Below, piece after piece: positions 1 through 64,000 of a DNA stretch of 64,000 bases; the first letter of the stretch is position 1, and each line of letters begins with the position of its first letter. The DNA comes from Candidatus Neochristensenella gallicola (lineage in GTDB: Bacteria > Bacillota > Clostridia > Christensenellales > QALW01), in the NCBI GenBank assembly GCA_904419735.1, contig CAJFSR010000014.1, forward strand, positions 5,955 through 69,954. Reading direction: 5' to 3'. Position numbers and translations under genes: made by a program. Below the pieces are notes generated by a model. That model was not told where the DNA came from and ran no database searches. It was given only the letters and a program-made list of their open reading frames with translations.

Positions 1-2
1 AA

Positions 3-953
3 GGCGTCCGGCTCCGCCGGGCAAATGTAAAATTGCCCATACTCTGCGTGGGCGCGTCCTTTAAGAGCAGCTTGGAAGAGGGGATTAAAGAAGATATAAT
101 TCTTACCCTCTATGAAACAGGCCAGTTATGCGATATGCAGGAGGCCGCTGAGCGTGCTGGAAAGAAAGCGCGCGTACATATAAAGCTGGAAACGGGCATG
201 AACAGGCTGGGCGCGCATACGGACGGCGAATTGCTACAGCTTGCGCGTGAACTAAAGAAATGCGATATGGTTCAGGCGGAGGGAGTATTCACTCATTTTG
301 CCGCCAGCGACAGCACGGACAAGACATTTACATATGAACAAGCAAGCATATTTAACCGAGGACGGGAGATTCTGGCCAATGAAGGCTTTGACCGGCTTAT
401 CGCTCATGCCGCTTGCAGCGGCGGAACCTTAGATTGCCCTGATTTATATTACGATATGGTGCGGCCGGGCATAGCGCTCTATGGCTATCCTCCCTCAAGC
501 GAGGTTATTAACCATCTGCCCCTTGAACCCATAATGCGCATTGAGAGCCGGCTGAGCCAGGTTAAGCATATTAAGGCGGGAGAGAGCGTAGGCTATGGCC
601 GCAGCTATACGGCGCAGAAGGATATGCGCATAGGGGTAGTGCCCATAGGCTACGGAGACGGATACCGCCGTGCTTTGAGCAATAAGGGCTTTGTCATTAT
701 AAACGGCTGCCGCGCAAATATTCTGGGCCGGGTATGCATGGACCAGATGATGGTGGATATAACCGACATTCCTGCCGAATCGGGCGAATTAGCGGTGCTG
801 TTAGGAAAAAGCGGCGGGGAGAAATTCGATGCGGAGGATATGGCTGAAATCTGCGGCACGATAAGCTATGAAATCACTTTAGGCTTTACGGCGCGGGTAC
901 CCAAAATATATTACGGCGAGGCGTATGACAGGCTTGACAAGAGAGGATTATAA
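3..953 (+). CDS. alr: alanine racemase, 5' end outside window
   Basis: The frame is open from the window edge, so the ORF-track start at 33 is only an internal TTG. Shows PLP-dependent racemase blocks MVRPGIALYGY, VGYGRSYTA, PIGYGDGY and GRVCMDQMMVD. Confidence 0.9.
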   Translation, partial: GVRLRRANVKLPILCVGASFKSSLEEGIKEDIILTLYETGQLCDMQEAAERAGKKARVHIKLETGMNRLGAHTDGELLQLARELKKCDMVQAEGVFTHFAASDSTDKTFTYEQASIFNRGREILANEGFDRLIAHAACSGGTLDCPDLYYDMVRPGIALYGYPPSSEVINHLPLEPIMRIESRLSQVKHIKAGESVGYGRSYTAQKDMRIGVVPIGYGDGYRRALSNKGFVIINGCRANILGRVCMDQMMVDITDIPAESGELAVLLGKSGGEKFDAEDMAEICGTISYEITLGFTARVPKIYYGEAYDRLDKRGL

Positions 954-1488
954 AAAAAACAGGGACGCTCTGCCGTTGGGTGAGCGCGAGGCCTTTTCAA
1001 AAATTGTTTGTCATGCTATAATAAACAGCAGGGAATATAAAAATGCCCGGCGGATAATGGCCTATTGGGCCATATCCAGCGAATTGTCTTTAAGCGGACT
1101 TATTGAAAATGCGCTTTCGGCCGGAAAGGAATTATATCTGCCCGTATGCGCTCCTGACGGCAGTATGGAGGGTGCGCGCTTTTTTAAAGAGGACAAGCTG
1201 CATTCAGGAATATGCAGGGTGCCCGAACCTGCGGGAGAGTTAATCCCTCCGGAGAAACTGGAGCTTATAATTGTTCCAATGCTGGCCTTTAATGCGGCCT
1301 GCTTCAGAACGGGCTGGGGCAAAGGCTATTATGACCGGTATCTTGCCCGGACGGGCGCGTTCCGCTTAGGAGCGGCTTTTAGCTGTCAGTATGACGGACT
1401 TATGGCAGTGATGCCGCATGACAGGCAGCTGGATAAAATAATAACAGAAGCGCATATCTGGACGCCGGAAGCGCGGGAAAGGTATTAA
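925..1488 (+). CDS. 5-formyltetrahydrofolate cyclo-ligase
   Basis: 187 aa with the family signature GWGKGYYDRY and a typical size. Overlaps the alr stop. Confidence 0.8.
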   Translation: MTGLTREDYKKNRDALPLGEREAFSKIVCHAIINSREYKNARRIMAYWAISSELSLSGLIENALSAGKELYLPVCAPDGSMEGARFFKEDKLHSGICRVPEPAGELIPPEKLELIIVPMLAFNAACFRTGWGKGYYDRYLARTGAFRLGAAFSCQYDGLMAVMPHDRQLDKIITEAHIWTPEARERY

Positions 1489-1491
1489 GAA

Positions 1492-2406
1492 ATGATAAGG
1501 GATACAATTAAATTTGCGGTAAAGCTGTTTTTTGTTAATCTGGCCGTTTCCTTTCTGGGAATTATAACGCTTTCACTGCTGCTTTCTGCGCAGGTGGGCT
1601 TTGCGATATGCGCTGTGGCCGGCTTTATCTTTATAGGCTTTACCCTTGGCGTGGTCTGGGACAATACCACCCGCAAGGGCGGAGAGGACTGCAAAGCCAC
1701 ACTGAATTTTTTAAAGTACGGGAGCGGGCAGCGCGCCCAGGACAGTAAGCGCTTCTATCCGGCCAAGGGCTTTATTGCGGGCTTGATTGCCATGCTGCCT
1801 TATCTTATAATATGGATAATTTATATGTGCGGGACTTTCCACGGCTGGGAAAAGGGAGTGCCGCTGGGAGTGCAGCTGCTCTATTCGGTGCTGTATCTCT
1901 CTTTTATTCCCTACGCTCCTTTTCTGCGCCTTGCGACCGTGGCCGACCCAATCGTATATCCTACTCATTATATGCCCCTGGGAAGTGAAGCCACGCAGTA
2001 TTTTAACTTAATGACCGTCAACAGCAATGTTATGCCCTATATGTTTATTATTCCAATAGTGCTTTATATACTTACTGCGGGTATCTGCTACATATTGGGC
2101 AATAAGCAGCAGCAGAAGCTTTATCCTGAGCATACCTTTAAAAAGTATTTTGAGCATCAGGAGAATGCCCAATCTGAAAGCGGCAGTGTTCAGGCGGACG
2201 CAAACCAGAGCGCTCAGGCGCAGACGTCGGAGCAAGCTGCCCGCGTTGGCGATAGCGTGCCGGACGGTGATGAGACTCAGGGCGCAGAAGGCGCGGCCAT
2301 AGAGGAAATGCCTCAAAGTGCAGAAAGCATATTGCCTGAGGAAAAGGAAGCTCCTAAAAATCAGGCGCAGGGAGCTATCAACGGCGGCGCGGGAGAAGGA
2401 GAATGA
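1492..2406 (+). CDS. integral membrane protein with an acidic, Gln/Ala-rich C-terminal tail, function unknown
   Basis: Several hydrophobic segments and a low-complexity C-terminus. Tightly packed between flanking genes on the same strand. Confidence 0.5.
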   Translation: MIRDTIKFAVKLFFVNLAVSFLGIITLSLLLSAQVGFAICAVAGFIFIGFTLGVVWDNTTRKGGEDCKATLNFLKYGSGQRAQDSKRFYPAKGFIAGLIAMLPYLIIWIIYMCGTFHGWEKGVPLGVQLLYSVLYLSFIPYAPFLRLATVADPIVYPTHYMPLGSEATQYFNLMTVNSNVMPYMFIIPIVLYILTAGICYILGNKQQQKLYPEHTFKKYFEHQENAQSESGSVQADANQSAQAQTSEQAARVGDSVPDGDETQGAEGAAIEEMPQSAESILPEEKEAPKNQAQGAINGGAGEGE

Positions 2407-2936
2407 GAATTTCGGGCGGCCAATGGCGCTCAAGACGCTTAGTATGCCCTGAGGGAAGGGATATACGTCCTACAGCGCAGCTTGTTAAAGAAGCGGTTTT
2501 TAATATGCTGCAGACGCGGGTATATAATTCAAGAGTTTTGGATATATTCGCAGGTACTGGCCAAATAGGATTGGAAGCCCTTTCACGCGGCGCGGCCCAA
2601 GCGGTTTTTATAGATAAAGACATAAGCCCGCTTTTAAAAAATATATCTTTTCTTGAAACGGCCCCCAGGGTTATTAAAGGGGATTTTGCCGGAGCGCTGA
2701 AAGTTCTGGCGGCTGAAAAAAACAGTTTCGACATTATTTTTGCCGACCCGCCTTATGAAACGGGATATTATTCTCAGATTATTGAGGAGGCTGTGCCTCT
2801 TTTAAATAAAGACGGCGTGCTGGTGCTTGAGCATGACAGGCGGGAAAACATTGAGCCTTTATGCGGCCTGGAAATAATAAAGCATAGGGAATATGGGCGC
2901 AGGGCGGTAACGCTGCTTGCGTTTTTGGAGGATTGA
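2403..2936 (+). CDS. rsmD: 16S rRNA (guanine966-N2)-methyltransferase RsmD
   Basis: SAM-binding block LDIFAGTGQIGLEALSRGA and the N6/N2-methylase motif DIIFADPPY. Shows the conserved rsmD-coaD pairing. Confidence 0.85.
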   Translation: MRISGGQWRSRRLVCPEGRDIRPTAQLVKEAVFNMLQTRVYNSRVLDIFAGTGQIGLEALSRGAAQAVFIDKDISPLLKNISFLETAPRVIKGDFAGALKVLAAEKNSFDIIFADPPYETGYYSQIIEEAVPLLNKDGVLVLEHDRRENIEPLCGLEIIKHREYGRRAVTLLAFLED

Positions 2937-3421
2937 ATATGAAACGACTTGTATATCCGGGCAGCTTTGACCCGGTCACTAACGGACATTACGACCTTAT
3001 AGAGCGGGCCAGCCGCATGACGGACGAATTAATCGTGGCTGTTCTGAACAATCACAATAAACGGCAGTTTTTCAGCGTTCAGGAGAGAAAGGATATGCTC
3101 AGGCAGGTAACGGCCGGGCTGGATAATGTCATTATTGACAGCTCGGAGGATTTGCTTGTGGAATATGTGCGTTCGGTCAAGGCGGGATTTATTCTGCGCG
3201 GACTGCGGGCAGTTTCGGATTTTGAGTATGAATTGCAGTATGCCATGCTCAATCAGCGCCTGGATAAGAATATAGAAGCCGTATATCTTATGACCAGCAG
3301 TGACAACAGCTTTTTAAGCTCGTCCATGGTCAGAGAGATAGGGAGTCTGGGCGGCGATATATCTTCAATGGTACCCCCTGTTATACATGATTATGTCAAG
3401 CAGCGACTTTTAAAAAAATAG
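2933..3421 (+). CDS. coaD: phosphopantetheine adenylyltransferase
   Basis: N-terminal YPGSFDPVTNGHYDLIERA (HxGH nucleotidyltransferase motif), about 160 aa. Confidence 0.92.
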   Translation: MNMKRLVYPGSFDPVTNGHYDLIERASRMTDELIVAVLNNHNKRQFFSVQERKDMLRQVTAGLDNVIIDSSEDLLVEYVRSVKAGFILRGLRAVSDFEYELQYAMLNQRLDKNIEAVYLMTSSDNSFLSSSMVREIGSLGGDISSMVPPVIHDYVKQRLLKK

Positions 3422-3436
3422 AGGAGGACTGTTCAA

Positions 3437-3877
3437 ATGACGGTAAATGAAATGCTGGATATGCTGTCCGAGGAGCTGGAAGGCGCCAAAAAAGGGCTTT
3501 TTACCTCAAAACATCTTGTAGATGCGGATAAATGCCTGGATCTTGTGGATGATATTAAGGATACTCTGCCTATTGAATTGGAGCGGGCGGCCAACATTAT
3601 GAAGGAACGCCGTCAGATACTGGTGGATGCCGAAAACGAGGCGCAGCAGTATATGGACGAGGCGCAGAAGAAAGCCTCGGAGCTGGTCAAGGAGACTGAA
3701 ATATATAAAAAGGCCGAGCAGGAGGCCGCCAATATAGTTAACAGCGCCAAGCAGAACGCCAAGGAGATACGCCTGGGCGCAAAAGCCTATGCCAATGAGC
3801 TGCTGCAGGAGCTGGAAAAATATCTGCTCAGATATGCCGACCAGGTAAAGAAATCCCGCGACCAGTTCGAGAAATAA
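3437..3877 (+). CDS. coiled-coil protein of unknown function
   Basis: 146 aa, Lys/Glu/Ala-rich heptad-like sequence with GGAGG 8 nt upstream. No recognisable catalytic motif. Confidence 0.5.
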   Translation: MTVNEMLDMLSEELEGAKKGLFTSKHLVDADKCLDLVDDIKDTLPIELERAANIMKERRQILVDAENEAQQYMDEAQKKASELVKETEIYKKAEQEAANIVNSAKQNAKEIRLGAKAYANELLQELEKYLLRYADQVKKSRDQFEK

Positions 3878-4880
3878 GCGCCCGCCGTATAACCGCAGTC
3901 AGGGCTATAGCGCCGGCAGAGGCGGCAAGAGGCAGAATAAGACTGCCGCATATTATATAAAGCTTGCATAGAATATAGGCTGCGCAGGCGGAAACCAGTC
4001 TTGCCCCTATAAAAAACAGAGGGTTTATTTCCTTGGGCAGAAAGGCGAGCGCCTGCATGCATATGGAAAGCCCGGAAAAGCTTAAGAGGAACGAGCAGAG
4101 GGGCAGCAGGGCGCCGAGGGGAAGCCCCATTTCGCTTAAGCGGTTTATTCCGTTGGTCATCTCCATAATTCCGGCAATTAAGGCGCCTCCCAAGCCTTTT
4201 AAAAGCCCAAAATCATCCGCCAGCGCGATTATTACGCCGAAAAGGAGCATATATCCGCCCACTGAGAGAATGGCCTTTATGGAGGACAGTATGCTTTGGC
4301 GCAGGATTTCTCCAATGGAGGTAAGGGGCGGTTCTCCCTTAAATTGGTTCCCCTGCGCGGTTCCTCCTGAAAACATCCCGTAGAGGGAGCCGGTTAAAAA
4401 ACAGGCGAGGTAATGTATAATTAATAAGGTAAGCCCCATTTCGGGCATGCCCAATATTGCCGCGGCTACGCTGCCTGTTATAAATACCGGCCCTGAGCTG
4501 TGGCACAGGGCGCTCAAGGGCTTAAGCTGGGCGAGAGAAATATATTTTTGGTTATAAAGTTCCCCGCACATGCGCGCGCCCGTAGGATAACCGCATAAAA
4601 GGCTCATGGCCAGAGCGTATCCGCCTTGGACGGGCATTCCCATTAAGCGCATAAGAGGTTTGAGTGCTTTGGCAAAAACAGGAGCGCAGCCTAATAGGAG
4701 CAGAGCCTGGGATGCGATGAAAAAGGGTAGCAGGGCCGGAAGGACGGCCTTTGCCCAAAGCAGGATAATATCTATCCCTCCCTTAAGCACCGTCTGGGAA
4801 CGGAAAACGGACAGAACAATAAGAATAATAAACAATAATATATATATAAATCTGGGCCGAAAAATCCTCTTTATTTTCAA
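3828..4880 (-). CDS. ylbJ: YlbJ-like sporulation integral membrane protein (nucleoside-recognition/Gate-type membrane domains)
   Basis: Polytopic membrane protein next to rsmD-coaD, as in Bacillus ylbH-ylbI-ylbJ. The likely start is TTG at 4880, preceded by AAGGAGG with an 8-nt spacer. The 506-aa track ORF is an artefactual 5' extension running antisense into dnaX. Confidence 0.6.
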   Translation of the reverse strand: MKIKRIFRPRFIYILLFIILIVLSVFRSQTVLKGGIDIILLWAKAVLPALLPFFIASQALLLLGCAPVFAKALKPLMRLMGMPVQGGYALAMSLLCGYPTGARMCGELYNQKYISLAQLKPLSALCHSSGPVFITGSVAAAILGMPEMGLTLLIIHYLACFLTGSLYGMFSGGTAQGNQFKGEPPLTSIGEILRQSILSSIKAILSVGGYMLLFGVIIALADDFGLLKGLGGALIAGIMEMTNGINRLSEMGLPLGALLPLCSFLLSFSGLSICMQALAFLPKEINPLFFIGARLVSACAAYILCKLYIICGSLILPLAASAGAIALTAVIRRALISRTGRGISLPGRHI

Positions 4881-4964
4881 GCGGGACGCCTCCTTGGCAG
4901 GAACCTGCCGGTATAGAGAATATATTCGGCCGTTTATCAGATTATGAGTTAAAAGGAGCAGTAA

Positions 4965-6587
4965 ATGAGCTATAAGGCGCTTTACAGAAAGTGGCGGCCC
5001 GAATTTTTCCGGGACGTAGTGGGTCAGGAGGTAATAGTGCGGACACTCAGGGCGCAGATAACTTCCGGCCATATAGCGCACGCTTATCTTTTTACCGGTC
5101 CGCGGGGTACGGGCAAGACCAGCATGGCCAAAATATTTGCGCGTGCCATTAACTGCCTTGAGCCTGAAGAAGGGGACGCCTGCGGCAAATGCGAGGTCTG
5201 CCTTGCGCTTAAGGGCGAGGCTATGGATATAATAGAGATGGACGCCGCAAGCAATAACGGCGTGGATGAAATACGGGCGCTCAGGGAGAATATAGTTTTC
5301 CCGCCGGCGGTGGGAAGATATAAAGTGTATATCATAGACGAAGTTCATATGCTCTCTCAGGGCGCGTTCAACGCTCTTTTAAAGACTCTGGAAGAGCCGC
5401 CCGAGCACGCGGTGTTTATACTTGCCACTACCGAGGTGCATAAACTCCCTGCCACTATTCTTTCCCGGTGCCAGCGCTTTAACTTTAAAAGCATCAGCGT
5501 ATCGGATATAAGCGGGTACCTTAAAAAAGTGCTTAAGGCCAGCGGCGCTGAATTTGAGCCGCAGGCAGTGGATTTAATAGCCCGCTCGGCCGAGGGGGGC
5601 ATGAGGGACGCGCTGTCCATAGCGGATATGTGTTTGTCCTACTGCGGCAGCAATGTTGGATATGAGGACGTAGTAAGCATTTTGGGTACGGCGGACAGGG
5701 AATTCATGTTTAAGTGTGCCGACGCGCTTATAAATTCGGATGTTAAGGGGGCGTTGGACGCCTGCGCGCAATTAACGGACAGCGGCGGGGATATAGGGGT
5801 ATTCATGAGGGATATCATGAGCCACCTTTCGGATGTGCTTACGGCCAAGCTGGCGGGAAAAGAGGCTTTAACAGCCCTGCCTGACGATATTGTTTCCCGG
5901 CTCCTTGAGCAGGGTGAACGTGCTGATGCGGACAGGCTTATGCGCGCGATTGAACTGCTGGCGCAGGCGGAGAGCGAGCTTAAGCAGCATTCCCGGCCCA
6001 AGGTTATATTAAGCGCCGTTATGGCCAGAATCTGTACTCCCCGTCTGGAAGAGGACGCGCTTGCGTTAAGGGACCGAATTTCCGTGCTGGAACAGGAATT
6101 AAGCAGCATTAAAGCTAATGGCATAGAGATGTCTTCTCGGCCGGCGCAGCCTGCAAAGACCGAGGATAAAAAAGAGGCTTCATCCAATTCATCCAAAGCG
6201 CCTGCGGCAGAAAAAAAGATTTCGGGCGCTGTTAAGGAAACCAAGCAGGATGCTCAGCAGGGTGAACTTTGGGAGGCGCTTTTAGCAAGAATGCGCAAAA
6301 ATGCCATGCCCGTGTATATGACGCTGAAAAGCGCCGAGGGCGGGCGCAGGCAGGATAATGCATATATAGTTATGTTTTCTCCTGAGCATGAGAGCAAGAT
6401 GAAATTTATTAATGGCAAGACAGAGGCAATATCAAAGGAACTGGAAGCTCTCACGGGGGAAAAACTGGCTGTGCGTACTGAGCAAACCGTCCCCGCACAA
6501 AAGCAAGAGGAGCAGGATGAGCTTATCGCAAATATAATTGATATATTTGGAGAAGAAAATATACATTTTAAAGATTCGGAGGAATGA
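4965..6587 (+). CDS. dnaX: DNA polymerase III subunit gamma/tau
   Basis: Walker A GPRGTGKTS, zinc module CGKCEVC, DEVHML and SRCQRF clamp-loader motifs. Confidence 0.93.
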   Translation: MSYKALYRKWRPEFFRDVVGQEVIVRTLRAQITSGHIAHAYLFTGPRGTGKTSMAKIFARAINCLEPEEGDACGKCEVCLALKGEAMDIIEMDAASNNGVDEIRALRENIVFPPAVGRYKVYIIDEVHMLSQGAFNALLKTLEEPPEHAVFILATTEVHKLPATILSRCQRFNFKSISVSDISGYLKKVLKASGAEFEPQAVDLIARSAEGGMRDALSIADMCLSYCGSNVGYEDVVSILGTADREFMFKCADALINSDVKGALDACAQLTDSGGDIGVFMRDIMSHLSDVLTAKLAGKEALTALPDDIVSRLLEQGERADADRLMRAIELLAQAESELKQHSRPKVILSAVMARICTPRLEEDALALRDRISVLEQELSSIKANGIEMSSRPAQPAKTEDKKEASSNSSKAPAAEKKISGAVKETKQDAQQGELWEALLARMRKNAMPVYMTLKSAEGGRRQDNAYIVMFSPEHESKMKFINGKTEAISKELEALTGEKLAVRTEQTVPAQKQEEQDELIANIIDIFGEENIHFKDSEE

Positions 6588-6590
6588 ATT

Positions 6591-6926
6591 ATGGCAAAAG
6601 GCGGTTTTGGAGGCTTTGGCGGAGGCAATATGCAGCAGCTTATGCGGCAGGCACAGAAGATGCAGCAGGATATGGAGAAAGCGCAGCAGGAATTAGGCGA
6701 AATGCAGATTGAAGCCAGCGCGGGCGGCGGCATGGTCAGCTGCACTGTAACGGGACTTAAGGAGATAGTTTCTATAAAGATTAATCCCGAAATAGTAGAC
6801 CCGGAAGATATAGAGATGCTGGAGGATACCGTTACGGCGGCCGTTAAGGAGGCTATGGCTAAGGCTGAAGAGGCCCACAGCGAGCGCATGGGACGTATAA
6901 CGGGCGGCATGGGAGGTATGTTTTAA
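6591..6926 (+). CDS. ybaB: YbaB/EbfC family nucleoid-associated protein
   Basis: 111 aa in the conserved dnaX-ybaB-recR order, with the typical N-terminal MQQLMRQAQKMQ. Confidence 0.9.
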   Translation: MAKGGFGGFGGGNMQQLMRQAQKMQQDMEKAQQELGEMQIEASAGGGMVSCTVTGLKEIVSIKINPEIVDPEDIEMLEDTVTAAVKEAMAKAEEAHSERMGRITGGMGGMF

Positions 6927-6928
6927 CC

Positions 6929-7528
6929 TTGAGCATGTATATAGAGCCTCTGGCGCGGGCGGTTAATGCGCTTTCCAAGCTGCCGGGCGTAGGGGGCAAA
7001 TCTGCGCTCAGGCTGGCCTATCATCTTATAGATATGCCCAAAGAGGAAGTAGAGGAATTGGCAGACGCTATTTTAAGCGTGAAGGAAAGAGTGAAGTACT
7101 GCCAGATATGCGGCAACTTCTGCGAAGAGGATACCTGCTCCATTTGCCGGGACGACGGCCGGGATAAGGGCACTGTTTGCGTAGTGCGCGATCCCAGGGA
7201 CGTTATAAGCATGGAGCGTATGCGGGATTACCGCGGAGTTTATCATGTTTTGCACGGCACTATTTCTCCCATGAACGGCATAGGGCCGGAGGATTTAAAA
7301 ATCAAGCAGCTTCTGGACAGGATTGCCCAGGGCGGGATAAAGGAGATAATTCTTGCTACTAATCCCGATGTAGAAGGGGATGCCACTGCGCTTTACCTTG
7401 CGCGGCTGCTTAAGCCCCTTGGTGTAAAAGTGACCCGTATAGCATACGGCATACCTATAGGCGGGGAGCTTGAGTATATAGATGAGGTTACTCTCTCCCG
7501 TGCCATGCAGGGCAGGCGGGAGATGTAG
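6929..7528 (+). CDS. recR: recombination protein RecR
   Basis: Helix-hairpin-helix LPGVGGKSALRLA, a C4 zinc finger CxxC...CxxC, and a Toprim domain. Confidence 0.93.
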   Translation: MSMYIEPLARAVNALSKLPGVGGKSALRLAYHLIDMPKEEVEELADAILSVKERVKYCQICGNFCEEDTCSICRDDGRDKGTVCVVRDPRDVISMERMRDYRGVYHVLHGTISPMNGIGPEDLKIKQLLDRIAQGGIKEIILATNPDVEGDATALYLARLLKPLGVKVTRIAYGIPIGGELEYIDEVTLSRAMQGRREM

Positions 7529-7572
7529 TTATTTGCTCTTGAAGTTTTAAGAGGAAGCTTTTCCTTTTGTAG

Positions 7573-7710
7573 GTTCTTTCAGGGGTAGCAAAAAGCAGGG
7601 GGGCGGCTCTTGCGGCCCGTGCGGGCCGCCGGGCCGGGCCTGGGCCCGGTCCGGGCAGGCATTTTGCCTGCCAAGAGCCGCCCCCTGCTTTTTGCTACCC
7701 CTGAAAGAAC
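7573..7710 (+). repeat. GC-rich cloverleaf palindrome, copy C1
   Basis: A 37-bp outer stem (GTTCTTTCAGGGGTAGCAAAAAGCAGGGGGGCGGCTCTT / AAGAGCCGCCCCCTGCTTTTTGCTACCCCTGAAAGAAC) closes three GC hairpins: GCGGCCC-GTGC-GGGCCGC, CGGGCCGGGCC-TG-GGCCCGGTCCG and GGCAGGC-ATTTT-GCCTGCC. Lies 45 nt 3' of recR. Confidence 0.85.
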
Positions 7711-7746
7711 AAGAGGATTTGCGGTAATTTATTTTGCTTTCAGTTA

Positions 7747-8017
7747 CCCCCCGGTTTACAAGGAACTGCACGGTCAGGATGAGTAAAATCTGCCTTTTTC
7801 TGTGCTGCTTTCATTCCATGCACGCTACCTGCCGTTCGGCTATGCTTTACCCGGCATAAATTTTATACATTCTGACTCTACAGCCCCGAACGGAGAGAAT
7901 TTCTTTATTTTTAAAGGCAAACGATAGAAGCGTACTGGATGTATACCCCTTGAGGATAACTCAGAAAAAGAAGGAATTATCCCGTTATGAGGCTTGCAGT
8001 TCCTTGTAAACTGAGGG
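7747..8017 (+). mobile_element. MITE family A, copy A1 (271 bp)
   Basis: Ends are TA|CCCCCCGGTTTACAAGGAA and TTCCTTGTAAACTGAGGG|TA. Collinear with the reference copy 34172-34438 over its whole length. No ORF. Confidence 0.85.
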
Positions 8018-8179
8018 TATTAACAGCCTTAATAAAGGATATATTGCAATTTAGACAATTTAATCTTATTTTAATCATATATGGCGCTATAAATATCTCC
8101 AAATTTTTATTGAATTTTCTTATGTTGTATGCTATACTCTATTATCAGAATTATATTTATATTGGAGGTGGTTCCATAC

Positions 8180-8254
8180 ATGGACGACGGCCCTAGTTGT
8201 CATCATAAAAAATGCCGCAATGCAATAATTCCGTGTAGCGCTATGCATTGCTGA
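8180..8254 (+). CDS. candidate 24-aa Cys-rich small ORF (MDDGPSCHHKKCRNAIIPCSAMHC)
   Basis: GGAGGTGG lies 8 nt upstream of the ATG. A possible promoter is TTGAAT-17 nt-TATACT about 50 nt upstream. Below the ORF-track size cutoff and has no homology support. Confidence 0.2.
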   Translation: MDDGPSCHHKKCRNAIIPCSAMHC

Positions 8255-8424
8255 GGCAAGGCTTTTTTCCTTTGAAAGGAGAAAGGCCGGAATGCTTTAG
8301 CTTTATAAAACGGGGAAAGAGTAAAATTATATAAAGCAAGCTCTCTAAAGGCTGTTCTTTTCGGCCTGTCCCTAAGCATTATTGCCCTTAATAAATCGGG
8401 CATACTATTTTTGGAGGAATTATT

Positions 8425-9783
8425 GTGTTGTCATCAGTTATTTTGTTGATTGTACTTATTTTTATTAATGCTGCTTTTGCCAGCGCTGAAATAGCCGTTA
8501 TTTCCTTAAATGACGTTAAGCTTAAAAAGCTTGCTCCCAAAGGGGAGAAGGATAAGCGGGTCAAGCGCCTGAAAAAGCTTACCGAACAGCCGGCCCGGTT
8601 CCTGGCGACTATACAGGTTGCCATTACTTTGGCCAGCCTGCTGCAAAGCGCGTTTGCCGCTGATAATTTTGCCGAGCCTTTGGCGGCTGCTCTGCTTAAC
8701 GCCGGCGTGCCTCTTTCGCAGGGAGCGCTGGAGACTATTTGCATAATTGTAATTACACTTATCCTTTCATATTTTTCTCTTGTTTTTGGCGAATTGGTTC
8801 CTAAACGTATAGCTATGAAAAAAGCTGAAACCATGGCGCTGGGTATGTCGGGAGTGCTTTATGGCGTGTCCAAAATTTTTGCGCCCCTTGTTTGGCTGCT
8901 GACCGTATCCACCAACGGCATACTGCGTCTTATGAAAATTAATCCTGAGGAAGAGGAAGAAAAGGTAACCGAAGAAGAGATCCGCGGCTTGCTTTTGGAG
9001 GGTAATGAACAGGGCACCATTCAGTCGGAGGAAAATGAAATAATTCAAAATGTCTTTGAATTTGACGATACCGACGTGCAGGAAATATGCACCCACCGCC
9101 GGGAAATTGTCGCTCTGCATATGGAGGACGATGAAGAGGACTGGGCGCAGACCATCTTTGAAAACAGGCACACCTTTTATCCAATCTGCGATAAAACCAT
9201 GGATGACGTTATAGGCATTCTGGATACAAGGGATTATTTCCGAATGAGCGACCGCAGCAAGGAGAATTTAATTGCGCATGCTATGCAGATGCCCTTGTTT
9301 ATACCTGAAACCATGACGGCCAATGTGCTTTTCCGCAAGATGAAGGAGAGCCGGACATATTTTGCGGTAATAGTGGACGAATACGGCGGGCTAACGGGTA
9401 TTATCACTCTTCATGACATTATGGAATCTCTGGTAGGGGATTTAGAGGAAAAGAACGAGCCGCCCAGACCCTCGGATATTGAGCAGCTTAAGGAGGATGA
9501 ATGGTCCATTCAGGGCTGCGCGCCATTAGACGATGTGGCTGAAGAACTGGATGCAGTTTTGCCTACAGATACTTATGACACTTTCGGCGGATATATCTGC
9601 GGAATGATAGACAGGGTGCCTAATGACGGCGAGCGCTTTAGATGCGAGAGCGAGGAGCTTGTTATTGACGTTATGGAAGTAGAAAACCATACTATAGGCG
9701 CGACCGTTGTCAAGCGCAAGGAAAAAGCTCCTGACGAAGATGAGAATACAAAGCCTAAGCGCAAGGCGCTGGAAGCAGAATAA
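8425..9783 (+). CDS. CNNM/HlyC-CorC family transporter (DUF21-CBS pair-CorC_HlyC)
   Basis: GTG start with GGAGG upstream. N-terminal DUF21 membrane domain, a CBS region (FAVIVDEYGGLTGIITLHDI) and a C-terminal CorC/HlyC domain. Confidence 0.85.
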   Translation: MLSSVILLIVLIFINAAFASAEIAVISLNDVKLKKLAPKGEKDKRVKRLKKLTEQPARFLATIQVAITLASLLQSAFAADNFAEPLAAALLNAGVPLSQGALETICIIVITLILSYFSLVFGELVPKRIAMKKAETMALGMSGVLYGVSKIFAPLVWLLTVSTNGILRLMKINPEEEEEKVTEEEIRGLLLEGNEQGTIQSEENEIIQNVFEFDDTDVQEICTHRREIVALHMEDDEEDWAQTIFENRHTFYPICDKTMDDVIGILDTRDYFRMSDRSKENLIAHAMQMPLFIPETMTANVLFRKMKESRTYFAVIVDEYGGLTGIITLHDIMESLVGDLEEKNEPPRPSDIEQLKEDEWSIQGCAPLDDVAEELDAVLPTDTYDTFGGYICGMIDRVPNDGERFRCESEELVIDVMEVENHTIGATVVKRKEKAPDEDENTKPKRKALEAE

Positions 9784-10057
9784 GATTTTAAGTCTGTCTC
9801 GTCCGCCCATTCCGACACACCGGCATTTATACTTTTAAGTCTTACTCCCGATGTCCTGTCCGAGAAATCGGAGGGACATCGTGGAGGGACATTAAAAACC
9901 ATTTACATATTGAGTTGTCAAAAGCCCTGATAAATCAAGGGTTTTCGCCATAGTGGTAGTAATAGGCGAAGTAGATTTTGAATTTAACGCTGCGGGCAAG
10001 CATTCCGCGGCGTTTTTTCATGCGTTTAAAGCAAGCTGATTTTTTATTATGAAGCTA

Positions 10058-10283
10058 CCCTCAGTTTACAAGGAAGACGGTCAGAAGGCATAAAATATGC
10101 GTTCTGCTGCGTTGCTTTGATTCCATGTACGCCCGGTACATGTCGTTTCTGCGCGCTTTACCTGGCACAAATTTTATGCCTTTTGACTCTGGAGACCTCA
10201 AACGGAGAGAATTTCTTCATTTTCAAGGCAGACGAAGAAGGCGTACTGGGAGTACGCTGATTGAGGATAACGCAGAAAATGAT
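10058..10283 (+). mobile_element. MITE family A, copy A2, right end truncated
   Basis: The left end TA|CCCTCAGTTTACAAGGAA is intact. Homology to the reference copy stops after GAGGATAACGCAGAAAATGA (about 10283) and the right TIR is absent. Confidence 0.8.
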
Positions 10284-10457
10284 TGACTGCGAATGCAAGT
10301 TGCGTTAGAATATTTTAAGTTAGTTTTGTTTAACTGCTGGCCCGAACTGGCCGCGTTTGCTCTGCAAGCAGGCCTGGGGTTCAAAAGCAGCCGGAATTTT
10401 CGCGGCATACGGCATGATATTAATGTAATTAATTGTGCAGTGGATGATAAAAAACCG

Positions 10458-10485
10458 TTGTAAACTTATGAGAAACAGCTATAAT
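10458..10485 (+). promoter_or_regulatory. candidate sigma-70 type promoter of copA
   Basis: TTGTAA (10458-10463), a 16-nt spacer, then TATAAT (10480-10485), 20 nt before the GTG start. Confidence 0.4.
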
Positions 10486-10505
10486 AAATTAAGGTAGGTG
10501 ATAGA

Positions 10506-13112
10506 GTGAAAACTGAAAAATATAATGTTACCGGCATGACTTGTGCGGCCTGCCAGGCAAATGTGACACGCTGCGTTCAAAAACTGGACGGCGTAGAGGA
10601 TGTAAACGTGAGTCTGCTGGCAAATCAGATGACCGTATCATATGACGAGAATAAGCTCAGGCCTGAAAATATAATAAGCGCTGTGGAGGGAGCCGGCTAT
10701 GGGGCGTCCAGCATGGAAAAAGCCCTTGAAAAAGATACCGGCTTCAGGGGAGAATGGCAGTTAAGAAAAAAGCAGGCTGAGGACAGCCGGCAGAGTATGA
10801 AAAAACGGCTGATTTATTCGGTTGTTCTGCTGGTGCCCCTTATGTATATAGCAATGGGTTCAATGCTGGGCCTGCCTGTCCCCGGCTTTTTTACAGGCAC
10901 TCAGAATGCGCTTGTTTCTGCGCTGGCTCAGCTGCTTTTAACTGTGCCTATAATTTTTATAAACAGGCATTTTTATCAAAGTGGATTTAAATCTCTGTTC
11001 CATGGCGCGCCCAATATGGATTCCTTGGTTGCCATAGGCTCAGGGGCGGCTCTGGTATATGGGCTTTTTGCAATGTTCCGCATGGCCTACGGCTTTGGCC
11101 ATGGGGACATGGAGCTTGTGCATGAATACGCCCATGCGCTGTACTTTGAATCGGCGGCCATGATTCTGACGCTGGTAACGGTGGGCAAATATCTTGAAGC
11201 CAGAAGCAAGGCTAAGACTTCGGATGCTCTGGATAAGCTTATGGATTTGGCGCCGAAAACGGCGGTTGTATTGAGAAACGGGGAAGAAGTAACTATACCT
11301 GCCGAGCAGGTGGCCGCTGGCGATATTGTTGTAATCCGTCCGGGCGAGGGCATACCGGTTGATGGTGTTGTACTTGAGGGGCACGGCTATGTTGACCAGG
11401 CCGCCATAACGGGCGAAAGCATTCCGGTAGAAAAAAATCCCGGCGATACAGTTATATCGGCTACTATTAATAAAAACGGTTCCTTTCAGTTTCAGGCCTC
11501 TAAAGTAGGGGAAGATACTACTCTTTCGCAGATTATCCGCCTTGTGGATGAGGCGAGCAATTCCAAAGCGCCTATTGCGCGTCTGGCTGATAAGGTAAGC
11601 GGTATTTTTGTGCCGGTAGTTATAGGCATAGCTATTGTAACCGCTGTTGTATGGATGGCTGTTGGCGAAGGATTTGAGTTTGCCCTTTCAAATGCCATAT
11701 CGGTGCTGGTTATTTCCTGTCCCTGCGCACTGGGGCTGGCTACTCCCGTTGCTATAATGGTGGGCACGGGCAAAGCTGCCGAAATGGGCATTCTTATTAA
11801 ATCGGCCGAGAGCCTGGAAAACCTTCATAACGTAGATACGATAGTTTTGGATAAAACGGGCACCATAACCTCAGGCAAGCCGGCCGTTACCGATATAGTG
11901 CCGCTGACGGCGGAGTTAAACGGGGAAGAATTGCTTATCCTTGCAGCCTCTGCCGAGATGGGCAGCGAACATCCTCTGGCGCAGGCGATAGTAGATAGGG
12001 CCAAAGCTGAAAAGCTGCCTTTGATCCAGGCTGAAAGCTTTGAGGCGGAGTCGGGCCGGGGAATAAGGGCTAAAGTAGACGGCAAAGATATTTTAGCGGG
12101 CAACGCCGTTTTTATGGAGGAAAACCGACTGCTGGACGGCGCTGACGCGGGAACGGCTTCTGAGCGTGCGCGCGCTCTTGCGCAGGAAGGCAAGACCCCG
12201 TTGATATTTGCGCAGGATGGGAAATTAATAGGTATAATAGCCGTAGCAGATACTATACGCGAATCCAGCAGAGCGGCCATAAAAAGGTTTGCCCAAATGG
12301 GGCTGAAGGTGGTTATGCTGACAGGGGACAATAAAGTGACTGCCGAAGCTATCAGGAAGGAGCTCAATATCAACGAGGCCATAACCGATGTGCTGCCTAC
12401 TCAGAAGGAGGCCCATATCCGCGCGCTTCAGGAGCAGGGACATAAAGTGGCTATGGTGGGAGACGGCATTAATGATGCTCCCGCTCTTACACGCAGCGAT
12501 GTGGGCATAGCTATAGGCGCAGGAACGGATATTGCTATTGAATCGGCCGATGTGGTTCTGATGAAGGATTCGCTTAATGACGTAGCGGCGGCCATTCAGT
12601 TAAGCAGAGCGGTTGTGCGGAACATCCATATGAATTTGTTCTGGGCCTTCTTTTATAATATTCTGGGCATTCCCCTGGCGGCAGGCGTGCTTTTCCCCGT
12701 ATTTGGATGGCGGCTTAGCCCCATGATAGGATCGGCGGCAATGAGCCTAAGCTCTGTATGCGTTGTAACCAACGCTCTAAGGCTGCGCTTCTTTAAAGAT
12801 AAGGATAAAATTCCGGATAATGAGGAAAATGACGGTACAATAGAAAAACAGGAGGCAATTACCGCTGATGAAGCGGAAGAGAAAGGAGAAATATTGATGA
12901 CAAAGATAATAAAGGTAGAAGGCATGATGTGCGCGCATTGCCAAGCGCATGTGTTTAAAGCGCTCTCGGCAGTAGAGGGAGTTCAGAAGGTTGAGGTAAG
13001 CCTTGAGGATAAGCAGGCGGTTGTTACTTTGGCAAAGGATGTAGCCGACCAGCTTTTAATGGATGCAGTAACCGAGGCGGGCTATACCCCTGTAAGCTGC
13101 GAGAAGGCCTGA
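10506..13112 (+). CDS. copA: copper-translocating P1B-type ATPase with N-terminal and C-terminal heavy-metal-binding domains
   Basis: GMTCAACQ HMA domain, CPC in SCPCALGLATP, DKTGT and GDGINDAP motifs, and a second HMA (GMMCAHCQ) fused at the C-terminus. Confidence 0.93.
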   Translation: MKTEKYNVTGMTCAACQANVTRCVQKLDGVEDVNVSLLANQMTVSYDENKLRPENIISAVEGAGYGASSMEKALEKDTGFRGEWQLRKKQAEDSRQSMKKRLIYSVVLLVPLMYIAMGSMLGLPVPGFFTGTQNALVSALAQLLLTVPIIFINRHFYQSGFKSLFHGAPNMDSLVAIGSGAALVYGLFAMFRMAYGFGHGDMELVHEYAHALYFESAAMILTLVTVGKYLEARSKAKTSDALDKLMDLAPKTAVVLRNGEEVTIPAEQVAAGDIVVIRPGEGIPVDGVVLEGHGYVDQAAITGESIPVEKNPGDTVISATINKNGSFQFQASKVGEDTTLSQIIRLVDEASNSKAPIARLADKVSGIFVPVVIGIAIVTAVVWMAVGEGFEFALSNAISVLVISCPCALGLATPVAIMVGTGKAAEMGILIKSAESLENLHNVDTIVLDKTGTITSGKPAVTDIVPLTAELNGEELLILAASAEMGSEHPLAQAIVDRAKAEKLPLIQAESFEAESGRGIRAKVDGKDILAGNAVFMEENRLLDGADAGTASERARALAQEGKTPLIFAQDGKLIGIIAVADTIRESSRAAIKRFAQMGLKVVMLTGDNKVTAEAIRKELNINEAITDVLPTQKEAHIRALQEQGHKVAMVGDGINDAPALTRSDVGIAIGAGTDIAIESADVVLMKDSLNDVAAAIQLSRAVVRNIHMNLFWAFFYNILGIPLAAGVLFPVFGWRLSPMIGSAAMSLSSVCVVTNALRLRFFKDKDKIPDNEENDGTIEKQEAITADEAEEKGEILMTKIIKVEGMMCAHCQAHVFKALSAVEGVQKVEVSLEDKQAVVTLAKDVADQLLMDAVTEAGYTPVSCEKA

Positions 13113-13212
13113 TTAAGCAAGAGCAGGATATTGCAGAGAAATTTCCGCTTTATGCCGATGGGCTCTGAGGTTTTCGGGGTTGGTAGGCCGGTTGCGGCCA
13201 TTTTGCAATTAA

Positions 13213-13341
13213 GGCGCATAAGAAAATGCCCAGGGGGCGGCGTTCGCGGCCGCAGGCCGCGCGGCCGGGCCGAAGGCCCGGCCGGAGGCAGGTGCTTCGC
13301 GCCTGCCAAACGCCGCCCCCCTGGGCATTTTCTTATGTGCC
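13213..13341 (+). repeat. GC-rich cloverleaf palindrome, copy C2
   Basis: The outer stem GGCGCATAAGAAAATGCCCAGGGGGCGGCGTT / AACGCCGCCCCCCTGGGCATTTTCTTATGTGCC closes three hairpins: CGCGGCC-GCA-GGCCGCG, GCCGGGCC-GAA-GGCCCGGC and GGCAGGTGC-TTC-GCGCCTGCC. Lies 100 nt 3' of copA. Confidence 0.85.
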
Positions 13342-13539
13342 TGAACAACGAAGGTAATGGTCAGCTCGGATTAAAAGCACTGTATAATGGCGCAGATATT
13401 GCCCGCAAAAGCTTAAAAGCAGGAAAATACAGATACACTTAGACAATAATGGTGCTGCGGCCAAAAGCCGGCGGCTTGGCCCAAGGCCGGAGGGCGGCGG
13501 TGCGTCAGGCGGTTAAGCTGTTATATATGCGTGTTTTTG

Positions 13540-16017
13540 TTATATATATCTGCCCGTAATGCTGTTGCTGCTGCCGGCAATTTGCTGAGGAGTTCCAACT
13601 GCTACTATCTGTCCTCCGGCTTCGCCCCCGCCCGGCCCCATATCTATTATATAGTCAGCATTGCGGATAATATCTAAATCGTGCTCAATTACAATAACTG
13701 TTGCACCGCTGTCAATTAAAGTCTGGAACACGCGCAGCAAAACTTGAACGTCCAGCGGATGCAGACCAATGCTCGGTTCGTCAAATACAAAAACAGAATC
13801 TGTCTGTGTTTTTCCAATTTCGCTGGCCAGTTTGAGCCTTTGCGCTTCTCCGCCTGAAAGGCCGGGCGTTTCTTCGCCAAGCGTCAAATACCCCAGTCCA
13901 AGCTGCTTAAGTATATTTAATTTTTGATTCACGGTTTTCATTTCGCTGCAAAACTCTATAGCGGAATTTACATCCATATCCATTAATTCAGGTAAAGAGC
14001 AGGATTGCCCTGCCTTGTTTGTTAGTTTTATACCGTATGCTTCTCTTGAATAGCGTGAGCCGCGGCAGTCGGGGCAGGGAATATTGACATCGGGCAGGAA
14101 TTGGACATCCAGGCTGACAATGCCTGTGCCGTCACAGCCCGGACAGCGCAGGCTGCCGGTGTTATAGGAAAAGTCGCTGGCCTTAAAGCCTCTTTCCTTG
14201 GCAATTCTCTCTCTTGCATAGAGCTTTCTGAGCTCATCGTGCACTCCTGCATAGGTCGCTACGGTGGAGCGTACATTGACGCCGATAGGCGCGGCGTCAA
14301 TCAGCTTGATATGCTTTATTCCTTCGGCTTTTATTTCACGGATGTGCTTGGGCAGCTTAACGCCATTTATCATTGTCTCCAGTGCAGGCACCAGGCTTTC
14401 TAGGACCATTGTCGTTTTCCCGGAGCCGGATACGCCGGTCACGACGGTAAGCCGTCCTTTTGGGATATCCACCTCCAGCGGTTTTACGGTGTGGAGCTGA
14501 TTAGTGGCCAGGCGGAGCGTTCCGTTTTTGAACATATCGTCAAGGGCAGGGCAGTGCCGCAGCTTGGTCCGGGCTTTTCCGGACAGGAAACTCCCGATTT
14601 GCGAAGAAGGGTTTTCCTGTATGGAAGGGACTGTGCCTTGGGCGATGACCTGTCCGCCCTTTGCTCCCGCCTGCGGGCCCATTTCAATAATCCAATCTGC
14701 TTCCTTCAGAATCTGGGTATCGTGGTCAACAAGAATTATCGAGTTTCCGTCTGCAACTAGGTCGTGCATTACGCCGTTAAGCCCAACAATATTGGAAGGG
14801 TGCAGCCCGATAGAAGGCTCGTCCAGTACATATAAAACGCCGGTTGTACGGTTGCGGACAGCACGGGCAAGCTGCATCCTCTGCCGCTCTCCCGTTGAAA
14901 GGGTAGAGGACGAGCGGTCAAGAGAAAGGTAGCCAAGCCCCAGGTCCATCAGCCGCCGGGCGGTATTTATAAAGGTTTCGCAAATGCTTTGAGCCATAGG
15001 GCGCATTTCCTCGGCCAGGGTTCCGGGTACATCCCGCACCCAGCAAACCAGTTCGGATAGGGGCATCATGCAGGCCTGGTCAATGGAAATCCCGCGCAGC
15101 TTTGGAAAGCGGGCCGCTGCGGAAAGCCGTGTCCCGCCGCAATCCGGGCAGATATCTTCTTTCAGGAATTTTTCCACCCGCTTCATACCTTTTTCGTCCT
15201 TGACCTTAGCCAAGGCGTTTTCCACTGTATAAACGGCGTTATAGTAGGTGAAATCCAGCTCTCCCGCCTGATTGGAGTTTTTGGCCTTGTAAAAAATATG
15301 CTTCTTGACTGCCGGGCCGTGGTATACTATCTCTTTTTCCTGCGCGGTGAGTTCCCGGAACGGGATGTTTGTGCGGACGCCCATTTTCCTGCAAACATCT
15401 GTCATCAGCGACCACATAAGGCTGTTCCACGGGGCCACAGCGCCCTCATCAATGGTGAGCGAATCGTCCGGCACTAGGGATTCTATATCTACCGTGCGGA
15501 TACTTCCCGTTCCGCCGCACTTAGGGCAGGCTCCCTGTGAATTAAATGCCAGTTCCTCAGCAGAAGGAGCGTAAAAATGCATGCCGCATTCAGGACAGAT
15601 TAGTTCTTTGCCCGCCGCAACTGCCAGGGAAGGGGAAAGGTAATGTCCGTTCGGGCAGCGATGGCTTGCCAGGCGTGAATACATCAGGCGCAGGCTGTTG
15701 AGCAGTTCTGTGCCGGTGCCGAAAGTGCTGCGGATACCGGGGATGATAGGCCTTTGGTGCAGTGCGAGCGCCGCAGGTACATAGAGCACCTCTTCTACAG
15801 CCGCTTTTGATGCCTGGGTCATTCTTCTGCGAGTATAGGTGGACAGCGCCTCCAGGTACCGCCTTGAGCCTTCTGCATAGAGTACGCCTAGTGCCAGCGA
15901 GGATTTTCCTGAGCCTGAAACGCCGGCAATCCCCACAATTTTATTTAAGGGGATGTCAACATCTATGTTTTTTAAATTGTGCACCTTTGCGCCCCTGACG
16001 AGCATTTTATCAATCAT
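13540..16017 (-). CDS. UvrA-like excinuclease ATPase paralogue (short, 825 aa)
   Basis: Two ABC ATPase halves (GVSGSGKSSLA and GVSGSGKTTMV, with LSGGE signatures) and UvrA-type zinc modules (CPxC...CxxC). About 115 aa shorter than a canonical UvrA of roughly 940 aa. Confidence 0.85.
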   Translation of the reverse strand: MIDKMLVRGAKVHNLKNIDVDIPLNKIVGIAGVSGSGKSSLALGVLYAEGSRRYLEALSTYTRRRMTQASKAAVEEVLYVPAALALHQRPIIPGIRSTFGTGTELLNSLRLMYSRLASHRCPNGHYLSPSLAVAAGKELICPECGMHFYAPSAEELAFNSQGACPKCGGTGSIRTVDIESLVPDDSLTIDEGAVAPWNSLMWSLMTDVCRKMGVRTNIPFRELTAQEKEIVYHGPAVKKHIFYKAKNSNQAGELDFTYYNAVYTVENALAKVKDEKGMKRVEKFLKEDICPDCGGTRLSAAARFPKLRGISIDQACMMPLSELVCWVRDVPGTLAEEMRPMAQSICETFINTARRLMDLGLGYLSLDRSSSTLSTGERQRMQLARAVRNRTTGVLYVLDEPSIGLHPSNIVGLNGVMHDLVADGNSIILVDHDTQILKEADWIIEMGPQAGAKGGQVIAQGTVPSIQENPSSQIGSFLSGKARTKLRHCPALDDMFKNGTLRLATNQLHTVKPLEVDIPKGRLTVVTGVSGSGKTTMVLESLVPALETMINGVKLPKHIREIKAEGIKHIKLIDAAPIGVNVRSTVATYAGVHDELRKLYARERIAKERGFKASDFSYNTGSLRCPGCDGTGIVSLDVQFLPDVNIPCPDCRGSRYSREAYGIKLTNKAGQSCSLPELMDMDVNSAIEFCSEMKTVNQKLNILKQLGLGYLTLGEETPGLSGGEAQRLKLASEIGKTQTDSVFVFDEPSIGLHPLDVQVLLRVFQTLIDSGATVIVIEHDLDIIRNADYIIDMGPGGGEAGGQIVAVGTPQQIAGSSNSITGRYI

Positions 16018-16203
16018 TGTTTTTGCCTCACTTTAAATTCCATTAGTTGTTTTATAACAAAGCTGTCTTTTTGAATACACAGTTCAAGATTAATCTGCAA
16101 TGTAGTATAATATAAATGTCAAAAACGTCAAGCGCGCCGGTACTGGTTTTTATTTCTGCAAAAGTTTGTATTGTCCTTTACCGTATTTCATATAGTAAGG
16201 ATA

Positions 16204-16471
16204 GCGTTAGTTTACAAAGAATAATGCGTTTAAAAACAGCTGGATTTGCGTTCCTGCTGAATTGCTTTGACTCATGTACGCCCGGCACATGCCGTTTCTG
16301 GGCCTTGCAGGAATGCAAATTTAATTATTTTTGGCTCTGCGGCCTCAGCCTGTGAAAATTTGTATGTTTTTAAGGCAGACGAGGGAAACGTGCAGAAACA
16401 CCGGCTGAGGATAATACAGAAAACGGGCAAAATTTCCCGGCTTCGGCGTGTTATCCGCTGTACATTGTTGC
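16204..16471 (+). mobile_element. MITE family A, diverged subfamily, copy A3 (268 bp)
   Basis: Ends are TA|GCGTTAGTTTACAAAGAATAATGCG and CGTGTTATCCGCTGTACATTGTTGC|TA. Shares the central blocks CATGTACGCCCGG, AAGGCAGACGAGGGA and GAGGATAA with the main family. The closest copy is 40527-40853. Confidence 0.7.
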
Positions 16472-16493
16472 TAAATTATACGGCTAAACTATC

Positions 16494-16628
16494 ATTCTGG
16501 TCCATTAGAAAAGGTCCGGGGCGGCGTTTGGCAGGCGCTTTGCGCCTGCCTCCGGCCGGGCCTTCTGCCCGGCCGCGCGGCGTGTCCGCCGCGAACGCCG
16601 CCCCGGACCTTTTCTAATGGACCAGAAT
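16494..16628 (-). repeat. GC-rich cloverleaf palindrome, copy C3 (core inverted relative to C1/C2)
   Basis: A perfect outer stem ATTCTGGTCCATTAGAAAAGGTCCGGGGCGGCGTT / AACGCCGCCCCGGACCTTTTCTAATGGACCAGAAT closes three hairpins: GGCAGGCGC-TTT-GCGCCTGCC, CGGCCGGGC-CTTCT-GCCCGGCCG and CGCGGCG-TGTC-CGCCGCG. Confidence 0.85.
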
Positions 16629-16655
16629 TTATCCTGAAATTCAAGTATAACTAAT

Positions 16656-16686
16656 AAAGGCGGCGCAATAAAATTGCGCCGCCTTT
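16656..16686 (-). terminator. intrinsic terminator of hsp20 (palindromic, could act in both directions)
   Basis: AAAGGCGGCGCAA-TAAAA-TTGCGCCGCCTTT, a 13-bp stem located 14 nt after the hsp20 stop. Confidence 0.6.
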
Positions 16687-16699
16687 ATTAATTAATCAT

Positions 16700-17146
16700 T
16701 TATTCAATGGCGATATTATGGCTCTCAGGCAACTTCTTAACTTCCTTTTTAGGAACGGTTATCTTCAAAATGCCGTCTTCAAATCTAGCCTTAATATCTC
16801 CTTCCTTCACGTCCTCGCCTACATAGAAGCTCCTGCTGCATTGGCCCATATAACGCTCCCTGCGTATATAGCGGCCTTTTTTGTCCTTTTCGTCCCTGTC
16901 CACGCCCTTAGAGGCACTGATAATAAGGTACCCGTCTTTTACCTGCGCGTTTATTTCCTCCTTTTTAAAGCCGGGCAGGTCAACGTCCAGTTCATAGCTG
17001 TCATCTGTTTCCCTTACGTCTGTCTTCATAAGGTTTTTGCCATGCTTTCCGTAAAGCGGATTGCGATGGTTAAAAGAAGGCATCATCTCAAAAGCATCAT
17101 CAAACATTTCATCAAATAAGTTTTCTCCAAAAATACTCGGTAACAT
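16700..17146 (-). CDS. Hsp20/alpha-crystallin family small heat-shock protein
   Basis: 148 aa with an alpha-crystallin domain (MKTDVRETDDSYELDVDLPGFKKEEI...GILKITVPK). Confidence 0.9.
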   Translation of the reverse strand: MLPSIFGENLFDEMFDDAFEMMPSFNHRNPLYGKHGKNLMKTDVRETDDSYELDVDLPGFKKEEINAQVKDGYLIISASKGVDRDEKDKKGRYIRRERYMGQCSRSFYVGEDVKEGDIKARFEDGILKITVPKKEVKKLPESHNIAIE

Positions 17147-17257
17147 AAATCATTCCTCCATTTCATTTGCCTTCCTGTTGCTGTGGAATAATTTTCGCAG
17201 CGGCAGTTAAGTGCCATTTGTTAATCTGTACTTATTCCTTTTTCTAAGTACAATTAT

Positions 17258-17285
17258 ATTATATCCCGAAAATTAGCACTGTCAA
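17258..17285 (-). promoter_or_regulatory. candidate sigma-70 type promoter of hsp20
   Basis: On the minus strand: TTGACA (17285-17280), a 16-nt spacer, then TATAAT (17263-17258). The -35 box overlaps the CIRCE element. Confidence 0.55.
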
Positions 17286-17299
17286 TAGGAGAGTGCTAA
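17273..17299. promoter_or_regulatory. CIRCE operator (HrcA binding site)
   Basis: TTAGCACTG-TCAATAGGA-GAGTGCTAA matches the consensus TTAGCACTC-N9-GAGTGCTAA at 17 of 18 repeat positions. Confidence 0.8.
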
Positions 17300-17355
17300 T
17301 TTTAACAAAAATACAATACTTTATTTACATTTGAAGGCATATTTTAGCACGCTAA

Positions 17356-18252
17356 TTAGGATAAAAACGACTGTTTGCTATGTGATAAAATCCAATTCAG
17401 GATGGATTCGTCCTCAAATAATATATTGCCGCCGCCGTGATAATTGCCGGTAATGCCGTGCGAGTTAAAGTAAGCGTTGTCCGGAATTTCAAGCTGCAAA
17501 ACGGCATCAATCTGTGCGTCTGTCCAGCCTAGGCGTTCATAGGCGGAACGCAGCCCGTTATAAGCTTCTCTTGCCCTGTCCGAGCCATAGTATTCATCAT
17601 TCTGGGCCATAAATATGTATACCGCTACTCTGTTTTCCGCTACTGAAGCGTATTCTCCGTCCCATTGTGAGGCGCCGTGCAGGTAGGCTGCGTATAAATC
17701 TGGGCGCATGGCTACTGCCCGGGACATGGTTTCTCCTCCGGCTGAATAGCCCGCCGCATAAATCCTGGATGAATCAACTGCAAAATTGTCCGCAAAGTAC
17801 TGGGTCAGCTCTATGGCCTGCCGGGCAGAAGTTTCTCCCCAATCGGTCAGCTGGGCGGATACCACTATTATATCTTCATCCAGCTCCGTCCAGCAGCGGA
17901 AGCCGCGCCAGTTCAAGTTAGAGCCGGAGGAGTCCTGGCCGAACCACATCATATCATATCCGGGCATAACCATCATTAAAGGATATTTACTTCCGGCATC
18001 ATAGTTTTTGGGCAAATAATAGCTGTAATGTATTTGGCCGCTCTCTCCGTTTAAAAGCTGTTCGGCTATCAGACCGGTTTTAATAGGCGCGGAAATATCA
18101 TTATCCGCCGGGGCGGAGCTGCTTGCAGGCGTGCTGGTGCTGTAAAGAGCGTCTGAACTGCTGGCGCCAGGTGTATTTTGCAGAACGCTTTGGGCAGAGC
18201 ATGCGCTGAGCAGCATGACGGTGCAGAATATGAGGCTCAATTTTTTCTTCAT
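17356..18252 (-). CDS. lipoprotein alpha/beta-hydrolase (esterase-like)
   Basis: Signal peptide with lipobox LLSAC and a nucleophile elbow GYSAGG. Fold assignment is based on motif and size only. Confidence 0.65.
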   Translation of the reverse strand: MKKKLSLIFCTVMLLSACSAQSVLQNTPGASSSDALYSTSTPASSSAPADNDISAPIKTGLIAEQLLNGESGQIHYSYYLPKNYDAGSKYPLMMVMPGYDMMWFGQDSSGSNLNWRGFRCWTELDEDIIVVSAQLTDWGETSARQAIELTQYFADNFAVDSSRIYAAGYSAGGETMSRAVAMRPDLYAAYLHGASQWDGEYASVAENRVAVYIFMAQNDEYYGSDRAREAYNGLRSAYERLGWTDAQIDAVLQLEIPDNAYFNSHGITGNYHGGGNILFEDESILNWILSHSKQSFLS

Positions 18253-18746
18253 ATAGCTATTCTCCTTTTTGGAAGATTTTTATGGCGTAAACGTCAATAT
18301 TTAATTTCCGGACTTGAGGGTTTTATCCATGCCTGCAAGCGTTTCTGCGGCTGCGGGGGACGGCTTTCTTCCTGCTTCAGCCTGCGCCAGCGTGTCCGTA
18401 TCGCTGTTTCCAATATTAATGCTTTGCCGCGCGCTGCGCACTAAAGGCTCTTTGATTTTTAATACTTAAAAGTGCCGCCGGCCGTTTTCTACCGCCGCGT
18501 ATCATCCTTCCTTTATTATAGTGTCAAATAAAAATTTTCGGAAGTTCCGGTTTGTTATGCAGTAGAAACTTTGGGGTTTCAATACATTTGCTCAGGGTCT
18601 CCTGGGAAAACGAACTTTTTGTTGGACCGGTATTCTGGACCTTCCGTATGAGGGTGAAACTTTCTGCGCCTTAGCCTGTCCTGTTGCCTGCTGCGTTAGC
18701 TGCTTGCAGACAGCTGGATAACTGGATATAATAAAACTGTACGGAA

Positions 18747-19356
18747 TTGCGAACAGAAACAATCAAGGGAATTACCGCCAAAGCATTCGCATATACGGAT
18801 AAAAAGGCACGGTCAAAACCATTCGCATACACGAATAAAAAGGGTGCGGATATGGAATATCAGGTGGGCAAGCGCTACACCTTCTGGCTCCATATTCTGG
18901 ATGGGGAAGCCGGCTCCAGCGAGATGGATCTTATTGACGGACGGTTTGGCTTCCAGTTCTACGTTATGGGAACGCTTGGCGTAAGGGCCGGCGTCAAGGC
19001 TGAAATTGCTTTCGGCCTGCTCAGCACGAGCATTGCCAGCGTCGGCGTCAATGTGGAGTTCGGCGTTTATGTGAAGCTGCATGGGTATTTTATCTATTAT
19101 TTTGAAAAGCTCAGGCCGGAGGGCGCTGAAAAACGGGAAGTTTATCCTCAGTCCCGCAGAAGGCGAGCAGAGGATAGCTGCCGCCGATAAGGCCGGCAAC
19201 AGCGTCACTGCTAGCGTCACAGTAAAGGAAAAGGAAAATGAAGAAAGTCCCGACACGGGCGATCAAGGACATATCGCACTTTGGAGCACTCTGCTGTTTG
19301 CATCGGGCAGTGTGCTGGCAGCATTTATAATCAAGAGAAAGAAGCAGGAAAGATAA
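18747..19356 (+). pseudogene. remnant of a cell-wall-anchored surface protein (two frames)
   Basis: The frame changes near 19100-19190. The C-terminus has a sortase-type sorting signal: SPDTG, a hydrophobic stretch (HIALWSTLLFASGSVLAAFII), then KRKKQER. There is no N-terminal signal or start region. A hairpin GCCTGGATATC...GATATCCAGGC follows. Confidence 0.45.
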
Positions 19357-20346
19357 TAAAAGCAATCCTCCTAAAGAACAGCGCCTGGATATCACTTATA
19401 AGGTCGATATCCAGGCTCTGTTCTATTGGTCTTTATATTTATCGCTGGCCGCCTTAATTCTAAAGCTTAAAAACTGGGTAAGAGGGAGGCTGGTGTATTT
19501 CTTTTTAAAAGGCCGGAATGCTTTGGAAAATTTTTCAGAAAAGAATCCCGGCCGGCTAAAAAGGAACGGGCAGTCACGCGGAGAAACTGGAACAGGCAGG
19601 AAAACTGCCCGCAGGTGCCGGCCAGCGTGTATTTTCACAGACGGGCAATCCAGGCAGCTTAGCGGGCGGTATCCGGCAGGGCGAAAATCTTAAAAGCAAG
19701 TACTTCCTGCTTAAAACAGAATCTGCTGAAGGATAGGACGAACCGGACAGCATGAAAAGCTTTCTCGCCATTTCGGACCGGCATCCGGACGCACCCGAGC
19801 TGACACATGACATCCTGAGGGATTTTTTTAAAAATATACATGAGTGTTCGGGTCTTACGGGGAAAAATTTTAGAATTAAGATGTTGACGTCTATTTCCAT
19901 TATATCTGAATGATATAATGACCCAGGGCATATCCAAAGATATGCCCTGGGCTGTCAGTCTGCTAAATATCCTTATTGTGCCGGAGCTATTGGGCATCTC
20001 CGGTAAGGAAGTATGTCTGTAAAGCAAGCCGGGAATCTGCCGTACAAATCCCCTGCCTGCTGCTGCGGTATAAGACAAAACCACTTGAAGAAGAACAAAA
20101 GAGTTCTTTTTCGAGTGGTATCTTATTTTGTGAAGTTTCAAACCTTCGGTTTGAAGTGAAGCTGTAATAAATTACAGCGAAGTATTTGTCAAATGTGAAG
20201 TTAAGTTTGCCGCAAAGCCATTGCGCAACAAGCTTCACTGTAAAATAACCTCACTGCCGCAAGGAAACTTAACTTGCCCATTAGGGCAAGCGCCGTTTGG
20301 GCACAGCGCGGTGCATTATATAAAATACTGCCGTATTGCGCCGGAG

Positions 20347-21087
20347 CTATCCCGCCGGCTCGTTTTTATTATTGCCGTTCACATAGCGCAGCCAAAGACA
20401 GTTTTGGTCTATGGTCCGGATCTCTTTAAGAGCAAAAGCCGCTGGTTTTTGCGGCGGCAGGAAAGGCGCCTGCTCAAAAATAGAGATGTGAGGAGCGCTG
20501 GGATCTGCAACCGGGGCAATAACCAGGCTTAATTCGTCAATAAGTCCCTCCTGGAGGAAGGAACAGTTGACAATCCCTCCTCCGGCCAGCATAAGCCGTT
20601 TTATTCCCAGCTGATGCGTCAGCTTTTTAAGCAGGCAGTTGCAGTTTATGCGCTTCTGCCCGGCAAAAAGATAGGAAATTCCCAGCTCGCGCAGATAGTT
20701 GAGATAAGAAGAATCAGCCTGCTCGGTCAGCGCCTGGACGACGTGCGCAGCGGGCCGCCCCTTTTTTTCCAGTATGCTTGAATGAAAGCCCATTATGCCA
20801 TTTGGGTCTATGGAAATAATAAAATTTTCCGCCTTTTTGCCCTGGGCGCTTATATAGTCTTCTTTGGGAATGCTTTTATTATTTTTTGGGAGCGCTGGCG
20901 CAGGACCGTCGGCATAACTCTCCAGCATAGTGGAGGTGCCGTACAGCGTGGCCGGGCAGCCATAATATTTCCTAAGTTCTCCGTAGGCTTTTAAAGCGGG
21001 CGCAGTTTGGGGAGCGCTGAAAAATTCCCCGTCAATACGGCCGTTTAAAGAGGCCAGCATATGGCATACTACAAAAGGACGGTCCAT
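20347..21087 (-). CDS. RibD C-terminal domain / dihydrofolate-reductase-like family protein
   Basis: N-terminal VVCHMLASLNGRIDG and C-terminal LMLAGGGIVNCSFLQEGLIDELSLVIAPV are typical of the family. Confidence 0.75.
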   Translation of the reverse strand: MDRPFVVCHMLASLNGRIDGEFFSAPQTAPALKAYGELRKYYGCPATLYGTSTMLESYADGPAPALPKNNKSIPKEDYISAQGKKAENFIISIDPNGIMGFHSSILEKKGRPAAHVVQALTEQADSSYLNYLRELGISYLFAGQKRINCNCLLKKLTHQLGIKRLMLAGGGIVNCSFLQEGLIDELSLVIAPVADPSAPHISIFEQAPFLPPQKPAAFALKEIRTIDQNCLWLRYVNGNNKNEPAG

Positions 21088-21088
21088 T

Positions 21089-21412
21089 TTATTCCTCGCC
21101 GTATACTTCTTTTGCCATTCTCAGCGCGGCCCAGGCTTTGGGCCAGCCTGCGTAAAAGGCAAGCTGTGTCAGAGCCTCGCTCATTTCGGTGCTGCTTACG
21201 CCGTTGAGCTTTGCCCGCTGGATATGGTGCAGCAGGGAAGAGTCCAGTATGCCGCTGGCCATGAGCGCGGAGACGGTAATCAGGCTCCTGTCCCTGGGGG
21301 AGAGCTTGTCCTCGCGGGACCAGACTTCTCCAAAGAGCACATCGTCGTTCAGCTCTGCAAATTTGGGCGCAAATTTATTCATGGCGTCTCTGCCCGCCGT
21401 AACTTTATCCAT
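21089..21412 (-). CDS. carboxymuconolactone decarboxylase (CMD) family protein
   Basis: Shows LSPRDRSLITVSALMASG and AFYAGWPKAWAA blocks. The start is placed at the second ATG (21412), which has AAAGGAAG upstream. The track start at 21448 lacks an RBS. Confidence 0.75.
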   Translation of the reverse strand: MDKVTAGRDAMNKFAPKFAELNDDVLFGEVWSREDKLSPRDRSLITVSALMASGILDSSLLHHIQRAKLNGVSSTEMSEALTQLAFYAGWPKAWAALRMAKEVYGEE

Positions 21413-21502
21413 ACAAAAATCTTCCTTTCTTGCTTTGGCTATTTTCATACTTTTAAACTGTCCGAAATGGCCGGAAATACTTTTTTAAAGCGCTTTGATA
21501 AA

Positions 21503-22060
21503 TTATTTGAGCTGTGCGCCGTCTTTAAAGGCATTTCCTACCCTCTGGCCCATAACGTGATAGCCGCCGCGGGCGGGTTCAAAGGAAATGGGCCGGAATT
21601 TATTAAAGTCTATGCCGCCGTCCTGGGCCAGCACATTTTCTTCAGCGCTCACATTTACAATGCGCCCTATGATATTGCCGTCCTCGTTCACTTTTATAAA
21701 ACTGCATTCCAGCGCTACGGGCAGTTCATTAATAAGGGGCGCGTCCACAAATTCGCTTCGGGTAACGCTGAAGCCTGCTTTTTCCAGCTTGCGGGGCTGA
21801 CTGTTGGCCGAAACTATTCCTACATAATCAGAAGGGACAACATTATCCGCATCGGCAAAGCTTACGGTAAAAGCTCCTCTTGATTTGATGTTTGCGGTGG
21901 TCCTGTGGCCCTCGCTCAGGCACAGCACCACCTTATCCGCATCGTACAGGCCTCCCCAGGCGGCATTCATCGCGTCAGGGGAGCCGTCGGGATTATAAGT
22001 GCCTATAATAAGCACGGGCAGCGGATAGAACCAGGATTTTACACCGAAATTTTTACGCAT
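21503..22060 (-). CDS. flavin reductase-like (FMN-binding split-barrel) protein
   Basis: 185 aa with PLPVLIIGTYNPDGSPDAMNAAWGG, typical of the flavin reductase domain. Confidence 0.75.
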   Translation of the reverse strand: MRKNFGVKSWFYPLPVLIIGTYNPDGSPDAMNAAWGGLYDADKVVLCLSEGHRTTANIKSRGAFTVSFADADNVVPSDYVGIVSANSQPRKLEKAGFSVTRSEFVDAPLINELPVALECSFIKVNEDGNIIGRIVNVSAEENVLAQDGGIDFNKFRPISFEPARGGYHVMGQRVGNAFKDGAQLK

Positions 22061-22077
22061 ATCTGTTCTTCCTTTCC

Positions 22078-22923
22078 TTATTTTTGTTCGTCTACAGGCG
22101 GTACCATCTCAGCGTAGCTTCTAAGCAGTTCGGGAGTGCTGGTATAATAGCGCTTCATTTTATCCATATCTGCAATTTTGTCCATTTCCTCCTGGGTGAG
22201 GGAGAAATCAAATAAATCAAAATTGTCCCGGATATGGGCGGGGTTTTTGGAGCCGGGAATGACTATATTGCCGCTTTGGATGTGCCAGCGCAGTATAATC
22301 TGAGCGCTGCTCTTATTGTATTTTTTGCCCAGCTCGGCAAAAAGAGGCTCCTCAATAAGCGCTTTGTCTCCGTGTCCAAGGGGATACCAGGCCTGAATTA
22401 CGATGCCCTTTTCTTTTAGATAGCTTTTTAATGCCTTTTCCTGTGAATAGGGATGTACTTCAGTTTGCAGAACCGCCGGCTTGATTTTGCAGATGCTGAA
22501 AATTTCCTCTATCTGTTCCCGGCTGAAATTGGACAGCCCTATGGCTTTTACTTTGCCTTCCTGATAAGCTTTTTCCATTAATTTATAGCCGGCAATATAA
22601 TTGCCTGCGGGCTGATGTATGAGCAGAAGGTCGATATAGGGAGTGTCAAGGCGCTCAAGAGTTTTTTCCACCGCGTCTGCCTGTTCGTAAAAGCTGGGCC
22701 AGAGCTTTGTCTCCAAAAAGATTTCCTCCCGCTTGAGCCCGGATTTTTTGATGGCCCTGCCCACCGCCTTTTCGTTGACATAGGCGTTAGCGGTATCTAT
22801 GAGCCTGTAGCCGCATTCCAGGGCGCTGAGGACTGAAGCTTCAGCTTCATCCGGGGTCAAAAGGAATGTGCCTATTCCCGCCATTGGCATTTTGATTTGA
22901 TTGTTTAAAACTGCATAATCCAT
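22078..22923 (-). CDS. aldo/keto reductase (diketogluconate-reductase-like)
   Basis: AKR blocks GYRLIDTANAY, LIHQP and IVIPGSKNPAHIRDN. The start is at 22923 with AGGAG 8 nt upstream. Confidence 0.85.
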   Translation of the reverse strand: MDYAVLNNQIKMPMAGIGTFLLTPDEAEASVLSALECGYRLIDTANAYVNEKAVGRAIKKSGLKREEIFLETKLWPSFYEQADAVEKTLERLDTPYIDLLLIHQPAGNYIAGYKLMEKAYQEGKVKAIGLSNFSREQIEEIFSICKIKPAVLQTEVHPYSQEKALKSYLKEKGIVIQAWYPLGHGDKALIEEPLFAELGKKYNKSSAQIILRWHIQSGNIVIPGSKNPAHIRDNFDLFDFSLTQEEMDKIADMDKMKRYYTSTPELLRSYAEMVPPVDEQK

Positions 22924-23016
22924 TGTTTTCGCTCCTTTTATTTTAATCATTATAAATAACCGGCTTAATTAAGCTCCGGTCGTGTTTGAGAAACAGTTTT
23001 ATTGCTTTTGGTATTC

Positions 23017-24018
<1,002 letters not shown>

Positions 24019-24085
24019 TTCATCTCCTTATGCCTATATTATAAAGCTTTTTATATTAAAGAGAAGTTTCGGTTAGTTATGCTGT

Positions 24086-25746
24086 TTAAACTATAGGTTT
24101 ATACTGGCTTTGCTCCGCAGGCTTAAGCCGTTTGAACGTATGAGCATATATTCCTAAAGAAATGGGCAGCATAATTATTTCCACGGCGAGCTGTGTCCAT
24201 ATCATGCCGTAGAGGCCAAAAAGCCGGTTCATCAGTATAAGCAGGGGGATGTTCAGCAAACCCTGGCGGCTGAAGGTAAGAAGGGCTGACTGCGCTCCCT
24301 TTCCCATGGCCTGGAGGGTATAGCTTATAAGAAAATTTACCGAAGTCAGGGGCACGGCCAGACAGGCAATGCGCAGGAAAGAGGCGCCCAAGGTGCTGGT
24401 CTGCTCTTCCCGTATGAACAGACGCAGTATTTGGGGCGCTCCCAGAGCAAAGCAGGCTACAAAGCAAGCTGACATAACAAGGGCGGTTTTCCAGGAGAAT
24501 ACGGCGACGTGGCGCATGCGCTTATAGTTTTTGGAGGCAAAAGTATACCCTAAATTGACAAGGGGATATACGCCTCCAGCGGCCTGATTCCGGCATTTTC
24601 TGCGTCGTCGTCAATAGGTGTACGTTCAGTACACCTCATTCCGCTTCCTTGAAAATGCCGAAATTAAACCTGCTGGAGGTCGAAGAGTCAGACAGCGGCC
24701 GTTTGGGTGCCCTGCAAGGCGCTTGAACGACGTGTACTGGACGTACACGGAGCGAAAAGCAACAGCGAAAAGCAACACAGCAGGACACCGAAACAGCCCT
24801 GTCCTGACCGTATATGCCCTTGTCAATTTAGGGTAGCCTACCAAAGGCATAAAACCCTGGCACAGCCCATGGATACGTTGAGCGGGAACTGATCTATGCG
24901 CTTGACTATGCCGTATGCCGCTACGGGTATATCCCCGTAATTCGAGGCCAGACTCACCATTACCATATTTGAAGCGTTGCCCAGAGCGGTAGCCAGGGCG
25001 GAAGCCAGCCCTACTGAAAAAACCGGCCGGGTGAAGGAGAAGGAAAAATATTTAGGATTCAGCGAAAGCTGGGTTCTGCCATGCAGCCGTTTGAACTGGA
25101 AGGCAAAAAAAGCGACAGAGGCCGCATTGGAAAAGGCGGTGGCTATTGCCGCGCCCGCAACGTCCATATCAAATAAGAATATGAGCACCGGATCCAGTAT
25201 TACATTCAGAATGCCCCCGAACATCATGCCTGCACTGGCCTGTTTGGCGTGTCCTTCGCTGCGCAGCAGATGGCCTAAGGTCAAGCTGGCTACAGTGGGT
25301 ATTCCGCCCAGAACAACCACCCATATAAGATAGCTTTCCGCATAACTGTAAGTATCGCTGCTTGCTCCTAAAAAATTCAAAAGGGGGTTCCGCGCAAAAA
25401 GGGTAACCAGAGAAAAAACCAGAGCCGCCGCTGCGCCGCCCCAGATGCCGAAAGCTGAGACATGCTTTATTTCCTGGTGCTTCATTGCTCCCAGCATTCG
25501 GGAGATAAGGCTGCTTGCGCCTAAACCGAACAGGTTCCCAATAGCGGTAAGCAGGTTGAACCAAGGGGAAACCAAGGAAACTGCGGCCACCATTAAAGGG
25601 TTCCCAATCTGGCCTATGAAAAAAGTGTCCGCCAGATTGTATATCATGGTAACAACCTAGCTTATAATGGTGGGAATGGCCAGAGTAGCTACGGCCCTTG
25701 GTACGCTCATGCTCTCAAACAGCTCTTTTTCGTTTTGTTTGTCCAT
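24086..25746 (-). pseudogene. MATE family efflux transporter inactivated by three lesions
   Basis: Lesion 1 is an in-frame TAG at 25657-25659 within PTIIS*VVTMIYNLADTFFIGQ, a position that my recollection of MATE N-termini would fill with Gln (unverified). Lesion 2 is a 1-nt frameshift near 24865-24875 (NVSMG then LCQGFMPLVGY in another frame). Lesion 3 is a MITE insertion at 24548-24833. Confidence 0.85.
24548..24833 (-). mobile_element. MITE family B, copy B1 (286 bp), inside the MATE gene
   Basis: TA|CCCTAAATTGACAAGGGGATATACG ... CGTATATGCCCTTGTCAATTTAGGG|TA, a 25-nt TIR matching 24/25. Carries an internal 13-bp tandem duplication GCGAAAAGCAACA x2. Strand is given relative to family A reference copy 34172-34438. 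Confidence 0.9.
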
Positions 25747-25935
25747 AATTTTAAATTTCCCTTCTTTCTGCGGAGCTGCTTAAAAAGATTATAAGCTTCT
25801 ATTGAGGATGGCGGTTTTTTATAAAAGAAGCTTAAAAGCAGGCCCTTCCGGGGCGTCCGAAAGGGCGTAATGCATTGCTGAGGATAAATTTTGCTGCAAG
25901 GCTTATTTTCATGCCGGGTTTTTAAAAGCAAGCTG

Positions 25936-26207
25936 CCCTCAGTTTACAAGGAATTACATGCCTCGTAACGGGATAATATCTTCATTTTCTGCGTTATCCT
26001 CAATCGTAGTACGTCCAGTGCGCCTTTATCGCTTGCCTGGAAAACAAAGAAATTCTCGCCGTTTGAGGCCGCAGAGTCAGAATGCATAAAATTTATGCCG
26101 GGTAAAGCGCGCTTGAACGACATGTACCGAGTGTACATGGAATCAAGACAGCGCGCCGGTACGCAATTTTATGCATTCTAACCGTGCAGCTCTCTGTAAA
26201 CTGAGGT
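25936..26207 (-). mobile_element. MITE family A, copy A4 (inverted orientation)
   Basis: CCCTCAGTTTACAAGGAA ... CTCTCTGTAAACTGAGGT|TA. The left flank is TG instead of TA. The right end abuts the stop codon of the 26207-27568 gene. Confidence 0.85.
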
Positions 26208-27568
26208 TAATTGCCGGTGAAAATATTTGACAGCCAGCTGTCAAAAGTAGGGATCCAGCCGCCTCTAGAGCCGAAGCCGTGAGGCATGTTATCCAGCTGA
26301 AGGCGTTCAACATTTACGCCCGCTTCTTCGGCAGCATCGGCATTGGCCAGGAATTGGCGGTAAAACGGGTCTCTGGTGCCGTAGCAGTAGAAAGTGGGAG
26401 GCAGATTGCCCCTCCGGAGCAGTTCCACATCGGTTGTGCCTACGCTCAGGCGCCCGTAAAAGGAATATATCATTCCGCATGCCGCAGCGTCGGCCGACAG
26501 CATGTCCAGCTGGTCAGGTATGTAATCAGAATCCAGCGCCGTGCCGTTAACTTCCCCGTCAAAATTTAAGAGCATTTCGCCGCTGAGGATTCCGCCTGCG
26601 GAAAAACCCATTACTGCTATGTCCTTTTCCTCTATGCCGTATTCCTCAGCGTGAGCGCGGACAAAGCGCACCGCCCTGGCCAGGTCGAGGGCCCCTTCCT
26701 GCTGGGTATAGGGCCGCAGACGGTAATCCACGACAAAGCTCTGGTATCCAAGGGCGCTCAGAGCCTGGGCGACCTCTATCCCTTCGGGCTGGTCGCTGCG
26801 GAACTGGAATGCCCCGCCGGGACAGATAAGCACGGCCCCTTTGATTTCTACGCCCTGCGGTACCGGAAAGCTGGTAATATAAGGCCGGAAATCCGGGTCG
26901 TCCGAATAAGCGCCATTATTCTGCGTATATTGGGTTACTGCGGGAGCGTTGTTTTCTTCCCAGAGATAAAGAGTTTGCTGCGAATGGGGCGTTACTGCTG
27001 CGCTTAATACAGTGTTGCCGCCGCTTTCTTCGGGCATGCTGTCCTCTTTAAGCAGATTAAGGCTCTGCGCCCAGGCGACAATGGCTTGGTCCTGTGTTTC
27101 TTCTAAAATTATGAGGGCGCCGCCCAGCAGCGCGCCGGGCTGAAGCTGTGAGACTGCGTTTAAAATGCCGTCCGCATTATTGCCGCTGCCGGCGGCAAAA
27201 GGAAATATTGTCTTTGCTCCAAAATCATTTTGAGTTAAAAACTCCGCTATCTCTTCGGGCAGAATATTATTTTCTGCTTCAAAGCCCAGCAGGATAAATT
27301 CATACATGCCATAATCCTTTTGGGGATTTTCAGAAATAGGCAGTACTTGGGCGTTTAATGTTTCTCCCAGCAAAGAGGCGGCCCGGCTTATGGGGCTGTT
27401 CTCCTGGGAAGAAACATATGCAACGAGGATATTGCTCTGCTGGGGGGATGTGAAAATATTTCCCTGGCTGGGTGCGGCACTTTGCTGGGCTGGGCTTTGG
27501 GGGCTGCTGCAAGCGGCCATACAAAAAATCATACTGGATATAACTATCATTACCGCTGTTCTTTTCAT
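26207..27568 (-). CDS. lipoprotein with an N-terminal flavodoxin-like region and a C-terminal alpha/beta-hydrolase (esterase/lipase) domain
   Basis: Lipobox FCMAAC and nucleophile elbow GFSAGG within VMGFSAGGILSG. Also HAEEYGIEEKDIAVMG, typical of hydrolase fold-3 esterases. Confidence 0.7.
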   Translation of the reverse strand: MKRTAVMIVISSMIFCMAACSSPQSPAQQSAAPSQGNIFTSPQQSNILVAYVSSQENSPISRAASLLGETLNAQVLPISENPQKDYGMYEFILLGFEAENNILPEEIAEFLTQNDFGAKTIFPFAAGSGNNADGILNAVSQLQPGALLGGALIILEETQDQAIVAWAQSLNLLKEDSMPEESGGNTVLSAAVTPHSQQTLYLWEENNAPAVTQYTQNNGAYSDDPDFRPYITSFPVPQGVEIKGAVLICPGGAFQFRSDQPEGIEVAQALSALGYQSFVVDYRLRPYTQQEGALDLARAVRFVRAHAEEYGIEEKDIAVMGFSAGGILSGEMLLNFDGEVNGTALDSDYIPDQLDMLSADAAACGMIYSFYGRLSVGTTDVELLRRGNLPPTFYCYGTRDPFYRQFLANADAAEEAGVNVERLQLDNMPHGFGSRGGWIPTFDSWLSNIFTGN

Positions 27569-27749
27569 AAGGCCTCTCTTTTTCTATTTTAATGTGCCGG
27601 CGGCAGGCGCTGGACGCAGGGGGTAGCGCGTCCAGGCCTGCCGCCCGAAAATACATTTTGCTTATAAATGCCGGAGCACGCAGCGCCGTATTTGCCGGCT
27701 TAAAGGTTTAACGCCGGGGCTGCTGCGTGCGGCCGGGATAGCCTGCCGT

Positions 27750-28421
27750 TTACAGATTCAGGCTGTCCAGCCAGGCCTGCACATCCTCCTGGCTTACGCG
27801 GGAGGAGAAACGGTGGCCCTCCAGCCAATTACCTGTGCCGGCCATATCCTCAAGCAGCTCGCCGCTCTGGCCCAGGCCCGAACTTGCCGAGGTGCAGAAG
27901 GGTATTACGGTTTTCCCGGTAAAGTCGTTGTTTTGGATAAATGTGTCCACTGGCCAGGCCGCTATGCCCCACCATATGGGGTAGCCGATAAATATGGTGT
28001 CGTATTCGCTCCAGTTTTCTACTGTATTAGCCACCAGCTCTATATTTCGGGCGTCGGGATTGTCATGCTCATAAACTACTCTGCTGTCTTGATTGCTGTA
28101 ATTAAGGTCTTCGTCGGTATAGGGGTCGGCGGGCACCAGTTCAAATAAATCGCCGCCGGTAAGCTGGGCTATATAATCAGCCGCTTCCTGGGTATTGCCT
28201 GTCGCTGAAAAGTATACTACCAGCGTCCGGCCTCCGCCTTGCGCGGGAGTTTGGGCTTCTTCGCTGTTCTGCGCCGAGGGGGCGGAAGAGACTGCGGGAT
28301 TTTCCGAAGAAGAGGGAATATAAGCCGAAGGGGATGAGGAGGCCTGAGGGGTCTGGCTGCTGCAGGATGCGAGTCCTATGGCCAATATCAGGCCAAGTAC
28401 GAGGGAAGTTAATTTTTTCAT
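27750..28421 (-). CDS. flavodoxin-like lipoprotein
   Basis: The start at 28421 (MKKLTSLVLGLILAIGLASCSS) has AGGAG upstream. A Ser/Pro/Ala linker precedes a flavodoxin-type core (LVVYFSATGNTQEAADYIA ... PFCTSASSG). Confidence 0.75.
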   Translation of the reverse strand: MKKLTSLVLGLILAIGLASCSSQTPQASSSPSAYIPSSSENPAVSSAPSAQNSEEAQTPAQGGGRTLVVYFSATGNTQEAADYIAQLTGGDLFELVPADPYTDEDLNYSNQDSRVVYEHDNPDARNIELVANTVENWSEYDTIFIGYPIWWGIAAWPVDTFIQNNDFTGKTVIPFCTSASSGLGQSGELLEDMAGTGNWLEGHRFSSRVSQEDVQAWLDSLNL

Positions 28422-28437
28422 TTTATTCTTTCTCCTT

Positions 28438-29607
28438 TCATTTAAAACACTCATTGAAGATTTGAAGTATTTCTTCATGAGTCATTTTCATATAACTGCC
28501 CGCAGAAATGCCGCATGAATAGGCAATTTCTTTTAACGGCGCTTCATCGCTGAGGCCCAGCTCCTTTAAAGTGGAGGGCAGGCCGATTTCCTTGATGAAA
28601 GCCTCCAGGGCGTCTATGCCTGCCAGAGCCAGCGCCTCGTCTGTTTTCCCGTTTCTGGGGATATTCCAGACATTTTGCGCAAACCGGACGAATTTAGGCA
28701 GGCCATATTTGTAAATATGACGGTAATAGGTTGGGTGCAGCACTGCCAGGCCGCAGCCGTGATTGCAGTTTGTATAAGCGCCCAGCTGGTGCTCCATATT
28801 GTGACATTCAAAATCACATTTTTTGCCCATTTTTATAAGACGGTTCTCCGCCATGGTGGAATCCCACATTAAATTGGAGCGGGCTGTATAATCAGTTGGG
28901 TTGATAATGGCGGCTCTCAGATTCTTAATGACGCTTTTCATGAGCGCCTCCATTATATCGTCCGAAACATTGTCCTGGTCGGGCTGGCTGAAATAAGTTT
29001 CCATGATATGGCTTAAAATATCAAAGCTGCCCGATACCATCTGTTTTTTGGGTACGCTGTATGTGTAAGTCGGGTCCATAAGGGCAAATGCGGGATTAAG
29101 CTTAGGATAGTCCCTGCCGGTTTTTATTTTTTTTGCTTCATTGGTTATGACTGCGCCTCCGTTGCATTCGCTGCCAGTACCCGCCGCGGTTACTATCACG
29201 CCTAACGGGAGGGGCTCAATTTCAATTACGCCCTGCCTTGCCCAGAAATCATCCCATATGTCTCCTTCATATCTGGCGGCAAGGGAGACAGCCTTAGAGC
29301 AGTCCATCACGGAGCCGCCGCCTACGGCCAGAATCATGTCTGCCTTTTCGCTTTTGGCCAGGCGGGCGCCCTCAAGCACTTTGGCGTAAGCAGGGTTGGA
29401 CATGATGCCTGAAAATTCTATAATTCTTTTGCACGCATTATTTAAAATGCCGGTTACTTCTTCGTATACGCCGTTTTGTTTTATAGAGCCGCCGCCGTAG
29501 GCAAGCATTACTGTTTGGGCTCTTTTTGTCAGGCAGGCAAGATATTCTTTGACGCAGCCCTGCCCGAAATATACTTTAGTTGCGTTTTGGAAAATAAAAT
29601 TGTTCAT
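28438..29607 (-). CDS. iron-containing alcohol dehydrogenase (butanol dehydrogenase/YqhD-like)
   Basis: 389 aa with GGGSVMDCSKA and the metal-binding His cluster CHNMEHQLGAYTNCNHGCGLA. Confidence 0.88.
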   Translation of the reverse strand: MNNFIFQNATKVYFGQGCVKEYLACLTKRAQTVMLAYGGGSIKQNGVYEEVTGILNNACKRIIEFSGIMSNPAYAKVLEGARLAKSEKADMILAVGGGSVMDCSKAVSLAARYEGDIWDDFWARQGVIEIEPLPLGVIVTAAGTGSECNGGAVITNEAKKIKTGRDYPKLNPAFALMDPTYTYSVPKKQMVSGSFDILSHIMETYFSQPDQDNVSDDIMEALMKSVIKNLRAAIINPTDYTARSNLMWDSTMAENRLIKMGKKCDFECHNMEHQLGAYTNCNHGCGLAVLHPTYYRHIYKYGLPKFVRFAQNVWNIPRNGKTDEALALAGIDALEAFIKEIGLPSTLKELGLSDEAPLKEIAYSCGISAGSYMKMTHEEILQIFNECFK

Positions 29608-29746
29608 AAAAACATCTCCTTAAATTGTATTTCGGCTGCTGTTTTCCGGCTATAGCGTGCGGGAAAAATATGAGGCCGCTGCGCCGCCGTCAAAGGGACA
29701 GAATATAATAGGATGCCGGGGAGGCGATTTTCTGGTCTGCCAGGGC

Positions 29747-29828
29747 GGGATCATTTGCAATATTGCGGCATCCCTGATTTTTTTCGGTTTGCCAGGTTGG
29801 GATTATTTGCAATATTGCGGCATCCCTG
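29747..29828. promoter_or_regulatory. two 30-bp direct repeats, each containing the perfect palindrome GCAATATTGC
   Basis: GGGATCATTTGCAATATTGCGGCATCCCTG (29747-29776) and GGGATTATTTGCAATATTGCGGCATCCCTG (29799-29828), 52 bp apart. Each is bracketed by GGGAT/ATCCC. Located 140-220 nt upstream of the ADH start. Confidence 0.4.
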
Positions 29829-29865
29829 CCTTCTGCTGCTTTGCCAGGTCAAAGGGTGCCCTCAT

Positions 29866-30945
29866 TTACATCTGGGCCTCCCAAAAGGCGACTGCTTCGT
29901 CCAGCCAGCCCTGGGCTATGGTGCCGGTGCCCAGGCCGAATCCGTGGCCCAGGCCGGGGTAATGGCGGAACTGGGTGGGGATGCCCAGGCTGCTCATTGC
30001 GTTGAGCCTGTTTTGCATAGTGCGCCAGTTGGCTATTCCGTCCCTTTCGCCTACGCAGGCAAAGGTAGGCGGATCGTTGGGTGTATAATCGGTATGCCCG
30101 GTATACTGCATGATTACGGCGCCCGGCCTGGGAAGCTGGTCCCCGTTAAAGGCTGCAGGCCCGTAGGAGCCAAGCCAGGCAGCCATTCTTCCGCCTGCCG
30201 AACCGCCCCATAGCGAATAGCAGTCCGTATCCACTCCAAGCTCTTCTGCATTTTTGAAGATAAAGCTTATGGCACGGGCCAAATCCTCGCAGGCGGTTTG
30301 CGCTCCGGGACGGTATATCAGCGCAAAAGCATTATAGCCCCGCTTGGATAATTCCAGCGCGTGGGGGAAGCTGTCCTGCATGGCGCCGACATAGGCGAAT
30401 CCGCCGCCTGCATTGCATATGGCGAATTTTTCGCCCTGATTGCCTCTGAAGAAAAATAATCCGGTATCTTCTTTAGCGGGATCCTCCGCTTTTTCCTGGG
30501 GAGTATAAATATCATAAAATATGGTTTCGCCCGCCAGAACGCTGTCCTTAAAATAATTTGCTATTTCCACAGTTTTGTTTGCGTCAATATTGCTGTACCA
30601 TGTCAAACGCAGTCCGCCCAGCGTTTCGCCGCTGTAGTAAGCGCTGTTTACGGGGAAAATCAGCCTGCCGTATCCTTCAAACGCCGGATAGTTTATAACT
30701 TCGTCTATTCTTGTTTCAGCTGTAAAAGCTTGATTGAGATTCTGATGGGACTGCATGTTATCCGTTCCTTGGGTCTCCTGTGCGGAAGCTTTGGGCGGCT
30801 GCGCCCCATGGGAGGGGAGCGCCGTGCCGTTTAGGGAAGCCTGAATGCTGCATGCGGTCAGACAAAGCGTTAAGCAGAGTACCGTAAGCGTGAGCCTGAT
30901 TCTTTTCAATTTGTTACCGCCCGCCTTTCCTTTGTTTCTGCTCAT
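29866..30945 (-). CDS. lipoprotein alpha/beta-hydrolase
   Basis: The start is at 30945 (MSRNKGK...LCLTACS lipobox), and the nucleophile elbow is GGSAGG in LWGGSAGGRMAA. The 456-aa track ORF is a 5' extension overlapping the LysR gene. Confidence 0.7.
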   Translation of the reverse strand: MSRNKGKAGGNKLKRIRLTLTVLCLTLCLTACSIQASLNGTALPSHGAQPPKASAQETQGTDNMQSHQNLNQAFTAETRIDEVINYPAFEGYGRLIFPVNSAYYSGETLGGLRLTWYSNIDANKTVEIANYFKDSVLAGETIFYDIYTPQEKAEDPAKEDTGLFFFRGNQGEKFAICNAGGGFAYVGAMQDSFPHALELSKRGYNAFALIYRPGAQTACEDLARAISFIFKNAEELGVDTDCYSLWGGSAGGRMAAWLGSYGPAAFNGDQLPRPGAVIMQYTGHTDYTPNDPPTFACVGERDGIANWRTMQNRLNAMSSLGIPTQFRHYPGLGHGFGLGTGTIAQGWLDEAVAFWEAQM

Positions 30946-31072
30946 ATTATAAAAAAATAGAGACTTCAGCGGAAGTCTCCATTTGTTAATCAGCATATAC
31001 TTAAAGGTTAACAGCGCTTTCTGCGGCGTCAGAATAAAGAATTTATGCGCTTTTGCGGCAGTTAAAATAAAA

Positions 31073-31966
31073 TCAAGCGCTTTTGGTTTTTTCAACGGCC
31101 TGTAAAAACTTTTGGACGGTGGGAGAGGGGTGAGGCGAATGCAGCAGGCCGAAGGGAATAGAATATCCCCAGTCAACCGGCATGATTTTGAGCAGAGGAT
31201 GCACATATCTCCAGTTTTCCACGGCCATGAGCACACAGTTATTGTTTTCGCATTGGTTAAAGGCAGCTACGTCATAAAAATCAAAATCTACAATATGAAT
31301 CTGCGGATGGTTCTTCCAGATATCGTCCCTCAGCAAATCTACATAATGGCTCCAATCCCGGCGCATGAGCATCAGGTTTTCGCCGTAAAGGTCCTGAAAA
31401 GTTAATTTTTCCTTCTGCGCCAGCTTATGATGAACAGATACTGCGCAGCAGATAGGCTCCCTTGAAAGCTCAAGGCCGGCGCATTGGCGCAGCTTAAGCA
31501 TGGTTTCGTCAAATATGCCTGCTACTACGTCGATATTCTGTCCCATATTGCCTAAAATTTCTCTGGCGTTTTCGGGGGTGTTGTCAAAGGGAATAAGCTG
31601 AAATTTTATATTGGGGCAGTATTCCTGAAGCTTGGGCCATAAATCTACCAGCACCTGAGCGGGAGTCATGGGGGAGGTGCCTATGCGGATAATGTCGGTG
31701 CTGTCCTGCATGGCGTTTTTGGCCCGCGTTACTGAATCCTTGCAGTATTGGATTATGTATCTGGCATCCTGATAAAGGGATTTTCCGGCCTTAGTGAGCA
31801 GCAGGCCCCTGTGGGTGCGTGTAAAAAGCTGTAAATCCAGGCTTTCCTCTAAAAGATTGATTTGCTTGATAACTGCGGGAGGAGAAATATAAAGCTTTTC
31901 GGCGGCCTTGTTGAAACTGCCCGATTCGGCCACATATAAAAAAGTTTCAAGCTGCGGATTATACAT
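31073..31966 (-). CDS. LysR family transcriptional regulator
   Basis: N-terminal wHTH (FLYVAESGSFNKAAEKLYISPPAVIKQINLLEESL) plus a LysR substrate-binding domain. Confidence 0.88.
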   Translation of the reverse strand: MYNPQLETFLYVAESGSFNKAAEKLYISPPAVIKQINLLEESLDLQLFTRTHRGLLLTKAGKSLYQDARYIIQYCKDSVTRAKNAMQDSTDIIRIGTSPMTPAQVLVDLWPKLQEYCPNIKFQLIPFDNTPENAREILGNMGQNIDVVAGIFDETMLKLRQCAGLELSREPICCAVSVHHKLAQKEKLTFQDLYGENLMLMRRDWSHYVDLLRDDIWKNHPQIHIVDFDFYDVAAFNQCENNNCVLMAVENWRYVHPLLKIMPVDWGYSIPFGLLHSPHPSPTVQKFLQAVEKTKSA

Positions 31967-32287
31967 TTAGAACAGCCGTCCTTTCTTTGATGCAATAAGG
32001 AGGAGGCTGAATTGGGCCGCTTGCGCAATCTGCATATATTCCCAGACGAGCATTTGAAAAATCTGTTTTATGCCGTGCAGACAGTTTTATCAAATATCAG
32101 CTTAAAGCCCGGTTTTTCCAAAGCTAAGATATAGTCCCTCCACAAATGCGAAAATATCAAATATAACAGATATATTTTATTCGATTTTTGGCAGTATGTC
32201 AATATTTGCAGAGCACTCTTGAAATAGCTTAGTTTTTATTCCTTAAAAATGAAAAGCGGCGCATATTTTTATGCGCCGCTTACCCTA

Positions 32288-32539
32288 CCCTCAGTTTACA
32301 AGGAAGACGGCCAGAAGGTATAAAATATGCGTCCTGCTGCGTTGCTTTGACTCAATGTACGCCCGGTACCTGTCGGCACAAATTTTATGCCTTCTGACTC
32401 TGAGAGCTCAAACGGAGAGAAATTTCTTCAATTTTAAGGCCAATGATGGAAGCGTACTGGGAGTAAGCCCATTGAGGATAACGTGGAAAATGAAGAAATT
32501 ATCTCGTTATGAGGCGTATAATTCCTTGCAAATTACAGT
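32288..32539 (+). mobile_element. MITE family A, copy A5 (252 bp, decayed right TIR, internal deletion)
   Basis: TA|CCCTCAGTTTACAAGGAA ... TTCCTTGCAAATTACAGT|TA, with about 17 bp missing after CGGTACCTGTCG relative to the reference copy. Confidence 0.8.
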
Positions 32540-32550
32540 TAACGCAGTCT

Positions 32551-32721
32551 TTATAATTTTTCCTCCGCCGTATCCGTTTGAGTTTTGGTCTGCTGCTTTT
32601 TCTTAAGATTCCTGATTTCGCGGTTTATTCTCTGGCATACCCCCGCGTTATTGCGGTCTTTTCGCGTATTTAATATGTGCAGCCTGTTTTCTAAAAGAGC
32701 GATTTTGGTTGAAATATCCAT
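32551..32721 (-). CDS. candidate 56-aa basic small protein (MDISTKIALLENRLHILNTRKDRNNAGVCQRINREIRNLKKKQQTKTQTDTAEEKL)
   Basis: Below the ORF-track cutoff. Uninterrupted frame with a weak RBS (GAAAGGAT). No homology evidence available. Confidence 0.3.
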   Translation of the reverse strand: MDISTKIALLENRLHILNTRKDRNNAGVCQRINREIRNLKKKQQTKTQTDTAEEKL

Positions 32722-32903
32722 ACTTTTATCCTTTCTTCCGAATAATTTTTTTTCAATTTTAACTAAAAATCATACCGTCTTCAAAACAAGACGGCGCCCG
32801 TTAAGAGCTTTTTCCTGCTGTGGAATACATAATATATTAATTTGCGGCAGCTCTCCTTCCCTGGCCTAACCAGCCTCTAAGTGTTTGTTTTTCTCTGTGC
32901 TTT

Positions 32904-32939
32904 ATCCGAATACGGATTATATTATATCCGATATCGGAT
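32904..32939. promoter_or_regulatory. pair of palindromic operator-like sites ATCCG-N4-CGGAT
   Basis: ATCCGAATACGGAT (32904-32917) and the perfect palindrome ATCCGATATCGGAT (32926-32939), about 40-70 nt upstream of the putative marR promoter. Confidence 0.45.
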
Positions 32940-32975
32940 AAAAGCCAAGAGGCCGAATAAAAAATTAAAAAATGC

Positions 32976-33004
32976 TTGACAATGCGGCGGCAGTTATATA
33001 TATT
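32976..33004 (+). promoter_or_regulatory. candidate sigma-70 type promoter of the marR-ABC operon
   Basis: TTGACA (32976-32981), a 17-nt spacer, then TATATT (32999-33004). Confidence 0.5.
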
Positions 33005-33055
33005 GTCAAACGTCCGAATTAATATTGTATGATTTCGGATGATGGAGGGCTGTAT

Positions 33056-33514
33056 ATGAATAAAGGAGCTTCGCCCCCTGAAACTCTTGCCGGCTTTAGG
33101 GAGGCTACGATGGAATTGGATAATGTCTATTCCGCGTTTCCCAAGGCATGCGGCTTGTCAGACGCTGAATACTGGTCTCTGCTTATGGTTTACGAAGGCG
33201 CTGCGACCCAGAGCCAAATCAGCGGCCAGCTGTTTCTCAGCCGCCAGACATTAAATTCAGCTTTTAAGCAGTTAAGGAAAAAGGGACTGATTAGGTTAGA
33301 GCCGTTTGAAGAAAACCAGCGTTCAAAGCGGGCGTTCTTAACAGAGGCGGGCAAGCTGTTTGTGGAAAAGTATGTTATTCAAATGCACCGGGTAGAGGAA
33401 GAGGCATGGCGGCGGCTGGATGAAGAAGAGCGTATAAAGCTCACATCCCTTACGCGGAAATTCAGCGGCCTGGTCCGCCGGGAATTAAAAGCTTCAAAAT
33501 TTAATATTCATTAA
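33056..33514 (+). CDS. MarR family transcriptional regulator
   Basis: The start at 33056 has GGAGGG upstream. Shows a winged-helix block (TQSQISGQLFLSRQTLNSAFKQLRKKGLI). Confidence 0.85.
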   Translation: MNKGASPPETLAGFREATMELDNVYSAFPKACGLSDAEYWSLLMVYEGAATQSQISGQLFLSRQTLNSAFKQLRKKGLIRLEPFEENQRSKRAFLTEAGKLFVEKYVIQMHRVEEEAWRRLDEEERIKLTSLTRKFSGLVRRELKASKFNIH

Positions 33515-33517
33515 TGC

Positions 33518-33601
33518 TCATCGGAGGTTTGCGGCCGTAGCCGCAGCGACCGGAGAAGATGTCGAGTGCGCTCGGTTATTTAAAAGTAACCGGGCGTTTT
33601 T
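33518..33601 (+). promoter_or_regulatory. leader/attenuator element E1 (structured region, SD-ATG mini-ORF, intrinsic terminator)
   Basis: Starts with TCATCGGAGG and has the hairpin TGCGGC-CGTA-GCCGCA. GGAGAAGATG opens a 20-codon ORF (33559-33621). The terminator CGCTCGGTTA-N8-TAACCGGGCG plus T5 lies at 33569-33601. Homologous to E2. Confidence 0.5.
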
Positions 33602-33617
33602 ATGTTTGGAGGCAATT

Positions 33618-33860
33618 ATGAAAAAAATTATAAACGGAATTACATATGATACCTCGGCGGCGCAGCAGTTATCTGCCTTTTATTTTTCATTGCATGGCAT
33701 TGCAATAGAGGAAACTGCCTATTTAATGCCGGAGGGGCACTATTTCATTGTTCGGAGCATTAACGGGCAGGAAACGGTATTATTAACTGCATCGGCTGAA
33801 GATATACCCCGCTGGAAAAAATATCGGAGCCAGTTCCCTGAACAGCTCTGGCTTGGATAA
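33618..33860 (+). CDS. hypothetical 80-aa protein
   Basis: ATG at 33618 with GGAGG 5 nt upstream. No recognisable motif. Flanked by the two E elements. Confidence 0.4.
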   Translation: MKKIINGITYDTSAAQQLSAFYFSLHGIAIEETAYLMPEGHYFIVRSINGQETVLLTASAEDIPRWKKYRSQFPEQLWLG

Positions 33861-33953
33861 GGAGGAAAAAGCCGTGCAGAGCATGATTTGTATTCCTGCG
33901 CCGGTATGGGGGCGTTCTCCTCCAAATAACGGCAAATTAATATTAAATAACGG

Positions 33954-34058
33954 TCATCGGAGGACTGTCTGCCGCAATGGCGGGCTGAACGGATATTCAG
34001 CCGCAGTCGAGGAAGATGCCGGGTACGCCCGGATTATTACGGTAATCCGGGCATTTTT
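33954..34058 (+). promoter_or_regulatory. leader/attenuator element E2
   Basis: Starts with TCATCGGAGG and has a larger structured insert. GAGGAAGATG opens a 9-codon ORF (34016-34045). The terminator GCCCGGATTA-N6-TAATCCGGGC plus T5 lies at 34027-34058, directly upstream of the ABC exporter start. Confidence 0.5.
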
Positions 34059-34093
34059 CTGCTGAATTATATAGGAAAGGATTAAATGATTCA

Positions 34094-36095
34094 ATGAAGC
34101 TTATATTGAGGTTTATAAAGCCCCACTGGAAATTGTGCGCGGCTACCATTTTGCTTTTGATTGTGGACGTACCCTCAGTTTACAAGGAAGACGGTCAGAA
34201 GGCATAAAATATGCGTCCTGCTGCGTTGCTTTCGCTCCAAGTACGCCCGGTACATGTCGTTTCTGCGCCTTGCATGACACAAATTTTATGCCTTCTGACT
34301 TTGAGACCTCAAACGGAGAGAATTTCTTCATTTTCAAGGCAGACGAAGAAAGCGTACCGGGGAGTACGCTGATTGAGGATAACGCGGAAAATGAAGAAAT
34401 TATCACTTTGAGGCGTGTAGTTCCTTGTAAACTGAGGGTAACGGGAACCTTAATAATTTCTACGTTTGCCGCGGAAATGCTCAATCAGGGGACATCGGGA
34501 GCGTCCTTTGAAATGCTGCTTAATACCGGGCTGAAAATGGCGGCTGCATCAATTATCTCCAGCGTATGCGCTATTTTGGGCGGATATGCCTGCGCCGCTC
34601 TTTCAGCGCGGGTAGGCAAGGATATGCGGCTGGCTATTTATAATAAATCCTTAAAACTCGCCATATATGATTTCCGCCAGTTTGGAACGGCTTCTATTAC
34701 CACCAGAACGGTTTCGGATATTACCACCATTCAGTTTGCATTGACCAGCTTTATACAGATGGTGCTGCCTGTTCCGGTAATTTTCGTTGTGGCGCTTCTT
34801 TTGGCCTTCGGCCTGGATGTGGAAATGGGCGCTATACTGTTAATTGCAGTAGCGGTTGTTTTAGTTATCGCCCTGTTTATTATGAAAAGCGCTTCGCCTT
34901 TGTTTAGAAAATTACAAAAGCTGCTGGACAGGATGACCACTATTTTACTGGAAAACATAACCGGAGTCCGCGTGGTCCGCGCCTTCAATAATGAGCGCAG
35001 GGAGGAAGCGCGCATGGGAGAGGCTTTTTCCAATTACGCCCAGACTTCCATAAAGGCCAACCGGCGGTTCGCCAATCTGGACGGACTTTCCTTCCTGTTC
35101 ATAAATCTTTTTATAGTTATTGTATATTGGCTCAGCGGCGGGAGAATCAGCTCCGGGCATCTTCAGATTGGCGATATAACCGCCGTTATCGGTTATGCAA
35201 TGATGGTGCTGTTCTTTTTGATGATGGCCCAGATGGTTGTTCTGACCATGCCCCGCGCTTTGGAATGCTGCGGCCGCGTGCAGGCGGTTCTGGAGCATAC
35301 GCCCGAAATCCAGGACATGGTTCCGGAAAAAATGCAGGCTGCGTGCGAAGAGAAGAAGGACGAGGTGCTGGCATTTAAAGATGTTTCCTTTAGGTTTGCA
35401 GACGCGGAGGAGGATACTTTAAGCCATTTGAATTTCGTATGCAGACGAGGGGAGACCACGGCGATAATAGGCGGCACAGGCAGCGGCAAGTCCACCGTAG
35501 CTTCCCTGATCCTGCGCTTTCATGATGTTACCGGGGTGCGGTATGCTTAAACGGCACGGACGTCCGGCAGCTTACCCAGCATTATCTTAGGGATCACTTA
35601 GCCTATGTCCAGCAGAAGGCGTGGCTGTTTTCCGGCAGCATTGCGGACAATCTGCGGTACGGCAATAAAGACGCCGGGGAAGAAGAATTAATGCATGCAG
35701 CAGACGTAGCGCAGGCGGGGGATTTTATACGCGCTTTGCCTGAGGGGCTGGATTCCTATGTGGCGCAGGGCGGCACTAATTTTTCGGGCGGGCAGAAGCA
35801 GAGGCTGTCCATTGCCCGCGCGCTGGTGAAAAAGCCTGAGCTCTACATATTTGACGACAGCTTTTCCGCCCTGGATTTTAAAACTGATGCGGCTCTGCGC
35901 AAGGCGCTGGCGAAGGAAACCAAGGATTCCGCAGTGTTGATTATTGCCCAGAGGGTGAGCACCATCCAGCATGCAAATCAAATAGTAGTGCTTAACCAGG
36001 GGCAAATGGCCGGCATCGGCACCCATGAGGAGCTGCTGCAAAATTGTCCGGTTTATCGGGAAATCTATGAATCGCAGACCAAGGAGGCACATTAA
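34094..36095 (+). pseudogene. ABC exporter (fused TMD-NBD, MdlB/MsbA type) disrupted by a MITE insertion and a frameshift
   Basis: The N-terminus MKLILRFIKPHWKLCAATILLLIVDV (34094-34171) is separated from the rest of the TMD by the element at 34172-34438. The Walker A region GGTGSGKST is followed by a -1 frameshift in a G-run (35533-35536). The NBD continues in another frame (LSGGQKQRLSIARAL, IFDDSFSALD). Confidence 0.85.
34172..34438 (+). mobile_element. MITE family A, reference copy A6 (267 bp) inside the ABC exporter gene
   Basis: Has a perfect 20-nt inverted terminus including the flanking TA (TACCCTCAGTTTACAAGGAA / TTCCTTGTAAACTGAGGGTA). TA lies on both sides (34170-71 and 34439-40). 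Removing the element plus one TA restores the reading frame. Confidence 0.92.
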
Positions 36096-36097
36096 GC

Positions 36098-37196
36098 ATG
36101 AAGCCCGAAATGAAAAAACAGAGAGGCCGGAGCACCGTATCCAGGCTGTTTGGCCAGCTTAAGGGCCAGCGTGTCCGGCTCAGCGTTGTCGCTCTTTCCA
36201 TTATTGTTTATGTGGGCCTGAGCATATATACTCCCATGTTCAGCGCGACTGTAATAGACCATCTTTGGCAGAGCATTCAGGCGGCCTGGAAAGAGGGAAT
36301 ACCATTTAGCATTACCTGGACTAATATGGGCGCGGAATTGACCCAATTAAGCGTGCAGTATCTGCTTACCTGGATTTTCTATTATCTGCAATCCTACCTT
36401 ATGGCAAACGTAGCCGAATGCCTTAATTTGGAGCTGCGCAGCCAGATTGCCAGGAAATTGAACCGGCTGCCCTTAAGCTTCTTTGACAGGAATAAGGCCG
36501 GTGAAATTTTAAGCCGTGTTACCAGCGACCTGGATAAAATTGCCGAAGTGCTTCAGACGGGTTTGCTCAAGCTTATAGTGGCTGTGGGGACTATTATAGG
36601 TTCTTTGGCGGTAATGTTCTATTACAGCGCGGCGCTGACCTGCATTTTCCTGGGCTTTATGCTGGTAAGTATGATAATTACACAGATTGTAGCCAAAAAG
36701 AATCTGCGCTGTGCGGCTGAGCGTCAGGAAACTATAGGAGAACTGACGGGTATAGTGGAGGAATATTATAACGGACGTAACGTGATTAAAGCATACAATC
36801 ATGAGGAGGAAAGCATCCGGCAGGTTGCCGCCGCTACGGAAAAAAACCGCATTGCCAACCAAAAAGCGGACTTTTTAACCAACTGCGTCAATCCGCTTAT
36901 CAGGCTGCTTACCCGCCTGGCTAATGTTGTTATTGCAATTATTGCAGGCAGGGCCATGCTTAACGGCACAATGACGGTAGGCGTTGTGCAGGCGTTTTTC
37001 CAATATGTCAATCAGACGGCCGAGCCTCTGACCGAGGCCTCCTTTATGATTAATTCGCTTCAGTCGGCGCTGGCCTCGGCTAAACGTACTTTTGAATTAT
37101 TAGACGAAGAGGAGGAGCGACCCGATCCATCTCATCCTGCCGTATTGGAGCGCGCTCAGGGCAATATCGCTTTTAGTCATGTAAGCTTCGGGTACC
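36098..37196 (+). pseudogene. second ABC exporter, 3'-truncated (TMD only, NBD lost)
   Basis: A typical type I exporter TMD runs up to NIAFSHVSFGY. After about 37196 the frame runs antisense through the FGE-like gene, so the 591-aa track ORF is chimeric. No Walker A, signature or Walker B follows. Confidence 0.8.
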
Positions 37197-37921
37197 CATT
37201 CTCCTACGTTCCCGTGCATATTGTAAAGGCCCCAGGCATTGGGGGAAAAGCTGCTGACCTCTACGGTGGTACGGCGGTAAACGCCTGGCTGGGTTTCCAG
37301 GTTCTCCTGGCTGAAGTAATTATCCTCTATCATATAGGGATAAGTGCCATAATAGTTGGCTTCCTCTGCGCTGATGGAGGTTTCCGTGTTGAACGGGGTT
37401 GTCGTCCCTGCGCGGCAGGCATATTCCCATTCTGCCTCGGTGGGCAGGCGGTAGCCATTGGCACTGCGCTCCCAGCTCACGCTGGCGCCGTCAATGGTAT
37501 AGGCGGGGGTAAGTCCTTCCTGCTCGCTGCGGGCGTTGCAGTATGCAACCGCATCCAGCCAGGAGATATTTTCCACCGGCAGATTTTCGCCGGAAAAGCT
37601 GCTGGGGTTATTGCCCATTACATTCTGGTATTCCTGCTGTGTCACCTCATAGGCGCTCATATAGAAATCATCGACCGTGACAGAGTGCTGTATTTCATCA
37701 TTGCTCCGCCAGGCCTCGCTGTCCGGGCTTCCCATATTAAAAGTCCCTCCGGTAATCAGCAGAAAGCCTTCGGGTACTTCAATTTCTTCGGTGACATCTG
37801 CGCCGGCGGAGGGCTGCCCCTGCGCCCATTCGGAGGGCTCCGATTCAGGAGCTTGGAAACCGCAGGCCGATAAAGAAACAGCCATTATGCCGGCCAGCAA
37901 TATGATAATCCATCGTTTCAT
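37100..37921 (-). pseudogene. FGE-sulfatase (SUMF1) domain lipoprotein, 3'-truncated
   Basis: The start at 37921 (MKRWIIILLAGIMAVSLSACG) has GAGGTG upstream. Shows domain blocks RLPTEAEWEYACRAG and NAWGLYNMHGNVGEWV. As I recall this domain, roughly 60-80 further residues (an RGGSW-type block and a GFR-type block) should follow but are absent. Instead the tail after about 37196 is antisense ABC sequence. Confidence 0.7.
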
Positions 37922-37931
37922 GCTTTCACCT

Positions 37932-38972
37932 CTAATCGTCAATGCTTACCAGCTTGTATGTCCGGCTGCCCAGGCCGATTTCGCCGGCGTGTTCCAGCGT
38001 CAGAAGGCCGTTGCGGCTTTCAATACGCTGGATTAGGGAAGCGCCGTCTTGGGCAGAATATACTAAATCAACACACGCCTGATCCAGCGCCACCGGGTCA
38101 AAGGAAGCCAGAATGCCAATATCGTGCATATCAGGCTCGGCCGGGCTGCCGTCGCAGTCGCAGTCCACTGAGAGCCGGTTCATGACGTTGATATACAATA
38201 TCCGCCCGTCCATGTAGTCGCTCACCGACTTTGCCGCTTCAGCCATGGATTCCAAAAAAGCGTCCTGATCGCCGCCCCACATGCTGCCGCCCGTCCCGCC
38301 GGAGTGGATGTGGGCCTTTCCGTCAGAGGAGGCAATGCCGATGGAGGTATTCTTGATGGCCCCGCCGAAGCCTGCCATGGAATGTCCCTTAAAATGTGAA
38401 AGAACTATATAATAATTGTAATTGGCGAAGTTTGCGCCCACATAGTTTTCCGTAAGGCGGGTGCCGCCGGTAACAGGTAAGGTCATGGAACCGTTTGCGT
38501 CCATGATATCCACATCCGCAATGGCGGTATAACCGTGATCCTCCGCCACCTGGAGATGATAAGCGGTATTGGCCCGCTGGCCGCCGTAAGCGGTATTGCA
38601 TTCTACAATGGTGCCCTTCACCGACTGTACCAGATCCCTGATAAGCTCCGGCCGCAGATAATTGCTGCCCGGCTCTCCCGTGCTGATTTTGACGGCGATA
38701 TTTCCCTCCGGGAGCTCGGCACCCAGCGCCTCGTAGACAGCCATCAACCCTTGGGAGGAAATATCGACGGTCATGTATACAATGGGCGCTCCGCCGGGGA
38801 TTTCCCCCGATGGGGCGGTTCCGCCCGCTGATGACTGCTGGGGTCCTAAGGAGGACGAACTGGAGCCGGCTGCTCCGCTTATGGATGCAGCAGGCGCCTG
38901 CCCGGATGTGCATCCTGCTGATATTCCCATGCATAACAGAATTGAAAAACAGAGAGAAAATAGCTTTTTCAT
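37932..38972 (-). CDS. DUF362-like lipoprotein
   Basis: Lipobox ISAGC with a Ser-rich linker. Blocks HFKGHSMAGFGGAIKN, RLSVDCDCDG and ASFDPVALDQACVDL recall DUF362. This assignment is from memory of the family only. Confidence 0.6.
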   Translation of the reverse strand: MKKLFSLCFSILLCMGISAGCTSGQAPAASISGAAGSSSSSLGPQQSSAGGTAPSGEIPGGAPIVYMTVDISSQGLMAVYEALGAELPEGNIAVKISTGEPGSNYLRPELIRDLVQSVKGTIVECNTAYGGQRANTAYHLQVAEDHGYTAIADVDIMDANGSMTLPVTGGTRLTENYVGANFANYNYYIVLSHFKGHSMAGFGGAIKNTSIGIASSDGKAHIHSGGTGGSMWGGDQDAFLESMAEAAKSVSDYMDGRILYINVMNRLSVDCDCDGSPAEPDMHDIGILASFDPVALDQACVDLVYSAQDGASLIQRIESRNGLLTLEHAGEIGLGSRTYKLVSIDD

Positions 38973-39104
38973 TGGAACCTCCTTATATTTTATTATGCTT
39001 TTATAAAACGCCGAAGCGTCCCCGATGTCGGGGTCTGCGCCCTGGGCGCCGCCTGGCCGTTCCCAGGCTCAGGCAGTCCCGGACGGTATAACATTCTTCA
39101 GCCC

Positions 39105-39791
39105 TTATTTATGCTTTTTTCCTGACAGCTTTTTTAGCAGTCTGGAAATATAATGAGCCAGGAAAACGAAGGTACCCGTCATGGCCAGATAGTCCAAATA
39201 GAAAAGAGGTACGGATTCGCCGAAATCCAGGAATACGAACTGTGTTTGCAGCAGCATATAGGTAAGGAAATCGCGCTGAATAAATACCGTAAAGCCATAG
39301 ACGGCGATTCCCGCGCCCAGGACGGGCAGCAGAACCTTCCGCAGGCGGGAGGGGGACCGCAGCTTCAGTGCTTTTCCGGCCATACCCATGAACATGCCCC
39401 AATGCAGGCCCAAATGCAGCGCCATCAGGACAAAGCCCCAATGGGAGGCCGCCATATGCAGCAGGCGTGCAAAGGACATGCCGCCCCGGATGCCTAAAAA
39501 TGTAAAGACGCGGCTGGACAGCATAATCCCGCTGACCATCAGGCCGAGCATGGCGAGGAATACCAGTATGTCAACTATCAGCTGAAAAATGCGGAACGGC
39601 GTGTATTTGCCCTTAAAAAGGGATTCGTACCAGTTCCCGTTAAGGATATGATGCAAAATAAACAGGAGGAACATACCGGCTCCCGCCCATTCGTGGGCGG
39701 CGTCGCCCCAGAACTGGTACCCCATCAGAAACAGCAGGGCCAGCGTCATCAGAATGTCTATCGCGGTTTTTATAATAGCTTTGGGCTTCAC
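39105..39791 (-). CDS. DUF4405-like polytopic membrane protein with conserved His residues
   Basis: 228 aa with about 6 hydrophobic helices. His-containing motifs include [21 protein letters not shown] and [20 protein letters not shown]. Confidence 0.6.
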
Positions 39792-39816
39792 GGGTTATTC
39801 CTCCTTTCCTTTATAA

Positions 39817-40506
39817 TCAATCCAGCTCCAGGCCGGCTATCCAATCGGCTATGTCTTCTCTGGTCCCGGACACGCGGCTGCCGGACACATGAAGTCCCGT
39901 TAAGATTGCGGCTCCTGGCGCGCTGCTTGGGAGCTTGTCCAGGCTGCGGCCAAAGGCGCTGCCGCCGCTGGTGCAGAAGGGGACGAGGGTCTTGCCCTCC
40001 CAATTATAAGCTTCCAGGAACGAGTAGATAAGCATGGGCGCGTCGTTCCACCAGTTGGGGTATCCCACAAATACGACGTCGTAGCTGTCCCAGTTTTCCA
40101 CTGAATTGGCCAGCTCCGGCCGTGCGTTGTCCGCCTGCTCCTGCTGTGCAATGTCGAGGAGCTGGTTGTAATCGTCTGTGTACGGGGTGGCAGGTTCAAT
40201 TTCAAACAGGGTGCCGCCCGTTTCGGCTTGGATCATCTGCGCCATCTGCTGGGTATTGCCCGACCAGGAAAAGTAAGCGATGAGTATTCCGCACGTTCCG
40301 GCCGCGGGGAGTGTTGCTTCTGCGGACGGTTCAGAACCGGAAGGCGTTTGCGGGGACGGTGTTTCAGAGGCCTGCGCGGACGGCCCGGAGAGCTGGGAAG
40401 AAGGCCGGGAGGAGCCATTGCCGCCCGAAGAGGTGTTTTCGCCGCCGCAGGCAGTCAGGGACAAGACCAGTGCCATGGACAGCAGAAGAGGTAATAATTT
40501 TTTCAT
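39817..40506 (-). CDS. flavodoxin-like lipoprotein (paralogue of 27750-28421)
   Basis: Start at 40506 (MKKLLPLLLSMALVLSLTACGG). A Ser/Pro linker precedes a flavodoxin-type core (ILIAYFSWSGNTQQMAQMI ... PFCTSGGSAFG). Confidence 0.75.
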   Translation of the reverse strand: MKKLLPLLLSMALVLSLTACGGENTSSGGNGSSRPSSQLSGPSAQASETPSPQTPSGSEPSAEATLPAAGTCGILIAYFSWSGNTQQMAQMIQAETGGTLFEIEPATPYTDDYNQLLDIAQQEQADNARPELANSVENWDSYDVVFVGYPNWWNDAPMLIYSFLEAYNWEGKTLVPFCTSGGSAFGRSLDKLPSSAPGAAILTGLHVSGSRVSGTREDIADWIAGLELD

Positions 40507-40526
40507 TTTGACCATTCCTTTCTTTA

Positions 40527-40853
40527 TTGTCAGCGAGCAGGGTATAATGCGGTTTAAAACAGCTTAATTTTCCTTCCTGCTGTGCTGTTTTTTCTCAATA
40601 CACGCCAGGTACAGCCGTGTATGTACCTTGCAGGGACGCAAATTCAACCGTTTTTGACTCTGCGGCCCCGGCCCATGGAAAATTGCCCGCTTCCAAGGCA
40701 GACGAGGGAGGCCCAGAGGCGCGCCCGCTGATCGGGGATAACGCCGAAAAGCATACCGGCCTGGGATAGCGCATAAAAGTACAACAACCGGGGTCAGCGC
40801 AGAAAACGGGCGAAATTTCGGGCTGCGGCGCATTATTCCCTGTACGCTTAACT
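40527..40853 (+). mobile_element. MITE family A, diverged subfamily, copy A7 (about 327 bp, ends approximate)
   Basis: TA|TTGTCAGCGAGCAGGGTATAATGCGGTTTAAAACAGC ... CAGAAAACGGGCGAAATTTCGGGCTGCGGCGCATTATTCCCTGTACGC. Collinear with 16204-16471 and shares AAGGCAGACGAGGGA and GGGGATAACGCCGAAAAG with the main family. Confidence 0.6.
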
Positions 40854-40893
40854 TTATTTATTTGCTAAAATGCAGCCGCACTGCTGCATAGCT

Positions 40894-41487
40894 TTATTTG
40901 TACGGGAGGGGCGGGTTCCATTTGCGTATTTTGCAGGGATTCCCGCAGGCAACGGCGTTATCCGGAATTGATTGGGTTACTACGCTTCCCGCGCCGATGA
41001 CCGCATTGTCTCCAATGATAACGCCGGGAAGAATGACGCTTCCGCCGCCAATCCAGGTGAAGCTGCCAATTTTAACCGGCGCCGTCTGCGTCTTTACCGC
41101 GGCAGTGCCGTCCTCTTCCAGCCAAAAGCGCTCGGCTCCGTCTAAAGCATGGACAGCCGTATAGATTTTAACATCCGGGCCGATCAGGGTATTTTCCCCA
41201 ATGATTATGGGTGCGGTGTCCAGCAGAGTACAGTGCATATTAATAAAGCTGTTGTCCGCAAGCTGTATGTTATATCCGTAGTCCACATAGACCGGCTGAT
41301 TCACGCGGGCGTTTTTCCCCAAGCGTCCGAACAGCTCGGATAAGACCCGGCTGCGTTCTTTAATATCTTCGGCAGGCAGGGAGTTATAGGTAATTGCCAG
41401 ATTTTTGGCCCGGCTCTGCTGTTTTCTTAGCTCAGGGTCACGGGCGTCGTAAATCTGCCCGTTTTGCTTCTTTTCAAATTCGGTCAT
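40894..41487 (-). CDS. sugar (maltose/galactoside-type) O-acetyltransferase, left-handed beta-helix
   Basis: The start at 41487 has AGGAG upstream. Shows an N-terminal Mac-type region (MTEFEKKQNGQIYDARDPEL) and hexapeptide repeats (IGDNAVIGAGSVV). Confidence 0.85.
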   Translation of the reverse strand: MTEFEKKQNGQIYDARDPELRKQQSRAKNLAITYNSLPAEDIKERSRVLSELFGRLGKNARVNQPVYVDYGYNIQLADNSFINMHCTLLDTAPIIIGENTLIGPDVKIYTAVHALDGAERFWLEEDGTAAVKTQTAPVKIGSFTWIGGGSVILPGVIIGDNAVIGAGSVVTQSIPDNAVACGNPCKIRKWNPPLPYK

Positions 41488-41522
41488 CACTCTTGCTCCT
41501 TTGCCTATGGGCCGCGAGCCGC

Positions 41523-42059
41523 TCACTGCAGCCGGTTTCCCAGATTATACGCCTGCTGAGGAAATTTGGAGTGCCGTGTCATGGAGGGGGTTCCGCAGCC
41601 GGCGCCCAGCACCATCCCCATATCCGTCAGGTTCAGATAGCGCACCAATGTTTTGTAGTGTGATTCCAGTGCTTCAAAGGTCCAGTCATCGCTGTTCCAA
41701 GCCGCGGCCAGCAGGGCGGATTTCATATGCCTGCGCTGGACAGAGCTGTTGAAGGCGCAGAAGCGGTCAATTAAGACCTTCAGCTGGGCGGACATTCCAT
41801 AATAGTACAGGGGTGTGGCAAACACCAGCATGTCCGCCTCAAGGATTTTGGGACGGATCCGGTCCATTTCATCCTTCTGTACGCAGGGCCCTTCGTATCC
41901 GCAGTGGATGCAGCCGGTGCAGGGATGAATGTCGGCGTGGGCGGCGTCTATGATTTCCACCGTGTGGCCGGCTTCCTCCGCTCCCTGCTTAAAGCAGTCT
42001 GCCAGCAGGTTGGAGGAGCCCTTTCTGTTGGGACTGCCCTCTAAAATAATAATTTTCAT
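41523..42059 (-). CDS. flavodoxin-fold NAD(P)H-dependent FMN reductase / iron-sulfur flavoprotein-like
   Basis: MKIIILEGSPNRKGSSN plus a Cys cluster CTGCIHCGYEGPC. Confidence 0.72.
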   Translation of the reverse strand: MKIIILEGSPNRKGSSNLLADCFKQGAEEAGHTVEIIDAAHADIHPCTGCIHCGYEGPCVQKDEMDRIRPKILEADMLVFATPLYYYGMSAQLKVLIDRFCAFNSSVQRRHMKSALLAAAWNSDDWTFEALESHYKTLVRYLNLTDMGMVLGAGCGTPSMTRHSKFPQQAYNLGNRLQ

Positions 42060-42307
42060 TGCATGTTCCTCCTTGTAAATATATAACTGCGGTTGCCCTG
42101 CGGTGGATTTCGGTACATTTCTTTGAACGGCCCTCTGCCTGAACCGCCTTTTCCGGCTTATACAGCGCGGAATTTACGCTGTAATTGCCGTAAACCATCA
42201 TTGCGCTTCTTCAAAATGATTTTCTGTTTTTATTATAGCGGGGGCGGTGGGCAATGTCTAATGCCTATATTTTATCTTTTTCCATGCATTTTTTTTATGA
42301 ATGATGC

Positions 42308-42343
42308 AAAAAAGCCCCTCCGGGGCAACAACCCTGGAGGGGC
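42308..42343 (-). terminator. intrinsic terminator (minus strand)
   Basis: On the minus strand: GCCCCTCC-N14-GGAGGGGC followed by TTTTTT. Lies about 275 nt downstream of the LysR stop. Confidence 0.5.
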
Positions 42344-42618
42344 GGCAGACTGCCGATAAACCTGAAATCTAACTTTTTGCGGCGTTTAGCTTCATTTTGT
42401 TTTCCGCCGGCAGGTGCTGCGGGGAAACTTCTTGATAAGCGGAAAATGCTTTATAAGCGGTTTTCCAAGGGAACTGGGGTATTGGCGAGATAGAGGTAGG
42501 TTCGGAAAGCTTTGATTTCTGAGCAAAGGGCATTTCCGAATAAAAGCGTGCCGGCTTTTTTGACATGCTCAAGCCTCTCCAGTGCTTATAATCCCTGGAG
42601 GAGCTGCTAAAACAATAT

Positions 42619-43506
42619 TTATTCCATTCTGGCGCGCAGCATATTGATTTCCTGAATAAACAGAGAGGTGGCGGGGGAAAACAGGTGATTTTTCTTCCAG
42701 ATCAGCACGCTGCGAGTCGTGTGTTCGGGGTGGATGGGGATAAACCGCAGATGCGGGCTGCTGTGGATTGCCAAAGCGCCGTCCAGGCAAAACGCGCATC
42801 CCAGGCCTTCCTCTACCAGCAATGCGGCGTTGGACAGGAGCGTATAGCTGAGCGGGGTAGTTAGATCCTTTTCTTCCCGCTTCAGCCAGTTCAGGATTTC
42901 CGCGCGCACCCTCTCGCGCAGCGGGAGAATAAGAGGATATGCCGCTATCTCCTCCGGCATTATAAATTCCCGGCCGGCCAGAGGGTGATCATCCCGCATA
43001 AGGATTCCCCAGGTCTCCTTTTGGGAAAGGCGGATAAAGTCATATTTTGCTGTATCTACCGGTTCCAGCAGCAGGCCTACATCCACCAGCCCTTTATCCA
43101 GCCGGTCTTTGATATTGTCGGCCGTTTCGTTATACAGATGAAACTCAACCAGAGGATATTTTTCGGAAAATTGTTTTATAAGCTTGGCAAACAGGCGGCT
43201 CCCCACCGCTTCGGAGGCCCCTATGGCAACCAGCCCGCTGACGTCGGCATTCCGCTCCGCAAAAGCCTGTTCCAGCCGGTCTGCCAGCTCTACAATTTCT
43301 TCAGCACGCTGGCGGAAGAAGATGCCCTCGTCAGTCAGGGTCAATCCATGCTTGCCGCGGAGCATCAGCGTCGTGCCCAATTCCTTCTCCAGATCCATTA
43401 TCTGCCGGCTCAGAGTGGGCTGCGTTATGTGAAGGATATCCGCGGCCCTTGAGATGTTCGCCTCCTGCGCTGCCGCTAAAAAATAACGAAGTGTGCGTAA
43501 CTCCAT
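42619..43506 (-). CDS. LysR family transcriptional regulator
   Basis: Start at 43506 (MELRTLRYFLAAAQEANISRAADILHITQPTLSRQI), followed by a LysR effector domain. Confidence 0.88.
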   Translation of the reverse strand: MELRTLRYFLAAAQEANISRAADILHITQPTLSRQIMDLEKELGTTLMLRGKHGLTLTDEGIFFRQRAEEIVELADRLEQAFAERNADVSGLVAIGASEAVGSRLFAKLIKQFSEKYPLVEFHLYNETADNIKDRLDKGLVDVGLLLEPVDTAKYDFIRLSQKETWGILMRDDHPLAGREFIMPEEIAAYPLILPLRERVRAEILNWLKREEKDLTTPLSYTLLSNAALLVEEGLGCAFCLDGALAIHSSPHLRFIPIHPEHTTRSVLIWKKNHLFSPATSLFIQEINMLRARME

Positions 43507-44126
43507 TCCCCAAACCTCTTTCTCATTGGTTTTCGCTATAATAGCACATCTATACAAAAAATGCAATAAACCGTATGAACCATACGTTAAATTTATGACG
43601 CTGCATATGAGGTAAACATGAAAGCTGCCGCGCCGTTAATTTAGGCAAAGGCGCTGAGCGTTAATTGTTAGAAGGGGCAAAGCTGCGGCAGGAGCAGGCA
43701 AGAGCCCGCTGCGGAGTTATGCATATTTATATGTCAGCGGCAAACGCCGGTTAAATATAAGACGGACGGCCGCAGTAAAATTCGTTTAATTTCAGCACGG
43801 TCAAACTGCGCTTTATCCATTCGTGAGCTGTCATACGGTGCGGGCGGCTCAACAAACAATGCATGAATAATTTTATTTTTATTCCATGGGGTATGCCAGC
43901 GCCGCCGCGCCGGCCAGGAACGGGCCGCTGCCGGAATACTTGCAGGCGGGGCGGCTGGATGGACAATAGGGGATTTACAGGCGGCCATGAACCATTATCT
44001 GAATCTGGCCGACAGGCTGAACGAAAACGGGCGGAAAGTGCTGAAGAAGCTTTATCAGATAGACAAATTTTTATTTTTAATGATATTTTAGGCGCGCGCT
44101 TGGAAAATGATTAAAGCGGCATTGAC

Positions 44127-44176
44127 GAGAAAAACCAGAGCCGTTTGACGCAATGAACATCAAATGGCTCTGGTTT
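44127..44176 (-). terminator. intrinsic terminator of the GGGtGRT operon
   Basis: AACCAGAGCC-N23-GGCTCTGGTT with a T-run on the minus strand, 33 nt after the stop at 44209. Confidence 0.65.
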
Positions 44177-44208
44177 GTGAAAACTCTTATTTATTGCGGT
44201 ATTTCAGC

Positions 44209-45207
44209 TTATTTGCCCGCTTCTTCCACCGCCACGGCGCAGGCCACGGTAGCGCCGACCATGGGGTTGTTGCCCATGCCAATAAGCCCCATCATTTCAA
44301 CGTGCGCAGGCACGGAGGAGGAGCCGGCAAACTGTGCGTCAGAATGCATGCGGCCCATGGTGTCGGTCATGCCGTAGCTGGCAGGGCCGGCGGCCATATT
44401 GTCGGGATGCAGCGTGCGGCCCGTGCCGCCTCCGCTTGCAACTGAGAAATACTTTTTGCCGTTTTCCACGGCCCATTTTTTATATGTGCCCGCAACGGGA
44501 TGCTGGAAGCGGGTGGGGTTGGTGGAATTGCCCGTAATGGAAACATCCACGCCCTCTTTAATCATTATTGCCACGCCCTCTGAAACGTCGTCCGCGCCGT
44601 AAACCTTAACTTTTGCGCGGTCCCCGTCTGAAAATGCCTTCTCGCTTATGACCTTTAATTCGCCGGTGGAATAATCATAGGCGGTTTCAACAGAGGTAAA
44701 GCCGTTAATGCGGCTGATTATATAGGCGGCGTCCTTGCCCAGGCCGTTAAGGATTACCCTAAGAGGATTCTTGCGCACCTTGTTGGCCGTTTTGGCAATG
44801 CCTATAGCGCCTTCAGCGGCGGCAAAGGATTCGTGTCCCGCCAGGAAGCAGAAACAGCTTGTCTCTTCTCTAAGGAGCATAGCGCCTAAATTACCGTGGC
44901 CCAGACCAACGCTGCGCTGATCCGCTACCGAGCCGGGTATGCAGAAGGCCTGAAGCCCAATGCCTATGGCTTCGGCGGCTTCAGCGGCTGTTTTGCAGCC
45001 TTTTTTAAGAGCTATGGCCGAACCCAGTGTATAGGCCCAAACGGCATTTTCAAAGGCTATGGGCTGTATGGAACGGACTATCTGCTCCGCGTCCACTCCT
45101 TTTTCCAGGGCGTAAGCCTTTACCTGCTCTAAATCGGAAAAGCCATACTGGGCGAGACATTTGTTTATTTTGTCTATACGTCTTTCATATCCTTCAAAGG
45201 TTATCAT
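44209..45207 (-). CDS. GGGtGRT family protein (function unknown)
   Basis: 332 aa containing the eponymous motif in VASGGGTGRTLHPDNM. Confidence 0.8.
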   Translation of the reverse strand: MITFEGYERRIDKINKCLAQYGFSDLEQVKAYALEKGVDAEQIVRSIQPIAFENAVWAYTLGSAIALKKGCKTAAEAAEAIGIGLQAFCIPGSVADQRSVGLGHGNLGAMLLREETSCFCFLAGHESFAAAEGAIGIAKTANKVRKNPLRVILNGLGKDAAYIISRINGFTSVETAYDYSTGELKVISEKAFSDGDRAKVKVYGADDVSEGVAIMIKEGVDVSITGNSTNPTRFQHPVAGTYKKWAVENGKKYFSVASGGGTGRTLHPDNMAAGPASYGMTDTMGRMHSDAQFAGSSSVPAHVEMMGLIGMGNNPMVGATVACAVAVEEAGK

Positions 45208-45221
45208 ATTCCGCGTCCCTC

Positions 45222-45914
45222 CTATTGCTTTCTGGGATCGATTACCTTAACTGCTTCATTAAAGCGGCCGTAGGTACCGATAAATTTATTGTACGCTTCA
45301 TTAGGCTCCATGCCTTTTTTGATAGCCTCCATCATCTTGCCCAGATGAACGAATTTATAGCCGATTACTTCGTCATTTTTATCCAGGCCCATTTCCAGGA
45401 TGTAGCCCTCGGCCATTTCCAGATAACGCACGCCTTTTTTGTGGGTGGAGAACATGGTGCCCACCTGGGAACGCAGGCCTTTGCCTAAATCTTCAAGTCC
45501 TGCGCCTACGGGCAGCCCGTTTTCGGAAAAGGCAGTCTGAGTGCGGCCGTAAACAATCTGCAGGAATAATTCGCGCATCGCTACGTTGATAGCATCGCAG
45601 ACAAGGTCGGTATTGAGCGCTTCAAGAATGGTCTTGCCGCTTAATACTTCAGCGGCCATGGCGGCAGAATGGGTCATGCCTGAACAGCCCAGGGTTTCCA
45701 CAAGCGCTTCTTCAATTATGCCGTTTTTGACGTTAAGGGTAAGCTTGCAGGCGCCCTGCTGAGGCGCGCACCAGCCAACTCCGTGGGTAAGTCCGCTTAT
45801 ATCGGTTATTTCCTTGGCGTATACCCACTTTCCTTCTTCAGGAATAGGAGCGGGATTATGCTTGGCGCCCTTGGCAACGCATATCATCTGCTCTACCTCG
45901 TGAGAGTATTGCAT
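45222..45914 (-). CDS. IscU/NifU-N-like protein with a C-terminal extension
   Basis: GVGWCAPQQGACKLTLNVKNGIIEEALVETLGCSGMTHSAAMAAEVLSGKTILEAL has the spacing of the IscU scaffold Cys motifs. An extra domain of about 100 aa follows. Confidence 0.55.
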   Translation of the reverse strand: MQYSHEVEQMICVAKGAKHNPAPIPEEGKWVYAKEITDISGLTHGVGWCAPQQGACKLTLNVKNGIIEEALVETLGCSGMTHSAAMAAEVLSGKTILEALNTDLVCDAINVAMRELFLQIVYGRTQTAFSENGLPVGAGLEDLGKGLRSQVGTMFSTHKKGVRYLEMAEGYILEMGLDKNDEVIGYKFVHLGKMMEAIKKGMEPNEAYNKFIGTYGRFNEAVKVIDPRKQ

Positions 45915-46120
45915 AGACGAGATTCCTCCTTTGTTTATTTCTTTATGCTTTTTACGCCGTTAAGTTTACCACAGGTCGGCTAAATTGTAAACCGAAACGG
46001 GGAGGGGAGACGGATGTTATATTTTCTCATAAAATGTTATTAATTTTCACTAAATGGATTTTGAGATAGCTGTATCTTGCAAAGTTTATTAAAAAAATAT
46101 CTATATTTTACCGATTTATC

Positions 46121-46149
46121 TTGACAACGGGTATGCCAGCCTTTATTAT
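46121..46149 (+). promoter_or_regulatory. candidate sigma-70 type promoter of hppA
   Basis: TTGACA (46121-46126), a 17-nt spacer, then TATTAT (46144-46149). Implies a leader of about 240 nt. Confidence 0.45.
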
Positions 46150-46398
46150 ATTAATATACGCAGGGCACGGCTTTGCTTTGGACGTCCAGCCTGCAAAAAT
46201 AAACGCTGCTGCGTTTTTGTTCCGCATGCGGGCATTGCGGCTGAACAGAAGGCGAAAGGCATTTGCAAGAGGGGCGCGCTTAAGCCCTGTTTAATTTGCC
46301 TGATATTTTAACATGGCGTTCATAATGCAATTTTAAGCTTGCTTTTCCTGCAAAAAACGTATCTGTCCATAAAAATTTATTATGAGGTGAAAAAAGTC

Positions 46399-48516
46399 AT
46401 GGATCTGATGTTCTTTGTGACCCTGACGGCTGTTATCGCTCTGGCCTTTGCGCTTTTCACTGCTGAGAGGCTGTTAAAGAGGGATAAGGGCCCGGAGGAG
46501 ATAAGCCGGATAACCGGTATAATCCGCCGTGCCGCCGATGCTTTTCTTAAGAGGCAGTATAGGGGAGTGGCCATCTTTTTCGGAGCTGTATTCATAGTGC
46601 TTATAATTATGCACTTTGGCTTTGGTTTGGGAAATGCGTATACTCCCTTTGCTTTTTTGACAGGCGGGATTTTTTCGGGCCTGGCCGGATATATCGGCAT
46701 GAAGATAGCTACCGCTTCAAACGGCCGGACGGTCATGGCGTGCAAAAAAGGACTAAATCCCGGACTGCGCACGGCATTTTCCAGCGGGACGGTTATGGGA
46801 ATGGTGGTGGTAGGCCTGGGCCTGCTGGATACCAGCCTTTGGTATACCGTGCTGCGTTATGTGTTTAATGTAAATGACGCAACTCAGCTTGCCAACACCA
46901 TGGTATGTTTCGGCATGGGCGCGAGCAGTATGGCCCTCTTTGCGCGTGTGGGCGGCGGAATTTTTACAAAGGCCGCTGATGTGGGGGCTGATCTCTGCGG
47001 CAAGGTAGAGGCGGGCATACCTGAGGATGACATACGCAATCCTGCCGTAATAGCAGATAATGTAGGGGATAATGTAGGGGACGTAGCGGGCATGGGCGCC
47101 GATTTATACGAATCCTATGTCGGCTCGGTGCTTTCGGCCAGCGCTCTGGGCGCTTTTGCCGGTTTGGGCGACAAAGGTTTTTGGACTCCTTTTATTTTAG
47201 CCGTGGCGGGCGTGCTGGCGTCTATTATAGGTACGTTTTTTGTGCGCACGGGCGAAAAAGCCGACCAGAAGCAGCTATTGCGCGCTCTGCGCAAGGGGGT
47301 TTATGTGGCTGGCGGCATTATAGTAGTGGCGGCGTTTTTCGTGATACATTTCCTGCTGGGGGACACTTCCATAACGCTGGAAAACGGCACTCAGTATACC
47401 GTCAGCACCTGGGGCCTTTACGGCGCAGTGCTATGCGGCCTTGTAGGCGGAGTAATAATGGGGACTGTTACTGAGTTTTATACTTCTGAAACTTATAAGC
47501 CTACCAGGAACCTTGCTCAGTCCTCTTCTACAGGACCGGCTACAGTAATAATAGACGGTCTTGCTTTGGGCATGAAATCTACGTTTTTCCCGATAATTAT
47601 AGTAGTAGCTTCTATTGCAGGCAGCTATTATCTGGCGGGCGGCGCGCATAGCAGCAATCTGGGCTTGTTCGGCGTTGGCATTGCGGCTGTGGGCATGCTT
47701 TCCACGCTGGGCATAACTTTGGCTACTGACGCATACGGCCCTGTTGCAGATAATGCGGGGGGCATAGCCCAGATGTCGGGTCAGCCTGAAATTGTGCGCG
47801 AAAGAACGGATGCTTTGGACAGTCTGGGAAATACCACTGCTGCAACGGGCAAGGGCTTTGCAATAGGTTCGGCGGCCTTAACGGCCATAACCCTTATAGC
47901 GGCATTTAAGAGCACGGTAGAGGGAAGCCTTAATTTTACCTTTGATTTGAATCTTTTAAATCCCCAGGTGCTTATAGGCTTCTTCATAGGAGTTATGCTG
48001 CCCTTCCTCTTTTCCTCTATTACAATGCAGGCGGTAGGGCGGGCCGCTTCCAAAATAGTTATGGAAGTGCGCAGGCAGTTCAGGGAGATAAAAGGCATAA
48101 TGGAGGGCACGGGTCAGCCTGATTACGAAGCGTGCGTGGATATATGCACGCGCTCAGCCCAAAGAGAAATGATACTGCCCGCAGTTATAACTGTGCTTGC
48201 TCCTATTATAGTGGGCATACTGCTTTCCTTTAACGGCATAGCGGGCATGCTGGCCGGTTCTGCCGCGTCAGGCTTTGTTATGGCCATAATGATGAGCAAC
48301 AGCGGCGGCGCTTGGGATAACGCTAAAAAATACATAGAGTCGGGCCAGCTGGGCGGCAAGGGTTCCGAATGCCATAAGGCAGCCGTAGTGGGGGATACGG
48401 TAGGGGATCCTTTTAAGGATACCGCCGGGCCTTCCATCAACATTTTAATTAAGCTTCTCAGTGTGGTCGCTATCGTATTCGCGCCTATTATTAATGCTGT
48501 GGCGGGGCTGTTCTGA
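46399..48516 (+). CDS. hppA: membrane-bound ion-translocating pyrophosphatase, K+-dependent type
   Basis: The start at 46399 has GAGGTGA upstream. Shows motifs [35 protein letters not shown] and [18 protein letters not shown]. Ala rather than Lys in the GNTT(A/K)A motif marks K+-dependent enzymes. Confidence 0.92.
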
Positions 48517-48588
48517 GCGCTATAAGAGACAATCGGCGATATTCTATGGCAAAAGATTTGCCAACAAAAAAGGGGTATTTTGAATTTT

Positions 48589-48627
48589 GGGGAACGCGGC
48601 GTTAATAAGCGTTCCCCGATGTTTTTC
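48589..48627 (+). terminator. intrinsic terminator of hppA
   Basis: GGGGAACGC-N11-GCGTTCCCC followed by GATGTTTTT. Confidence 0.75.
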
Positions 48628-49170
48628 AATATTAAAATATATTTGCGCTCAGTTGACAAATAATATGCCCTTATATAGCGCTTTTGCGCGCTGTATTCAG
48701 TCGGCGCGTGCGGAACGGGCCGGTATCCGACTTAAAAATAAGGGAAATGCCCGATGTAGTTAGAAACGGCAGGGGAACCTGCTTTGTTTGCTGTTTGAGG
48801 CGGGTTTTCCTTCATATTGGCGTATATGCAGAGAGAAAACAGCGGATTATTGCTTATAAGAGATTTGGTTATATGGTTTGCCGCATACTAAATATCTTTT
48901 CTATGTATGCCAGGCAGGGGTACAGCGCTGCAAAAGGATGTTCATAGAAGAAAACGGCAGAGGCTTCCGGTATTTTAGCAATGAAGACTTTTAATCCCTG
49001 CGCCCGCCCTCCGCCGCTTCTCCCGAAATGCCGCAGGTATTTCGGATATCGCATAACCGGCGGCACATGCATATACTCCGTTTTATTGATATACCGTTGA
49101 AAATGTAAATATACTTTTGTTTTTCCCTTTTATATGATATAATTTTAAAAAAGCAATCCAGGGGTGCAAG

Positions 49171-50013
49171 ATGAATCTGCTGCATTTAAAATATGCTCTT
49201 GAGGTGGAAAAAACACGTTCAATAAATAAAGCGGCTGAAAATCTCTTTATAGGCCAGCCCACCCTGAGCAAAAGCATAAAAAAGCTGGAGGAGGATTTGG
49301 GGTTTACCCTTTTTATACGAACCCCTTCAGGCATAATGCCTACTGCTGACGGTGAACGCTTTTTAGCGCGTGCGCATGATATTATGGCGCAGGCGGAGGA
49401 ATTGGAGGCGGAGTATAAATCCATGCTTTCCCGCCCCGGCGCTTATTCCTTGACCCTTCCGCGGTGTCCGCTGGCCTATAGGGTGCTTAAACGCTTTTCA
49501 AACAGGACGGATATGGATGTTAAGGCGGATTTCGGACAGCTTTCGCGGGCTGTGCGCAATATATTGCAGAATAATTTTGATATGGCTGTTATCCGGTACT
49601 GTCCCAAGCTTCAGCCTATGATGACAGAACGTCTTGAGCAGGAGGGCCTTGCCTGGCGCCTTCTGGGCAAGGGCCGCTTTATGCTTACCTTTAAGGGCGA
49701 AAATGCGCCTGATATTTTAAGCGAAAAGAGCGTGCAGGTGGCATACGAGGATTCTCCTCTGCCGCATTCGGAAGTAGGCAGGCGTATTTTAGTGCGGGAC
49801 AGCGCGGCATTTCTGAATCTGCTCGGCATTCCTGAATCATATGCCTGGGTTGTTCCGCTCAGGGGCGAATATGGCCTAAAACAACGAAATGAACCGATGG
49901 GAGCGGAGTATGCAGATATGAGCATATGTAAGCGCAGCCGAAATATGACTAAGAACGATAAGCTTCTGCTTTCTTTGTATTGCGAACTTATGGGATATGA
50001 TACTGATTTATAG
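49171..50013 (+). CDS. LysR family transcriptional regulator
   Basis: N-terminal wHTH (LKYALEVEKTRSINKAAENLFIGQPTLSKSIKKLEEDLG). Confidence 0.8.
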   Translation: MNLLHLKYALEVEKTRSINKAAENLFIGQPTLSKSIKKLEEDLGFTLFIRTPSGIMPTADGERFLARAHDIMAQAEELEAEYKSMLSRPGAYSLTLPRCPLAYRVLKRFSNRTDMDVKADFGQLSRAVRNILQNNFDMAVIRYCPKLQPMMTERLEQEGLAWRLLGKGRFMLTFKGENAPDILSEKSVQVAYEDSPLPHSEVGRRILVRDSAAFLNLLGIPESYAWVVPLRGEYGLKQRNEPMGAEYADMSICKRSRNMTKNDKLLLSLYCELMGYDTDL

Positions 50014-50185
50014 TTTTTTGAGCGCATAAGTAAACTTTTAATTGGCTGAACAAACGTAAGTTCCTTGTTAAAAACAAATTAAATAATAAATTATCGATAA
50101 AGGAATATCGATATTCATTTAATGAATTACCCCGAATTTTGAAATCATGCTAAACTAATTGCGAGATTTGAAAGGAGGGGTTTTT

Positions 50186-50815
50186 TTGATAAGCGCCGTA
50201 TCCCGGCAGACAATATCCAGGCTTCCGGTTTATCTGGGATACCTTCGCTCGCTGGAAGGCTCTTTGCCCACAATTTCGGCAACTGCCATAGCCGAAGCGC
50301 TCAGCCTTAACGATGTTCAGGTGCGCAAGGATCTGGCCGCCGTCAGCTCGTCGGGAAAGCCTAAGATCGGCTATGTTACTGCCGACCTTATAAAAGAGCT
50401 GGAGGATTTTCTGGGCTATAACCGTCCAAGCGACGCCATATTGGCGGGCGCGGGCAAATTGGGCAGGGCGCTTATGTCCTATCAGGGCTTTAACGCTTAC
50501 GGCCTTAATATTGTGGCCGCCTTTGATACCGATTCAAAGCTGGTTAACTCTCAGGAGGCCGGTAAAAGCATTTTGCCGCTGGACCAGATGAAGCCGCTTT
50601 GCGAGCGGCTGAATGTGCGCATAGGGATTATAACCGTCCCGGCTGCCTGCGCGCAGGGGGTATGCGATATGATGGTCAAAAGCGGCATCCTGGCCATATG
50701 GAATTTTGCTCCAGTCAGGCTGAACGCGCCTGAATCAATACTGGTGCAGAATGAAAATATGGCTTCGTCCCTGGCGCTGCTCCGCAGCCATCTCAGACAG
50801 CGCGCCGGATTATAA
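50186..50815 (+). CDS. rex: redox-sensing transcriptional repressor Rex
   Basis: TTG start at 50186, placed 8 nt after AAAGGAGGGG. Shows ISRLPVYLGYL and the Rossmann motif AILAGAGKLGRAL. Confidence 0.88.
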   Translation: MISAVSRQTISRLPVYLGYLRSLEGSLPTISATAIAEALSLNDVQVRKDLAAVSSSGKPKIGYVTADLIKELEDFLGYNRPSDAILAGAGKLGRALMSYQGFNAYGLNIVAAFDTDSKLVNSQEAGKSILPLDQMKPLCERLNVRIGIITVPAACAQGVCDMMVKSGILAIWNFAPVRLNAPESILVQNENMASSLALLRSHLRQRAGL

Positions 50816-50859
50816 AAATTAATAACTATTTAAAGAATTTTTAAAAGGAGATATTACTT

Positions 50860-53475
50860 ATGAGCAGAATTAAAGAGTATGACATTGTGGACAGCGTGGA
50901 AAAGCTGGAAGCGGCTCTTGCAAAGGTACGCGAGGCGCAGAAAAAGTTCGCCCTGTATACTCAGGAGCAGGTAGACGCCATTTTCCTGGCCGCCGCTTCG
51001 GCTGCCAATAAGCAGCGCATTCCTCTTGCCAAAATGGCGGTAGAGGAAACAGGCATGGGCGTAGTTGAAGATAAGGTTATAAAGAACCACTATGCCGCCG
51101 AATACATTTACAACGCCTATAAGAATACCAAAACCTGCGGCGTTATAGAAGAGGATAAGGCTTACGGAATCAAAAAAATAGCCGAACCCATCGGCGTTAT
51201 CGCGGCTGTTATTCCTACTACCAATCCCACTTCTACGGCCATTTTCAAGACCCTTTTAGCGCTTAAGACCCGCAACGGCATTATCATAAGCCCCCATCCG
51301 CGCGCCAAGAAAAGCACTATTGAGGCTGCCAAGGTGGTCCTGGAGGCAGCCGTGGCTGCGGGCGCGCCTGAAGATATCATTTCCTGGATAGACATTCCTT
51401 CTCTTGAATTAACCAACCTTGTTATGAAGGAAGCGGATATTATCCTGGCCACCGGCGGCCCCGGCATGGTTAAGGCCGCGTATTCCTCCGGCAAGCCTGC
51501 TGTAGGCGTGGGCGCCGGCAATACCCCCGCCATAATAGACGAGTCGGCCGATCTGCTCTTAGCCGTCAATTCCATTATACATTCCAAGACATTTGATAAC
51601 GGCATGATTTGCGCATCCGAGCAGTCGGTTATAGTTTTGGAACCCGTTTATGCCAAAGTAAAGGAAGAATTTAAAAAGCGCGGCTGCTATTTCCTTAATA
51701 AAGAGGAAACTGAAAAAGTCCGCAAGACCATTATAATAAACGGCGCGCTTAACGCCAAGATAGTGGGTCAGCCAGCGGCCAAAATAGCGGCTCTGGCAGG
51801 CGTAGAAGTTGCTCCCGAAACTAAAATCCTCATTGGCGAAGTAACCAGCGTGGAATTAAGCGAAGAATTTGCCCATGAAAAGCTGTCTCCCGTGCTGGCT
51901 ATGTATAAGGCCAAGAATTTTGACGACGCTCTGGATAAGGCCGACCAGCTTATAGCCGACGGCGGCTACGGCCATACTTCCTCTGTTTATCTGGATGTTG
52001 TTACTCAGCAGGAAAAGCTTAACAAATTCTCTGAGCGCATGAAGACCTGCCGTATATTAGTAAATACTCCCTCTTCGCAGGGCGGCATAGGCGACCTTTA
52101 CAATTTCAAGCTTGCTCCTTCCTTAACGCTGGGCTGCGGCTCCTGGGGCGGCAACTCGGTATCTGAAAACGTTGGAGTTAAGCACCTGCTCAATATTAAA
52201 ACCGTAGCCGAGAGGAGAGAGAATATGCTTTGGTTCAGAACGCCCGGAAAGGTGTATATAAAGAAGGGCTGCCTGCCCGTTGCCCTGGATGAACTTAAAA
52301 CTGTAATGGGCAAGAAAAAAGCGTTTATAGTTACAGATACCTTCCTCTATCAGAACGGCTATACCAAGCCTATCACCGATAAGCTGGACGAAATGGGAAT
52401 AACCCATACTACTTTCTACGACGTTGCCCCCGACCCGACTCTGGCCTGTGCTAAAGAGGGCGCTAAGGCTATGGCTTCTTTCCAGCCCGACTGCATTATA
52501 GCTCTGGGCGGCGGTTCGGCTATGGACGCCGGCAAGATAATGTGGGTGCTTTACGAGCATCCCGAAGCGGACTTCATGGATATGGCCATGCGCTTTGTGG
52601 ATATCCGCAAGCGTGTATATACCTTCCCCAAAATGGGCGAAAAGGCATATTTCATAGCCATCCCCACATCGGCTGGTACGGGCAGCGAGGTTACTCCCTT
52701 TGCCGTTATAACTGATGAGAAATCAGGCGTAAAATATCCTCTGGCCGATTACGAGCTGCTTCCCAACATGGCTATAATAGACGCTGATCTGCATATGTCC
52801 GCTCCTAAAGGACTTACAGCCGCTTCAGGTATAGACGCAGTTACCCATGCGCTTGAAGCTTATGCTTCCATGATGGCAACAGATTATACCGACGGCTTGG
52901 CCTTAAGAGCCTTGAAGGTAATATTTGAATATCTGCCCCGTGCTTATGATAATGGTACCAACGACCCTGTTGCGCGCGAAAAGATGGCTAACGCGGCTAC
53001 TATGGCCGGTATGGCTTTTGCTAACGCTTTCCTGGGCGTCTGCCACTCCATGGCGCATAAACTGGGCGCCTTCCATCATCTGCCCCACGGCGTTGCCAAC
53101 GCTCTTATGATAGACGAGGTGCTGCGCTTTAACGCCTCTGAAACTCCTGTGAAGATGGGTACATTCCCGCAGTATGACCATCCGCACACTCTGGCTCGCT
53201 ATGCCGAGGTAGCTGATTATCTCGGAATTAAAGGCAAGAATGATGCGGAAAAATTTGAGAATTTCATAGCCGCCCTGGATGAGCTTAAGGAGAAAGTGGG
53301 CATAAAGAAGACGATTAAGGATTACGGTATTGATGAAAAAGACTTCCTGGAGAGATTGGACGACATGGTAGAGCAGGCCTTTGACGACCAGTGCACCGGT
53401 GCCAATCCGCGCTATCCGCTTATGAGCGAAATAAAGCAAATGTATCTTAATGCCTATTATGGCAAAAGAGAATAA
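50860..53475 (+). CDS. adhE: bifunctional acetaldehyde-CoA / alcohol dehydrogenase
   Basis: 871 aa with an N-terminal ALDH domain (catalytic Cys in DNGMICASEQS) and a C-terminal Fe-ADH domain (GGGSAMDAGK, HSMAHKLGAFHHLPHG). Confidence 0.95.
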   Translation: MSRIKEYDIVDSVEKLEAALAKVREAQKKFALYTQEQVDAIFLAAASAANKQRIPLAKMAVEETGMGVVEDKVIKNHYAAEYIYNAYKNTKTCGVIEEDKAYGIKKIAEPIGVIAAVIPTTNPTSTAIFKTLLALKTRNGIIISPHPRAKKSTIEAAKVVLEAAVAAGAPEDIISWIDIPSLELTNLVMKEADIILATGGPGMVKAAYSSGKPAVGVGAGNTPAIIDESADLLLAVNSIIHSKTFDNGMICASEQSVIVLEPVYAKVKEEFKKRGCYFLNKEETEKVRKTIIINGALNAKIVGQPAAKIAALAGVEVAPETKILIGEVTSVELSEEFAHEKLSPVLAMYKAKNFDDALDKADQLIADGGYGHTSSVYLDVVTQQEKLNKFSERMKTCRILVNTPSSQGGIGDLYNFKLAPSLTLGCGSWGGNSVSENVGVKHLLNIKTVAERRENMLWFRTPGKVYIKKGCLPVALDELKTVMGKKKAFIVTDTFLYQNGYTKPITDKLDEMGITHTTFYDVAPDPTLACAKEGAKAMASFQPDCIIALGGGSAMDAGKIMWVLYEHPEADFMDMAMRFVDIRKRVYTFPKMGEKAYFIAIPTSAGTGSEVTPFAVITDEKSGVKYPLADYELLPNMAIIDADLHMSAPKGLTAASGIDAVTHALEAYASMMATDYTDGLALRALKVIFEYLPRAYDNGTNDPVAREKMANAATMAGMAFANAFLGVCHSMAHKLGAFHHLPHGVANALMIDEVLRFNASETPVKMGTFPQYDHPHTLARYAEVADYLGIKGKNDAEKFENFIAALDELKEKVGIKKTIKDYGIDEKDFLERLDDMVEQAFDDQCTGANPRYPLMSEIKQMYLNAYYGKRE

Positions 53476-53490
53476 AAGGAGGAAGGCATA

Positions 53491-54240
53491 ATGAAATTTG
53501 ACAACCCTATCGCAGTCCGGGCAACCAAGACGGTCTACAGAGACGGAGATTTGGCTATTAAGCTGTTTAACGAAGGCTATTCCAAATCGGATATACTCAA
53601 CGAGGCGCTTAATCAAGCGCGCGTTGAGGAGACCGGCCTGTTAGTACCCAAGGTGCTGGAGGTAGGCATTTTTGACGGCCGCTGGGCTATTGTGAGCGAA
53701 TTTATAGAGGGCAAAACTATGGCGCAGCTTATGACTGAGCAGCCCGAAAAGAAGGAGGAGCTTATGAGCCGGTTCGTGGATATTCAGCTTTCCATCCACG
53801 CCCGCCGCGCCCCGCTGCTTAATAAGCTCAAGGACAAGATGGAACGCAAGATAGACGAGACCTCTTTAGACGCGACCACCCGCTATGAGCTGCACACCCG
53901 TCTTGAATCCATGCCTAAGCACAAAAAGGTTTGCCACGGTGATTATAACCCGTCCAATGTTATAATAACCGAGAGCGGCGACGCTTATATAATTGACTGG
54001 TCACACGCGACACAGGGCAACGCCTCGGCGGATGCGGCCCGCACATATTTGCTGTTCTGGCTTGCCGGGGATGTAGACAGCGCTCATTTGTACATGGATC
54101 TTTTCTGCCGCAAGAGCGATACCGCTAAACAGTATGTGGAAAAATGGCTGCCTATCGTGGCCGCTTCCCAGTCTGTTAAAGGTAAACCGGAAGAAAGAGA
54201 ACTGCTCATGCATTGGGTGGACGTTGTGGACTACGAATAG
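53491..54240 (+). CDS. aminoglycoside phosphotransferase (APH)/choline-kinase family kinase
   Basis: Catalytic loop HGDYNPSNVII and the IIDWSHA motif. Confidence 0.75.
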   Translation: MKFDNPIAVRATKTVYRDGDLAIKLFNEGYSKSDILNEALNQARVEETGLLVPKVLEVGIFDGRWAIVSEFIEGKTMAQLMTEQPEKKEELMSRFVDIQLSIHARRAPLLNKLKDKMERKIDETSLDATTRYELHTRLESMPKHKKVCHGDYNPSNVIITESGDAYIIDWSHATQGNASADAARTYLLFWLAGDVDSAHLYMDLFCRKSDTAKQYVEKWLPIVAASQSVKGKPEERELLMHWVDVVDYE

Positions 54241-54326
54241 AATACAGCGGGCTTAAAAGGCTTCCCTGAGAACAGGGACTCTTCAGCTCGCTGACAGGTT
54301 GACAAATTCAGGATTTCTCTATACAG

Positions 54327-54385
54327 AAAAACAGCTTGGGCGTTTTGAGCTTTAATACGGCTCAAAACGCCCAAGCTGTTTTTTT
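54327..54385. terminator. bidirectional intrinsic terminator
   Basis: A5-CAGCTTGGGCGTTTTGAGC-N9-GCTCAAAACGCCCAAGCTG-T7, a 19-bp perfect stem. Confidence 0.8.
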
Positions 54386-54898
54386 CTGTCTTGGGGCAGT
54401 TGAGCAAATAAAATAAGCGCCTGCCCGCAAGGGGGAGAGGAAAAGAAGCTATACGATAATATTTAGCGGTTGCAATAGAGGATTTTAGGCCTGTTGCTGT
54501 AAAATAAAAGCAACATGTATGGATAAACGAATGGTATGGGGCATACTAAACGGGCGTGTGAATATCAAGCGGCGTTAATATCGTAGAATCATAGGCAGGG
54601 AGTACTCAAAAAGGCATGCATAAGATAAAACACTATGCGAGTACAAAGGAGCAAGGGCGTCAATTACGTCCAGTTAAGCAATACGCCGGTGAGCATGCCG
54701 CGGGAAGAAAGTGTGTGCAAGCTGTAGGGTGTATTTTACGGAAAAAACGCTTTAATTTATTTGACCAGCATGCAAAGTTACAGTAGAAATGCGGGGACAG
54801 ACGCTTCTGTTCGGCGGCTATGTTTCAGGGATGAGATTCAACGGGCCGCAATTCGGTGCCGTGACGGGGCAAGGTGAGATATCGTTCGGGACATGCCA

Positions 54899-55171
54899 GC
54901 CTAAATTGACAAGGGGATACACGCCTCCAACGGCCTGATTCCGGCATTTTCTGCGTCGTCGTCAATGGGCGTGCGTTCAGTACGCCTCATTCCGCTTCCT
55001 TAAAAATGCCGGAATCAAACCTGCTGGAGGTCAAAGAGTCAGACAGCGGCCGTTTGGGTGCCCTGCAAGGCGCTTGGACAACGTGTGCTGGACGTACGCG
55101 GAGCGAAAAGCAGCACGGCAGGACACTCAAACAGCCCTGTCCTGACCGTATATGCCCTTGTTAATTCAGGG
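54899..55171 (-). mobile_element. MITE family B, copy B2 (273 bp)
   Basis: Collinear with B1 but lacks its 13-bp duplication. The left end is decayed (GCCTAAATTGACAAGGGGATACACG). The right end is TATATGCCCTTGTTAATTCAGGG|TA. Confidence 0.8.
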
Positions 55172-55455
55172 TAAGCGTAAAAGAATATGATAGAGATGTC
55201 TTTTATAAGGGAAGAAGGTAAACGCTCCCGACAGGAAGGAAAAGGTGATAAAACTTTTTAAAGGGAGCAGGCCAACGCCTTTTATGTGCCGGCAGGCGAC
55301 CGGGGCTTTCGGCCTTTAGACCAAAAGCCCTGTTTGACAGGTGCCTGTGATTATTATAATTAGATGAAAAAGCAATCTCCAATTTGGATTGAACCGTTCC
55401 AGGCCGCAGCGCATCAGACGGTCAAGCCGCCGGCCGTTCCGTTAATATGTTTCAG

Positions 55456-57150
55456 TTAATCCTCCATGGCGGCTTTTTTGGTATTTATCCGTCTTATGGC
55501 TTCTATATCTACTTTTGGCTGCCGGTCGTAGGTATAAAGGCCGTTCTGTTCCTGCTCTATATCATAAAGCTGGGTATAGCAGAAACCTATCATTTTGGGA
55601 TTATCTATTAAAGCAGTGGTAAGTCCTTCATATCTTTTTAAAAACTGCGCTTCATCTTCCACCGGCTGGCCATATCCCCAGGCATTGTCTTTAAAGCGAA
55701 TGGTTGTGCCTCCGTATTCGCTCATAAACACGGGTTCGCCGGTATACGGCTGCCTGTACGCGTATTTGTCAAACAGCTCGCCCGTTTTAAAGAGCAAATC
55801 GTACCTTTCTTTAAATACTTCGACATCCTGCTCGTAATCATGCACGTCAAAAATGTCCGTCTGGACATGGAAATTGCCGCTTGTATCAATGCAGGGGCGC
55901 ATGCCGTCCAACTGCTTTGTCGCCCTGTAAACCGTCCTTATCATGTCGTCGTCCTGGCGCCGCCATGCGTAATCCCAGGTTTCGTTAAAGGGGCACCAGC
56001 CTATAATGGAGGGATGATTGTAATCCCGGTTTAAAATTTCCAGCCATTCCATGAGCATATTGGGCAGCGCTCGCATATCTGAGTAATCCATGCCCCAGTT
56101 GCCGTACTCTCCCCATACCATATATCCCATTTTATCGCAGTGATAAAGGAAGCGCGGCTCAAAGGCTTTTTGGTGCAGCCGTGCGCCGTTAAAGCCTGCC
56201 GCCAGCGAAAGCTCTATATCCTTTACAAAGGAGGCGTCCTCCGGGGCGGTATAAATGCCGTCGGGATAAAAGCCCTGATCCAGCACCAGCCGCTGGAATA
56301 TATGCTTTCCGTTCAGCATCAGCCCATTTTCGTCAAGAGCTATATCCCTGAGGCCGAAATAGGTATGCACAGTATCCTCGCCGAATTTCAGCTCCACATC
56401 ATATAAACGTCCGCAGCCCAATTCCCAAAGGTGTATTTCGTTAAGCTTTATTGAAAAATTAACGCTCTGCCGGCAGTTATTTATAGTGCATTCGCCCATA
56501 ATGCTGCCGTCGTAAAAAACTTTTGCGGAAAAATCTTCCGCCCCTGCAAGCTGAACTGACATTTCCACGCTTCCGGCCGCGGCGCAGGGCGTGATTTTAA
56601 AATCCTTTATATATTCCCGCGGTGTAAATTCCAGCCAGACAGTCTGCCAAATGCCGGTTGTGCGCGTATAATCGCAGACGCGGGAGGCGTAGGTTTCAGA
56701 TTGCTTTCCGCGGGGCTGAAGGGGACTGCGCACATTATCCTCGGCGCAGACTGTAATAATGTTTTCGCCTGGCTTTAAAAGAGCTGTTATGTCAAAGCTG
56801 AAGGAGGCGTATCCGCCCTTATGCGTTCCGGCGCTTTTGGCGTTTACCCAGACCTCTGTATAGTAATCGCTTGCGCCGATATGCAGAAAAATCCGGCCGT
56901 CCAGCTGTTCAGGTGAAATGCTTATGTTTTTTTTATACCAAACGGCATTAATAAAATCCGTCCGGCTTATTCCTGACAGGATGCTTTCAGGGCAGAAGGG
57001 CAGGGTAATTTCTCCGCTTAGGTTTTGCGCCTCTATCAGGCCGCGCTCGCGTCCGCTTATGGAATCATCTATTTCAAACTGCCACTGTCCGTTTAAATTC
57101 TGCCAGTTTTTCCGCTCAAATTGAGGGTTGGGATGCTCTAACCTTCTCAT
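55456..57150 (-). CDS. glycoside hydrolase family 2 enzyme (beta-galactosidase/glucuronidase/mannosidase-like)
   Basis: Start at 57150 (MRRLEHPNPQFERKNWQNLNGQWQF). Sugar-binding and Ig-like domains, and a TIM-barrel block DYNHPSIIGWCPFNE with the acid/base Glu. Confidence 0.85.
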   Translation of the reverse strand: MRRLEHPNPQFERKNWQNLNGQWQFEIDDSISGRERGLIEAQNLSGEITLPFCPESILSGISRTDFINAVWYKKNISISPEQLDGRIFLHIGASDYYTEVWVNAKSAGTHKGGYASFSFDITALLKPGENIITVCAEDNVRSPLQPRGKQSETYASRVCDYTRTTGIWQTVWLEFTPREYIKDFKITPCAAAGSVEMSVQLAGAEDFSAKVFYDGSIMGECTINNCRQSVNFSIKLNEIHLWELGCGRLYDVELKFGEDTVHTYFGLRDIALDENGLMLNGKHIFQRLVLDQGFYPDGIYTAPEDASFVKDIELSLAAGFNGARLHQKAFEPRFLYHCDKMGYMVWGEYGNWGMDYSDMRALPNMLMEWLEILNRDYNHPSIIGWCPFNETWDYAWRRQDDDMIRTVYRATKQLDGMRPCIDTSGNFHVQTDIFDVHDYEQDVEVFKERYDLLFKTGELFDKYAYRQPYTGEPVFMSEYGGTTIRFKDNAWGYGQPVEDEAQFLKRYEGLTTALIDNPKMIGFCYTQLYDIEQEQNGLYTYDRQPKVDIEAIRRINTKKAAMED

Positions 57151-57522
57151 TTTATATATCCTCCGTGCTTTATTGTATTTCGCCAGCAGGTTAATTTTAA
57201 AACAATGATTGCATAACGTCAACAGTTTGAAGGGATATTTAGCTGACTTTTTATATAAAGCCCCTCTCTTTTTTATTTATATATGAGCAGATGAAAACCG
57301 GCACGGAAATTAAGCAACACTTTTATCCGGAAGGCGTTGTACTTGAGCAGACTGCGGCCAAAGGGACGAGCCTGGGCGTAGGAAGGCTTTTTTAGGACTG
57401 CCTGCGCGTGTGGAATACAGTTAGGCCATAAGCAATCCTCAATGGTTCAATAAAAAGTGCAGGAGATCTCATAAGAGATTTTCTGCCTGATGTTAGTCGT
57501 ATTCAGGTTGATAGTTTTTTTC

Positions 57523-58446
57523 CTATATCAGCTTTGTGATCCCTTCTATCGGGCCGTCAATGTCCGTTCCGCTTTTCCGGCTTATCTCTGAAAGCGTAAC
57601 CCTGCCCATCATGACTTTGCCGAGCGGAGAATTTAAGAGACTGAACTTCGGATTGATCTCAGCCGGATAGGGCTTTAAGCCGGGGTATGCCGGCAAAACG
57701 TCCTTTCGTTTTGTATAACGGTTCAATTCCGTCATATGCGCCTCGCACTACTTTGATATCGGAGTTTTTCTCGCCGAACTTTTCCCTCGGTCCGTTGCAT
57801 ATCTCTCTGCGAGAAGTTTTTTCTTCTCCGCCTGCTTTATAAATGTATATGCTGCGAAGAACGTGGACGGAGCAATCTCAGAACTGAAATATCCAATGCC
57901 CTGATTCCACACAAGCAGCTCAGAAACATCGTCCGGCGCAGCGCTGTCCGGATCGTGGATGTAAGTTTTGAGCAATTCCCGCATCGCCTGCCGCATGCGT
58001 CCCGCGCCTACTGTATTTGCAAGGGAAAGAAGCAGTCCCGTTTTATAAAGGAGATAGCGTTTTTATCGTTACAGGTTAGATCCCCAAAAGTCACGACGAT
58101 ATCCGCAAGGTCTTTGCCGATGAACGGGAAGCTGGTAAGAGCCGCCGGCCTAATGACGGTATCTCCCGCGTCCTTTTTTTCTTCTATACGATAAAAGTAT
58201 ACATGGATACCCGCCTGTGGCGACCTGATCCGTGAAACGCTCATAGCCAAGCTGTTCCATCACTTCGTAAAGAGGGATGGGTTCAAAGCTTTGAATGATA
58301 TGTAACCCCTTGTGAACAGGCATCTGCTCCGCCCGCTTCTTTAATCCGGGGAAGAAACTGCCCGAAATTCCTCTTACGTCTGCAACCTGAAACTCGCTTG
58401 TTTTGTCTCTCCAGTTTTCAAAACTCATTTTCAGCGGTCTTGTCAA
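57523..58446 (-). pseudogene. fragmented gene (four pieces in different frames); N-terminal part is DUF2249/TusA-like
   Basis: ORFs 58150-58446, 58008-58250, 57748-57996 and 57523-57735 follow each other on one strand with frame changes. The first piece carries VADVRG...HIIQSFEPIPLYEVMEQLGYE. Confidence 0.45.
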
Positions 58447-59177
58447 TCAATGATTTTACCGTCTGTAGATATCGTAACCACCTGCCAGGGAATAAATTTA
58501 CCGCTCGCCTGCAATGCCTTTTGCGCTGCATTCTGGATCCCGCCGCAGCAGGGAACCTCCATCCGGAGAATGGTTACAGACTGAATATTGTTGTTTTGAA
58601 TGATTTGCTTCAGCTTTTCCGTGTAATCCACAGCATCCAGCTTCGGGCAGCCTATCAGCGTCACTTTTCCTTTCATAAATTCTTCGTGAAAATTGCCATA
58701 AGCGTAAGCGGTGCAATCGGCTGCGATCAGGAGCTTTGCTCCGTCAAAAAACGGCGCATTAACCGGCACAAGCTTGATTTGGACCGGCCATTGCTGAAGG
58801 CGGGAAACCGCCTTTGCCGGTGCAGACGGAAGATTATCCTGGGCCTCTGCCCTTATTGCGGCTACCCTTGAGCCGGGACAGCCTCCGCTGTGGTGGGAAT
58901 GATCTGTATGTTCCATTGCCGTTTCTCCTTTCTTTAGCTGGCTTTCTTTTACGGCTGCTTCATCATATGCTTCGGCTTCGCGCTCTTCAAAAGAAATTGC
59001 TCCAGCCGGGCAGCTCGGAAGACAATCTCCAAGACCGTCGCAGAAGTGTTCCCTTACAAGCTTTGCCTTTCCGTCCACAATATCTATTGCGCCTTCGTGA
59101 CAGGCCGTGGCGCACAGTCCGCAGCCGTTGCATTTCTTTTCATCAATTCTAATGATTTTTCTAAGCTCTCTGGCCAT
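58443..59177 (-). CDS. 4Fe-4S dicluster domain protein
   Basis: ATG at 59177 with AGGAGG 9 nt upstream. Shows CNGCGLCATAC and CDGLGDCLPSCP ferredoxin motifs plus a C-terminal Cys-rich domain (VPCCGG). Confidence 0.75.
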   Translation of the reverse strand: MARELRKIIRIDEKKCNGCGLCATACHEGAIDIVDGKAKLVREHFCDGLGDCLPSCPAGAISFEEREAEAYDEAAVKESQLKKGETAMEHTDHSHHSGGCPGSRVAAIRAEAQDNLPSAPAKAVSRLQQWPVQIKLVPVNAPFFDGAKLLIAADCTAYAYGNFHEEFMKGKVTLIGCPKLDAVDYTEKLKQIIQNNNIQSVTILRMEVPCCGGIQNAAQKALQASGKFIPWQVVTISTDGKIID

Positions 59178-59233
59178 ATTCAAATTCCTCCTTGCTTTTC
59201 TAGGCTGATTATAGTATCATTTGCAGAGAAAGT

Positions 59234-59251
59234 ATGTGGTTTTAACCACAT
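59234..59251. promoter_or_regulatory. Crp/Fnr-type palindromic box
   Basis: ATGTGGTT-TT-AACCACAT, with 8-bp perfect arms of the TGTGN-N6-NCACA class. Lies in the divergent intergenic region between the 4Fe-4S gene and the Crp-family regulator. Confidence 0.5.
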
Positions 59252-59263
59252 TTCTCAAGAGGA

Positions 59264-59929
59264 GTGATTTTTTTGAACTATGAGGCGCTTCAAAACAACC
59301 GGCTTTTCCTGGATATGAATGCGCTTGAAATTAATACCGCATTATATGTCCTTAATGCTAGATATCAGACATTTGAAAAGGGGGAAATAATTCTTCATGC
59401 CGGAGGTCAGACAGATTGTGTGTGTCTCGTAATCTCCGGCAGTGTTACCATAGAAAACAATGATATGTGGGGCAACCGTACTATACTGAATATCGTGGAT
59501 TCTGATGATTTTTTTGCCGAGACGTATGCCATTTTAAAGGATGAGATAATGATGGTTGACGCAGTGGCTAATGAGCAGTGCGCCATTATGTTTCTGCGGA
59601 TAGGCGGCTTATTCGGAAGCGGCTTTGAAGGGCAGCCTTGGTCGAATAAATTAGTCCGGAACCTTCTAATGATTTCTGCAAACAAAAACCTTATATTGTC
59701 CGGGCGTTCCTTTCATATTTCGCCCAAAACAGCACGGGGCAGAATTATGGCTTATCTTAACTCTGTTTCGCTGAAAAAGCATAGCAAAGTTTTTGATATT
59801 CCTTTTGACCGCCAGCAAATGGCCGACTACTTAAATCTCGAAAGGACGGCTCTATCAAAGGAACTCAGCCGAATGAAGCGGGAAAAGATTATTGACTTCA
59901 AGAAAAATCACTTTGAAATCCTCCCTTAG
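59264..59929 (+). CDS. Crp/Fnr family transcriptional regulator
   Basis: A cNMP-binding-like beta-barrel plus a C-terminal HTH (RQQMADYLNLERTALSKELSRMKREKII). The true start may be TTG at 59273, 9 nt after GGAG. Confidence 0.85.
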   Translation: MIFLNYEALQNNRLFLDMNALEINTALYVLNARYQTFEKGEIILHAGGQTDCVCLVISGSVTIENNDMWGNRTILNIVDSDDFFAETYAILKDEIMMVDAVANEQCAIMFLRIGGLFGSGFEGQPWSNKLVRNLLMISANKNLILSGRSFHISPKTARGRIMAYLNSVSLKKHSKVFDIPFDRQQMADYLNLERTALSKELSRMKREKIIDFKKNHFEILP

Positions 59930-60154
59930 CAGAATGCTTAGGCGATGTCGAATGGAGGGGATGGAATCCTGGCATATCGTTGGATGGATATTGCTTTGGA
60001 ATTTTAGTTTTTTCAGTAGGTTTTCCTGTGTTGCAAAAAGACCATAAGCTTATTTTGGGAGATCTTAATTGCTTTAAATAAGCTGCATGGTAAAGAAGTG
60101 ATTTTGCATGCGGATTTTTTGGGCAGCTGCGCGGTCTACAGCGATAAAATGGTG

Positions 60155-60312
60155 ATTTTTATTTTCAGTGAGGCCGGCTTAAGGGCCGCTCCCCGCGGCG
60201 TTGGGCAGGGCTGGAAGCCCTGCCCTGGCCGGGCAACAGCCCGGCTGCGCGGCCGAAGGCCGCGAACGCCGCGGGGAGCGGCCCTTAAGCCGGTCTCCCT
60301 GAAAATAAAAAT
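60155..60312 (-). repeat. GC-rich cloverleaf palindrome, copy C4 (core inverted, longest outer stem)
   Basis: The outer stem ATTTTTATTTTCAGTGAGGCCGGCTTAAGGGCCGCTCCCCGCGGCGTT / AACGCCGCGGGGAGCGGCCCTTAAGCCGGTCTCCCTGAAAATAAAAAT closes three hairpins: GGGCAGGGC-TGGAA-GCCCTGCCC, GCCGGGC-AACA-GCCCGGC and CGCGGCC-GAA-GGCCGCG. Confidence 0.85.
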
Positions 60313-60460
60313 ATACAGAGGCTCCCTTTGGCCCTGTTTGTTTTTATTGGGCCGCCGCAAGCGTGCAGCAGCAAAAATACAGGCTTTTATGAACGCTCTT
60401 TTGCAAGAAATCTGCCTCATGCACGGCGTTTTTTCAGATGTCTTAAGCGCCGTTTAGTTC

Positions 60461-60489
60461 CTTGACATTAATCGATGTTCAGGCTATAA
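60461..60489 (+). promoter_or_regulatory. consensus sigma-70 type promoter of the PFOR gene
   Basis: TTGACA (60461-60466), a 17-nt spacer, then TATAAT (60484-60489), 112 nt upstream of the ATG. Confidence 0.65.
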
Positions 60490-60585
60490 TTGTAACAATG
60501 CGGATAATTCCGCCGCATACAGCAGTTTAACTTCCTCCCGGATGTTTTTTAAGGGCGGTTGTTTGACAAAATATTATATTTTTAA

Positions 60586-64000
<3,415 letters not shown>

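What the first reader, a model, noticed from the sequence alone, without database searches (positions are those of the whole stretch)
7573..7710. Four-copy family of 130-160 nt GC-rich cloverleaf palindromes
Copies at 7573-7710, 13213-13341, 16494-16628 and 60155-60312 share one architecture. A 30-45 bp outer stem closes a four-way junction carrying three short GC hairpins. The consensus in the C1/C2 orientation is CGGCGTT | CGCGGCC-loop-GGCCGCG | CGGCCGGGC-loop-GCCCGGCCG | GGCAGGCGC-loop-GCGCCTGCC | AAACGCCG. Two copies are in one orientation and two are inverted. Loop sequences differ in every copy while the stems are kept. All four are intergenic and lie 45-230 nt 3' of a gene (recR, copA, hsp20, the crp-like regulator). 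No CDS explains them. I do not recognise them as a named repeat or RNA family.
Basis: seen in the sequence. Interest (0 to 1): 0.75.

Follow-up and report, generated by a model that had tools for sequence, protein, structure and literature searches.

The report
Recursive GC-rich cloverleaf palindrome repeats
The four 130-160 nt GC-rich "cloverleaf" palindromes are real members of an undescribed family of interspersed DNA repeats in uncultured gut Clostridia, and their stems seem to be built and kept perfect by DNA copying errors rather than by selection on an RNA.

Summary
Four elements (7573-7710, 13209-13345, 16494-16628, 60155-60312) each consist of a long, near-perfect outer stem of unique sequence closing a conserved ~80-nt core. 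The core is GCGGCGTT, three GC hairpins A, B and C, then AACGCCGC. No Rfam family, tRNA or CDS explains them.

The family also occurs in two other genome assemblies (UMGS1037 and a "Selenomonadales" assembly) and in gut metagenome contigs. There the elements are often nested inside larger three-hairpin cloverleafs that share the basal stem GGGGGCGGCG.

The evidence points to DNA, not a strand-specific RNA:
- Core orientation is unrelated to gene direction.
- Triloops occur as GAA/GCA and as their complements TTC/TGC about equally often.
- One hairpin loop differs between strains in the way an inversion would produce.
- The whole core is inverted between the window and a related species at the same site.
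- That related copy is decayed and lacks one arm, and the window's extra arm is an inverted copy of the conserved flank.
- A stem pair changed T-A to G-C between strains, and a one-arm intermediate exists.

Copies are absent at two orthologous sites in relatives. A-run/T-run polarity suggests that many act as bidirectional terminators. How the core is copied to new sites is unknown. I rate it a new variant of bacterial interspersed palindromic repeats.

The parts
7573..7710 (+). Copy C1, whole palindrome (138 nt, 68% GC in a 49% GC window). It lies 45 nt after the recR stop codon. The core reads A-B-C on the + strand.
   Evidence: I3; 86.9 bits on +, 62.5 on -
7573..7602 (.). C1 outer arm, unique sequence. 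It pairs perfectly with 7681-7710 and contains AAAAA opposite TTTTT in the other arm.
   Evidence: Strain variants show a one-arm change (L017, L024) and a compensated T-A to G-C change (L035).
7603..7681 (+). C1 conserved core, from GCGGC to GCCGC. Hairpin A is 7612-7629, B is 7630-7653 and C is 7654-7672. This is the variant with the inner stem TCTTG/CAAGA.
13209..13345 (+). Copy C2, whole palindrome, lying between the convergent copA (+) and uvrA-like (-) genes. Core is 13237-13316, with hairpin A at 13245-13261, B at 13262-13284 and C at 13287-13307.
   Evidence: (I4)
13209..13237 (.). C2 arm on the copA side. This is ancestral flank sequence, homologous to the flank next to the decayed orthologous copy in L163.
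13317..13345 (.). C2 arm on the uvrA side. It is an inverted copy of the copA-side flank and has no counterpart in L163, where the core starts 1 nt after the uvrA-like stop codon.
16494..16628 (-). Copy C3, a perfect 35-bp closing stem. Core is 16521-16601 and reads A-B-C on the - strand (C 16530-16550, B 16553-16575, A 16576-16593). It lies 72 nt after the hsp20 stop codon, behind hsp20's own terminator. It is absent at the orthologous site in L163.
   Evidence: (I2)
60155..60312 (-). Copy C4, the longest closing stem (48 nt arms, 96% complementary). Core is 60195-60272 and reads A-B-C on the - strand (C 60203-60225, B 60227-60246, A 60248-60264). It lies between the crp-like gene (+) and a pyruvate:ferredoxin oxidoreductase gene (+). 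It is absent in the relative L167. Strain variants carry a different hairpin C loop, an 8-nt deletion, and a synteny break at the core edge.
   Evidence: (I1)
16652..16690 (-). Ordinary hsp20 terminator hairpin (TAATAAAGGCGGCGCAAT aaa ATTGCGCCGCCTTTATTA). It is not a family member, but it shares the GGCGGCG stem motif with the cloverleaf basal stem. Listed for comparison.
   Evidence: (I9)

Best explanation
These are copies of an interspersed, non-coding DNA palindrome family in the broad class of REP and MITE elements. The copied unit is the ~80-nt core: a short inverted repeat, (GGGG)GCGGCGTT...AACGCCGC(CCCC), enclosing three GC hairpins. The long outer stem is not carried by the element. 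It is made locally, when one flank is copied in inverted orientation to the other side of the core. The most likely route is intramolecular template switching by the DNA polymerase at the folded core. The same process keeps the two arms identical, flips hairpin loops and flips the whole core. That would explain why every copy has a unique but perfect stem, why orientation is random, and why elements can be nested inside each other's hairpins. The basal stem is G/C-rich and is usually flanked by an A-run on one side and a T-run on the other, so many copies probably also work as bidirectional intrinsic terminators, which would explain why they are tolerated at gene ends.

Shown: the architecture, the occurrence in other genomes, nesting, strand symmetry, differences between strains and species in arms, loops and orientation, decay in a relative, and absence at two orthologous sites.

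Inferred: template switching as the cause, the core as the unit of spread, and terminator activity. The enzyme or pathway that copies the core to new sites is unknown.
For: 1. The family is real and goes beyond the window. A strict core pattern finds copies in UMGS1037 (4 contigs) and 'Selenomonadales bacterium CIM:MAG 469' (3 copies), and in 19 metagenome contigs. The covariance model R1 finds about 20 further copies in those loci. It finds none in 1.2 Mb of control viral and high-GC loci.

2. The core is conserved and the arms are unrelated. Across 17 copies, 95.6% of cells in the stated structure are paired and 19 of 42 pairs show double changes. Of the 20 pairs of the closing stem, 15 show double changes; the 12 outermost columns differ freely between copies, while GCGGC/GCCGC is invariant.

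3. There is no strand preference. Where a gene end faces the element, the core has the same direction in about 5 cases and the opposite direction in about 7 (with C4 corrected). In hairpin A the loops are TTC 8, GAA 6, GCA 3 and TGC 2 of 29, so a loop and its complement are about equally common. Both strands fold equally well.

4. Orthologous comparison. L163 (UvrA-like protein 92% identical, same gene order) has at the C2 site a decayed copy (31 bits, imperfect stems). Its core is in the opposite orientation, it starts 1 nt after the stop codon, and it has no arm on that side. Its copA-side flank (TGGGGCATTTTTATG) is homologous to the window's copA-side arm, so the window's other arm is a derived inverted copy.

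5. Arm homogenisation between strains at 98-99% identity. At one C1 stem pair the window has T-A, L017 and L024 have only the 3' arm changed, and L035 has G-C.

6. Hairpin C of C4 has loop GGA in the window and TTC in L030. TTC is the exact complement of a GAA ancestor.

7. C3 is absent in L163 and C4 is absent in L167, although the flanking genes are conserved. The reciprocal nearest relatives among copies are physical neighbours: C2/C3 at 0.89 and L006a/b at 0.91.

8. Nested forms occur, and so does a second subfamily with the same basal stem but different hairpins.

9. The polarity of A4 in the 5' arm and T4 in the 3' arm is seen 12 times against 3 in the reverse sense (binomial p = 0.035). 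The L163 copy is the only hairpin in a 190-nt spacer between convergent genes.

10. Template switching between inverted-repeat arms is documented to homogenise arms, invert spacers and expand repeats (abstracts of PMC8604942, PMC13100816, PMC8794818 and PMC7202029, listed).
Against: No act of transposition or template switching is observed directly. The polarity of the L163/window difference rests on two taxa without an outgroup; L163 could have lost an arm, together with about 200 nt, by deletion. The absence of C3 and C4 in relatives could be loss rather than gain. No strain of the window species lacks any of the four copies. No transposase, target-site duplication or phage or plasmid carrier was found. 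Template switching does not explain why there are always three hairpins, or why the basal stem GGGGCGGCG is shared by subfamilies with unrelated hairpins. That feature would fit recognition by a protein better. The gene calls behind the orientation statistics are crude and the numbers are small. Copies were found with a pattern derived from the window copies, so diversity and copy number are underestimated.
Confidence: 0.55

Rival explanations
1. A mobile core inserts into the loops of pre-existing terminator hairpins. A transposase or recombination pathway that targets hairpins places the core at the tip of existing A-run/GC-stem/T-run terminators. One possible pathway is break repair or gene conversion using the GCGGCG stems that ordinary terminators in this genome also carry. 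On this reading the unique outer stems are old host hairpins, not copies made after insertion.
For: The A-run/T-run polarity is 12:3. Ordinary terminators in the window contain GGCGGCGC or GCGGCGC stems and can be long perfect palindromes (16652-16690, 32254-32281, 54327-54383). In nested elements the inner cloverleaf sits where another element's long middle hairpin would be. No target-site duplication is seen.
Against: Pairing runs without interruption from the outer stem into the core, and no leftover loop bases are seen. The orthologous L163 copy has a core and one flank but no second arm. Outer stems of 24-40 bp are longer than most ordinary hairpins in the window, which are 10-24 bp. No candidate enzyme was found next to the elements.
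Confidence: 0.17
2. A functional structured RNA or 3'-end module. The cloverleaf is selected at the RNA level as an elaborate intrinsic terminator, an mRNA 3'-end stabiliser or a protein-binding RNA. The covariation in the stems reflects that selection.
For: Predicted stability is very high and covariation is extensive. Copies sit mostly at gene ends, with 8 in convergent, 12 in tandem and 4 in divergent spacers. A T-run follows the GC stem in many copies. The L163 copy begins directly after a stop codon.
Against: Orientation is random with respect to transcription. Loops are strand-symmetric. No unpaired nucleotides are conserved. The core is inverted and decaying at an orthologous site. Strains carry an 8-nt deletion and uncompensated changes. 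Arms extend 10-17 bp beyond the T-run, which a terminator does not need. Recursion and unrelated hairpin sets are hard to justify for an RNA function. There is no Rfam match. A bidirectional terminator role is compatible with, and is included in, the best explanation.
Confidence: 0.15
3. A DNA site for a structure-specific protein. The extruded four-way or cruciform structure, or the conserved basal stem GGGGCGGCG, would be a binding or cleavage site for a recombinase, a nucleoid or topology factor (as BIMEs are for gyrase and IHF), or a junction-resolving enzyme. Its role would be in genome rearrangement or chromosome organisation.
For: The basal stem is conserved across subfamilies whose hairpins are unrelated. 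Two independent structural differences have a breakpoint exactly at a core boundary: L030 at C4 and L163 at C2. C2 and C3, the most similar pair, flank the horizontally shared uvrA-like gene in inverted orientation.
Against: No associated gene was found. The copies decay in a relative and vary between strains. Spacing is irregular. The neighbours are ordinary housekeeping genes. The L030 junction could be an assembly join or a simple rearrangement.
Confidence: 0.08
4. The variable arms are acquired foreign sequences stored as hairpins, by analogy with spacers.
For: The arms and the long middle hairpins are unique sequences of 20-40 nt.
Against: 21 arm sequences have no match in 50,697 phage records at E <= 1. 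C1 has no match in plasmids. One arm of C2 is demonstrably local flank sequence.
Confidence: 0.02

Closest known systems
REP / BIME elements and their RAYT transposases; REPINs
   Same: They are short, GC-rich, extragenic palindromes scattered among housekeeping genes. They occur mostly at gene ends and in both orientations, sometimes in clusters, and have been proposed to act as terminators or mRNA stabilisers.
   Different: REPs are single imperfect hairpins of 20-40 nt with a conserved GTAG or CGTC tag, and their arms are conserved. Here the unit is a 130-160 nt four-way junction. The tag is absent in 24 of 26 copies. The arms are unique to each copy, and no RAYT gene was seen.
Bacterial MITEs (Correia/NEMIS, ERIC, RUP, BOX)
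   Same: They are non-coding, 100-200 nt long, have terminal inverted repeats, are dispersed between genes and can carry terminator activity.
   Different: MITEs have conserved termini at the outer ends and target-site duplications. Here the conserved inverted repeat is internal (GCGGCGTT/AACGCCGC), the outer ends are unique, and no duplication is seen.
Organellar mobile GC-rich hairpin elements: yeast mitochondrial GC clusters (PMC4478555), sponge repetitive hairpin-forming elements (PMC2800124), and Allomyces double-hairpin elements and Volvox palindromic repeats (the last two from my own knowledge)
   Same: They are GC-rich hairpin-forming repeats invading the spacers of lower-GC genomes. 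They occur in families and subfamilies, and nested insertion and unknown mobilising enzymes are features of several of these repeat groups.
   Different: Those are in mitochondria and plastids, are usually single or double hairpins, and do not have flank-derived arms. The present family is in bacterial chromosomes and has a fixed three-hairpin junction.
Parvovirus / AAV inverted terminal repeats
   Same: They are multi-branched GC-rich palindromes (a stem plus small internal hairpins) that exist in flip and flop orientations through hairpin-primed copying. They are unstable in SbcCD-proficient bacteria (PMC11754738).
   Different: ITRs are T-shaped with two internal hairpins, lie at the ends of a linear single-stranded DNA genome and need Rep. 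Here the elements are internal to a bacterial chromosome, have three hairpins and have no Rep-like gene nearby.
Bidirectional intrinsic (Rho-independent) terminators
   Same: An A-run, a G/C-rich stem and a T-run, located between gene ends.
   Different: The 'loop' here is an ~60-nt three-hairpin junction that is conserved between loci and genomes. The stems extend beyond the T-run. Termination has not been tested.
Quasipalindrome template-switch mutagenesis and inverted-repeat evolution (PMC7202029, PMC8604942, PMC8794818, PMC13100816)
   Same: Arm homogenisation, spacer inversion and growth of inverted repeats are exactly the changes seen between strains and species here.
   Different: That work describes a mutational process, not a repeat family. 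It does not explain how the core spreads or why there are three hairpins.

Membership tests
Any Rfam family | A score at or above the family's gathering threshold | tested here: not met
   There are 0 hits in the 64-kb window. In E-value mode on L031 and L006, which hold 7 members, only microRNA-like hairpin hits at 24-44 bits appear, far below thresholds of 60-107.
tRNA / tmRNA (cloverleaf) | ARAGORN detection, conserved D, anticodon and T arms | tested here: not met
   ARAGORN finds 0 genes in the window. The hairpins are 7-10 bp with 3-5 nt loops and no conserved loop bases.
REP / BIME | A single imperfect palindrome of 20-40 nt | tested here: not met
   The elements are 130-160 nt with a four-way junction.
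REP / BIME | A conserved GTAG or CGTC tetranucleotide at one end | tested here: not met
   It is absent from 24 of 26 copies within the core plus or minus 12 nt.
REP / BIME | A cognate RAYT (Y1 transposase) gene flanked by the repeats | not testable with these tools
   None of the 32 neighbour genes is a transposase. Whole genomes could not be scanned.
MITE | Terminal inverted repeats conserved between copies at the element's outer ends | tested here: not met
   The outer ends are unique to each copy. The conserved inverted repeat is internal.
MITE | Target-site duplication | tested here: not met
   No consistent direct repeat flanks either the palindromes or the cores.
MITE | Presence/absence polymorphism at orthologous sites | tested here: inconclusive
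   C3 is absent in L163 and C4 is absent in L167. The flanks are too diverged to define exact empty sites, and there is no outgroup. All strains of the window species carry all four copies.
Intrinsic terminator | A G/C-rich stem immediately followed by a T-run | tested here: inconclusive
   12 of 29 elements have TTTT in the 3' arm with AAAA opposite, 3 have the reverse and 14 have neither, many of the last group being nested inner copies. The simple scan cannot score loops longer than 8 nt. Termination itself is not testable here.
Integron attC / recombination cassette sites | An integrase gene nearby and a cassette array | tested here: not met
   The neighbours are housekeeping genes (recR, copA, hsp20, recF, TsaD, MurB and others) and no integrase is present. 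The conserved R/L boxes at the outer ends, the other defining feature, were not tested.
Phage- or plasmid-borne element | Copies present on viral contigs or plasmids | tested here: not met
   The strict pattern gives 0 hits in viral contigs. The model finds 0 in 120 viral loci fetched with a loose pattern. C1 has no match in plasmids.

The most novel reading that the evidence does not exclude
A bacterial DNA element that propagates and elaborates itself through its own folded structure. A three-hairpin junction would induce polymerase template switching or hairpin-primed synthesis. It would thereby build arms from host flanks, flip in place and nest recursively into other copies. It would spread either without a dedicated transposase or through an unrecognised enzyme that reads the shared basal stem GGGGCGGCG or the four-way junction. 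It would also supply the host with ready-made bidirectional terminators.
Probability: 0.2. Interest if true: 0.8.

Novelty: new variant of a known kind. Interest (0 to 1): 0.6.

Why it matters
Interspersed palindromes such as REPs, REPINs and MITEs are among the least understood components of bacterial genomes. Here the stems are not inherited but are manufactured from the neighbouring DNA, the orientation flips in place, and copies nest inside one another. That would make the family a natural system in which template switching can be seen building and maintaining long perfect hairpins in a bacterial chromosome.

It also bears on how 'covariation' is read. Perfect compensatory changes in a stem can arise from DNA copying and need not indicate a functional RNA.

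On the practical side, these ~150-nt structures break metagenome assemblies; several contigs end inside them. They attract spurious ORF calls, for example the 58-aa ORF called across C1. They may mark rearrangement breakpoints in abundant uncultured gut Clostridia. If they terminate transcription in both directions they are compact, portable terminator modules.

Tried and rejected
- **Rfam:** gathering thresholds on the window and E-value mode on two rich loci gave nothing relevant.
- **ARAGORN:** nothing.
- **Viral contigs:** the strict pattern gave 0 hits. A loose basal-stem pattern gave more than 120 hits, but all were chance matches in 60-70% GC phages, as shown by folding and by the model.
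- **High-GC hits of the genome and metagenome scans** (L001, L003, L005, L007, L008, L010, L012, L038): chance, with no model hit.
- **Arms as acquired foreign DNA:** no match to phages. C1 has no match in plasmids.
- **A transposase next to the elements:** 32 neighbour genes are housekeeping genes.
- **Target-site duplications:** none is consistent.
- **Presence/absence between strains:** look-ups with RecR, Hsp20 and Crp returned only occupied sites. The first Crp look-up failed because the ORF start was wrong.
- **Sister species found through RecR** (88-89% identical; L018, L020, L021): gene order changes right after recR, so there is no empty site for C1.
- **More distant UvrA-like loci** (L165, L166, L170, L171): not syntenic, so no outgroup is available for the C2 site.
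- **Simple terminator scan:** it cannot see these structures because its loop limit is 8 nt.
- **A full-length autonomous element bounded by GGGGCGGC in the window:** the 8 other occurrences are at about the chance level of 5.7.
- **Invertible promoter ('inverton') reading:** rejected. The inverted repeats differ at every locus and no invertase is nearby.
- **Assembly artefact:** rejected. Identical elements occur in independent ENA, NCBI, JGI and Logan assemblies.
Full report

Yes. The sequences at 7573-7710, 13213-13341, 16494-16628 and 60155-60312 are the four strongest inverted repeats in the whole window, with arms of 30, 29, 35 and 48 nt at 93-100% complementarity. Each folds into one long closing stem and a four-way junction bearing three GC hairpins. 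The predicted energies are -117 to -138 kcal/mol as RNA (z = -11 to -17 against dinucleotide shuffles), and the complementary strand folds about equally well. With DNA parameters C1 gives -77.6 and C3 -83.6 kcal/mol, z = -14.8 and -17.8. A pattern built from the shared core hits exactly these four places, against none in 100 shuffles. The elements are 66-69% GC in a 49% GC window.

Each copy has the same anatomy:
- An outer stem whose sequence is unique to that copy.
- A conserved inner stem, (GGGG)GCGGCGTT / AACGCCGC(CCCC).
- Hairpin A (GCGGCC...), hairpin B (GGCCGGGC...) and hairpin C (GGCAGGCG...), each closed by a loop of 3-5 nt.

C1 and C2 read A-B-C on the + strand, and C3 and C4 on the - strand. 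In that search the two strands of a copy differ by about 25-35 bits, so orientation is well defined.

C3 lies behind hsp20's own terminator and upstream of a uvrA-like gene. C4 is followed by a co-directional pyruvate:ferredoxin oxidoreductase gene, so its core is antisense to both neighbours. The C2 palindrome reaches 13209-13345.

**2. Is it a known family?**

I found no description.
- Rfam 15 gives no hit at gathering thresholds in the window. In E-value mode on two loci holding seven members it gives only generic microRNA-precursor hairpin hits far below threshold.
- ARAGORN finds nothing.
- The GTAG/CGTC tag of REP elements is absent from 24 of 26 copies.
- Six full-text literature searches found no description. 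They found only analogues: REP/RAYT, REPINs, yeast mitochondrial GC clusters, sponge hairpin-forming elements, and AAV inverted terminal repeats.

**3. The family beyond the window**

The source organism is an uncultured member of the Clostridia that is abundant in ENA gut metagenomes. RecR from the window is indexed in 266 blocks of the assembly collection, and its nearest named relatives are 'Clostridia bacterium' and 'Firmicutes bacterium' at 74% identity.

A scan of one genome per GTDB species with the strict core pattern found true members in two assemblies. These are 'uncultured Clostridiales bacterium UMGS1037' (four contigs) and 'Selenomonadales bacterium CIM:MAG 469' (three copies). 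The other seven hits were in high-GC genomes, and the model later rejected them. The metagenome scan gave 20 contigs, 19 of them true. Several contigs end inside an element.

I aligned 17 distinct copies. On the stated structure 95.6% of cells are paired and 19 of 42 pairs show changes on both sides. Shuffled and slid controls score far lower. The covariance model R1 then found about 20 further, more diverged copies in the same loci, for example four within 2.4 kb around recF in L031. It found no fifth copy in the window. It also found none in about 1.2 Mb of viral and high-GC control loci. The strict pattern has no hit in viral contigs, and C1 has none in plasmids.

**4. Two unexpected features of the wider family**

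*Nesting.* In five places a large stem closes three arms. These are L031 2128-2375 and 4207-4432, L006 about 650-860, L039 about 6430-6700, and L011. The large stem again begins GGGGGCGGCGC. The three arms are a unique perfect GC hairpin, a complete cloverleaf, and another unique perfect GC hairpin.

*A second subfamily.* Some elements have the same basal stem (GGGGGCGGCGCGG) but three quite different hairpins. Examples are L039 4845-4956, L002 2309-2455, and L018 14944-15084 in the sister species. The L002 and L018 copies are recognisably homologous to each other (AATTTTGC..., CCAATATGC...GAAAGC ttgc TTTC).

The constant features are therefore the basal stem and the plan of 'three hairpins in a stem'.

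**5. DNA or RNA?**

Several independent lines point to DNA.

- (a) Orientation. Over about 31 copies with crude gene calls, the core is co-directional with the gene whose end faces it in about 5 cases and opposite in about 7. The spacers are 8 convergent, 12 tandem and 4 divergent (with C4 corrected).
- (b) Loops. In hairpin A, 19 of 29 loops are GAA or GCA (9) or their complements TTC or TGC (10). From my own knowledge, C(GNA)G triloops are unusually stable in DNA hairpins. The equal use of both strands is what repeated loop inversion would give.
- (c) No unpaired nucleotide is conserved.
- (d) Strains at 97-99% identity differ by uncompensated changes, an 8-nt deletion (L168) and a changed loop. 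Hairpin C of C4 has GGA in the window and TTC in L030, and TTC is the exact complement of GAA.
- (e) One C1 stem pair is T-A in the window. In L017 and L024 only the 3' arm has changed. In L035 the pair is G-C. This compensated change within a species, with the intermediate still present, suggests that one arm is copied onto the other.

**6. Orthologous sites in relatives**

The uvrA-like protein between C2 and C3 has a 92%-identical homologue on contigs L163 and L164. The gene order is the same: S9 peptidase, hsp20, uvrA-like, copA, CNNM.

At the C3 site L163 has the conserved hsp20 terminator but no cloverleaf.

At the C2 site L163 has a decayed copy scoring 31 bits. Its sequence is GGGGCGGCGTT GGCGGTGtataCGCCG .. 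GGCCGGTCCtttGGCCTGGCC .. GGCGGCttttGCCTGCC AAACGCTGCCCC, and the stems are imperfect. Three things stand out:
- The core starts 1 nt after the uvrA-like stop codon, and there is no arm on that side.
- The flank on the copA side (TGGGGCATTTTTATG...) is homologous to the window's copA-side arm (CTGGGCATTTTCTTATG...). The window's uvrA-side arm is therefore an inverted copy of ancestral flank sequence.
- The hairpin order is A-B-C in the uvrA-to-copA direction in L163 but C-B-A in the window. The core is inverted at the same site.

At the C4 site a relative with an 88%-identical Crp (L167) keeps about 150 nt of homology after the stop codon and then diverges, with no cloverleaf. For C1 the available relatives have a different gene after recR.

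In summary, one of the four copies is old, is flipped, and is decaying in the relative. Two are lineage-specific, although gain or loss cannot be polarised without an outgroup. Among all copies the reciprocal nearest relatives are physical neighbours: C2/C3 at 0.89 and L006a/b at 0.91. That fits local copying or local gene conversion.

**7. Mechanism**

Polymerase template switching between the arms of an inverted repeat is known to homogenise the arms, invert the spacer and lengthen the repeat (abstracts of PMC8604942, PMC13100816, PMC8794818 and PMC7202029). Each of these three outcomes is seen here, at the level of single loops, of whole cores and of outer arms.

I therefore infer that the core is the inherited and copied unit and that the outer stems are secondary products made from local flanks. 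This explains the unique but perfect arms of variable length, the seamless pairing into the core, the absence of target duplications and the random orientation.

It does not explain how the core reaches new sites. The following searches gave nothing:
- No transposase among 32 neighbouring genes, which are ordinary housekeeping genes.
- No phage or plasmid carrier.
- No target-site duplication.

Two structural differences have a breakpoint exactly at a core edge: L030 at C4 and L163 at C2. This hints that the core boundary is recombinogenic or is recognised by an enzyme. The basal stem shared by different subfamilies hints the same.

The main rival is insertion of the core into pre-existing terminator hairpins. 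Ordinary terminators of this genome do carry GGCGGCG stems and can be long perfect palindromes. The arm-less L163 copy and the lack of leftover loop bases argue against it as the general rule.

**8. Likely effect on the host**

In 12 elements the 3' arm carries TTTT directly after a G/C-rich stretch, with AAAA opposite. Only 3 have the reverse polarity (p = 0.035). Most of the 14 without either are inner copies of nested structures whose outer stem carries the runs. This is the layout of a bidirectional intrinsic terminator.

The L163 copy is the only hairpin in a 190-nt spacer between convergent genes. I therefore think that many copies terminate transcription from both sides and are tolerated or retained for that reason. 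This is inferred and not tested. The simple terminator scan cannot score such loops.

**9. Verdict**

The finding is real and is not explained by any family I could test. It is best described as a new variant of bacterial interspersed palindromic repeats. The variant is a three-hairpin junction core that acquires flank-derived arms, flips in place and nests recursively. It probably also serves as a terminator. It is not a demonstrated structured RNA.

Confidence in the DNA-level, template-switch-shaped repeat model is about 0.55. The copying mechanism is open. That gap, together with the recursion and the shared basal stem, is where something new could lie.

Noticed in passing
window 7740-8025, 10058-10282, 25936-26201, 32288-32532, 34172-34440, partial 16244-16339; also L011 3278-3546 and L036 4218-4498: A second repeat family of about 270 nt that looks like a MITE. 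It has terminal inverted repeats (..CCCTCAGTTTACAAGGAACTGCA..) and an internal inverted pair, GTCAGAAGGCATAAAATATG / CAAATTTTATGCCTTCTGAC. The window holds at least five copies at 73-79% identity. The family is shared with UMGS1037 and another metagenome organism, with up to 97.6% identity over 124 nt. Copies often sit next to cloverleafs (C1, C3, L011a).
   Followed up: partly
window 13540-16017 (- strand): The 825-aa UvrA-like (class II UvrA paralogue) gene between C2 and C3 is 85-88% identical to proteins named from Candidatus Aphodoplasma, Candidatus Monoglobus and an uncultured Dialister. In other genomes it sits in unrelated contexts, once next to a TnpV gene (L171). It is probably horizontally mobile. 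In the window it is bracketed by the two most similar cloverleafs, in inverted orientation.
   Followed up: partly
L030 3361-3380 versus window 60272-60312: In a strain of the same species (97% identity), synteny with the window ends exactly at the core edge of C4. The partner arm is missing, and a different gene with its own terminator follows. This is either a rearrangement at the element or an assembly join.
   Followed up: partly
L026 versus window 17958 and 40055: In another strain contig, window position about 17958 is followed after about 1.7 kb by sequence matching window 40055-40579. This implies an indel or rearrangement of about 22 kb between strains.
   Followed up: no
L006 7640-7880 (Selenomonadales MAG 469): An array of unique, perfect, GC-rich hairpins of 23-26 bp placed back to back. 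Two of them have stems ending in ..AAAGC, a short loop, then GCTTT.. . Next to them are a type 1 cloverleaf and a type 2 cloverleaf.
   Followed up: no
window 54327-54383: A perfect 24-bp hairpin with a 9-nt loop (AAAAACAGCTTGGGCGTTTTGAGC ... GCTCAAAACGCCCAAGCTGTTTTT). It looks like a bidirectional terminator, and it shows that long perfect palindromes are common in this genome even without a cloverleaf core.
   Followed up: no
window 16475-16504 (- strand): A promoter-like match (TGGACC, 18 nt, TATAAT) whose -35 hexamer lies inside the outer arm of C3 and which points towards the uvrA-like gene.
   Followed up: no
window 13346-13539: About 200 nt between the uvrA-like stop codon and C2 have no counterpart in the relative L163. 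The segment contains a GC-rich piece (GCGGCCAAAAGCCGGCGGCTTGGCCCAAGGCCGGAGGGCGGCGG) that might be the remnant of another element.
   Followed up: partly
window 1-64000: The 64-kb window contains no tRNA, rRNA, riboswitch or any other Rfam family at gathering thresholds.
   Followed up: yes
L014-L016 3682-3858 (window about 7610-7786): Public gene calls place a 58-aa ORF across C1. This is almost certainly a spurious ORF caused by the GC-rich repeat.
   Followed up: no

What the first reader, a model, noticed from the sequence alone, without database searches (positions are those of the whole stretch)
7747..8017. Nine copies of TA-flanked structured TIR elements in 64 kb (about 3.8% of the window)
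Family A main type: 7747-8017, 10058-10283 (truncated), 25936-26207 (inverted), 32288-32539 and 34172-34438. Diverged A subfamily: 16204-16471 and 40527-40853. Family B: 24548-24833 and 54899-55171. None has coding capacity and there is no transposase gene in the window. Most intact ends are flanked by TA: both ends for A1, A3, A5, A6 and B1, and one end for A2, A4, A7 and B2. The copy-to-copy divergence (decayed TIRs, internal deletions, a 13-bp duplication, a truncation) indicates several waves of activity. This density is unusually high for a bacterial chromosome segment that also contains core genes.
Basis: partly seen in the sequence, partly recalled or inferred. Interest (0 to 1): 0.7.

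Follow-up and report, generated by a model that had tools for sequence, protein, structure and literature searches.

The report
TA-inserting structured MITE family, gut Clostridia
The nine repeats are real copies of one family of small, non-coding "jumping" DNA elements that insert at TA dinucleotides in an uncultured human-gut Clostridia species; this kind of element is well known, but the family appears undescribed, keeps an unusually conserved Y-shaped fold, and its transposase was not found.

Summary
A profile search finds exactly the nine reported copies and no others, and the terminal-repeat pattern is about five times above chance.

Four empty sites show a single TA where the window has TA-element-TA: B2 in another strain, and A4, A5 and B1 in a sister lineage about 90% identical. 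A5 and B1 interrupt an ABC-exporter gene and a MatE gene. At least six of the nine copies are lineage-specific, and B2 is still polymorphic.

- Families A and B are one superfamily; B lies in the opposite orientation.
- The A2 "truncation" is a 57-bp deletion private to this strain.
- A3 has TG on one side; A4 has TA on both sides.

Relatives of 42 to 330 bp, almost all TA-flanked, occur in Lachnospiraceae-type, Christensenellales and Oscillospiraceae genomes, including Vescimonas fastidiosa.

The fold is a terminal stem plus two long hairpins. It is kept by compensatory changes (37 of 60 pairs), and in Vescimonas the shape and 273-nt length persist although the interior no longer aligns.

No transposase with matching ends was found, so mobilisation by an IS630/Tc1-mariner enzyme is inferred, not shown. 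This is a new member of a known kind, of moderate interest.

The parts
7747..8017 (+). Copy A1 (271 bp). The left terminal repeat is decayed (CCCCCCGGTTTACAAGG); the right one is intact. TA flanks lie at 7745-7746 and 8018-8019. It sits between recR and a CNNM/CorC gene.
   Evidence: absent from sister species L119 and L122
10058..10283 (+). Copy A2. It is cut short in this strain only, by a 57-bp deletion that removes the right terminal repeat and 11 bp of flank. Other strains carry the full 271 bp. It sits just upstream of the copA promoter region.
   Evidence: absent from L119 and L122
16204..16471 (+). Copy A6, an old diverged subfamily member (69-77% identical to the other window copies) with TA/TA flanks. 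It sits between a UvrA-like gene and an HSP20 gene.
24548..24833 (-). Copy B1 (286 bp; 273 bp without the private 13-bp duplication). It is inserted at a TA inside a MatE efflux gene, splitting it into fragments at 24086-24517 and 24838-25647.
   Evidence: empty site in L115, where MatE is intact at 451 aa
25936..26207 (-). Copy A3 (272 bp). It is shared with sister lineage L115, so it is the oldest datable insertion. Its last base (T at 26207) together with the TA flank forms the TAA stop codon of the hydrolase gene 26207-27568(-).
32283..32539 (+). Copy A4 (252 bp, with an internal deletion and a decayed right end), plus five extra bases CCCTA at 32283-32287. The target TA lies at 32281-32282 and 32540-32541. 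It sits next to the terminator of a LysR gene.
   Evidence: empty site in L115
34172..34438 (+). Copy A5 (267 bp, with the best-preserved ends). It is inserted at a TA inside codon 26 of an ABC-exporter gene, whose N-terminal fragment is 34094-34171 and whose remainder is 34441-35550.
   Evidence: empty site in L115, where the ABC gene is intact at 577 aa
40527..40853 (+). Copy A7 (327 bp), a diverged subfamily member with about 60 extra internal bases and decayed ends. Its flanks are TA/TT.
54899..55171 (-). Copy B2 (273 bp), 93% identical to B1. It is polymorphic within the species. Its left flank has decayed to CA and its first base to G.
   Evidence: empty site GGGACATGC-TA-AGCGTAAAAG in strain L102

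Best explanation
The nine sequences are copies of a single superfamily of non-autonomous DNA transposons (MITEs).

Anatomy: each unit is about 270 bp. It is bounded by terminal inverted repeats of about 25 bp (TA|CCCTCAGTT(T/G)ACAAGG...), has no coding capacity, and is flanked by a duplicated TA.

Shown:
- The elements insert at a TA, preferentially in the context WTAW (W = A or T), and duplicate it.
- They have moved recently. At least six of the nine copies are absent from the closest sampled relatives, and one is still polymorphic within the species.
- Insertions can destroy genes, here a MatE gene and an ABC-exporter gene.
- Copies later decay by deletions at short repeats. In other genomes this leaves forms of about 160 bp, "minis" of about 43 bp and 17-bp "solo" scars.

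Inferred:
- Movement is cut-and-paste by a DDE transposase supplied in trans that binds the 25-bp ends, most likely of the IS630/Tc1-mariner type. That is the main bacterial family that uses TA exclusively and duplicates it. Its gene is not in the window and was not found elsewhere.
- The interior folds on either strand into a terminal stem plus two hairpins of about 100 nt. This fold is kept by compensatory substitutions across genera. Its role is unknown. My best guess is a DNA-level role, such as cruciform or hairpin formation that brings the two ends of a very short element together, rather than a strand-specific RNA.
For: Repeat family and termini.

TA duplication:
- Empty sites: B2 in strain L102; A4, A5 and B1 in sister lineage L115.
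- Removing the element plus one TA restores the MatE motif MPLVGYTFA.
- The same removal gives an in-frame ABC exporter whose Pfam ABC_membrane match now starts at profile position 4 instead of 16.
- In other genomes 26 of 30 TIR-bounded elements are TA/TA, with A or T favoured at -1 and +1.

Other features:
- No coding capacity.
- No transposase domain in the window.
- Wide distribution: copies occur in at least 8 Clostridia genomes, including the isolates Lachnoclostridium sp. An138 and Vescimonas fastidiosa MM35.
- Structure: z-scores of -9 to -12.8 on both strands. 92% of cells are paired, and 37 of 60 pairs carry double changes against 22.4 +/- 2.2 in shuffles and 10-18 when partners are slid.

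Established knowledge: Tc1/mariner/IS630 elements integrate only at TA and duplicate it. The transposase alone suffices and protects a terminal repeat of about 24 bp (PMC2170065). Mariner transposase can move MITEs of 80-120 bp in vitro (PMC2642840). The pneumococcal repeat RUP is a TA-inserting MITE attributed to IS630-Spn1 (PMC2229807).
Against: No autonomous element with these ends was found:
- No TIR pair more than 400 bp apart in 88 genome loci.
- No SPELNPIE-type DDE motif in 1.04 Mb of fetched DNA.
- Only further MITE copies in the plasmid and phage collections.
- Two specific metagenome scans found nothing, and the viral scan gave only chance hits.

A 2-bp TA duplication is also compatible with some IS5-family (IS427-type) enzymes. 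Because TA is a palindrome, it is formally also compatible with insertion next to a TA without any duplication.

The strong conservation of the internal fold is not explained by a simple model in which only the terminal repeats matter. The 43-bp minis may or may not be mobile themselves.
Confidence: 0.78

Rival explanations
1. The same kind of element, but mobilised by a different DDE family that makes 2-bp TA duplications, for example an IS5-family IS427-type or ISL2-type enzyme, rather than IS630/Tc1-mariner.
For: Only the target duplication and the length of the terminal repeats are known, and no transposase was identified. The element starts with CCCT, not with the CAG/CAGT typical of Tc1-type ends; the mariner-like core TCAGTGTACAAG begins 3 nt inside the end.
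Against: Strict TA use with a WTAW context in 26 of 30 insertions is the hallmark of IS630/Tc1-mariner (PMC2170065). The core of the terminal repeat resembles the Mos1 ITR at 12 of 13 positions for one variant, although that comparison was chosen after the fact.
Confidence: 0.12
2. Palindromic elements moved as single-stranded DNA by an HUH/Y1 transposase, in the manner of REPINs with their RAYT transposases or of IS200/IS605-associated palindromic elements (PATEs). On this view the conserved hairpins are the recognition structures, and the TA is a target next to which the element inserts without a true duplication.
For: The hairpin architecture is conserved by compensatory change even where the sequence no longer aligns. 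Both strands fold. One strand is on average 5 kcal/mol more stable (15 of 19 copies). The back-to-back minis look like REP doublets.
Against: The perfect 25-bp terminal inverted repeats with TA on both sides, in both orientations, fit double-strand DDE transposition. REPINs and IS200/IS605 derivatives lack terminal inverted repeats and target duplications. The ORFs lying between or beside paired elements in L009 and L014 did not look like a Y1 transposase by eye; no systematic search for one was made.
Confidence: 0.06
3. A family of structured non-coding RNA genes or cis-regulatory RNA modules that spread through the genome, with function coming first and mobility second.
For: Strong covariation. 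Conserved sequence blocks in internal loops. The canonical strand is slightly more stable.
Against: There is no Rfam match, even at permissive thresholds. Both strands fold almost equally well. The excess of G-U over A-C pairs is weak (21 against 10 in the pairs predicted on both strands; 126 against 94 in the union). There is no orientation bias relative to flanking genes (10 co-directional against 5 antisense). No conserved promoter or terminator was found. Some copies sit inside coding genes, which they destroy.
Confidence: 0.03
4. Decayed fragments of a full-length insertion sequence rather than a MITE family in its own right.
For: Many copies are decayed or truncated (A2, A4, A7), and partial copies exist in other genomes.
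Against: The unit length is uniform at about 270-273 bp with both ends present across at least three bacterial families. There is no remnant of coding sequence in any frame. No longer version appears in any fetched locus.
Confidence: 0.02

Closest known systems
Correia elements / NEMIS of Neisseria
   Same: Both are small, non-coding and abundant. Both have terminal inverted repeats of about 24-26 bp and a TA target duplication, and are mostly intergenic. Both have internal-deletion size variants, and neither has an identified transposase (PMC2229807).
   Different: Correia elements are 100-155 bp, proteobacterial, and carry IHF-binding and promoter motifs. The present elements are about 270 bp, occur in gut Clostridia, have unrelated termini, and have a two-hairpin interior maintained by covariation.
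RUP of Streptococcus pneumoniae, attributed to IS630-Spn1
   Same: Both are MITEs of Firmicutes that insert at TA, with stop codons in all six frames. RUP is the precedent for trans-mobilisation by an IS630-family transposase (PMC2229807).
   Different: RUP is 107 bp and its ends match a known insertion sequence. Here no matching IS was found, and the element is 2.5 times longer with a conserved Y-shaped fold.
ERIC/IRU elements of enterobacteria
   Same: Both are TA-flanked imperfect palindromes whose transcripts fold into long stem-loops, and both sit in intergenic, co-transcribed positions (PMC2229807).
   Different: ERIC is 127 bp with short (about 7 bp) terminal repeats and orientation-dependent effects on mRNA stability. 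No orientation bias was seen here.
Stowaway and mariner-derived MITEs of eukaryotes; Mos1 mini-elements
   Same: Both use a TA target and a palindromic architecture and are mobilised in trans by Tc1/mariner transposases. Mos1 transposase moves MITEs of 80-120 bp in vitro (PMC2642840). The core of the terminal repeat here, TCAGT(G/T)TACAAG, resembles the Mos1 ITR TCAGGTGTACAAG.
   Different: Those elements have eukaryotic hosts. The resemblance of the ends is short, offset by 3 nt from the terminus, and was chosen after the fact.
REPINs mobilised by RAYT transposases
   Same: Both are short palindromic doublets that form hairpins and reach high copy number in intergenic DNA. The minis of about 43 bp resemble REP doublets.
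   Different: REPINs have no terminal inverted repeats of the classical IS kind, make no target duplication, and are tied to a RAYT gene. Here the TA duplication is shown by four empty sites.

Membership tests
Bacterial MITE (generic) | Terminal inverted repeats | tested here: met
   Terminal repeats of 18-25 bp, CCCTMARTTKACAAGG..., at both ends
Bacterial MITE (generic) | Target-site duplication shown by comparing filled and empty sites | tested here: met
   The empty sites for B2 and for A4, A5 and B1 each carry a single TA
Bacterial MITE (generic) | Small size and no coding capacity | tested here: met
   Elements are 42-330 bp, and no reading frame is open across the copies
Bacterial MITE (generic) | Multiple dispersed copies with presence/absence polymorphism | tested here: met
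   Nine copies in the window, copies in at least 8 other genomes, and B2 polymorphic within the species
Bacterial MITE (generic) | An autonomous insertion sequence with matching termini that supplies the transposase | tested here: inconclusive
   Not found in the 88 genome loci, 1.04 Mb of fetched DNA, or the plasmid, phage, viral and metagenome scans. Whole genomes could not be searched.
IS630/Tc1-mariner-mobilised element | Exclusive TA target with a 2-bp TA duplication | tested here: met
   26 of 30 elements in other genomes are TA/TA, in a WTAW context
IS630/Tc1-mariner-mobilised element | Terminal repeats of roughly 20-30 bp, the size of the binding site of a paired helix-turn-helix domain | tested here: met
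   About 25 bp are shared between the two ends; ISY100 transposase protects a 24-bp repeat (PMC2170065)
IS630/Tc1-mariner-mobilised element | A cognate DDE/DDD transposase whose own element carries the same ends | tested here: inconclusive
   None found
IS630/Tc1-mariner-mobilised element | Excision footprints of TA + 2-3 terminal nucleotides + TA | tested here: inconclusive
   One footprint-like TA-CCC-TA lies beside A4, and flanks in L011 and L065 look similar. That is about 3 cases where about 1 is expected, which is not significant.
REPIN/RAYT | No target duplication; association with a Y1 (RAYT) gene flanked by the repeats | tested here: not met
   The TA duplication is shown. The ORFs lying between or beside paired elements did not look like a Y1 transposase by eye.
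Any Rfam RNA family | A covariance-model match at or near the gathering score | tested here: not met
   No hits at gathering threshold. At permissive thresholds there were only chance miRNA-model hits at E > 0.06.
Correia, RUP or ERIC (specific named families) | Sequence similarity of the termini and body to the family consensus | not tested
The hosts and sizes differ, and text searches for the terminal-repeat sequence found no paper.

The most novel reading that the evidence does not exclude
The conserved Y-shaped interior (two hairpins of about 100 nt closed by the terminal-repeat stem, at a fixed length of about 273 nt) is a selected functional module rather than a passenger. One possibility is a cruciform or single-strand fold that brings the two ends of a very short element together so that a transposase can pair them. 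Another is that the fold is the recognition structure of a still unknown mobilising enzyme not of the IS630 type. Either would make this a structure-dependent class of TA-inserting elements, spread across several families of gut Clostridia.
Probability: 0.2. Interest if true: 0.65.

Novelty: new member of a known kind. Interest (0 to 1): 0.4.

Why it matters
If correct, this is an apparently undescribed and recently active MITE superfamily in common, mostly uncultured human-gut and animal-gut Clostridia.

- It inactivates genes. Here it has disrupted a MatE efflux gene and an ABC-exporter gene.
- It sits next to promoters and terminators.
- It breaks metagenome assemblies at its copies.
- It provides presence/absence markers that separate strains and sister species.

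Two further points give it value beyond one more repeat family. First, the internal fold is conserved by covariation even where the sequence has diverged beyond alignment. This offers a clean system for asking why MITEs are palindromic. Second, at copy A3 the host appears to have repaired a stop codon using the terminal base of the element, with different substitutions in two lineages.

Tried and rejected
1. Search for the autonomous partner. None of these found one:
- an inverted partner of each terminal repeat within 4 kb in the 88 genome loci;
- a regular-expression search for the IS630/Tc1 DDE signature in all six frames of 1.04 Mb of fetched DNA;
- blastn of whole elements and of a 47-nt repeat doublet against the plasmid and phage collections, which found only more MITE copies, in Vescimonas and in a faecal contig;
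- a scan of viral contigs, which gave 5 chance hits;
- two metagenome scans designed to exclude MITE interiors, both empty.

2. Known RNA family. Rfam gave nothing at gathering or permissive thresholds.

3. Strand-specific RNA function. The G-U against A-C asymmetry is weak, there is no orientation bias relative to flanking genes, and the only promoter-like match inside family A is weak, at 9 of 12 positions. I rejected this as the main explanation.

4. An inward-facing promoter formed from the -35-like TTGACA in the terminal repeat. No suitably spaced -10 box follows it, judged by eye; rejected.

5. A micro-ORF after GAGGA...ATG in family A, read by eye. It is not conserved in family B; rejected.

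6. An inner repeat related to the terminal repeat (an IR/DR architecture). The only similarity is the motif CAAGG, which is too weak to pursue.

7. Minus-strand ORFs at 60574-62700 as possible transposases. They have no Pfam hit and are antisense artefacts of a PFOR gene that runs off the end of the window.

8. Base-level empty sites for A1 and A2 in the sister species. The elements are absent there, but the intergenic DNA is too diverged to align.

9. Literature. Searches by the terminal-repeat sequence and by keywords found nothing on this family.

Full report

Yes. The repeat finder recovers the reported copies. Alignments show two groups:
- Group A: TA|CCCTCAGTTTACAAGGAA...TTCCTTGTAAACTGAGGG|TA.
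- Group B: TA|CCCTAAATTGACAAGGGG...CCCTTGTCAATTTAGGG|TA.

The shared terminal pattern CCCTMARTTKACAAGG, with up to 3 mismatches, occurs 14 times against 2.8 +/- 1.5 in shuffles. An nhmmer profile built from 19 full-length copies finds exactly the nine reported places (E 1e-46 to 1e-79) and nothing else in the window.

The profile also shows that A and B are homologous, with B in the opposite orientation. The canonical orientation is + for A1, A2, A4, A5, A6 and A7, and - for A3, B1 and B2.

The copies sum to 2,442 bp (3.8% of the window). No reading frame is open across copies. None of the genes called in or beside the window has a transposase domain. Rfam and tRNA scans are empty.

**2. Host and context.**

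The window is chromosomal DNA with core genes: dnaX, ybaB, recR, a copper ATPase, a UvrA-like gene, adhE and a PFOR gene.

Exact copies of its proteins occur in hundreds of human-gut metagenome assemblies. NCBI MAG GCA_019117635.1 and ENA ERZ28573923 scaffold_507 are about 100% identical to the window.

The nearest named relatives of its CNNM protein are Blautia (64-68% identity) and, further off, a Lachnospiraceae MAG (61%). MAG UMGS1037 appears to be a sister species, with CNNM 87% identical.

**3. Target duplication and mobility (shown).**

Empty sites:
- Strain L102 lacks B2 and reads GGGACATGC-TA-AGCGTAAAAG. The window reads GGGACATGC-cA-[B2]-TA-AGCGTAAAAG.
- Sister lineage L115 is about 90% identical and syntenic to the window. 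It has an intact ABC exporter (577 aa) and an intact MatE gene (451 aa), and shows clean empty sites for three copies:
  - A5: GTGGACG-TA-ACGGGAACC.
  - A4: GCCGCT-TA-ACGTAGCC.
  - B1: GGCAAAATTA-TA-GCCTACC.

Restored reading frames:
- Removing B1 plus one TA restores the MatE motif MPLVGYTFA.
- Removing A5 plus one TA gives an in-frame exporter...LLLIVDV|TGTLIIS.... Its Pfam ABC_membrane match now begins at profile position 4 instead of 16.

Age of the copies:
- A3 is present at the orthologous place in L115, so it is older than that split.
- A1 and A2 are absent from sister species L119-L122.
- So at least six of the nine copies are lineage-specific, and one is still polymorphic.
- Pairwise identities run from 95% (A5 with A2), through about 79-88% among the other A1-A5 copies, to about 68-78% for A6, A7 and A-versus-B pairs. 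B1 and B2 are 93% identical. This fits several periods of activity.

Private changes in this strain are the 57-bp deletion in A2 and the 13-bp duplication in B1.

**4. Distribution.**

A scan of one genome per species, followed by blastn and nhmmer, found real copies in these genomes:
- UMGS1037;
- a Merdimonas MAG;
- Lachnoclostridium sp. An138;
- a Dorea MAG;
- several Lachnospiraceae MAGs;
- Candidatus Merdisoma;
- a Christensenellales MAG;
- a Clostridium MAG.

The plasmid and phage collections added three copies with a variant end, CCATCGRTTGACAAGGG:
- a 273-bp copy in Vescimonas fastidiosa MM35;
- a 47-bp mini in the same organism;
- a 328-bp copy in a faecal contig.

Of 30 TIR-bounded elements, 26 are flanked by TA on both sides, with A or T favoured at positions -1 and +1.

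Size classes are about 270-286, 206, about 160, 65 and 39-48 bp. The shorter forms are internal deletions at short repeats. There are also 17-bp solo units, TA|CCCTCAGTTGACAAGGG|TA. I read these as the products of slippage across the base of the palindrome, at the repeated AGG.

An identical 43-bp mini occurs at two different loci in two Merdimonas MAGs. This could mean that minis can move, or that the same deletion recurs.

**5. Structure.**

A5 and B1 fold on either strand into a closing stem, formed by the two terminal repeats, plus two long hairpins. The z-scores are -9.2 to -12.8.

On the 19-copy alignment:
- 92.2% of cells are paired.
- 37 of 60 pairs carry changes on both sides, against 22.4 +/- 2.2 in shuffles (0 of 500 reach the observed value) and 10-18 when partners are slid.

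The Vescimonas copy keeps the same shape and the same 273-nt length (z = -11.2). Only about 40 nt or fewer at each end still align to the profile.

The evidence for a single functional strand is weak:
- G-U against A-C counts are 21 against 10 in the pairs predicted on both strands, and 126 against 94 in the union.
- The canonical strand is on average 5 kcal/mol more stable (15 of 19 copies, p = 0.008, copies not independent).
- Orientation relative to flanking genes is 10 co-directional against 5 antisense.
- No convincing promoter or terminator lies inside the element.

I conclude that the fold is maintained, but that a DNA-level cause is more likely than a strand-specific RNA. Such a cause could be selection on cruciform or hairpin formation, or homogenisation of the palindrome arms.

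**6. Mechanism.**

Shown: the elements are TA-specific, TA-duplicating, non-coding, bounded by terminal inverted repeats, and recently mobile.

Inferred: cut-and-paste by a transposase supplied in trans. IS630/Tc1-mariner is the best candidate, for three reasons:
- These enzymes integrate only at TA and duplicate it. They need only the transposase and a terminal repeat of about 24 bp (PMC2170065).
- They can move very short MITEs in vitro (PMC2642840).
- A Firmicutes precedent exists in RUP and IS630-Spn1 (PMC2229807).

A weak supporting lead is that the core of the terminal repeat, TCAGT(G/T)TACAAG, resembles the Mos1 ITR TCAGGTGTACAAG. A second weak lead is the footprint-like TA-CCC-TA beside A4.

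The partner transposase was not found in any accessible data. Whole genomes could not be searched.

**7. Comparison with known elements, and verdict.**

The family behaves like Correia, RUP, ERIC and Stowaway-type MITEs and meets every generic MITE criterion except an identified autonomous partner. It fails the REPIN criterion of no target duplication, and it matches no Rfam family.

It differs from the classical bacterial MITEs in four ways:
- its size (about 270 bp against 100-155 bp);
- its host range (several families of gut Clostridia);
- its two-hairpin interior, conserved by covariation;
- its apparent absence from the literature searched.

It is a new member of a known kind, of moderate interest (0.4). 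A minority reading (about 0.2) is that the conserved fold reflects a structure-dependent mobilisation mechanism.

Noticed in passing
window 26205-26209; L115 1430-1440: The end base of A3 next to the hydrolase gene 26207-27568(-) is T in the window, giving the stop codon TAA, and C in sister lineage L115, giving TAG. The family consensus G would give TAC and extend the ORF by 38 codons. The insertion seems to have hit the TA of the stop codon, and the stop was restored by a different substitution in each lineage.
   Followed up: partly
window 32281-32287: The left flank of A4 reads TA-CCC-TA before the element, where the empty site in L115 has a single TA. This looks like a mariner-type excision footprint followed by re-insertion, or like a 5-bp slippage duplication. 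Similar CCC or GGG bases lie next to elements in L011 and L065, but the count is not significant.
   Followed up: partly
window 24086-25647 and 34094-36095: Both genes hit by insertions carry further lesions. MatE has a 1-nt frameshift about 24 nt upstream of B1. The ABC exporter is also broken in its ATPase domain, with separate pieces ending at 35550 and starting at 35691. The sister lineage L115 has both genes intact.
   Followed up: partly
L012 3504-4016; L077 4501-5338: In two other genomes, a single copy of the terminal repeat (containing TTGACA or TTTACA) lies 12-27 nt upstream of the start codon of a MerR-family regulator gene. This may be coincidence, or the repeat may supply a portable -35 box.
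   Followed up: no
L109 3476-3522 (Vescimonas fastidiosa pMM35_02): A 47-bp mini element sits in the TA of a TATAAT box about 30 nt upstream of a YeiH-family gene.
   Followed up: no
window about 9981 (L092 13390-13580); window about 42541 (L100 and L101 3000-3367): Other strains carry unrelated extra segments at these two points: about 190 bp upstream of A2 in L092, and 366 bp containing a terminator-like hairpin in L100 and L101. These may be other small mobile elements or simple indels.
   Followed up: no
window 57359-58140: A segment of about 780 bp between the GH2 gene and the Fer4 gene is missing from strain L102. It has no terminal repeats of the MITE family.
   Followed up: no
window 29728-29831: A tandem pair of 52-bp units, 85% identical, lies about 120 bp upstream of the Fe-ADH gene 28438-29607(-). 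It might be a duplicated regulatory site.
   Followed up: no
L009 2109-2400; L040 445-520: Elements cluster. In L009 a degenerate solo unit shares its TA with a full-length copy, and L040 has several repeat fragments side by side. This suggests that the TA regenerated beside an element is reused as a target.
   Followed up: no
L006 1-57; L071 1-131: The same terminal repeat, flanked by TA, is followed by a different GC-rich interior that runs off the contig end in an Oscillospiraceae MAG and a Bacillota MAG. These could be other subfamilies or the ends of a longer element.
   Followed up: no

What the first reader, a model, noticed from the sequence alone, without database searches (positions are those of the whole stretch)
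13213..13341. Compensatory double substitutions keep the cloverleaf stems paired
The C2 outer arm CATAAGAAAATGCCCAGGGGGCGGCG pairs with CGCCGCCCCCCTGGGCATTTTCTTATG. The C3 arm CATTAGAAAAGGTCCGGGGCGGCG pairs with CGCCGCCCCGGACCTTTTCTAATG. The two copies are homologous but differ at three stem positions, and each difference is changed on both arms at once. Hairpin a is CGCGGCC/GGCCGCG in C2 and C4 but CGCGGCG/CGCCGCG in C3. Hairpin c is GGCAGGCGC/GCGCCTGCC in C3 but GGGCAGGGC/GCCCTGCCC in C4. The distal outer-stem sequences of C1 and C4 are almost unrelated to C2/C3 yet remain self-complementary. This is covariation for structure, at RNA or cruciform-DNA level, rather than conservation of primary sequence. 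A palindrome-templated repair or conversion mechanism would produce the same pattern.
Basis: seen in the sequence. Interest (0 to 1): 0.7.

Follow-up and report, generated by a model that had tools for sequence, protein, structure and literature searches.

The report
Cloverleaf-shaped palindromic repeat with flipping core
This is one copy of an undescribed family of GC-rich, cloverleaf-shaped palindromic repeats lying between genes of an uncultured gut Clostridia bacterium; its paired arms do change together, but most likely because DNA replication or recombination copies one arm from the other (the centre is even found flipped between strains), not because an RNA shape is under selection.

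Summary
The window holds four copies of a 131-158 nt element: C1 7573-7710, C2 13209-13345, C3 16494-16628, C4 60155-60312. Each has a long outer stem and three GC-rich hairpins. About 13 more distinct copies came from related gut metagenome contigs and MAGs.

Arms within a copy are 94% complementary; arms of different copies are 43% alike. On an 11-copy sequence alignment, 22 of 37 pairs show changes on both sides (0 of 500 shuffles reach this). One orthologous locus in a sister species shows two-sided changes in three helices and mirrored remodelling of the outer arms.

The pattern looks mutational rather than selected at RNA level. At the MGMT locus the core lies in one orientation in 4 assemblies and the opposite in 4, and an arm mismatch swaps sides with it. 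The C2 core is also inverted, and decayed, in the sister species. Core orientation relative to the neighbouring genes is 4 same and 4 opposite. Both strands fold equally well.

Arm homogenisation plus spacer inversion is the published signature of template switching at inverted repeats.

There is no Rfam, tRNA, terminator, target-duplication or transposase match. I file it as a new variant of REP/MITE-like palindromic repeats. Function unproven; a strong 3'-end hairpin is possible.

The parts
13212..13342 (+). Copy C2 of the cloverleaf repeat (the finding); the three hairpins read a-b-c on the + strand
   Evidence: It lies 97 nt downstream of the copA-like stop codon and 195 nt downstream of the convergent uvrA-like stop codon.
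13212..13244 (+). C2 outer-stem 5' arm, including the conserved junction GCGGCGTT
   Evidence: fold. It pairs with 13309-13342, with one G.T and one C bulge.
13245..13261 (+). C2 hairpin a, CGCGGCC-GCA-GGCCGCG; the most conserved hairpin of the family
   Evidence: 7 distinct 5' arms among 16 copies.
13262..13284 (+). C2 hairpin b, CGGCCGGGCC-GAA-GGCCCGGCCG
   Evidence: 15 distinct 5' arms among 16 copies; own-arm complementarity 98%.
13287..13307 (+). C2 hairpin c, GGCAGGTGC-TTC-GCGCCTGCC, with one T.G wobble
13309..13342 (+). C2 outer-stem 3' arm, including the conserved junction AACGCCGC
   Evidence: Strain L121 has one C fewer in the C run, which removes the bulge.
7573..7710 (+). Copy C1; a-b-c on the + strand; 45 nt downstream of the recR stop codon
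   Evidence: An ortholog is present in the sister species but is cut by the contig end.
16494..16628 (-). Copy C3; a-b-c on the - strand; 35-bp perfect arms; 72 nt downstream of the hsp20 stop codon
   Evidence: No copy at this site in sister species L129.
60155..60312 (-). Copy C4; a-b-c on the - strand; 48-nt arms; lies between a crp-like gene and the pyruvate:ferredoxin oxidoreductase gene, both on the + strand
   Evidence: Strain L124 has a different 5' arm and different neighbouring genes.

Best explanation
C2 is one member of a dispersed family of non-coding, GC-rich nested palindromes in an uncultured gut Clostridia lineage. Each copy has outer inverted-repeat arms of 8-50 bp, a conserved junction (GCGGCGTT ... 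AACGCCGC) and three short hairpins. Copies sit in intergenic DNA, mostly 0-120 nt after a stop codon.

The paired positions change together because the two arms of each inverted repeat are repeatedly copied from one another at the DNA level. The process is replication template switching at hairpins (quasipalindrome correction), possibly with recombination between the longer arms. A new mutation on one arm is either erased or written onto the other arm. Each copy therefore stays self-complementary while drifting away from the other copies.

The same process inverts the spacer. That explains why the three-hairpin core, and apparently some hairpin loops, are found flipped. It can also lengthen or remodel the arms.

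Shown here: the family, its anatomy, its placement, the covariation, the physical inversions, and the gain or loss and decay of copies between sister species.

Inferred: the enzymology (template switching versus recombination), how new copies spread, and any cellular effect. The most plausible effect is a very stable hairpin at mRNA 3' ends, together with fragile or recombinogenic sites in the chromosome.
For: (1) A copy's own arms are 94% identical (as inverted complements) against 43% across copies. Twenty-two of 37 pairs show two-sided changes, which 0 of 500 shuffles reach.

(2) Physical inversion at the MGMT-Wzy locus. With an identical MGMT protein, the core is a-b-c on the gene strand in L139, L141, L142 and L144, and inverted in L140, L143, L145 and L149. 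These are independent assemblies made with different assemblers. The flanks differ by only 0.8%. The single arm mismatch (T in one arm, A-variant in the other) swaps sides together with the core, so a segment bounded by the outermost ~10 bp of the arms was turned over.

(3) A second inversion: the C2 core is opposite in sister species L129/L130, seen in two assemblies.

(4) The ortholog pair L139/L146 shows two-sided changes in three helices. These are the junction stem (G-C to A-T), hairpin b (two A-T to G-C) and hairpin c (G-C to A-T). There is also a mirrored replacement of 17 nt by 7 nt in both outer arms, and the hairpin-c loop GAA becomes its exact reverse complement TTC.

(5) Among close strains all new differences are one-sided, mostly G/C-run length, as expected for raw mutations awaiting correction.

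(6) Core orientation against gene direction is 4 same and 4 opposite. Both strands fold equally well as RNA or DNA.

(7) The literature reports that template switching between inverted-repeat arms homogenises the arms, inverts the spacer and can expand the arms (PMC8604942; PMC13100816 abstract). It also reports that this process maintains perfect inverted repeats in bacterial non-coding DNA (PMC5941160).
Against: No experiment or read-level data show the process happening.

The spacer inversions reported in the paper read (PMC8604942) are of spacers of a few bp. An ~80-nt core flanked by ~40-nt arms may instead need recombination.

Conservation of hairpin a and of the junction sequence suggests some constraint, such as a protein or enzyme recognition site, that homogenisation alone does not explain.

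All six G.T wobbles in the inner hairpins lie on the a-b-c strand, and all are C-to-T. This hints at a strand-specific single-stranded state.

The strong bias for positions just after stop codons is also what an RNA 3'-end element would show.
Confidence: 0.6

Rival explanations
1. The element is a structured RNA at the 3' end of transcripts, acting as a protective hairpin, terminator-like barrier or processing site. Selection on RNA pairing drives the compensatory changes. Because the whole element is palindromic, either orientation gives nearly the same fold, so core flips are neutral.
For: Copies lie 0-120 nt after stop codons in 13 of 14 assignable cases, often between convergent genes. Folding energies are extreme, -120 to -140 kcal/mol. 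In the few copies where the sense strand is unambiguous, the wobbles fall on the sense strand (3:0; 6:1 by the looser count). REP and bcr1 repeats are reported to be transcribed and to show compensatory changes (PMC3184786; PMC3733652).
Against: There is no U-tract and no terminator call at C1-C3, and no Rfam family matches. Selection cannot hold 35-50 bp stems perfect, because one mismatch costs a small fraction of the stability. Transversion-type double changes dominate and G.U intermediates are rare. One ortholog has decayed and another site is empty in the sister species. The wobble counts are too small to be significant.
Confidence: 0.2
2. The element is a non-autonomous mobile element moved as single-stranded DNA by a hairpin-recognising enzyme, such as a Y1/HUH transposase of the IS200/IS605 or RAYT type. 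New copies are made as perfect fold-backs, so both arms descend from one parental arm at each transposition.
For: The family is dispersed and gained or lost between sister species: C3 is absent from L129, and nothing lies downstream of recR in L133-L136. No target-site duplication was found, as for HUH elements. The hairpin a plus junction sequence is conserved. C2 and C3, 3 kb apart, have the most similar arms in the window. All six inner-hairpin wobbles are C-to-T on one strand.
Against: No transposase appears among the genes called or scanned in the window and in the loci where genes were called. There is no conserved terminal motif or flanking tetranucleotide. Orthologous copies diverge in place while keeping their arms paired, which calls for in-situ homogenisation anyway.
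Confidence: 0.12
3. Only the core is the repeat. It inserts into the loops of pre-existing hairpins such as terminators, so the outer arms are target DNA and their complementarity predates the insertion.
For: Distal arm sequence and length are locus-specific, from 8 to 50 bp. Copies sit where terminators are expected.
Against: The proximal ~20 nt of the arms are recognisably homologous across copies (A-rich, then GCCC, then a G-run, then CGGCG). C2 and C3 arms are about 65% identical along their full length. The arms lack flanking T-runs. Pre-existing perfect palindromes of 35-48 bp are not seen at the empty sites examined.
Confidence: 0.06

Closest known systems
REP / BIME / REPIN sequences (with RAYT transposases) of proteobacteria
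   Same: Both are extragenic, GC-rich palindromes with many copies. Both sit mostly after coding regions and between convergent genes, and both often cluster with other hairpins into mosaics (L042, L120, L127). Structure is conserved more than sequence (PMC3733652).
   Different: These elements are 4-5 times longer (131-163 nt against 20-40 nt). They have a four-way junction with three inner hairpins. They have no GTAG or CGTC tag, the host is a Clostridia lineage, and no RAYT gene was seen.
bcr1 repeat of the Bacillus cereus group
   Same: Both occur in Bacillota, are about 150 nt, are dispersed and non-conserved in location. bcr1 has a predicted cruciform-like fold kept by compensatory base changes, with stability lost in some copies (PMC3184786).
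   Different: The sequence is unrelated. bcr1 has two stem-loops and 5-bp direct repeats. Here there are three hairpins inside a long variable stem, no direct repeats, and a demonstrated inversion of the core.
Concerted evolution of inverted repeats by replication template switching (quasipalindrome correction; Ripley model)
   Same: Arm homogenisation, multinucleotide changes, spacer inversion and arm expansion are all described for that process (PMC8604942, PMC13100816, PMC5941160, PMC7202029). All of these patterns are observed here.
   Different: In the paper read (PMC8604942) the inverted spacers are a few bp and the search covered spacers up to 70 bp. Here the pattern applies at two nested levels of a repeat family, with an ~80-nt structured spacer.
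MITEs with long terminal inverted repeats (Correia, ERIC, RUP, Nezha)
   Same: Both are small, non-coding, dispersed and fold into long hairpins.
   Different: There are no conserved termini and no target-site duplication. A genuine MITE-like family with 18-nt terminal inverted repeats is present in the same window and looks quite different.
Integron attC sites
   Same: In both, structure rather than sequence is conserved, lengths are variable and the central part may be branched. The description of attC is from my own knowledge.
   Different: There are no R'/R'' core sites (GTTRRRY), no cassette array and no integrase. The neighbours are housekeeping genes.

Membership tests
Rfam structured RNA families (any) | Covariance-model score at or above the family's gathering threshold | tested here: not met
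   There were 0 hits at gathering thresholds over the whole window. With permissive E-values only spurious matches appeared: 37.9 bits against a threshold of 270 for a Brucella sRNA, plus miRNA hairpins.
tRNA / tmRNA (true cloverleaf) | ARAGORN-detectable cloverleaf with a 7-nt anticodon loop and T and D arms | tested here: not met
   ARAGORN found 0 genes in the window. The loops here are 3-5 nt.
Intrinsic (Rho-independent) terminator | GC-rich hairpin followed directly by a T-run | tested here: not met
   No terminator-like site overlaps C1, C2 or C3. The sequences after the 3' arms lack T-runs.
REP / REPIN | Short (20-40 nt) imperfect palindrome with a conserved GTAG or CGTC tag at one end | tested here: not met
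   The elements are 90-163 nt with three inner hairpins, and no common tag is seen at the arm ends. The definition is taken from PMC3733652.
REP / REPIN | Extragenic, mainly downstream of genes or between convergent genes, many copies | tested here: met
   All copies are intergenic, and 13 of 14 assignable copies lie within about 120 nt of a stop codon. There are 4 copies in 64 kb.
REP / REPIN | Cognate RAYT (Y1 transposase) gene flanked by the repeats | not testable with these tools
   No complete genome of the lineage is held. No transposase appears among the genes called or scanned.
MITE | Conserved terminal inverted repeats shared by all copies | tested here: not met
   The distal arm ends differ between copies; cross-copy arm identity is 43%.
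MITE | Target-site duplication (direct repeat) flanking each copy | tested here: not met
   No consistent direct repeat is seen at the arm ends of 16 copies.
bcr1 (B. cereus group repeat) | About 155 bp of bcr1 sequence, 5-bp direct repeats, two-stem cruciform-like fold | tested here: not met
   The architecture differs and there are no direct repeats. The bcr1 description is from PMC3184786. Sequence similarity to bcr1 itself was not computed.
Inverted repeats evolving by template switching or arm conversion (a process, not a sequence family) | Arms of one repeat more alike than orthologous or paralogous arms; changes appear on both arms | tested here: met
Inverted repeats evolving by template switching or arm conversion (a process, not a sequence family) | Spacer inversion between otherwise near-identical sequences | tested here: met
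   At the MGMT locus, 4 assemblies have one orientation and 4 the other, and the arm mismatch swaps sides with the core. The C2 locus is inverted relative to the sister species. The hairpin-c loop is GAA in L139 and TTC in L146.
Inverted repeats evolving by template switching or arm conversion (a process, not a sequence family) | Dependence on replication rather than on RecA-type recombination | not testable with these tools
   This needs genetics.
Integron attC | R''/L''-L'/R' sites with GTTRRRY, cassette context, intI nearby | tested here: not met
   No such motif is seen at the arm ends. The neighbours are recR, copA, uvrA-like, hsp20 and PFOR.

The most novel reading that the evidence does not exclude
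The conserved junction plus hairpin a, together with the fact that every wobble in the inner hairpins is a C-to-T change on the a-b-c strand, might mean that the core acts as a strand-specific single-stranded four-way junction. This would be ssDNA or RNA recognised by a dedicated, still unidentified enzyme. On that reading the family would be a new kind of structure-defined mobile or invertible element in gut Clostridia, not a passive palindrome.
Probability: 0.15. Interest if true: 0.65.

Novelty: new variant of a known kind. Interest (0 to 1): 0.45.

Why it matters
The case shows clearly that textbook covariation, meaning compensatory double substitutions in every helix, can arise in bacterial intergenic repeats without selection on an RNA fold. 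The same loci show the DNA-level signature of arm-to-arm copying, namely inversion of the spacer. Screens for structured RNAs that rely on covariation would be misled by such families.

The family also marks places where metagenome assemblies break and where strains differ by inversion or rearrangement. It could serve as a natural system for studying template switching at nested palindromes in anaerobic gut bacteria.

Tried and rejected
- Rfam at gathering and at permissive thresholds gave nothing real.
- ARAGORN found no tRNA or tmRNA.
- The terminator scan found no site at the elements.
Only L042, L045 and L117 were genuine.
- The viral-contig scan gave 0 hits. The plasmid collection gave no match.
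- A stricter pattern on metagenome contigs gave 9 genuine loci.
- My own position-indexed pair table was discarded as a test, because it counts only positions already paired in the minimum-energy fold.
- Wobble strand asymmetry was tried as an RNA-versus-DNA discriminator. The counts depend on the boundaries used (6 against 13; 11 against 4) and are too small, so the result is inconclusive.
- The search for target-site duplications and conserved termini found none.
- Transposases were looked for among flanking genes and the large ORFs of the window, and none was found.
- The recR-side ortholog of C1 could not be completed, because the contigs end inside the element.

Full report
**1. What is at the coordinates**

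Positions 13212-13342 form a nested palindrome. A 33-nt outer stem encloses three GC-rich hairpins. Hairpin a is CGCGGCC-GCA-GGCCGCG, hairpin b is CGGCCGGGCC-GAA-GGCCCGGCCG, and hairpin c is GGCAGGTGC-TTC-GCGCCTGCC.

An inverted-repeat scan and a covariance model find exactly four such elements in the 64-kb window:
- C1, 7573-7710
- C2, 13209-13345
- C3, 16494-16628
- C4, 60155-60312

C3 and C4 have the hairpin order a-b-c on the minus strand. Each copy folds as an outer stem plus three hairpins. The energies are -112 to -141 kcal/mol as RNA (z = -12 to -17) and -70 to -85 kcal/mol as DNA, and both strands fold about equally well. Two details needed correcting. C2 has a one-base bulge and two G.T pairs. 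C2 and C3 arms differ by three substitutions plus a 2-nt length difference, all of them mirrored.

**2. Context**

All four copies are intergenic, among housekeeping genes.
- C1 lies 45 nt after recR.
- C2 lies between the convergent copA-like and uvrA-like genes.
- C3 lies 72 nt after hsp20.
- C4 lies between a crp-like gene and pyruvate:ferredoxin oxidoreductase.

Nothing matches Rfam, tRNA or tmRNA, or a terminator consensus. No transposase appeared among the genes called or scanned.

The organism is an uncultured gut Clostridia lineage. Near-identical contigs occur in many gut metagenomes. The closest named protein homologs are from Candidatus Aphodoplasma and Candidatus Monoglobus.

**3. 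The family**

Pattern scans and the covariance model R1 recovered about 17 distinct copies. They come from two MAGs, 'Selenomonadales bacterium CIM:MAG 469' and 'uncultured Clostridiales UMGS1037', and from gut metagenome contigs. Several of those contigs are 97-99% identical to parts of the window.

All copies share the conserved junction GCGGCGTT ... AACGCCGC (GCGGCTCTT in C1 and L122b; GCGACG in three others) and three hairpins. Total length is 90-163 nt because the outer arms range from 8 to 50 bp.

Copies lie 0-120 nt after a stop codon in 13 of 14 assignable cases. They sometimes stand next to one another and to further GC-rich hairpins (L042, L120, L127). No target-site duplication or common terminal motif is present. 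A related family occurs in a neighbouring species; it has the same junction but AT-rich hairpins.

**4. Covariation is real**

On a sequence-only alignment of 11 copies, 95.1% of cells pair, against 76.7% after shuffling. Twenty-two of 37 pairs carry changes on both sides, and 0 of 500 shuffles reach this number. Sliding the partners destroys pairing.

A copy's own arms are 94% identical as inverted complements, against 43% across copies. Hairpins b and c have 15 and 16 different arm sequences among 16 copies, yet are 97-98% self-complementary.

The element between the MGMT and Wzy-like genes in the window's species (L139) and in its sister species (L146) differs as follows:
- a G-C to A-T change in the junction stem;
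- two A-T to G-C changes in hairpin b;
- a G-C to A-T change in hairpin c;
- a replacement of 17 nt by 7 nt that is mirrored in both outer arms.

L146 comes from the same samples as L129/L130. So arms do change together in orthologs.

**5. Why I think the cause is mutational (DNA level)**

(a) Inversion at the MGMT locus. The MGMT protein is identical in all of these loci. The core reads a-b-c on the gene strand in four assemblies (L139, L141, L142, L144) and is inverted in four others (L140, L143, L145, L149). The eight come from different samples and assemblers. The flanks differ by 0.8%. The only arm mismatch swaps sides together with the core. A segment bounded by the outermost ~10 bp of the arms was therefore physically turned over. 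The stretches of exact identity between the arms are 18-30 nt, shorter than the final k-mer sizes I assume these assemblers used, so an assembly artefact is unlikely. The first hint was L123 against L125.

(b) A second inversion. The C2 core is inverted in the sister species, in two assemblies. That copy is also decayed and lacks its distal 3' arm.

(c) Loop inversion. The hairpin-c loop is GAA in L139 and its exact reverse complement TTC in L146. The C4/L124 loop difference (TCC against GAA) is one step from an inversion.

(d) Orientation. Core orientation against the flanking gene direction is 4 same and 4 opposite.

(e) Recent changes. Among strains 97-99% identical, all differences inside the elements are one-sided, mostly run-length changes in the G/C run next to the junction.

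(f) Type of change. Double changes are largely of transversion type (GC to CG, AT to TA), and G.U states are rare. In addition, arms of 35-50 bp are kept nearly perfect although a single mismatch would barely alter stability.

(g) Gain, loss and decay. C3 has no counterpart in the sister species, and the recR-downstream site is empty in another relative.

The literature describes template switching between inverted-repeat arms as producing arm homogenisation, spacer inversion and arm expansion. It also reports that the process maintains perfect inverted repeats in bacterial non-coding DNA (PMC8604942, PMC13100816, PMC5941160, PMC7202029). The pattern here matches that description.

**6. What remains open**

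An RNA role is not excluded. The placement just after stop codons and the extreme stability would suit a 3'-end protective hairpin. REP and bcr1 repeats are precedents for transcribed repeats with compensatory changes (PMC3184786, PMC3733652).

The wobble strand test was inconclusive. One detail is unexplained: all six wobbles in the inner hairpins are C-to-T changes on the a-b-c strand.

How new copies arise is unknown. There are no target duplications, no termini and no enzyme. The C4 ortholog in strain L124 has an unmatched 5' arm and different neighbouring genes, with the breakpoint at the core/arm boundary. This is either a rearrangement through the repeat or a chimeric contig.

**7. Verdict**

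The family itself appears undescribed. It has no Rfam match, and three of my four literature searches, which looked for comparable repeats, found no description of it; the fourth concerned the mechanism. It belongs to the known kind of REP/BIME/bcr1/MITE-like palindromic repeats. Its unusual features are the cloverleaf layout and the demonstrably invertible core. Interest is moderate.

Noticed in passing
window 7749-8016, 25937-26206, 34173-34437 (complete); 10059-10281 and 32289-32532 (truncated); fragments 16178-16386 and 40614-40750: A second, unrelated repeat family: a MITE-like element of about 265-270 bp with an 18-nt terminal inverted repeat, CCTCAGTTTACAAGGAAC. It is polymorphic. Strain L118 carries the 54-bp right end that is missing at 10281. 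The copy at 7749 lies in a ~330-bp stretch absent from sister species L129. A ~265-bp insertion whose ends resemble this family's terminal repeat distinguishes haplotypes at the MGMT locus.
   Followed up: partly
L124 3367-3468 compared with window 60155-60312: The C4 ortholog in a 97.4%-identical strain keeps the core and the 3' arm. Its 5' arm and everything beyond it are replaced by unrelated DNA, a peptidase M20 gene plus a terminator-like hairpin. The breakpoint is exactly at the core/arm boundary. This is either a rearrangement through the repeat or a chimeric assembly.
   Followed up: partly
L136 14135-14268 (-) and L133 14946-15079 (+): A sister cloverleaf family occurs in a neighbouring species (recR 89% identical). 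It has the same G-rich junction (GGGGCGGCGCGG ... CCGCGCCGCCCC) but long AT-rich inner hairpins, and the two copies again show compensated differences.
   Followed up: partly
16 copies pooled; in the window: C1 hairpin b and C2 hairpin c (13293): All six G.T wobbles inside the inner hairpins lie on the a-b-c strand, and all are C-to-T relative to the family consensus. Wobbles in the outer arms are 5 against 4. The sample is small and the pattern is unexplained.
   Followed up: partly
window 24549-24835 and 54900-55173: Two copies of a ~290-bp repeat are 92-93% identical. The first 54 nt of the unrelated MAG contig L045 also match both copies.
   Followed up: no
L129 17381-17441, L130 7615-7672, L137 end, L117 start, L127 start: Contigs of several independent metagenome assemblies end inside a cloverleaf copy, so the family is a recurrent assembly breakpoint.
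   Followed up: no
window 13540-16017 (-): The 825-aa UvrA-like paralog next to C2 and C3 has homologs of 85-92% identity labelled from widely different Bacillota, including Dialister, Candidatus Monoglobus and Candidatus Aphodoplasma. RecR drops to 75% outside the two sister species. This suggests horizontal spread of the UvrA-like gene.
   Followed up: no
window 16648-16694: A separate 22-bp-arm hairpin, TAACTAATAAAGGCGGCGCAAT / ATTGCGCCGCCTTTATTAATTA, lies directly after hsp20, between that gene and C3. It is probably the real hsp20 terminator. It is conserved in strain L121 and recognisable in sister species L129.
   Followed up: no

What the first reader, a model, noticed from the sequence alone, without database searches (positions are those of the whole stretch)
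24548..24833. Second MITE family (B): TA duplication proven by frame-restoring excision, related to family A
B1 has 25-nt TIRs, CCCTAAATTGACAAGGG(G/C)ATATACG, and is flanked by TA (24546-47 and 24834-35). Removing 24548-24835 joins ...CCT TTG GTA GGC | TAT ACT TTT GCC TCC AAA AAC TAT AAG on the minus strand. This gives PLVGYTFASKNYKR, an uninterrupted frame that reads like a MATE sequence. The interior is collinear with family A in the opposite orientation. For example, B has GCGCTTGAACGACGTGTACTGGACGTACACGGAGCGAAAAG and A4 has GCGCTTGAACGACATGTACCGAGTGTACATGGAATCAAG. The termini differ, with CCCTAAATTGACAAGG in B and CCCTCAGTTTACAAGG in A. The families are therefore two lineages of one superfamily, possibly served by two related transposases.
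Basis: seen in the sequence. Interest (0 to 1): 0.6.

Follow-up and report, generated by a model that had tools for sequence, protein, structure and literature searches.

The report
TA-duplicating MITE splitting a MATE pseudogene
A 286-bp non-coding "jumping" DNA element has inserted into a drug-efflux (MATE) gene of an uncultured gut Clostridia bacterium, duplicating a TA; it belongs to an undescribed but ordinary kind of bacterial mini-transposon, and the enzyme that moves it was not found.

Summary
Window 24548-24833 is a 286-nt element with 25-nt terminal inverted repeats (one mismatch) and TA on both sides.

Removing the element plus one TA joins the flanks into ...PLVGY|TFASKNYKRM.... 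This aligns without a gap to ten intact MATE orthologues. The best one is syntenic, 83% identical in protein, and reads GGA TAT AGT where the window reads GGC TA[B1]TA T ACT.

Excision does not restore the whole gene. It also carries an amber codon (Gln in all orthologues) and a 1-nt deletion 31-33 nt upstream of the insertion, so it is a pseudogene with three lesions.

The genome holds about 60 complete B copies (consensus 273 nt) and about 27 complete A copies (271 nt), and 66 of 87 have TA on both sides. A and B are discrete sister lineages, about 65-71% identical and collinear. Each has relatives in other gut Clostridia genera.

All lineages share a TIR core, a length of 270-274 nt and a covarying Y-shaped fold.

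No IS630-type transposase was found in the own genome or in 14 other genomes with the element or its TIR. No autonomous copy turned up anywhere searched.

Verdict: a real, apparently undescribed family of a well-known kind (a TA-duplicating MITE). Interest is modest.

The parts
24548..24833 (.). MITE copy B1 (family B), 286 nt. It is 96.7% identical to the 273-nt family consensus apart from a private 13-nt duplication.
24546..24547 (.). TA, left copy of the target-site duplication
24834..24835 (.). TA, right copy of the target-site duplication
24548..24572 (+). Left terminal inverted repeat CCCTAAATTGACAAGGGGATATACG
24809..24833 (-). Right terminal inverted repeat (reverse complement CCCTAAATTGACAAGGGCATATACG)
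24573..24680 (.). Internal arm 1: a long imperfect palindrome (outer stem about 26 bp, including ATTCCGGCATTTTC/GAAAATGCCGAAAT) tipped by the hairpin AGGTGTAC-GTTCA-GTACACCT at 24616-24636. Coordinates are approximate.
24687..24808 (.). Internal arm 2: a second long imperfect palindrome tipped by the hairpin CGTGTAC-TGGAC-GTACACG at 24731-24749. Coordinates are approximate.
24751..24776 (+). 13-nt tandem duplication AGCGAAAAGCAAC x2. It is private to B1 and explains 286 versus 273 nt.
24086..25746 (-). MATE-family efflux transporter pseudogene, interrupted by B1 in the Tyr codon of the conserved PLVGY(N/S/T)(F/Y)A motif
25657..25659 (-). In-frame TAG at codon 30 of the MATE gene. All 10 aligned orthologues have Gln here.
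24866..24868 (-). Site of a 1-nt deletion. The window has a GGG run on the minus strand where the orthologue has GGGG, which shifts the frame between ...NVSMG and LCQGF....
25936..26206 (-).
54899..55171 (.). Second family-B copy in the window (273 nt, 93.8% identical to consB)

Best explanation
B1 is one copy of a non-autonomous, non-coding DNA transposon (a MITE). It inserted at a TA inside the Tyr codon of the conserved PLVGY motif of a MATE efflux gene and duplicated that TA.

Shown:
- The element has TIRs and a 2-bp TA duplication, and an empty orthologous site exists.
- The genome holds about 60 dispersed B copies and about 27 A copies.
- A B insertion is present in the sister species but absent at the matching site here.
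- A and B are sister lineages of a superfamily spread over several gut Clostridia genera. The superfamily shares the TIR core CCCTNANTTNACAAGG...ACACG, a length of 270-274 nt and a covarying Y-shaped fold.

Inferred: the elements are moved in trans by a DDE-type transposase that binds the 25-bp TIRs and makes 2-bp staggered cuts at TA, as IS630/Tc1-mariner enzymes do. That enzyme is not encoded in this assembly or in the other host genomes examined, so its family is unknown. I put IS630-like chemistry at about 0.5; the stated confidence of 0.85 refers to the MITE and TA-duplication reading as a whole.

The MATE gene is dead for three independent reasons, and the order of the lesions is unknown.
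For: - TIR and TA flanks.
- Local frame restored only when exactly one TA is kept.
- Gap-free alignment of the reconstructed protein to 10 intact orthologues through NVSMGLCQGFMPLVGY(N/S/T)(F/Y)A.
- Syntenic orthologue (BD-FAE, MATE, AKR, AKR) with GGA TAT AGT at the site.
- Copy numbers: 87 complete elements, 66 with TA on both sides against an expectation of about 0.5%; AT-rich target surroundings.
- A B copy in the sister species (UMGS1037) has an empty site with a single TA at own-genome contig C6.
- Only 4 of 87 insertions lie in a restorable long ORF, as expected if gene hits are selected against.
- A and B form discrete clades, each with relatives in other genera (Blautia, Merdisoma, Merdimonas and Lachnoclostridium An138 with B; Dorea and a Lachnospiraceae MAG with A).
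- TA duplication is the hallmark of IS630/Tc1-mariner transposition (ISY100 in vitro, PMC2170065) and of the MITEs RUP, Correia and ERIC (PMC2229807).
Against: - No partner enzyme was found. PF13358 (DDE_3) gave no hit in the own genome, hits in only 5 of 301 genomes of the order, and none in 13 other genomes with the element or its TIR. NF033545 (IS630) gave nothing over its cut-off in 10 hosts.
- No TIR-bounded element carrying a transposase turned up in about 60 fetched TIR loci, in viral contigs or in a metagenome scan.
- Copies are about 5% diverged from their consensus, so the family may no longer be active.
- The empty site comes from another species (73% nt identity), not from an empty allele of the same species.
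- These are MAGs, and multicopy IS elements are often lost from bins.
Confidence: 0.85

Rival explanations
1. The mobilising enzyme is not an IS630/Tc1-mariner transposase. It belongs to a different or undescribed family that recognises the conserved Y-shaped fold (two roughly 26-bp arms tipped by GYGTAC-N5-6-GTACRC hairpins) as well as, or instead of, the TIR sequence.
For: - IS630-type genes are absent from 15 genomes with the element or its TIR.
- The fold covaries: 94.1% of cells are paired against 84.7% in shuffles and 34-42% when slid; 39 of 96 pairs show compensatory double changes; 0 of 500 shuffles reach the observed score.
- Length is held at 270-274 nt in all lineages.
- A third lineage has the same TIR and the same length but an unrelated GC-rich interior, and it also folds as a Y.
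Against: - Micro-elements of 41-43 nt made of two TIRs only, and 159-nt deletion derivatives, also occur with TA flanks. This suggests the TIRs may suffice.
- Covariation between the arms of a DNA palindrome can arise from template switching or repair without any selection.
- G-U and A-C departures both occur, so no single folded strand is indicated.
- MAGs may simply lack the IS.
Confidence: 0.15
2. Families A and B are each served by their own, related transposase, rather than by one enzyme.
For: - The A and B TIRs differ consistently at positions 5, 7 and 10.
- All 87 complete elements carry two ends of the same type; none pairs an A end with a B end.
- The two lineages are old and each has relatives in other genera.
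Against: - Matched ends are expected simply because each copy descends from a master copy.
- The three variable positions occur in many combinations across genomes, which suggests they are tolerated.
- A and B co-occur in both species of the genus with similar divergence.
- No transposase has been found at all.
Confidence: 0.25
3. The repeats are host-functional structured RNA or regulatory modules rather than selfish transposons. B1 would then be such a module that happens to lie in a dead gene.
For: The fold is very stable (-142 to -148 kcal/mol against about -82 for shuffles) and covaries.
Against: - The element has a TA duplication and an empty site, and it sits inside coding sequence.
- Half of the copies lie in each orientation.
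- There is no Rfam match above noise and no promoter or terminator consensus in or around B1.
- Departures from pairing show no strand asymmetry.
Confidence: 0.05
4. The flanking TAs are not a duplication. They would be a 2-bp crossover core of a site-specific recombinase (serine or DEDD type), or part of the element itself.
For: Recombinases that exchange strands at a dinucleotide core also leave that dinucleotide at both junctions.
Against: - Near-perfect 25-bp terminal inverted repeats are typical of DDE transposons. IS607 and IS110 elements lack them.
- Target surroundings share nothing beyond TA and AT-richness, so there is no att-like site.
- If both TAs belonged to the element, excision would break the frame and create an indel relative to the orthologues.
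Confidence: 0.05

Closest known systems
RUP (repeat unit of pneumococcus), the MITE attributed to IS630-Spn1 in Streptococcus pneumoniae
   Same: A non-coding element of a Firmicute with TIRs that inserts at TA. It occurs in about 100 dispersed copies and sometimes inactivates genes (PMC2229807).
   Different: RUP is 107 bp with about 9-bp contiguous TIRs, and a cognate IS630 element with matching ends sits in the same genome. Here the element is 273 bp with 25-bp TIRs and two long internal palindromic arms, and no IS630-type gene occurs in any host examined. Sequence similarity was not tested.
Correia elements / NEMIS (CREE) of Neisseria
   Same: TIRs of about 24-26 bp, a TA duplication, about 100 or more copies, size variants produced by internal deletion, long stem-loop folds, and a cognate transposase that was never identified (PMC2229807).
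   Different: Correia elements are 107-155 bp, are confined to Neisseria and carry an IHF site. The present family is 270-274 bp, occurs in gut Clostridia and folds as a Y with two GTAC-tipped arms.
IS630/Tc1-mariner insertion sequences (e.g. ISY100 of Synechocystis)
   Same: Insertion at TA with a 2-bp TA duplication, and TIR-bound cut-and-paste transposition that needs only the transposase (PMC2170065).
   Different: Those elements are autonomous, about 1 kb long and encode a transposase. No such gene and no long TIR-bounded element was found for this family.
Stowaway MITEs of plants (Tc1/mariner-mobilised)
   Same: Elements of about 250 bp with a TA duplication and TIRs, present as subfamilies that may be cross-mobilised (my own knowledge).
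   Different: They are eukaryotic, and no sequence relationship is expected or was tested.

Membership tests
Bacterial MITE (non-autonomous TIR transposon) | Terminal inverted repeats | tested here: met
   25-nt TIR with one mismatch; conserved in about 60 B copies.
Bacterial MITE (non-autonomous TIR transposon) | Target-site duplication, shown by comparing filled and empty sites | tested here: met
   The syntenic orthologue has one TA (GGA TAT AGT) where the window has TA[B1]TA. A second case: a B copy of the sister species against an empty site in this genome.
Bacterial MITE (non-autonomous TIR transposon) | Small, without a transposase gene | tested here: met
   The element is 286 nt. The only ORFs are spurious ones of up to 74 codons.
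Bacterial MITE (non-autonomous TIR transposon) | Many dispersed copies in both orientations | tested here: met
   87 complete elements on many contigs, about half reversed.
Bacterial MITE (non-autonomous TIR transposon) | Ends shared with an autonomous IS that supplies the transposase | tested here: not met
   No long TIR-bounded element with a transposase was found in the own genome, in 5 other hosts, in viral contigs or in a metagenome scan. Many accepted bacterial MITEs, such as Correia, also lack a known partner.
IS630/Tc1-mariner-derived MITE (RUP type) | TA target with a 2-bp duplication | tested here: met
IS630/Tc1-mariner-derived MITE (RUP type) | IS630-family (DDE_3) transposase present in the host | tested here: not met
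   PF13358: no hit in the own genome, hits in 5 of 301 genomes of the order, none in 13 other genomes with the element or its TIR. NF033545: only weak HTH-level hits, none over its cut-off. Caveat: most of these genomes are MAGs.
IS630/Tc1-mariner-derived MITE (RUP type) | TIR similarity to a known IS630-family IS | not testable with these tools
   ISfinder is not available here. The IS630 loci fetched from 5 genomes of the order carry no TIR-like motif.
Correia/NEMIS | Size classes of 107 and 155 bp, Neisseria host, IHF site | tested here: not met
   The element is 273-286 nt in Clostridia. The IHF site was not tested.
Any Rfam RNA family | Covariance-model match | tested here: not met
   Only a noise-level hit: mir-5014 at 21 bits against a gathering score of 101.
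MATE (MatE, PF01554) transporter, for the interrupted gene | Full-length homology to MatE proteins | tested here: met
   The read-through protein is 77-83% identical over at least 96% of its length to 120 PF01554 proteins, E down to 9e-237. It is broken by a TAG codon, a -1 frameshift and the MITE.

The most novel reading that the evidence does not exclude
The A, B and third-lineage elements form a superfamily of gut-Clostridia mobile elements. In this reading, their conserved 270-274-nt Y-shaped architecture (a TIR stem plus two covarying arms tipped by GTAC hairpins) is required for mobilisation by a transposase that is not of the IS630 family and has not yet been recognised. It would be a structure-reading, TA-duplicating system with no partner gene in any host examined.
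Probability: 0.15. Interest if true: 0.6.

Novelty: new member of a known kind. Interest (0 to 1): 0.3.

Why it matters
For this locus, the result gives a clean annotation. The two MATE fragments are one pseudogene, killed by a mobile element plus two point lesions.

More widely, A and B elements make up about 1% of this 2.6-Mb genome, break assemblies at contig ends, and recur in several gut Clostridia genera from human, chicken and mouse. Recognising them improves MAG annotation and gives markers of recent insertion polymorphism.

The open question is which enzyme moves TA-duplicating, fold-conserved MITEs in genomes without IS630-type genes. Solving it would add a transposase-MITE pair for Clostridia and would explain why the Y-shaped fold is conserved.

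Tried and rejected
- DNA search for the empty site in 40 relatives: no usable match. A protein search plus contig look-up solved this instead.
- Rfam scan of the element: noise only.
- PLSDB plasmids, distant mode: no match.
- Hunt for the transposase:
  - PF13358 in the own genome, in 301 genomes of the order and in 13 other genomes with the element or its TIR; NF033545 in 10 hosts. All negative. The weak hits were IS3- and IS481-type HTH regions, not IS630.
  - Self-BLAST of the genome found only a phage-lysin repeat, a relaxase repeat and one other repeat with no transposase ORF; no IS carried these TIRs.
  - ORFs on small contigs: none IS630-like.
- A degenerate TIR scan of genome contigs was swamped by chance hits in unrelated phyla, but it did reveal true relatives in Lachnospiraceae and other gut Clostridia.
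- TIR pairs 0.9-2.6 kb apart in other hosts turned out to be chance pairs around ordinary genes. One enclosed an IS256 fragment and one a complete MATE gene. None had a matching transposase.
- Viral contigs gave only chance single hits.
- A metagenome scan designed to skip canonical MITEs returned solo TIRs fixed at orthologous loci.

Full report
**Observation.** The + strand at 24546-24572 and 24809-24835 forms a 27-nt inverted repeat, 96% complementary. This is a TA dinucleotide followed by a 25-nt terminal inverted repeat, CCCTAAATTGACAAGGG(G/C)ATATACG, on each side of a 286-nt element at 24548-24833.

**The excision test.** Two minus-strand ORFs flank the element. One is a 269-codon MatE-like fragment (24838-25647) and the other a 143-codon fragment (24086-24517).
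- Deleting 24548-24835 (288 nt, the element plus one TA) gives a 225-codon open frame...IHGLCQGFMPLVGYTFASKNYKRMRHV..., that runs to the natural stop.
- 286 and 290 are not multiples of three, so only the model with one TA retained keeps the frame.
- I built a read-through protein and searched the large protein collection. It found 120 listed PF01554 proteins of 446-490 aa at 77-83% identity.
- In an alignment with ten of them, the block NVSMGLCQGFMPLVGY(N/S/T)(F/Y)A(A/S)(K/R) is continuous, with no gap at the insertion point.
- The best hit (P0001, 83%) lies on 53-kb and 231-kb contigs in the same gene order as the window: BD-FAE hydrolase, MATE, then two aldo-keto reductases. It is therefore a positional orthologue.
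- Its DNA reads CCC CTG GTA GGA TAT AGT TTT GCG, where the window reads CCT TTG GTA GGC TA[B1]TA T ACT TTT GCC. One TA is present before insertion and two after, which confirms the 2-bp target-site duplication.

**The gene is nevertheless not restored.** The N-terminal fragment is in a different frame from the open frame produced by excision.
- Compared with the orthologue (ATG GGG CTA TGT CAG GGC), the window (ATG GGC TGT GCC AGG G) has lost one base from a G run at + strand 24866-24868.
- Codon 30 is TAG (25659-25657), where all ten orthologues have Gln.
- The MATE gene is thus a pseudogene with three lesions, and their order cannot be inferred.

**Family size and target.** The whole assembly (2.58 Mb, 154 contigs) was laid in the Python box.
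- BLAST with B1 finds more than 45 full-length copies at 80-91% identity (B1's private duplication lowers these figures), plus shorter derivatives.
- Classifying TIR cores gives 146 B-type and 93 A-type ends. They pair into 87 complete elements of 400 nt or less: 60 B-B and 27 A-A, with no element pairing an A end with a B end.
- B includes nine deletion derivatives of about 159 nt (nt 1-87 joined to 217-273).
- 66 of 87 elements have TA on both sides. TA makes up 6.8% of dinucleotides, and flanks are about 70% A+T in a 47% G+C genome.
- Only 4 of 87 elements lie where removal restores a long ORF, and B1 is one of these. Most insertions are intergenic, as expected if gene hits are selected against.
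- B1 is 96.7% identical to the 273-nt consensus. Its extra 13 nt are a private tandem duplication, AGCGAAAAGCAAC x2, at 24751-24776.

**Relationship to family A.** The consensus sequences (A 271 nt, B 273 nt) align at 71% over 230 nt, E 5e-25.
- B copies are a median 94.7% identical to consB and at most 68.9% to consA. A copies are a median 92.3% identical to consA. There are no intermediates.
- A FastTree of all copies plus elements from other genomes gives two clades, with support 0.93 and 0.99.
- Elements from Ca. Blautia excrementipullorum, Ca. Merdisoma, Merdimonas and Lachnoclostridium sp. An138 fall with B. Elements from a mouse Dorea MAG and a Lachnospiraceae MAG fall with A.
- The A/B split therefore predates their presence in this genome, and both lineages have crossed genus boundaries.
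- Within the window's own GTDB family, the element occurs only in this genome and in one of the two other species of its genus, UMGS1037.
- A B copy in UMGS1037 corresponds to an empty site with a single TA on own-genome contig C6, 85% identical across 581 nt spanning the junction. This shows insertion polymorphism between the two species.

**Architecture.** RNAalifold on 13 diverse A- and B-type elements predicts a Y shape. The TIRs form the base. Two arms of about 26 bp follow, each tipped by a GYGTAC-N5-6-GTACRC hairpin.
- 39 of 96 pairs show compensatory double changes.
- On the same alignment, 94.1% of cells are paired, against 84.7% in column shuffles (0 of 500 reach the observed value) and 34-42% when partners are slid by 1-3 columns.
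- Both G-U and A-C departures occur, so neither strand is favoured.
- A third lineage, in an Oscillospiraceae MAG and in UMGS946, has the same TIR and the same 270-273-nt length but an unrelated GC-rich interior. It also folds as a Y.
- This conservation is the most unusual feature of the family. However, TA-flanked micro-elements of 41-43 nt made of two TIRs only, and the 159-nt derivatives, show that smaller forms also exist.
- Arm-to-arm correction in DNA palindromes could mimic selection on the fold.
- There is no Rfam match and no promoter or terminator consensus in or around B1.

**The transposase.** TA duplication is the signature of IS630/Tc1-mariner transposition (PMC2170065) and of RUP, Correia and ERIC (PMC2229807).
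- PF13358 (DDE_3) has no hit in the own genome. It hits 5 of 301 genomes of the order, none with a matching TIR, and none of 13 other genomes that carry the element or its TIR.
- NF033545 gave only weak helix-turn-helix hits. These belong to IS3- and IS481-type genes.
- No repeat in the genome encodes a candidate.
- About 60 TIR loci fetched from five hosts, including the isolate An138, contain only 270-nt elements, short derivatives, solo TIRs or chance pairs.
- One 1.5-kb TA-flanked, TIR-bounded segment in Ca. Merdisoma carries a whole MATE gene but no transposase.
- Viral contigs gave chance hits. The metagenome scan gave solo TIRs fixed at orthologous loci.
- The enzyme therefore remains unknown. 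TIR positions 5, 7 and 10 vary in many combinations across genomes, which fits one tolerant enzyme at least as well.

**Comparison and verdict.** In behaviour this is a classical bacterial MITE, closest to RUP and Correia, and it meets every defining MITE feature except a known partner IS. It fails the one testable membership criterion for an IS630-derived MITE, namely a cognate transposase in the host, so I do not file it there. IS630-like chemistry remains the most economical mechanism.

A full-text search for MITEs in Lachnospiraceae found no paper on such elements, so the family appears undescribed. Earlier notes of this scan on sister copies reached the same reading. I treated those notes as leads and re-derived each point here.

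The finding is real and well documented, but it is ordinary in kind: a new member of a known kind, with modest interest. A minority chance remains that the fold-conserved architecture and the missing transposase hide something new.

Noticed in passing
window 25657-25659 and 24866-24868: Besides the MITE, the MATE gene carries an amber codon at codon 30 (Gln in all 10 orthologues) and a 1-nt deletion in a G run 31-33 nt upstream of the insertion. That makes three independent lesions. Read-level confirmation was not possible.
   Followed up: yes
window 25936-26209: A diverged A-family copy abuts the stop codon of the upstream BD-FAE hydrolase gene. The TAA stop consists of the flanking TA plus the first base of the element. 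The orthologue's protein is 4 residues longer with a different tail. The hydrolase-MATE spacer is 461 nt here against 106 nt in the orthologue.
   Followed up: partly
window 24751-24776: A private 13-nt tandem duplication (AGCGAAAAGCAAC x2) in arm 2 of B1, found in no other copy.
   Followed up: yes
own genome, e.g. C18:22479-22637, C2:42596-42754, C74:22640-22798: Nine B derivatives of about 159 nt share the same internal deletion (consensus nt 88-216 removed) and are TA-flanked. This suggests the shortened form itself multiplied.
   Followed up: partly
L131 982-2481 (Ca. Merdisoma merdipullorum contig): A 1.5-kb segment flanked by TA and bounded by two inward-facing TIRs of different subtypes carries a complete 451-aa MATE gene and no transposase. 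It could be a cargo-carrying composite or two solo TIRs that flank the gene by coincidence.
   Followed up: partly
L140 254-295, L143 3875-3917, L212 49-89, L215 55-96 and others: TA-flanked micro-elements of 41-43 nt made of two TIRs only occur in several Lachnospiraceae genomes. Solo TIRs are fixed at orthologous loci across metagenome samples (L224-L245).
   Followed up: partly
L145 2042-2314 (Oscillospiraceae MAG) and L052 7469-7738 (UMGS946): A third lineage has the same TIR core plus ACACG and the same 270-273-nt length, but an unrelated GC-rich interior. It is also predicted to fold as a Y.
   Followed up: partly
own genome C18:11131-12300: An intact-looking IS3-family (rve) transposase ORF of 390 codons. 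It is one of only two transposase-like genes noticed in the assembly (the other is an rve-type fragment on C139) and is unrelated to the TA-flanked elements.
   Followed up: no
own genome contig ends (e.g. C7:1-153, C27:1-135, C33:1-136, C68:1-218, C17:1-218, C145:1-185): Many contigs of this MAG and of UMGS1037 end inside a B or A element, so the family is a major cause of assembly breaks.
   Followed up: no
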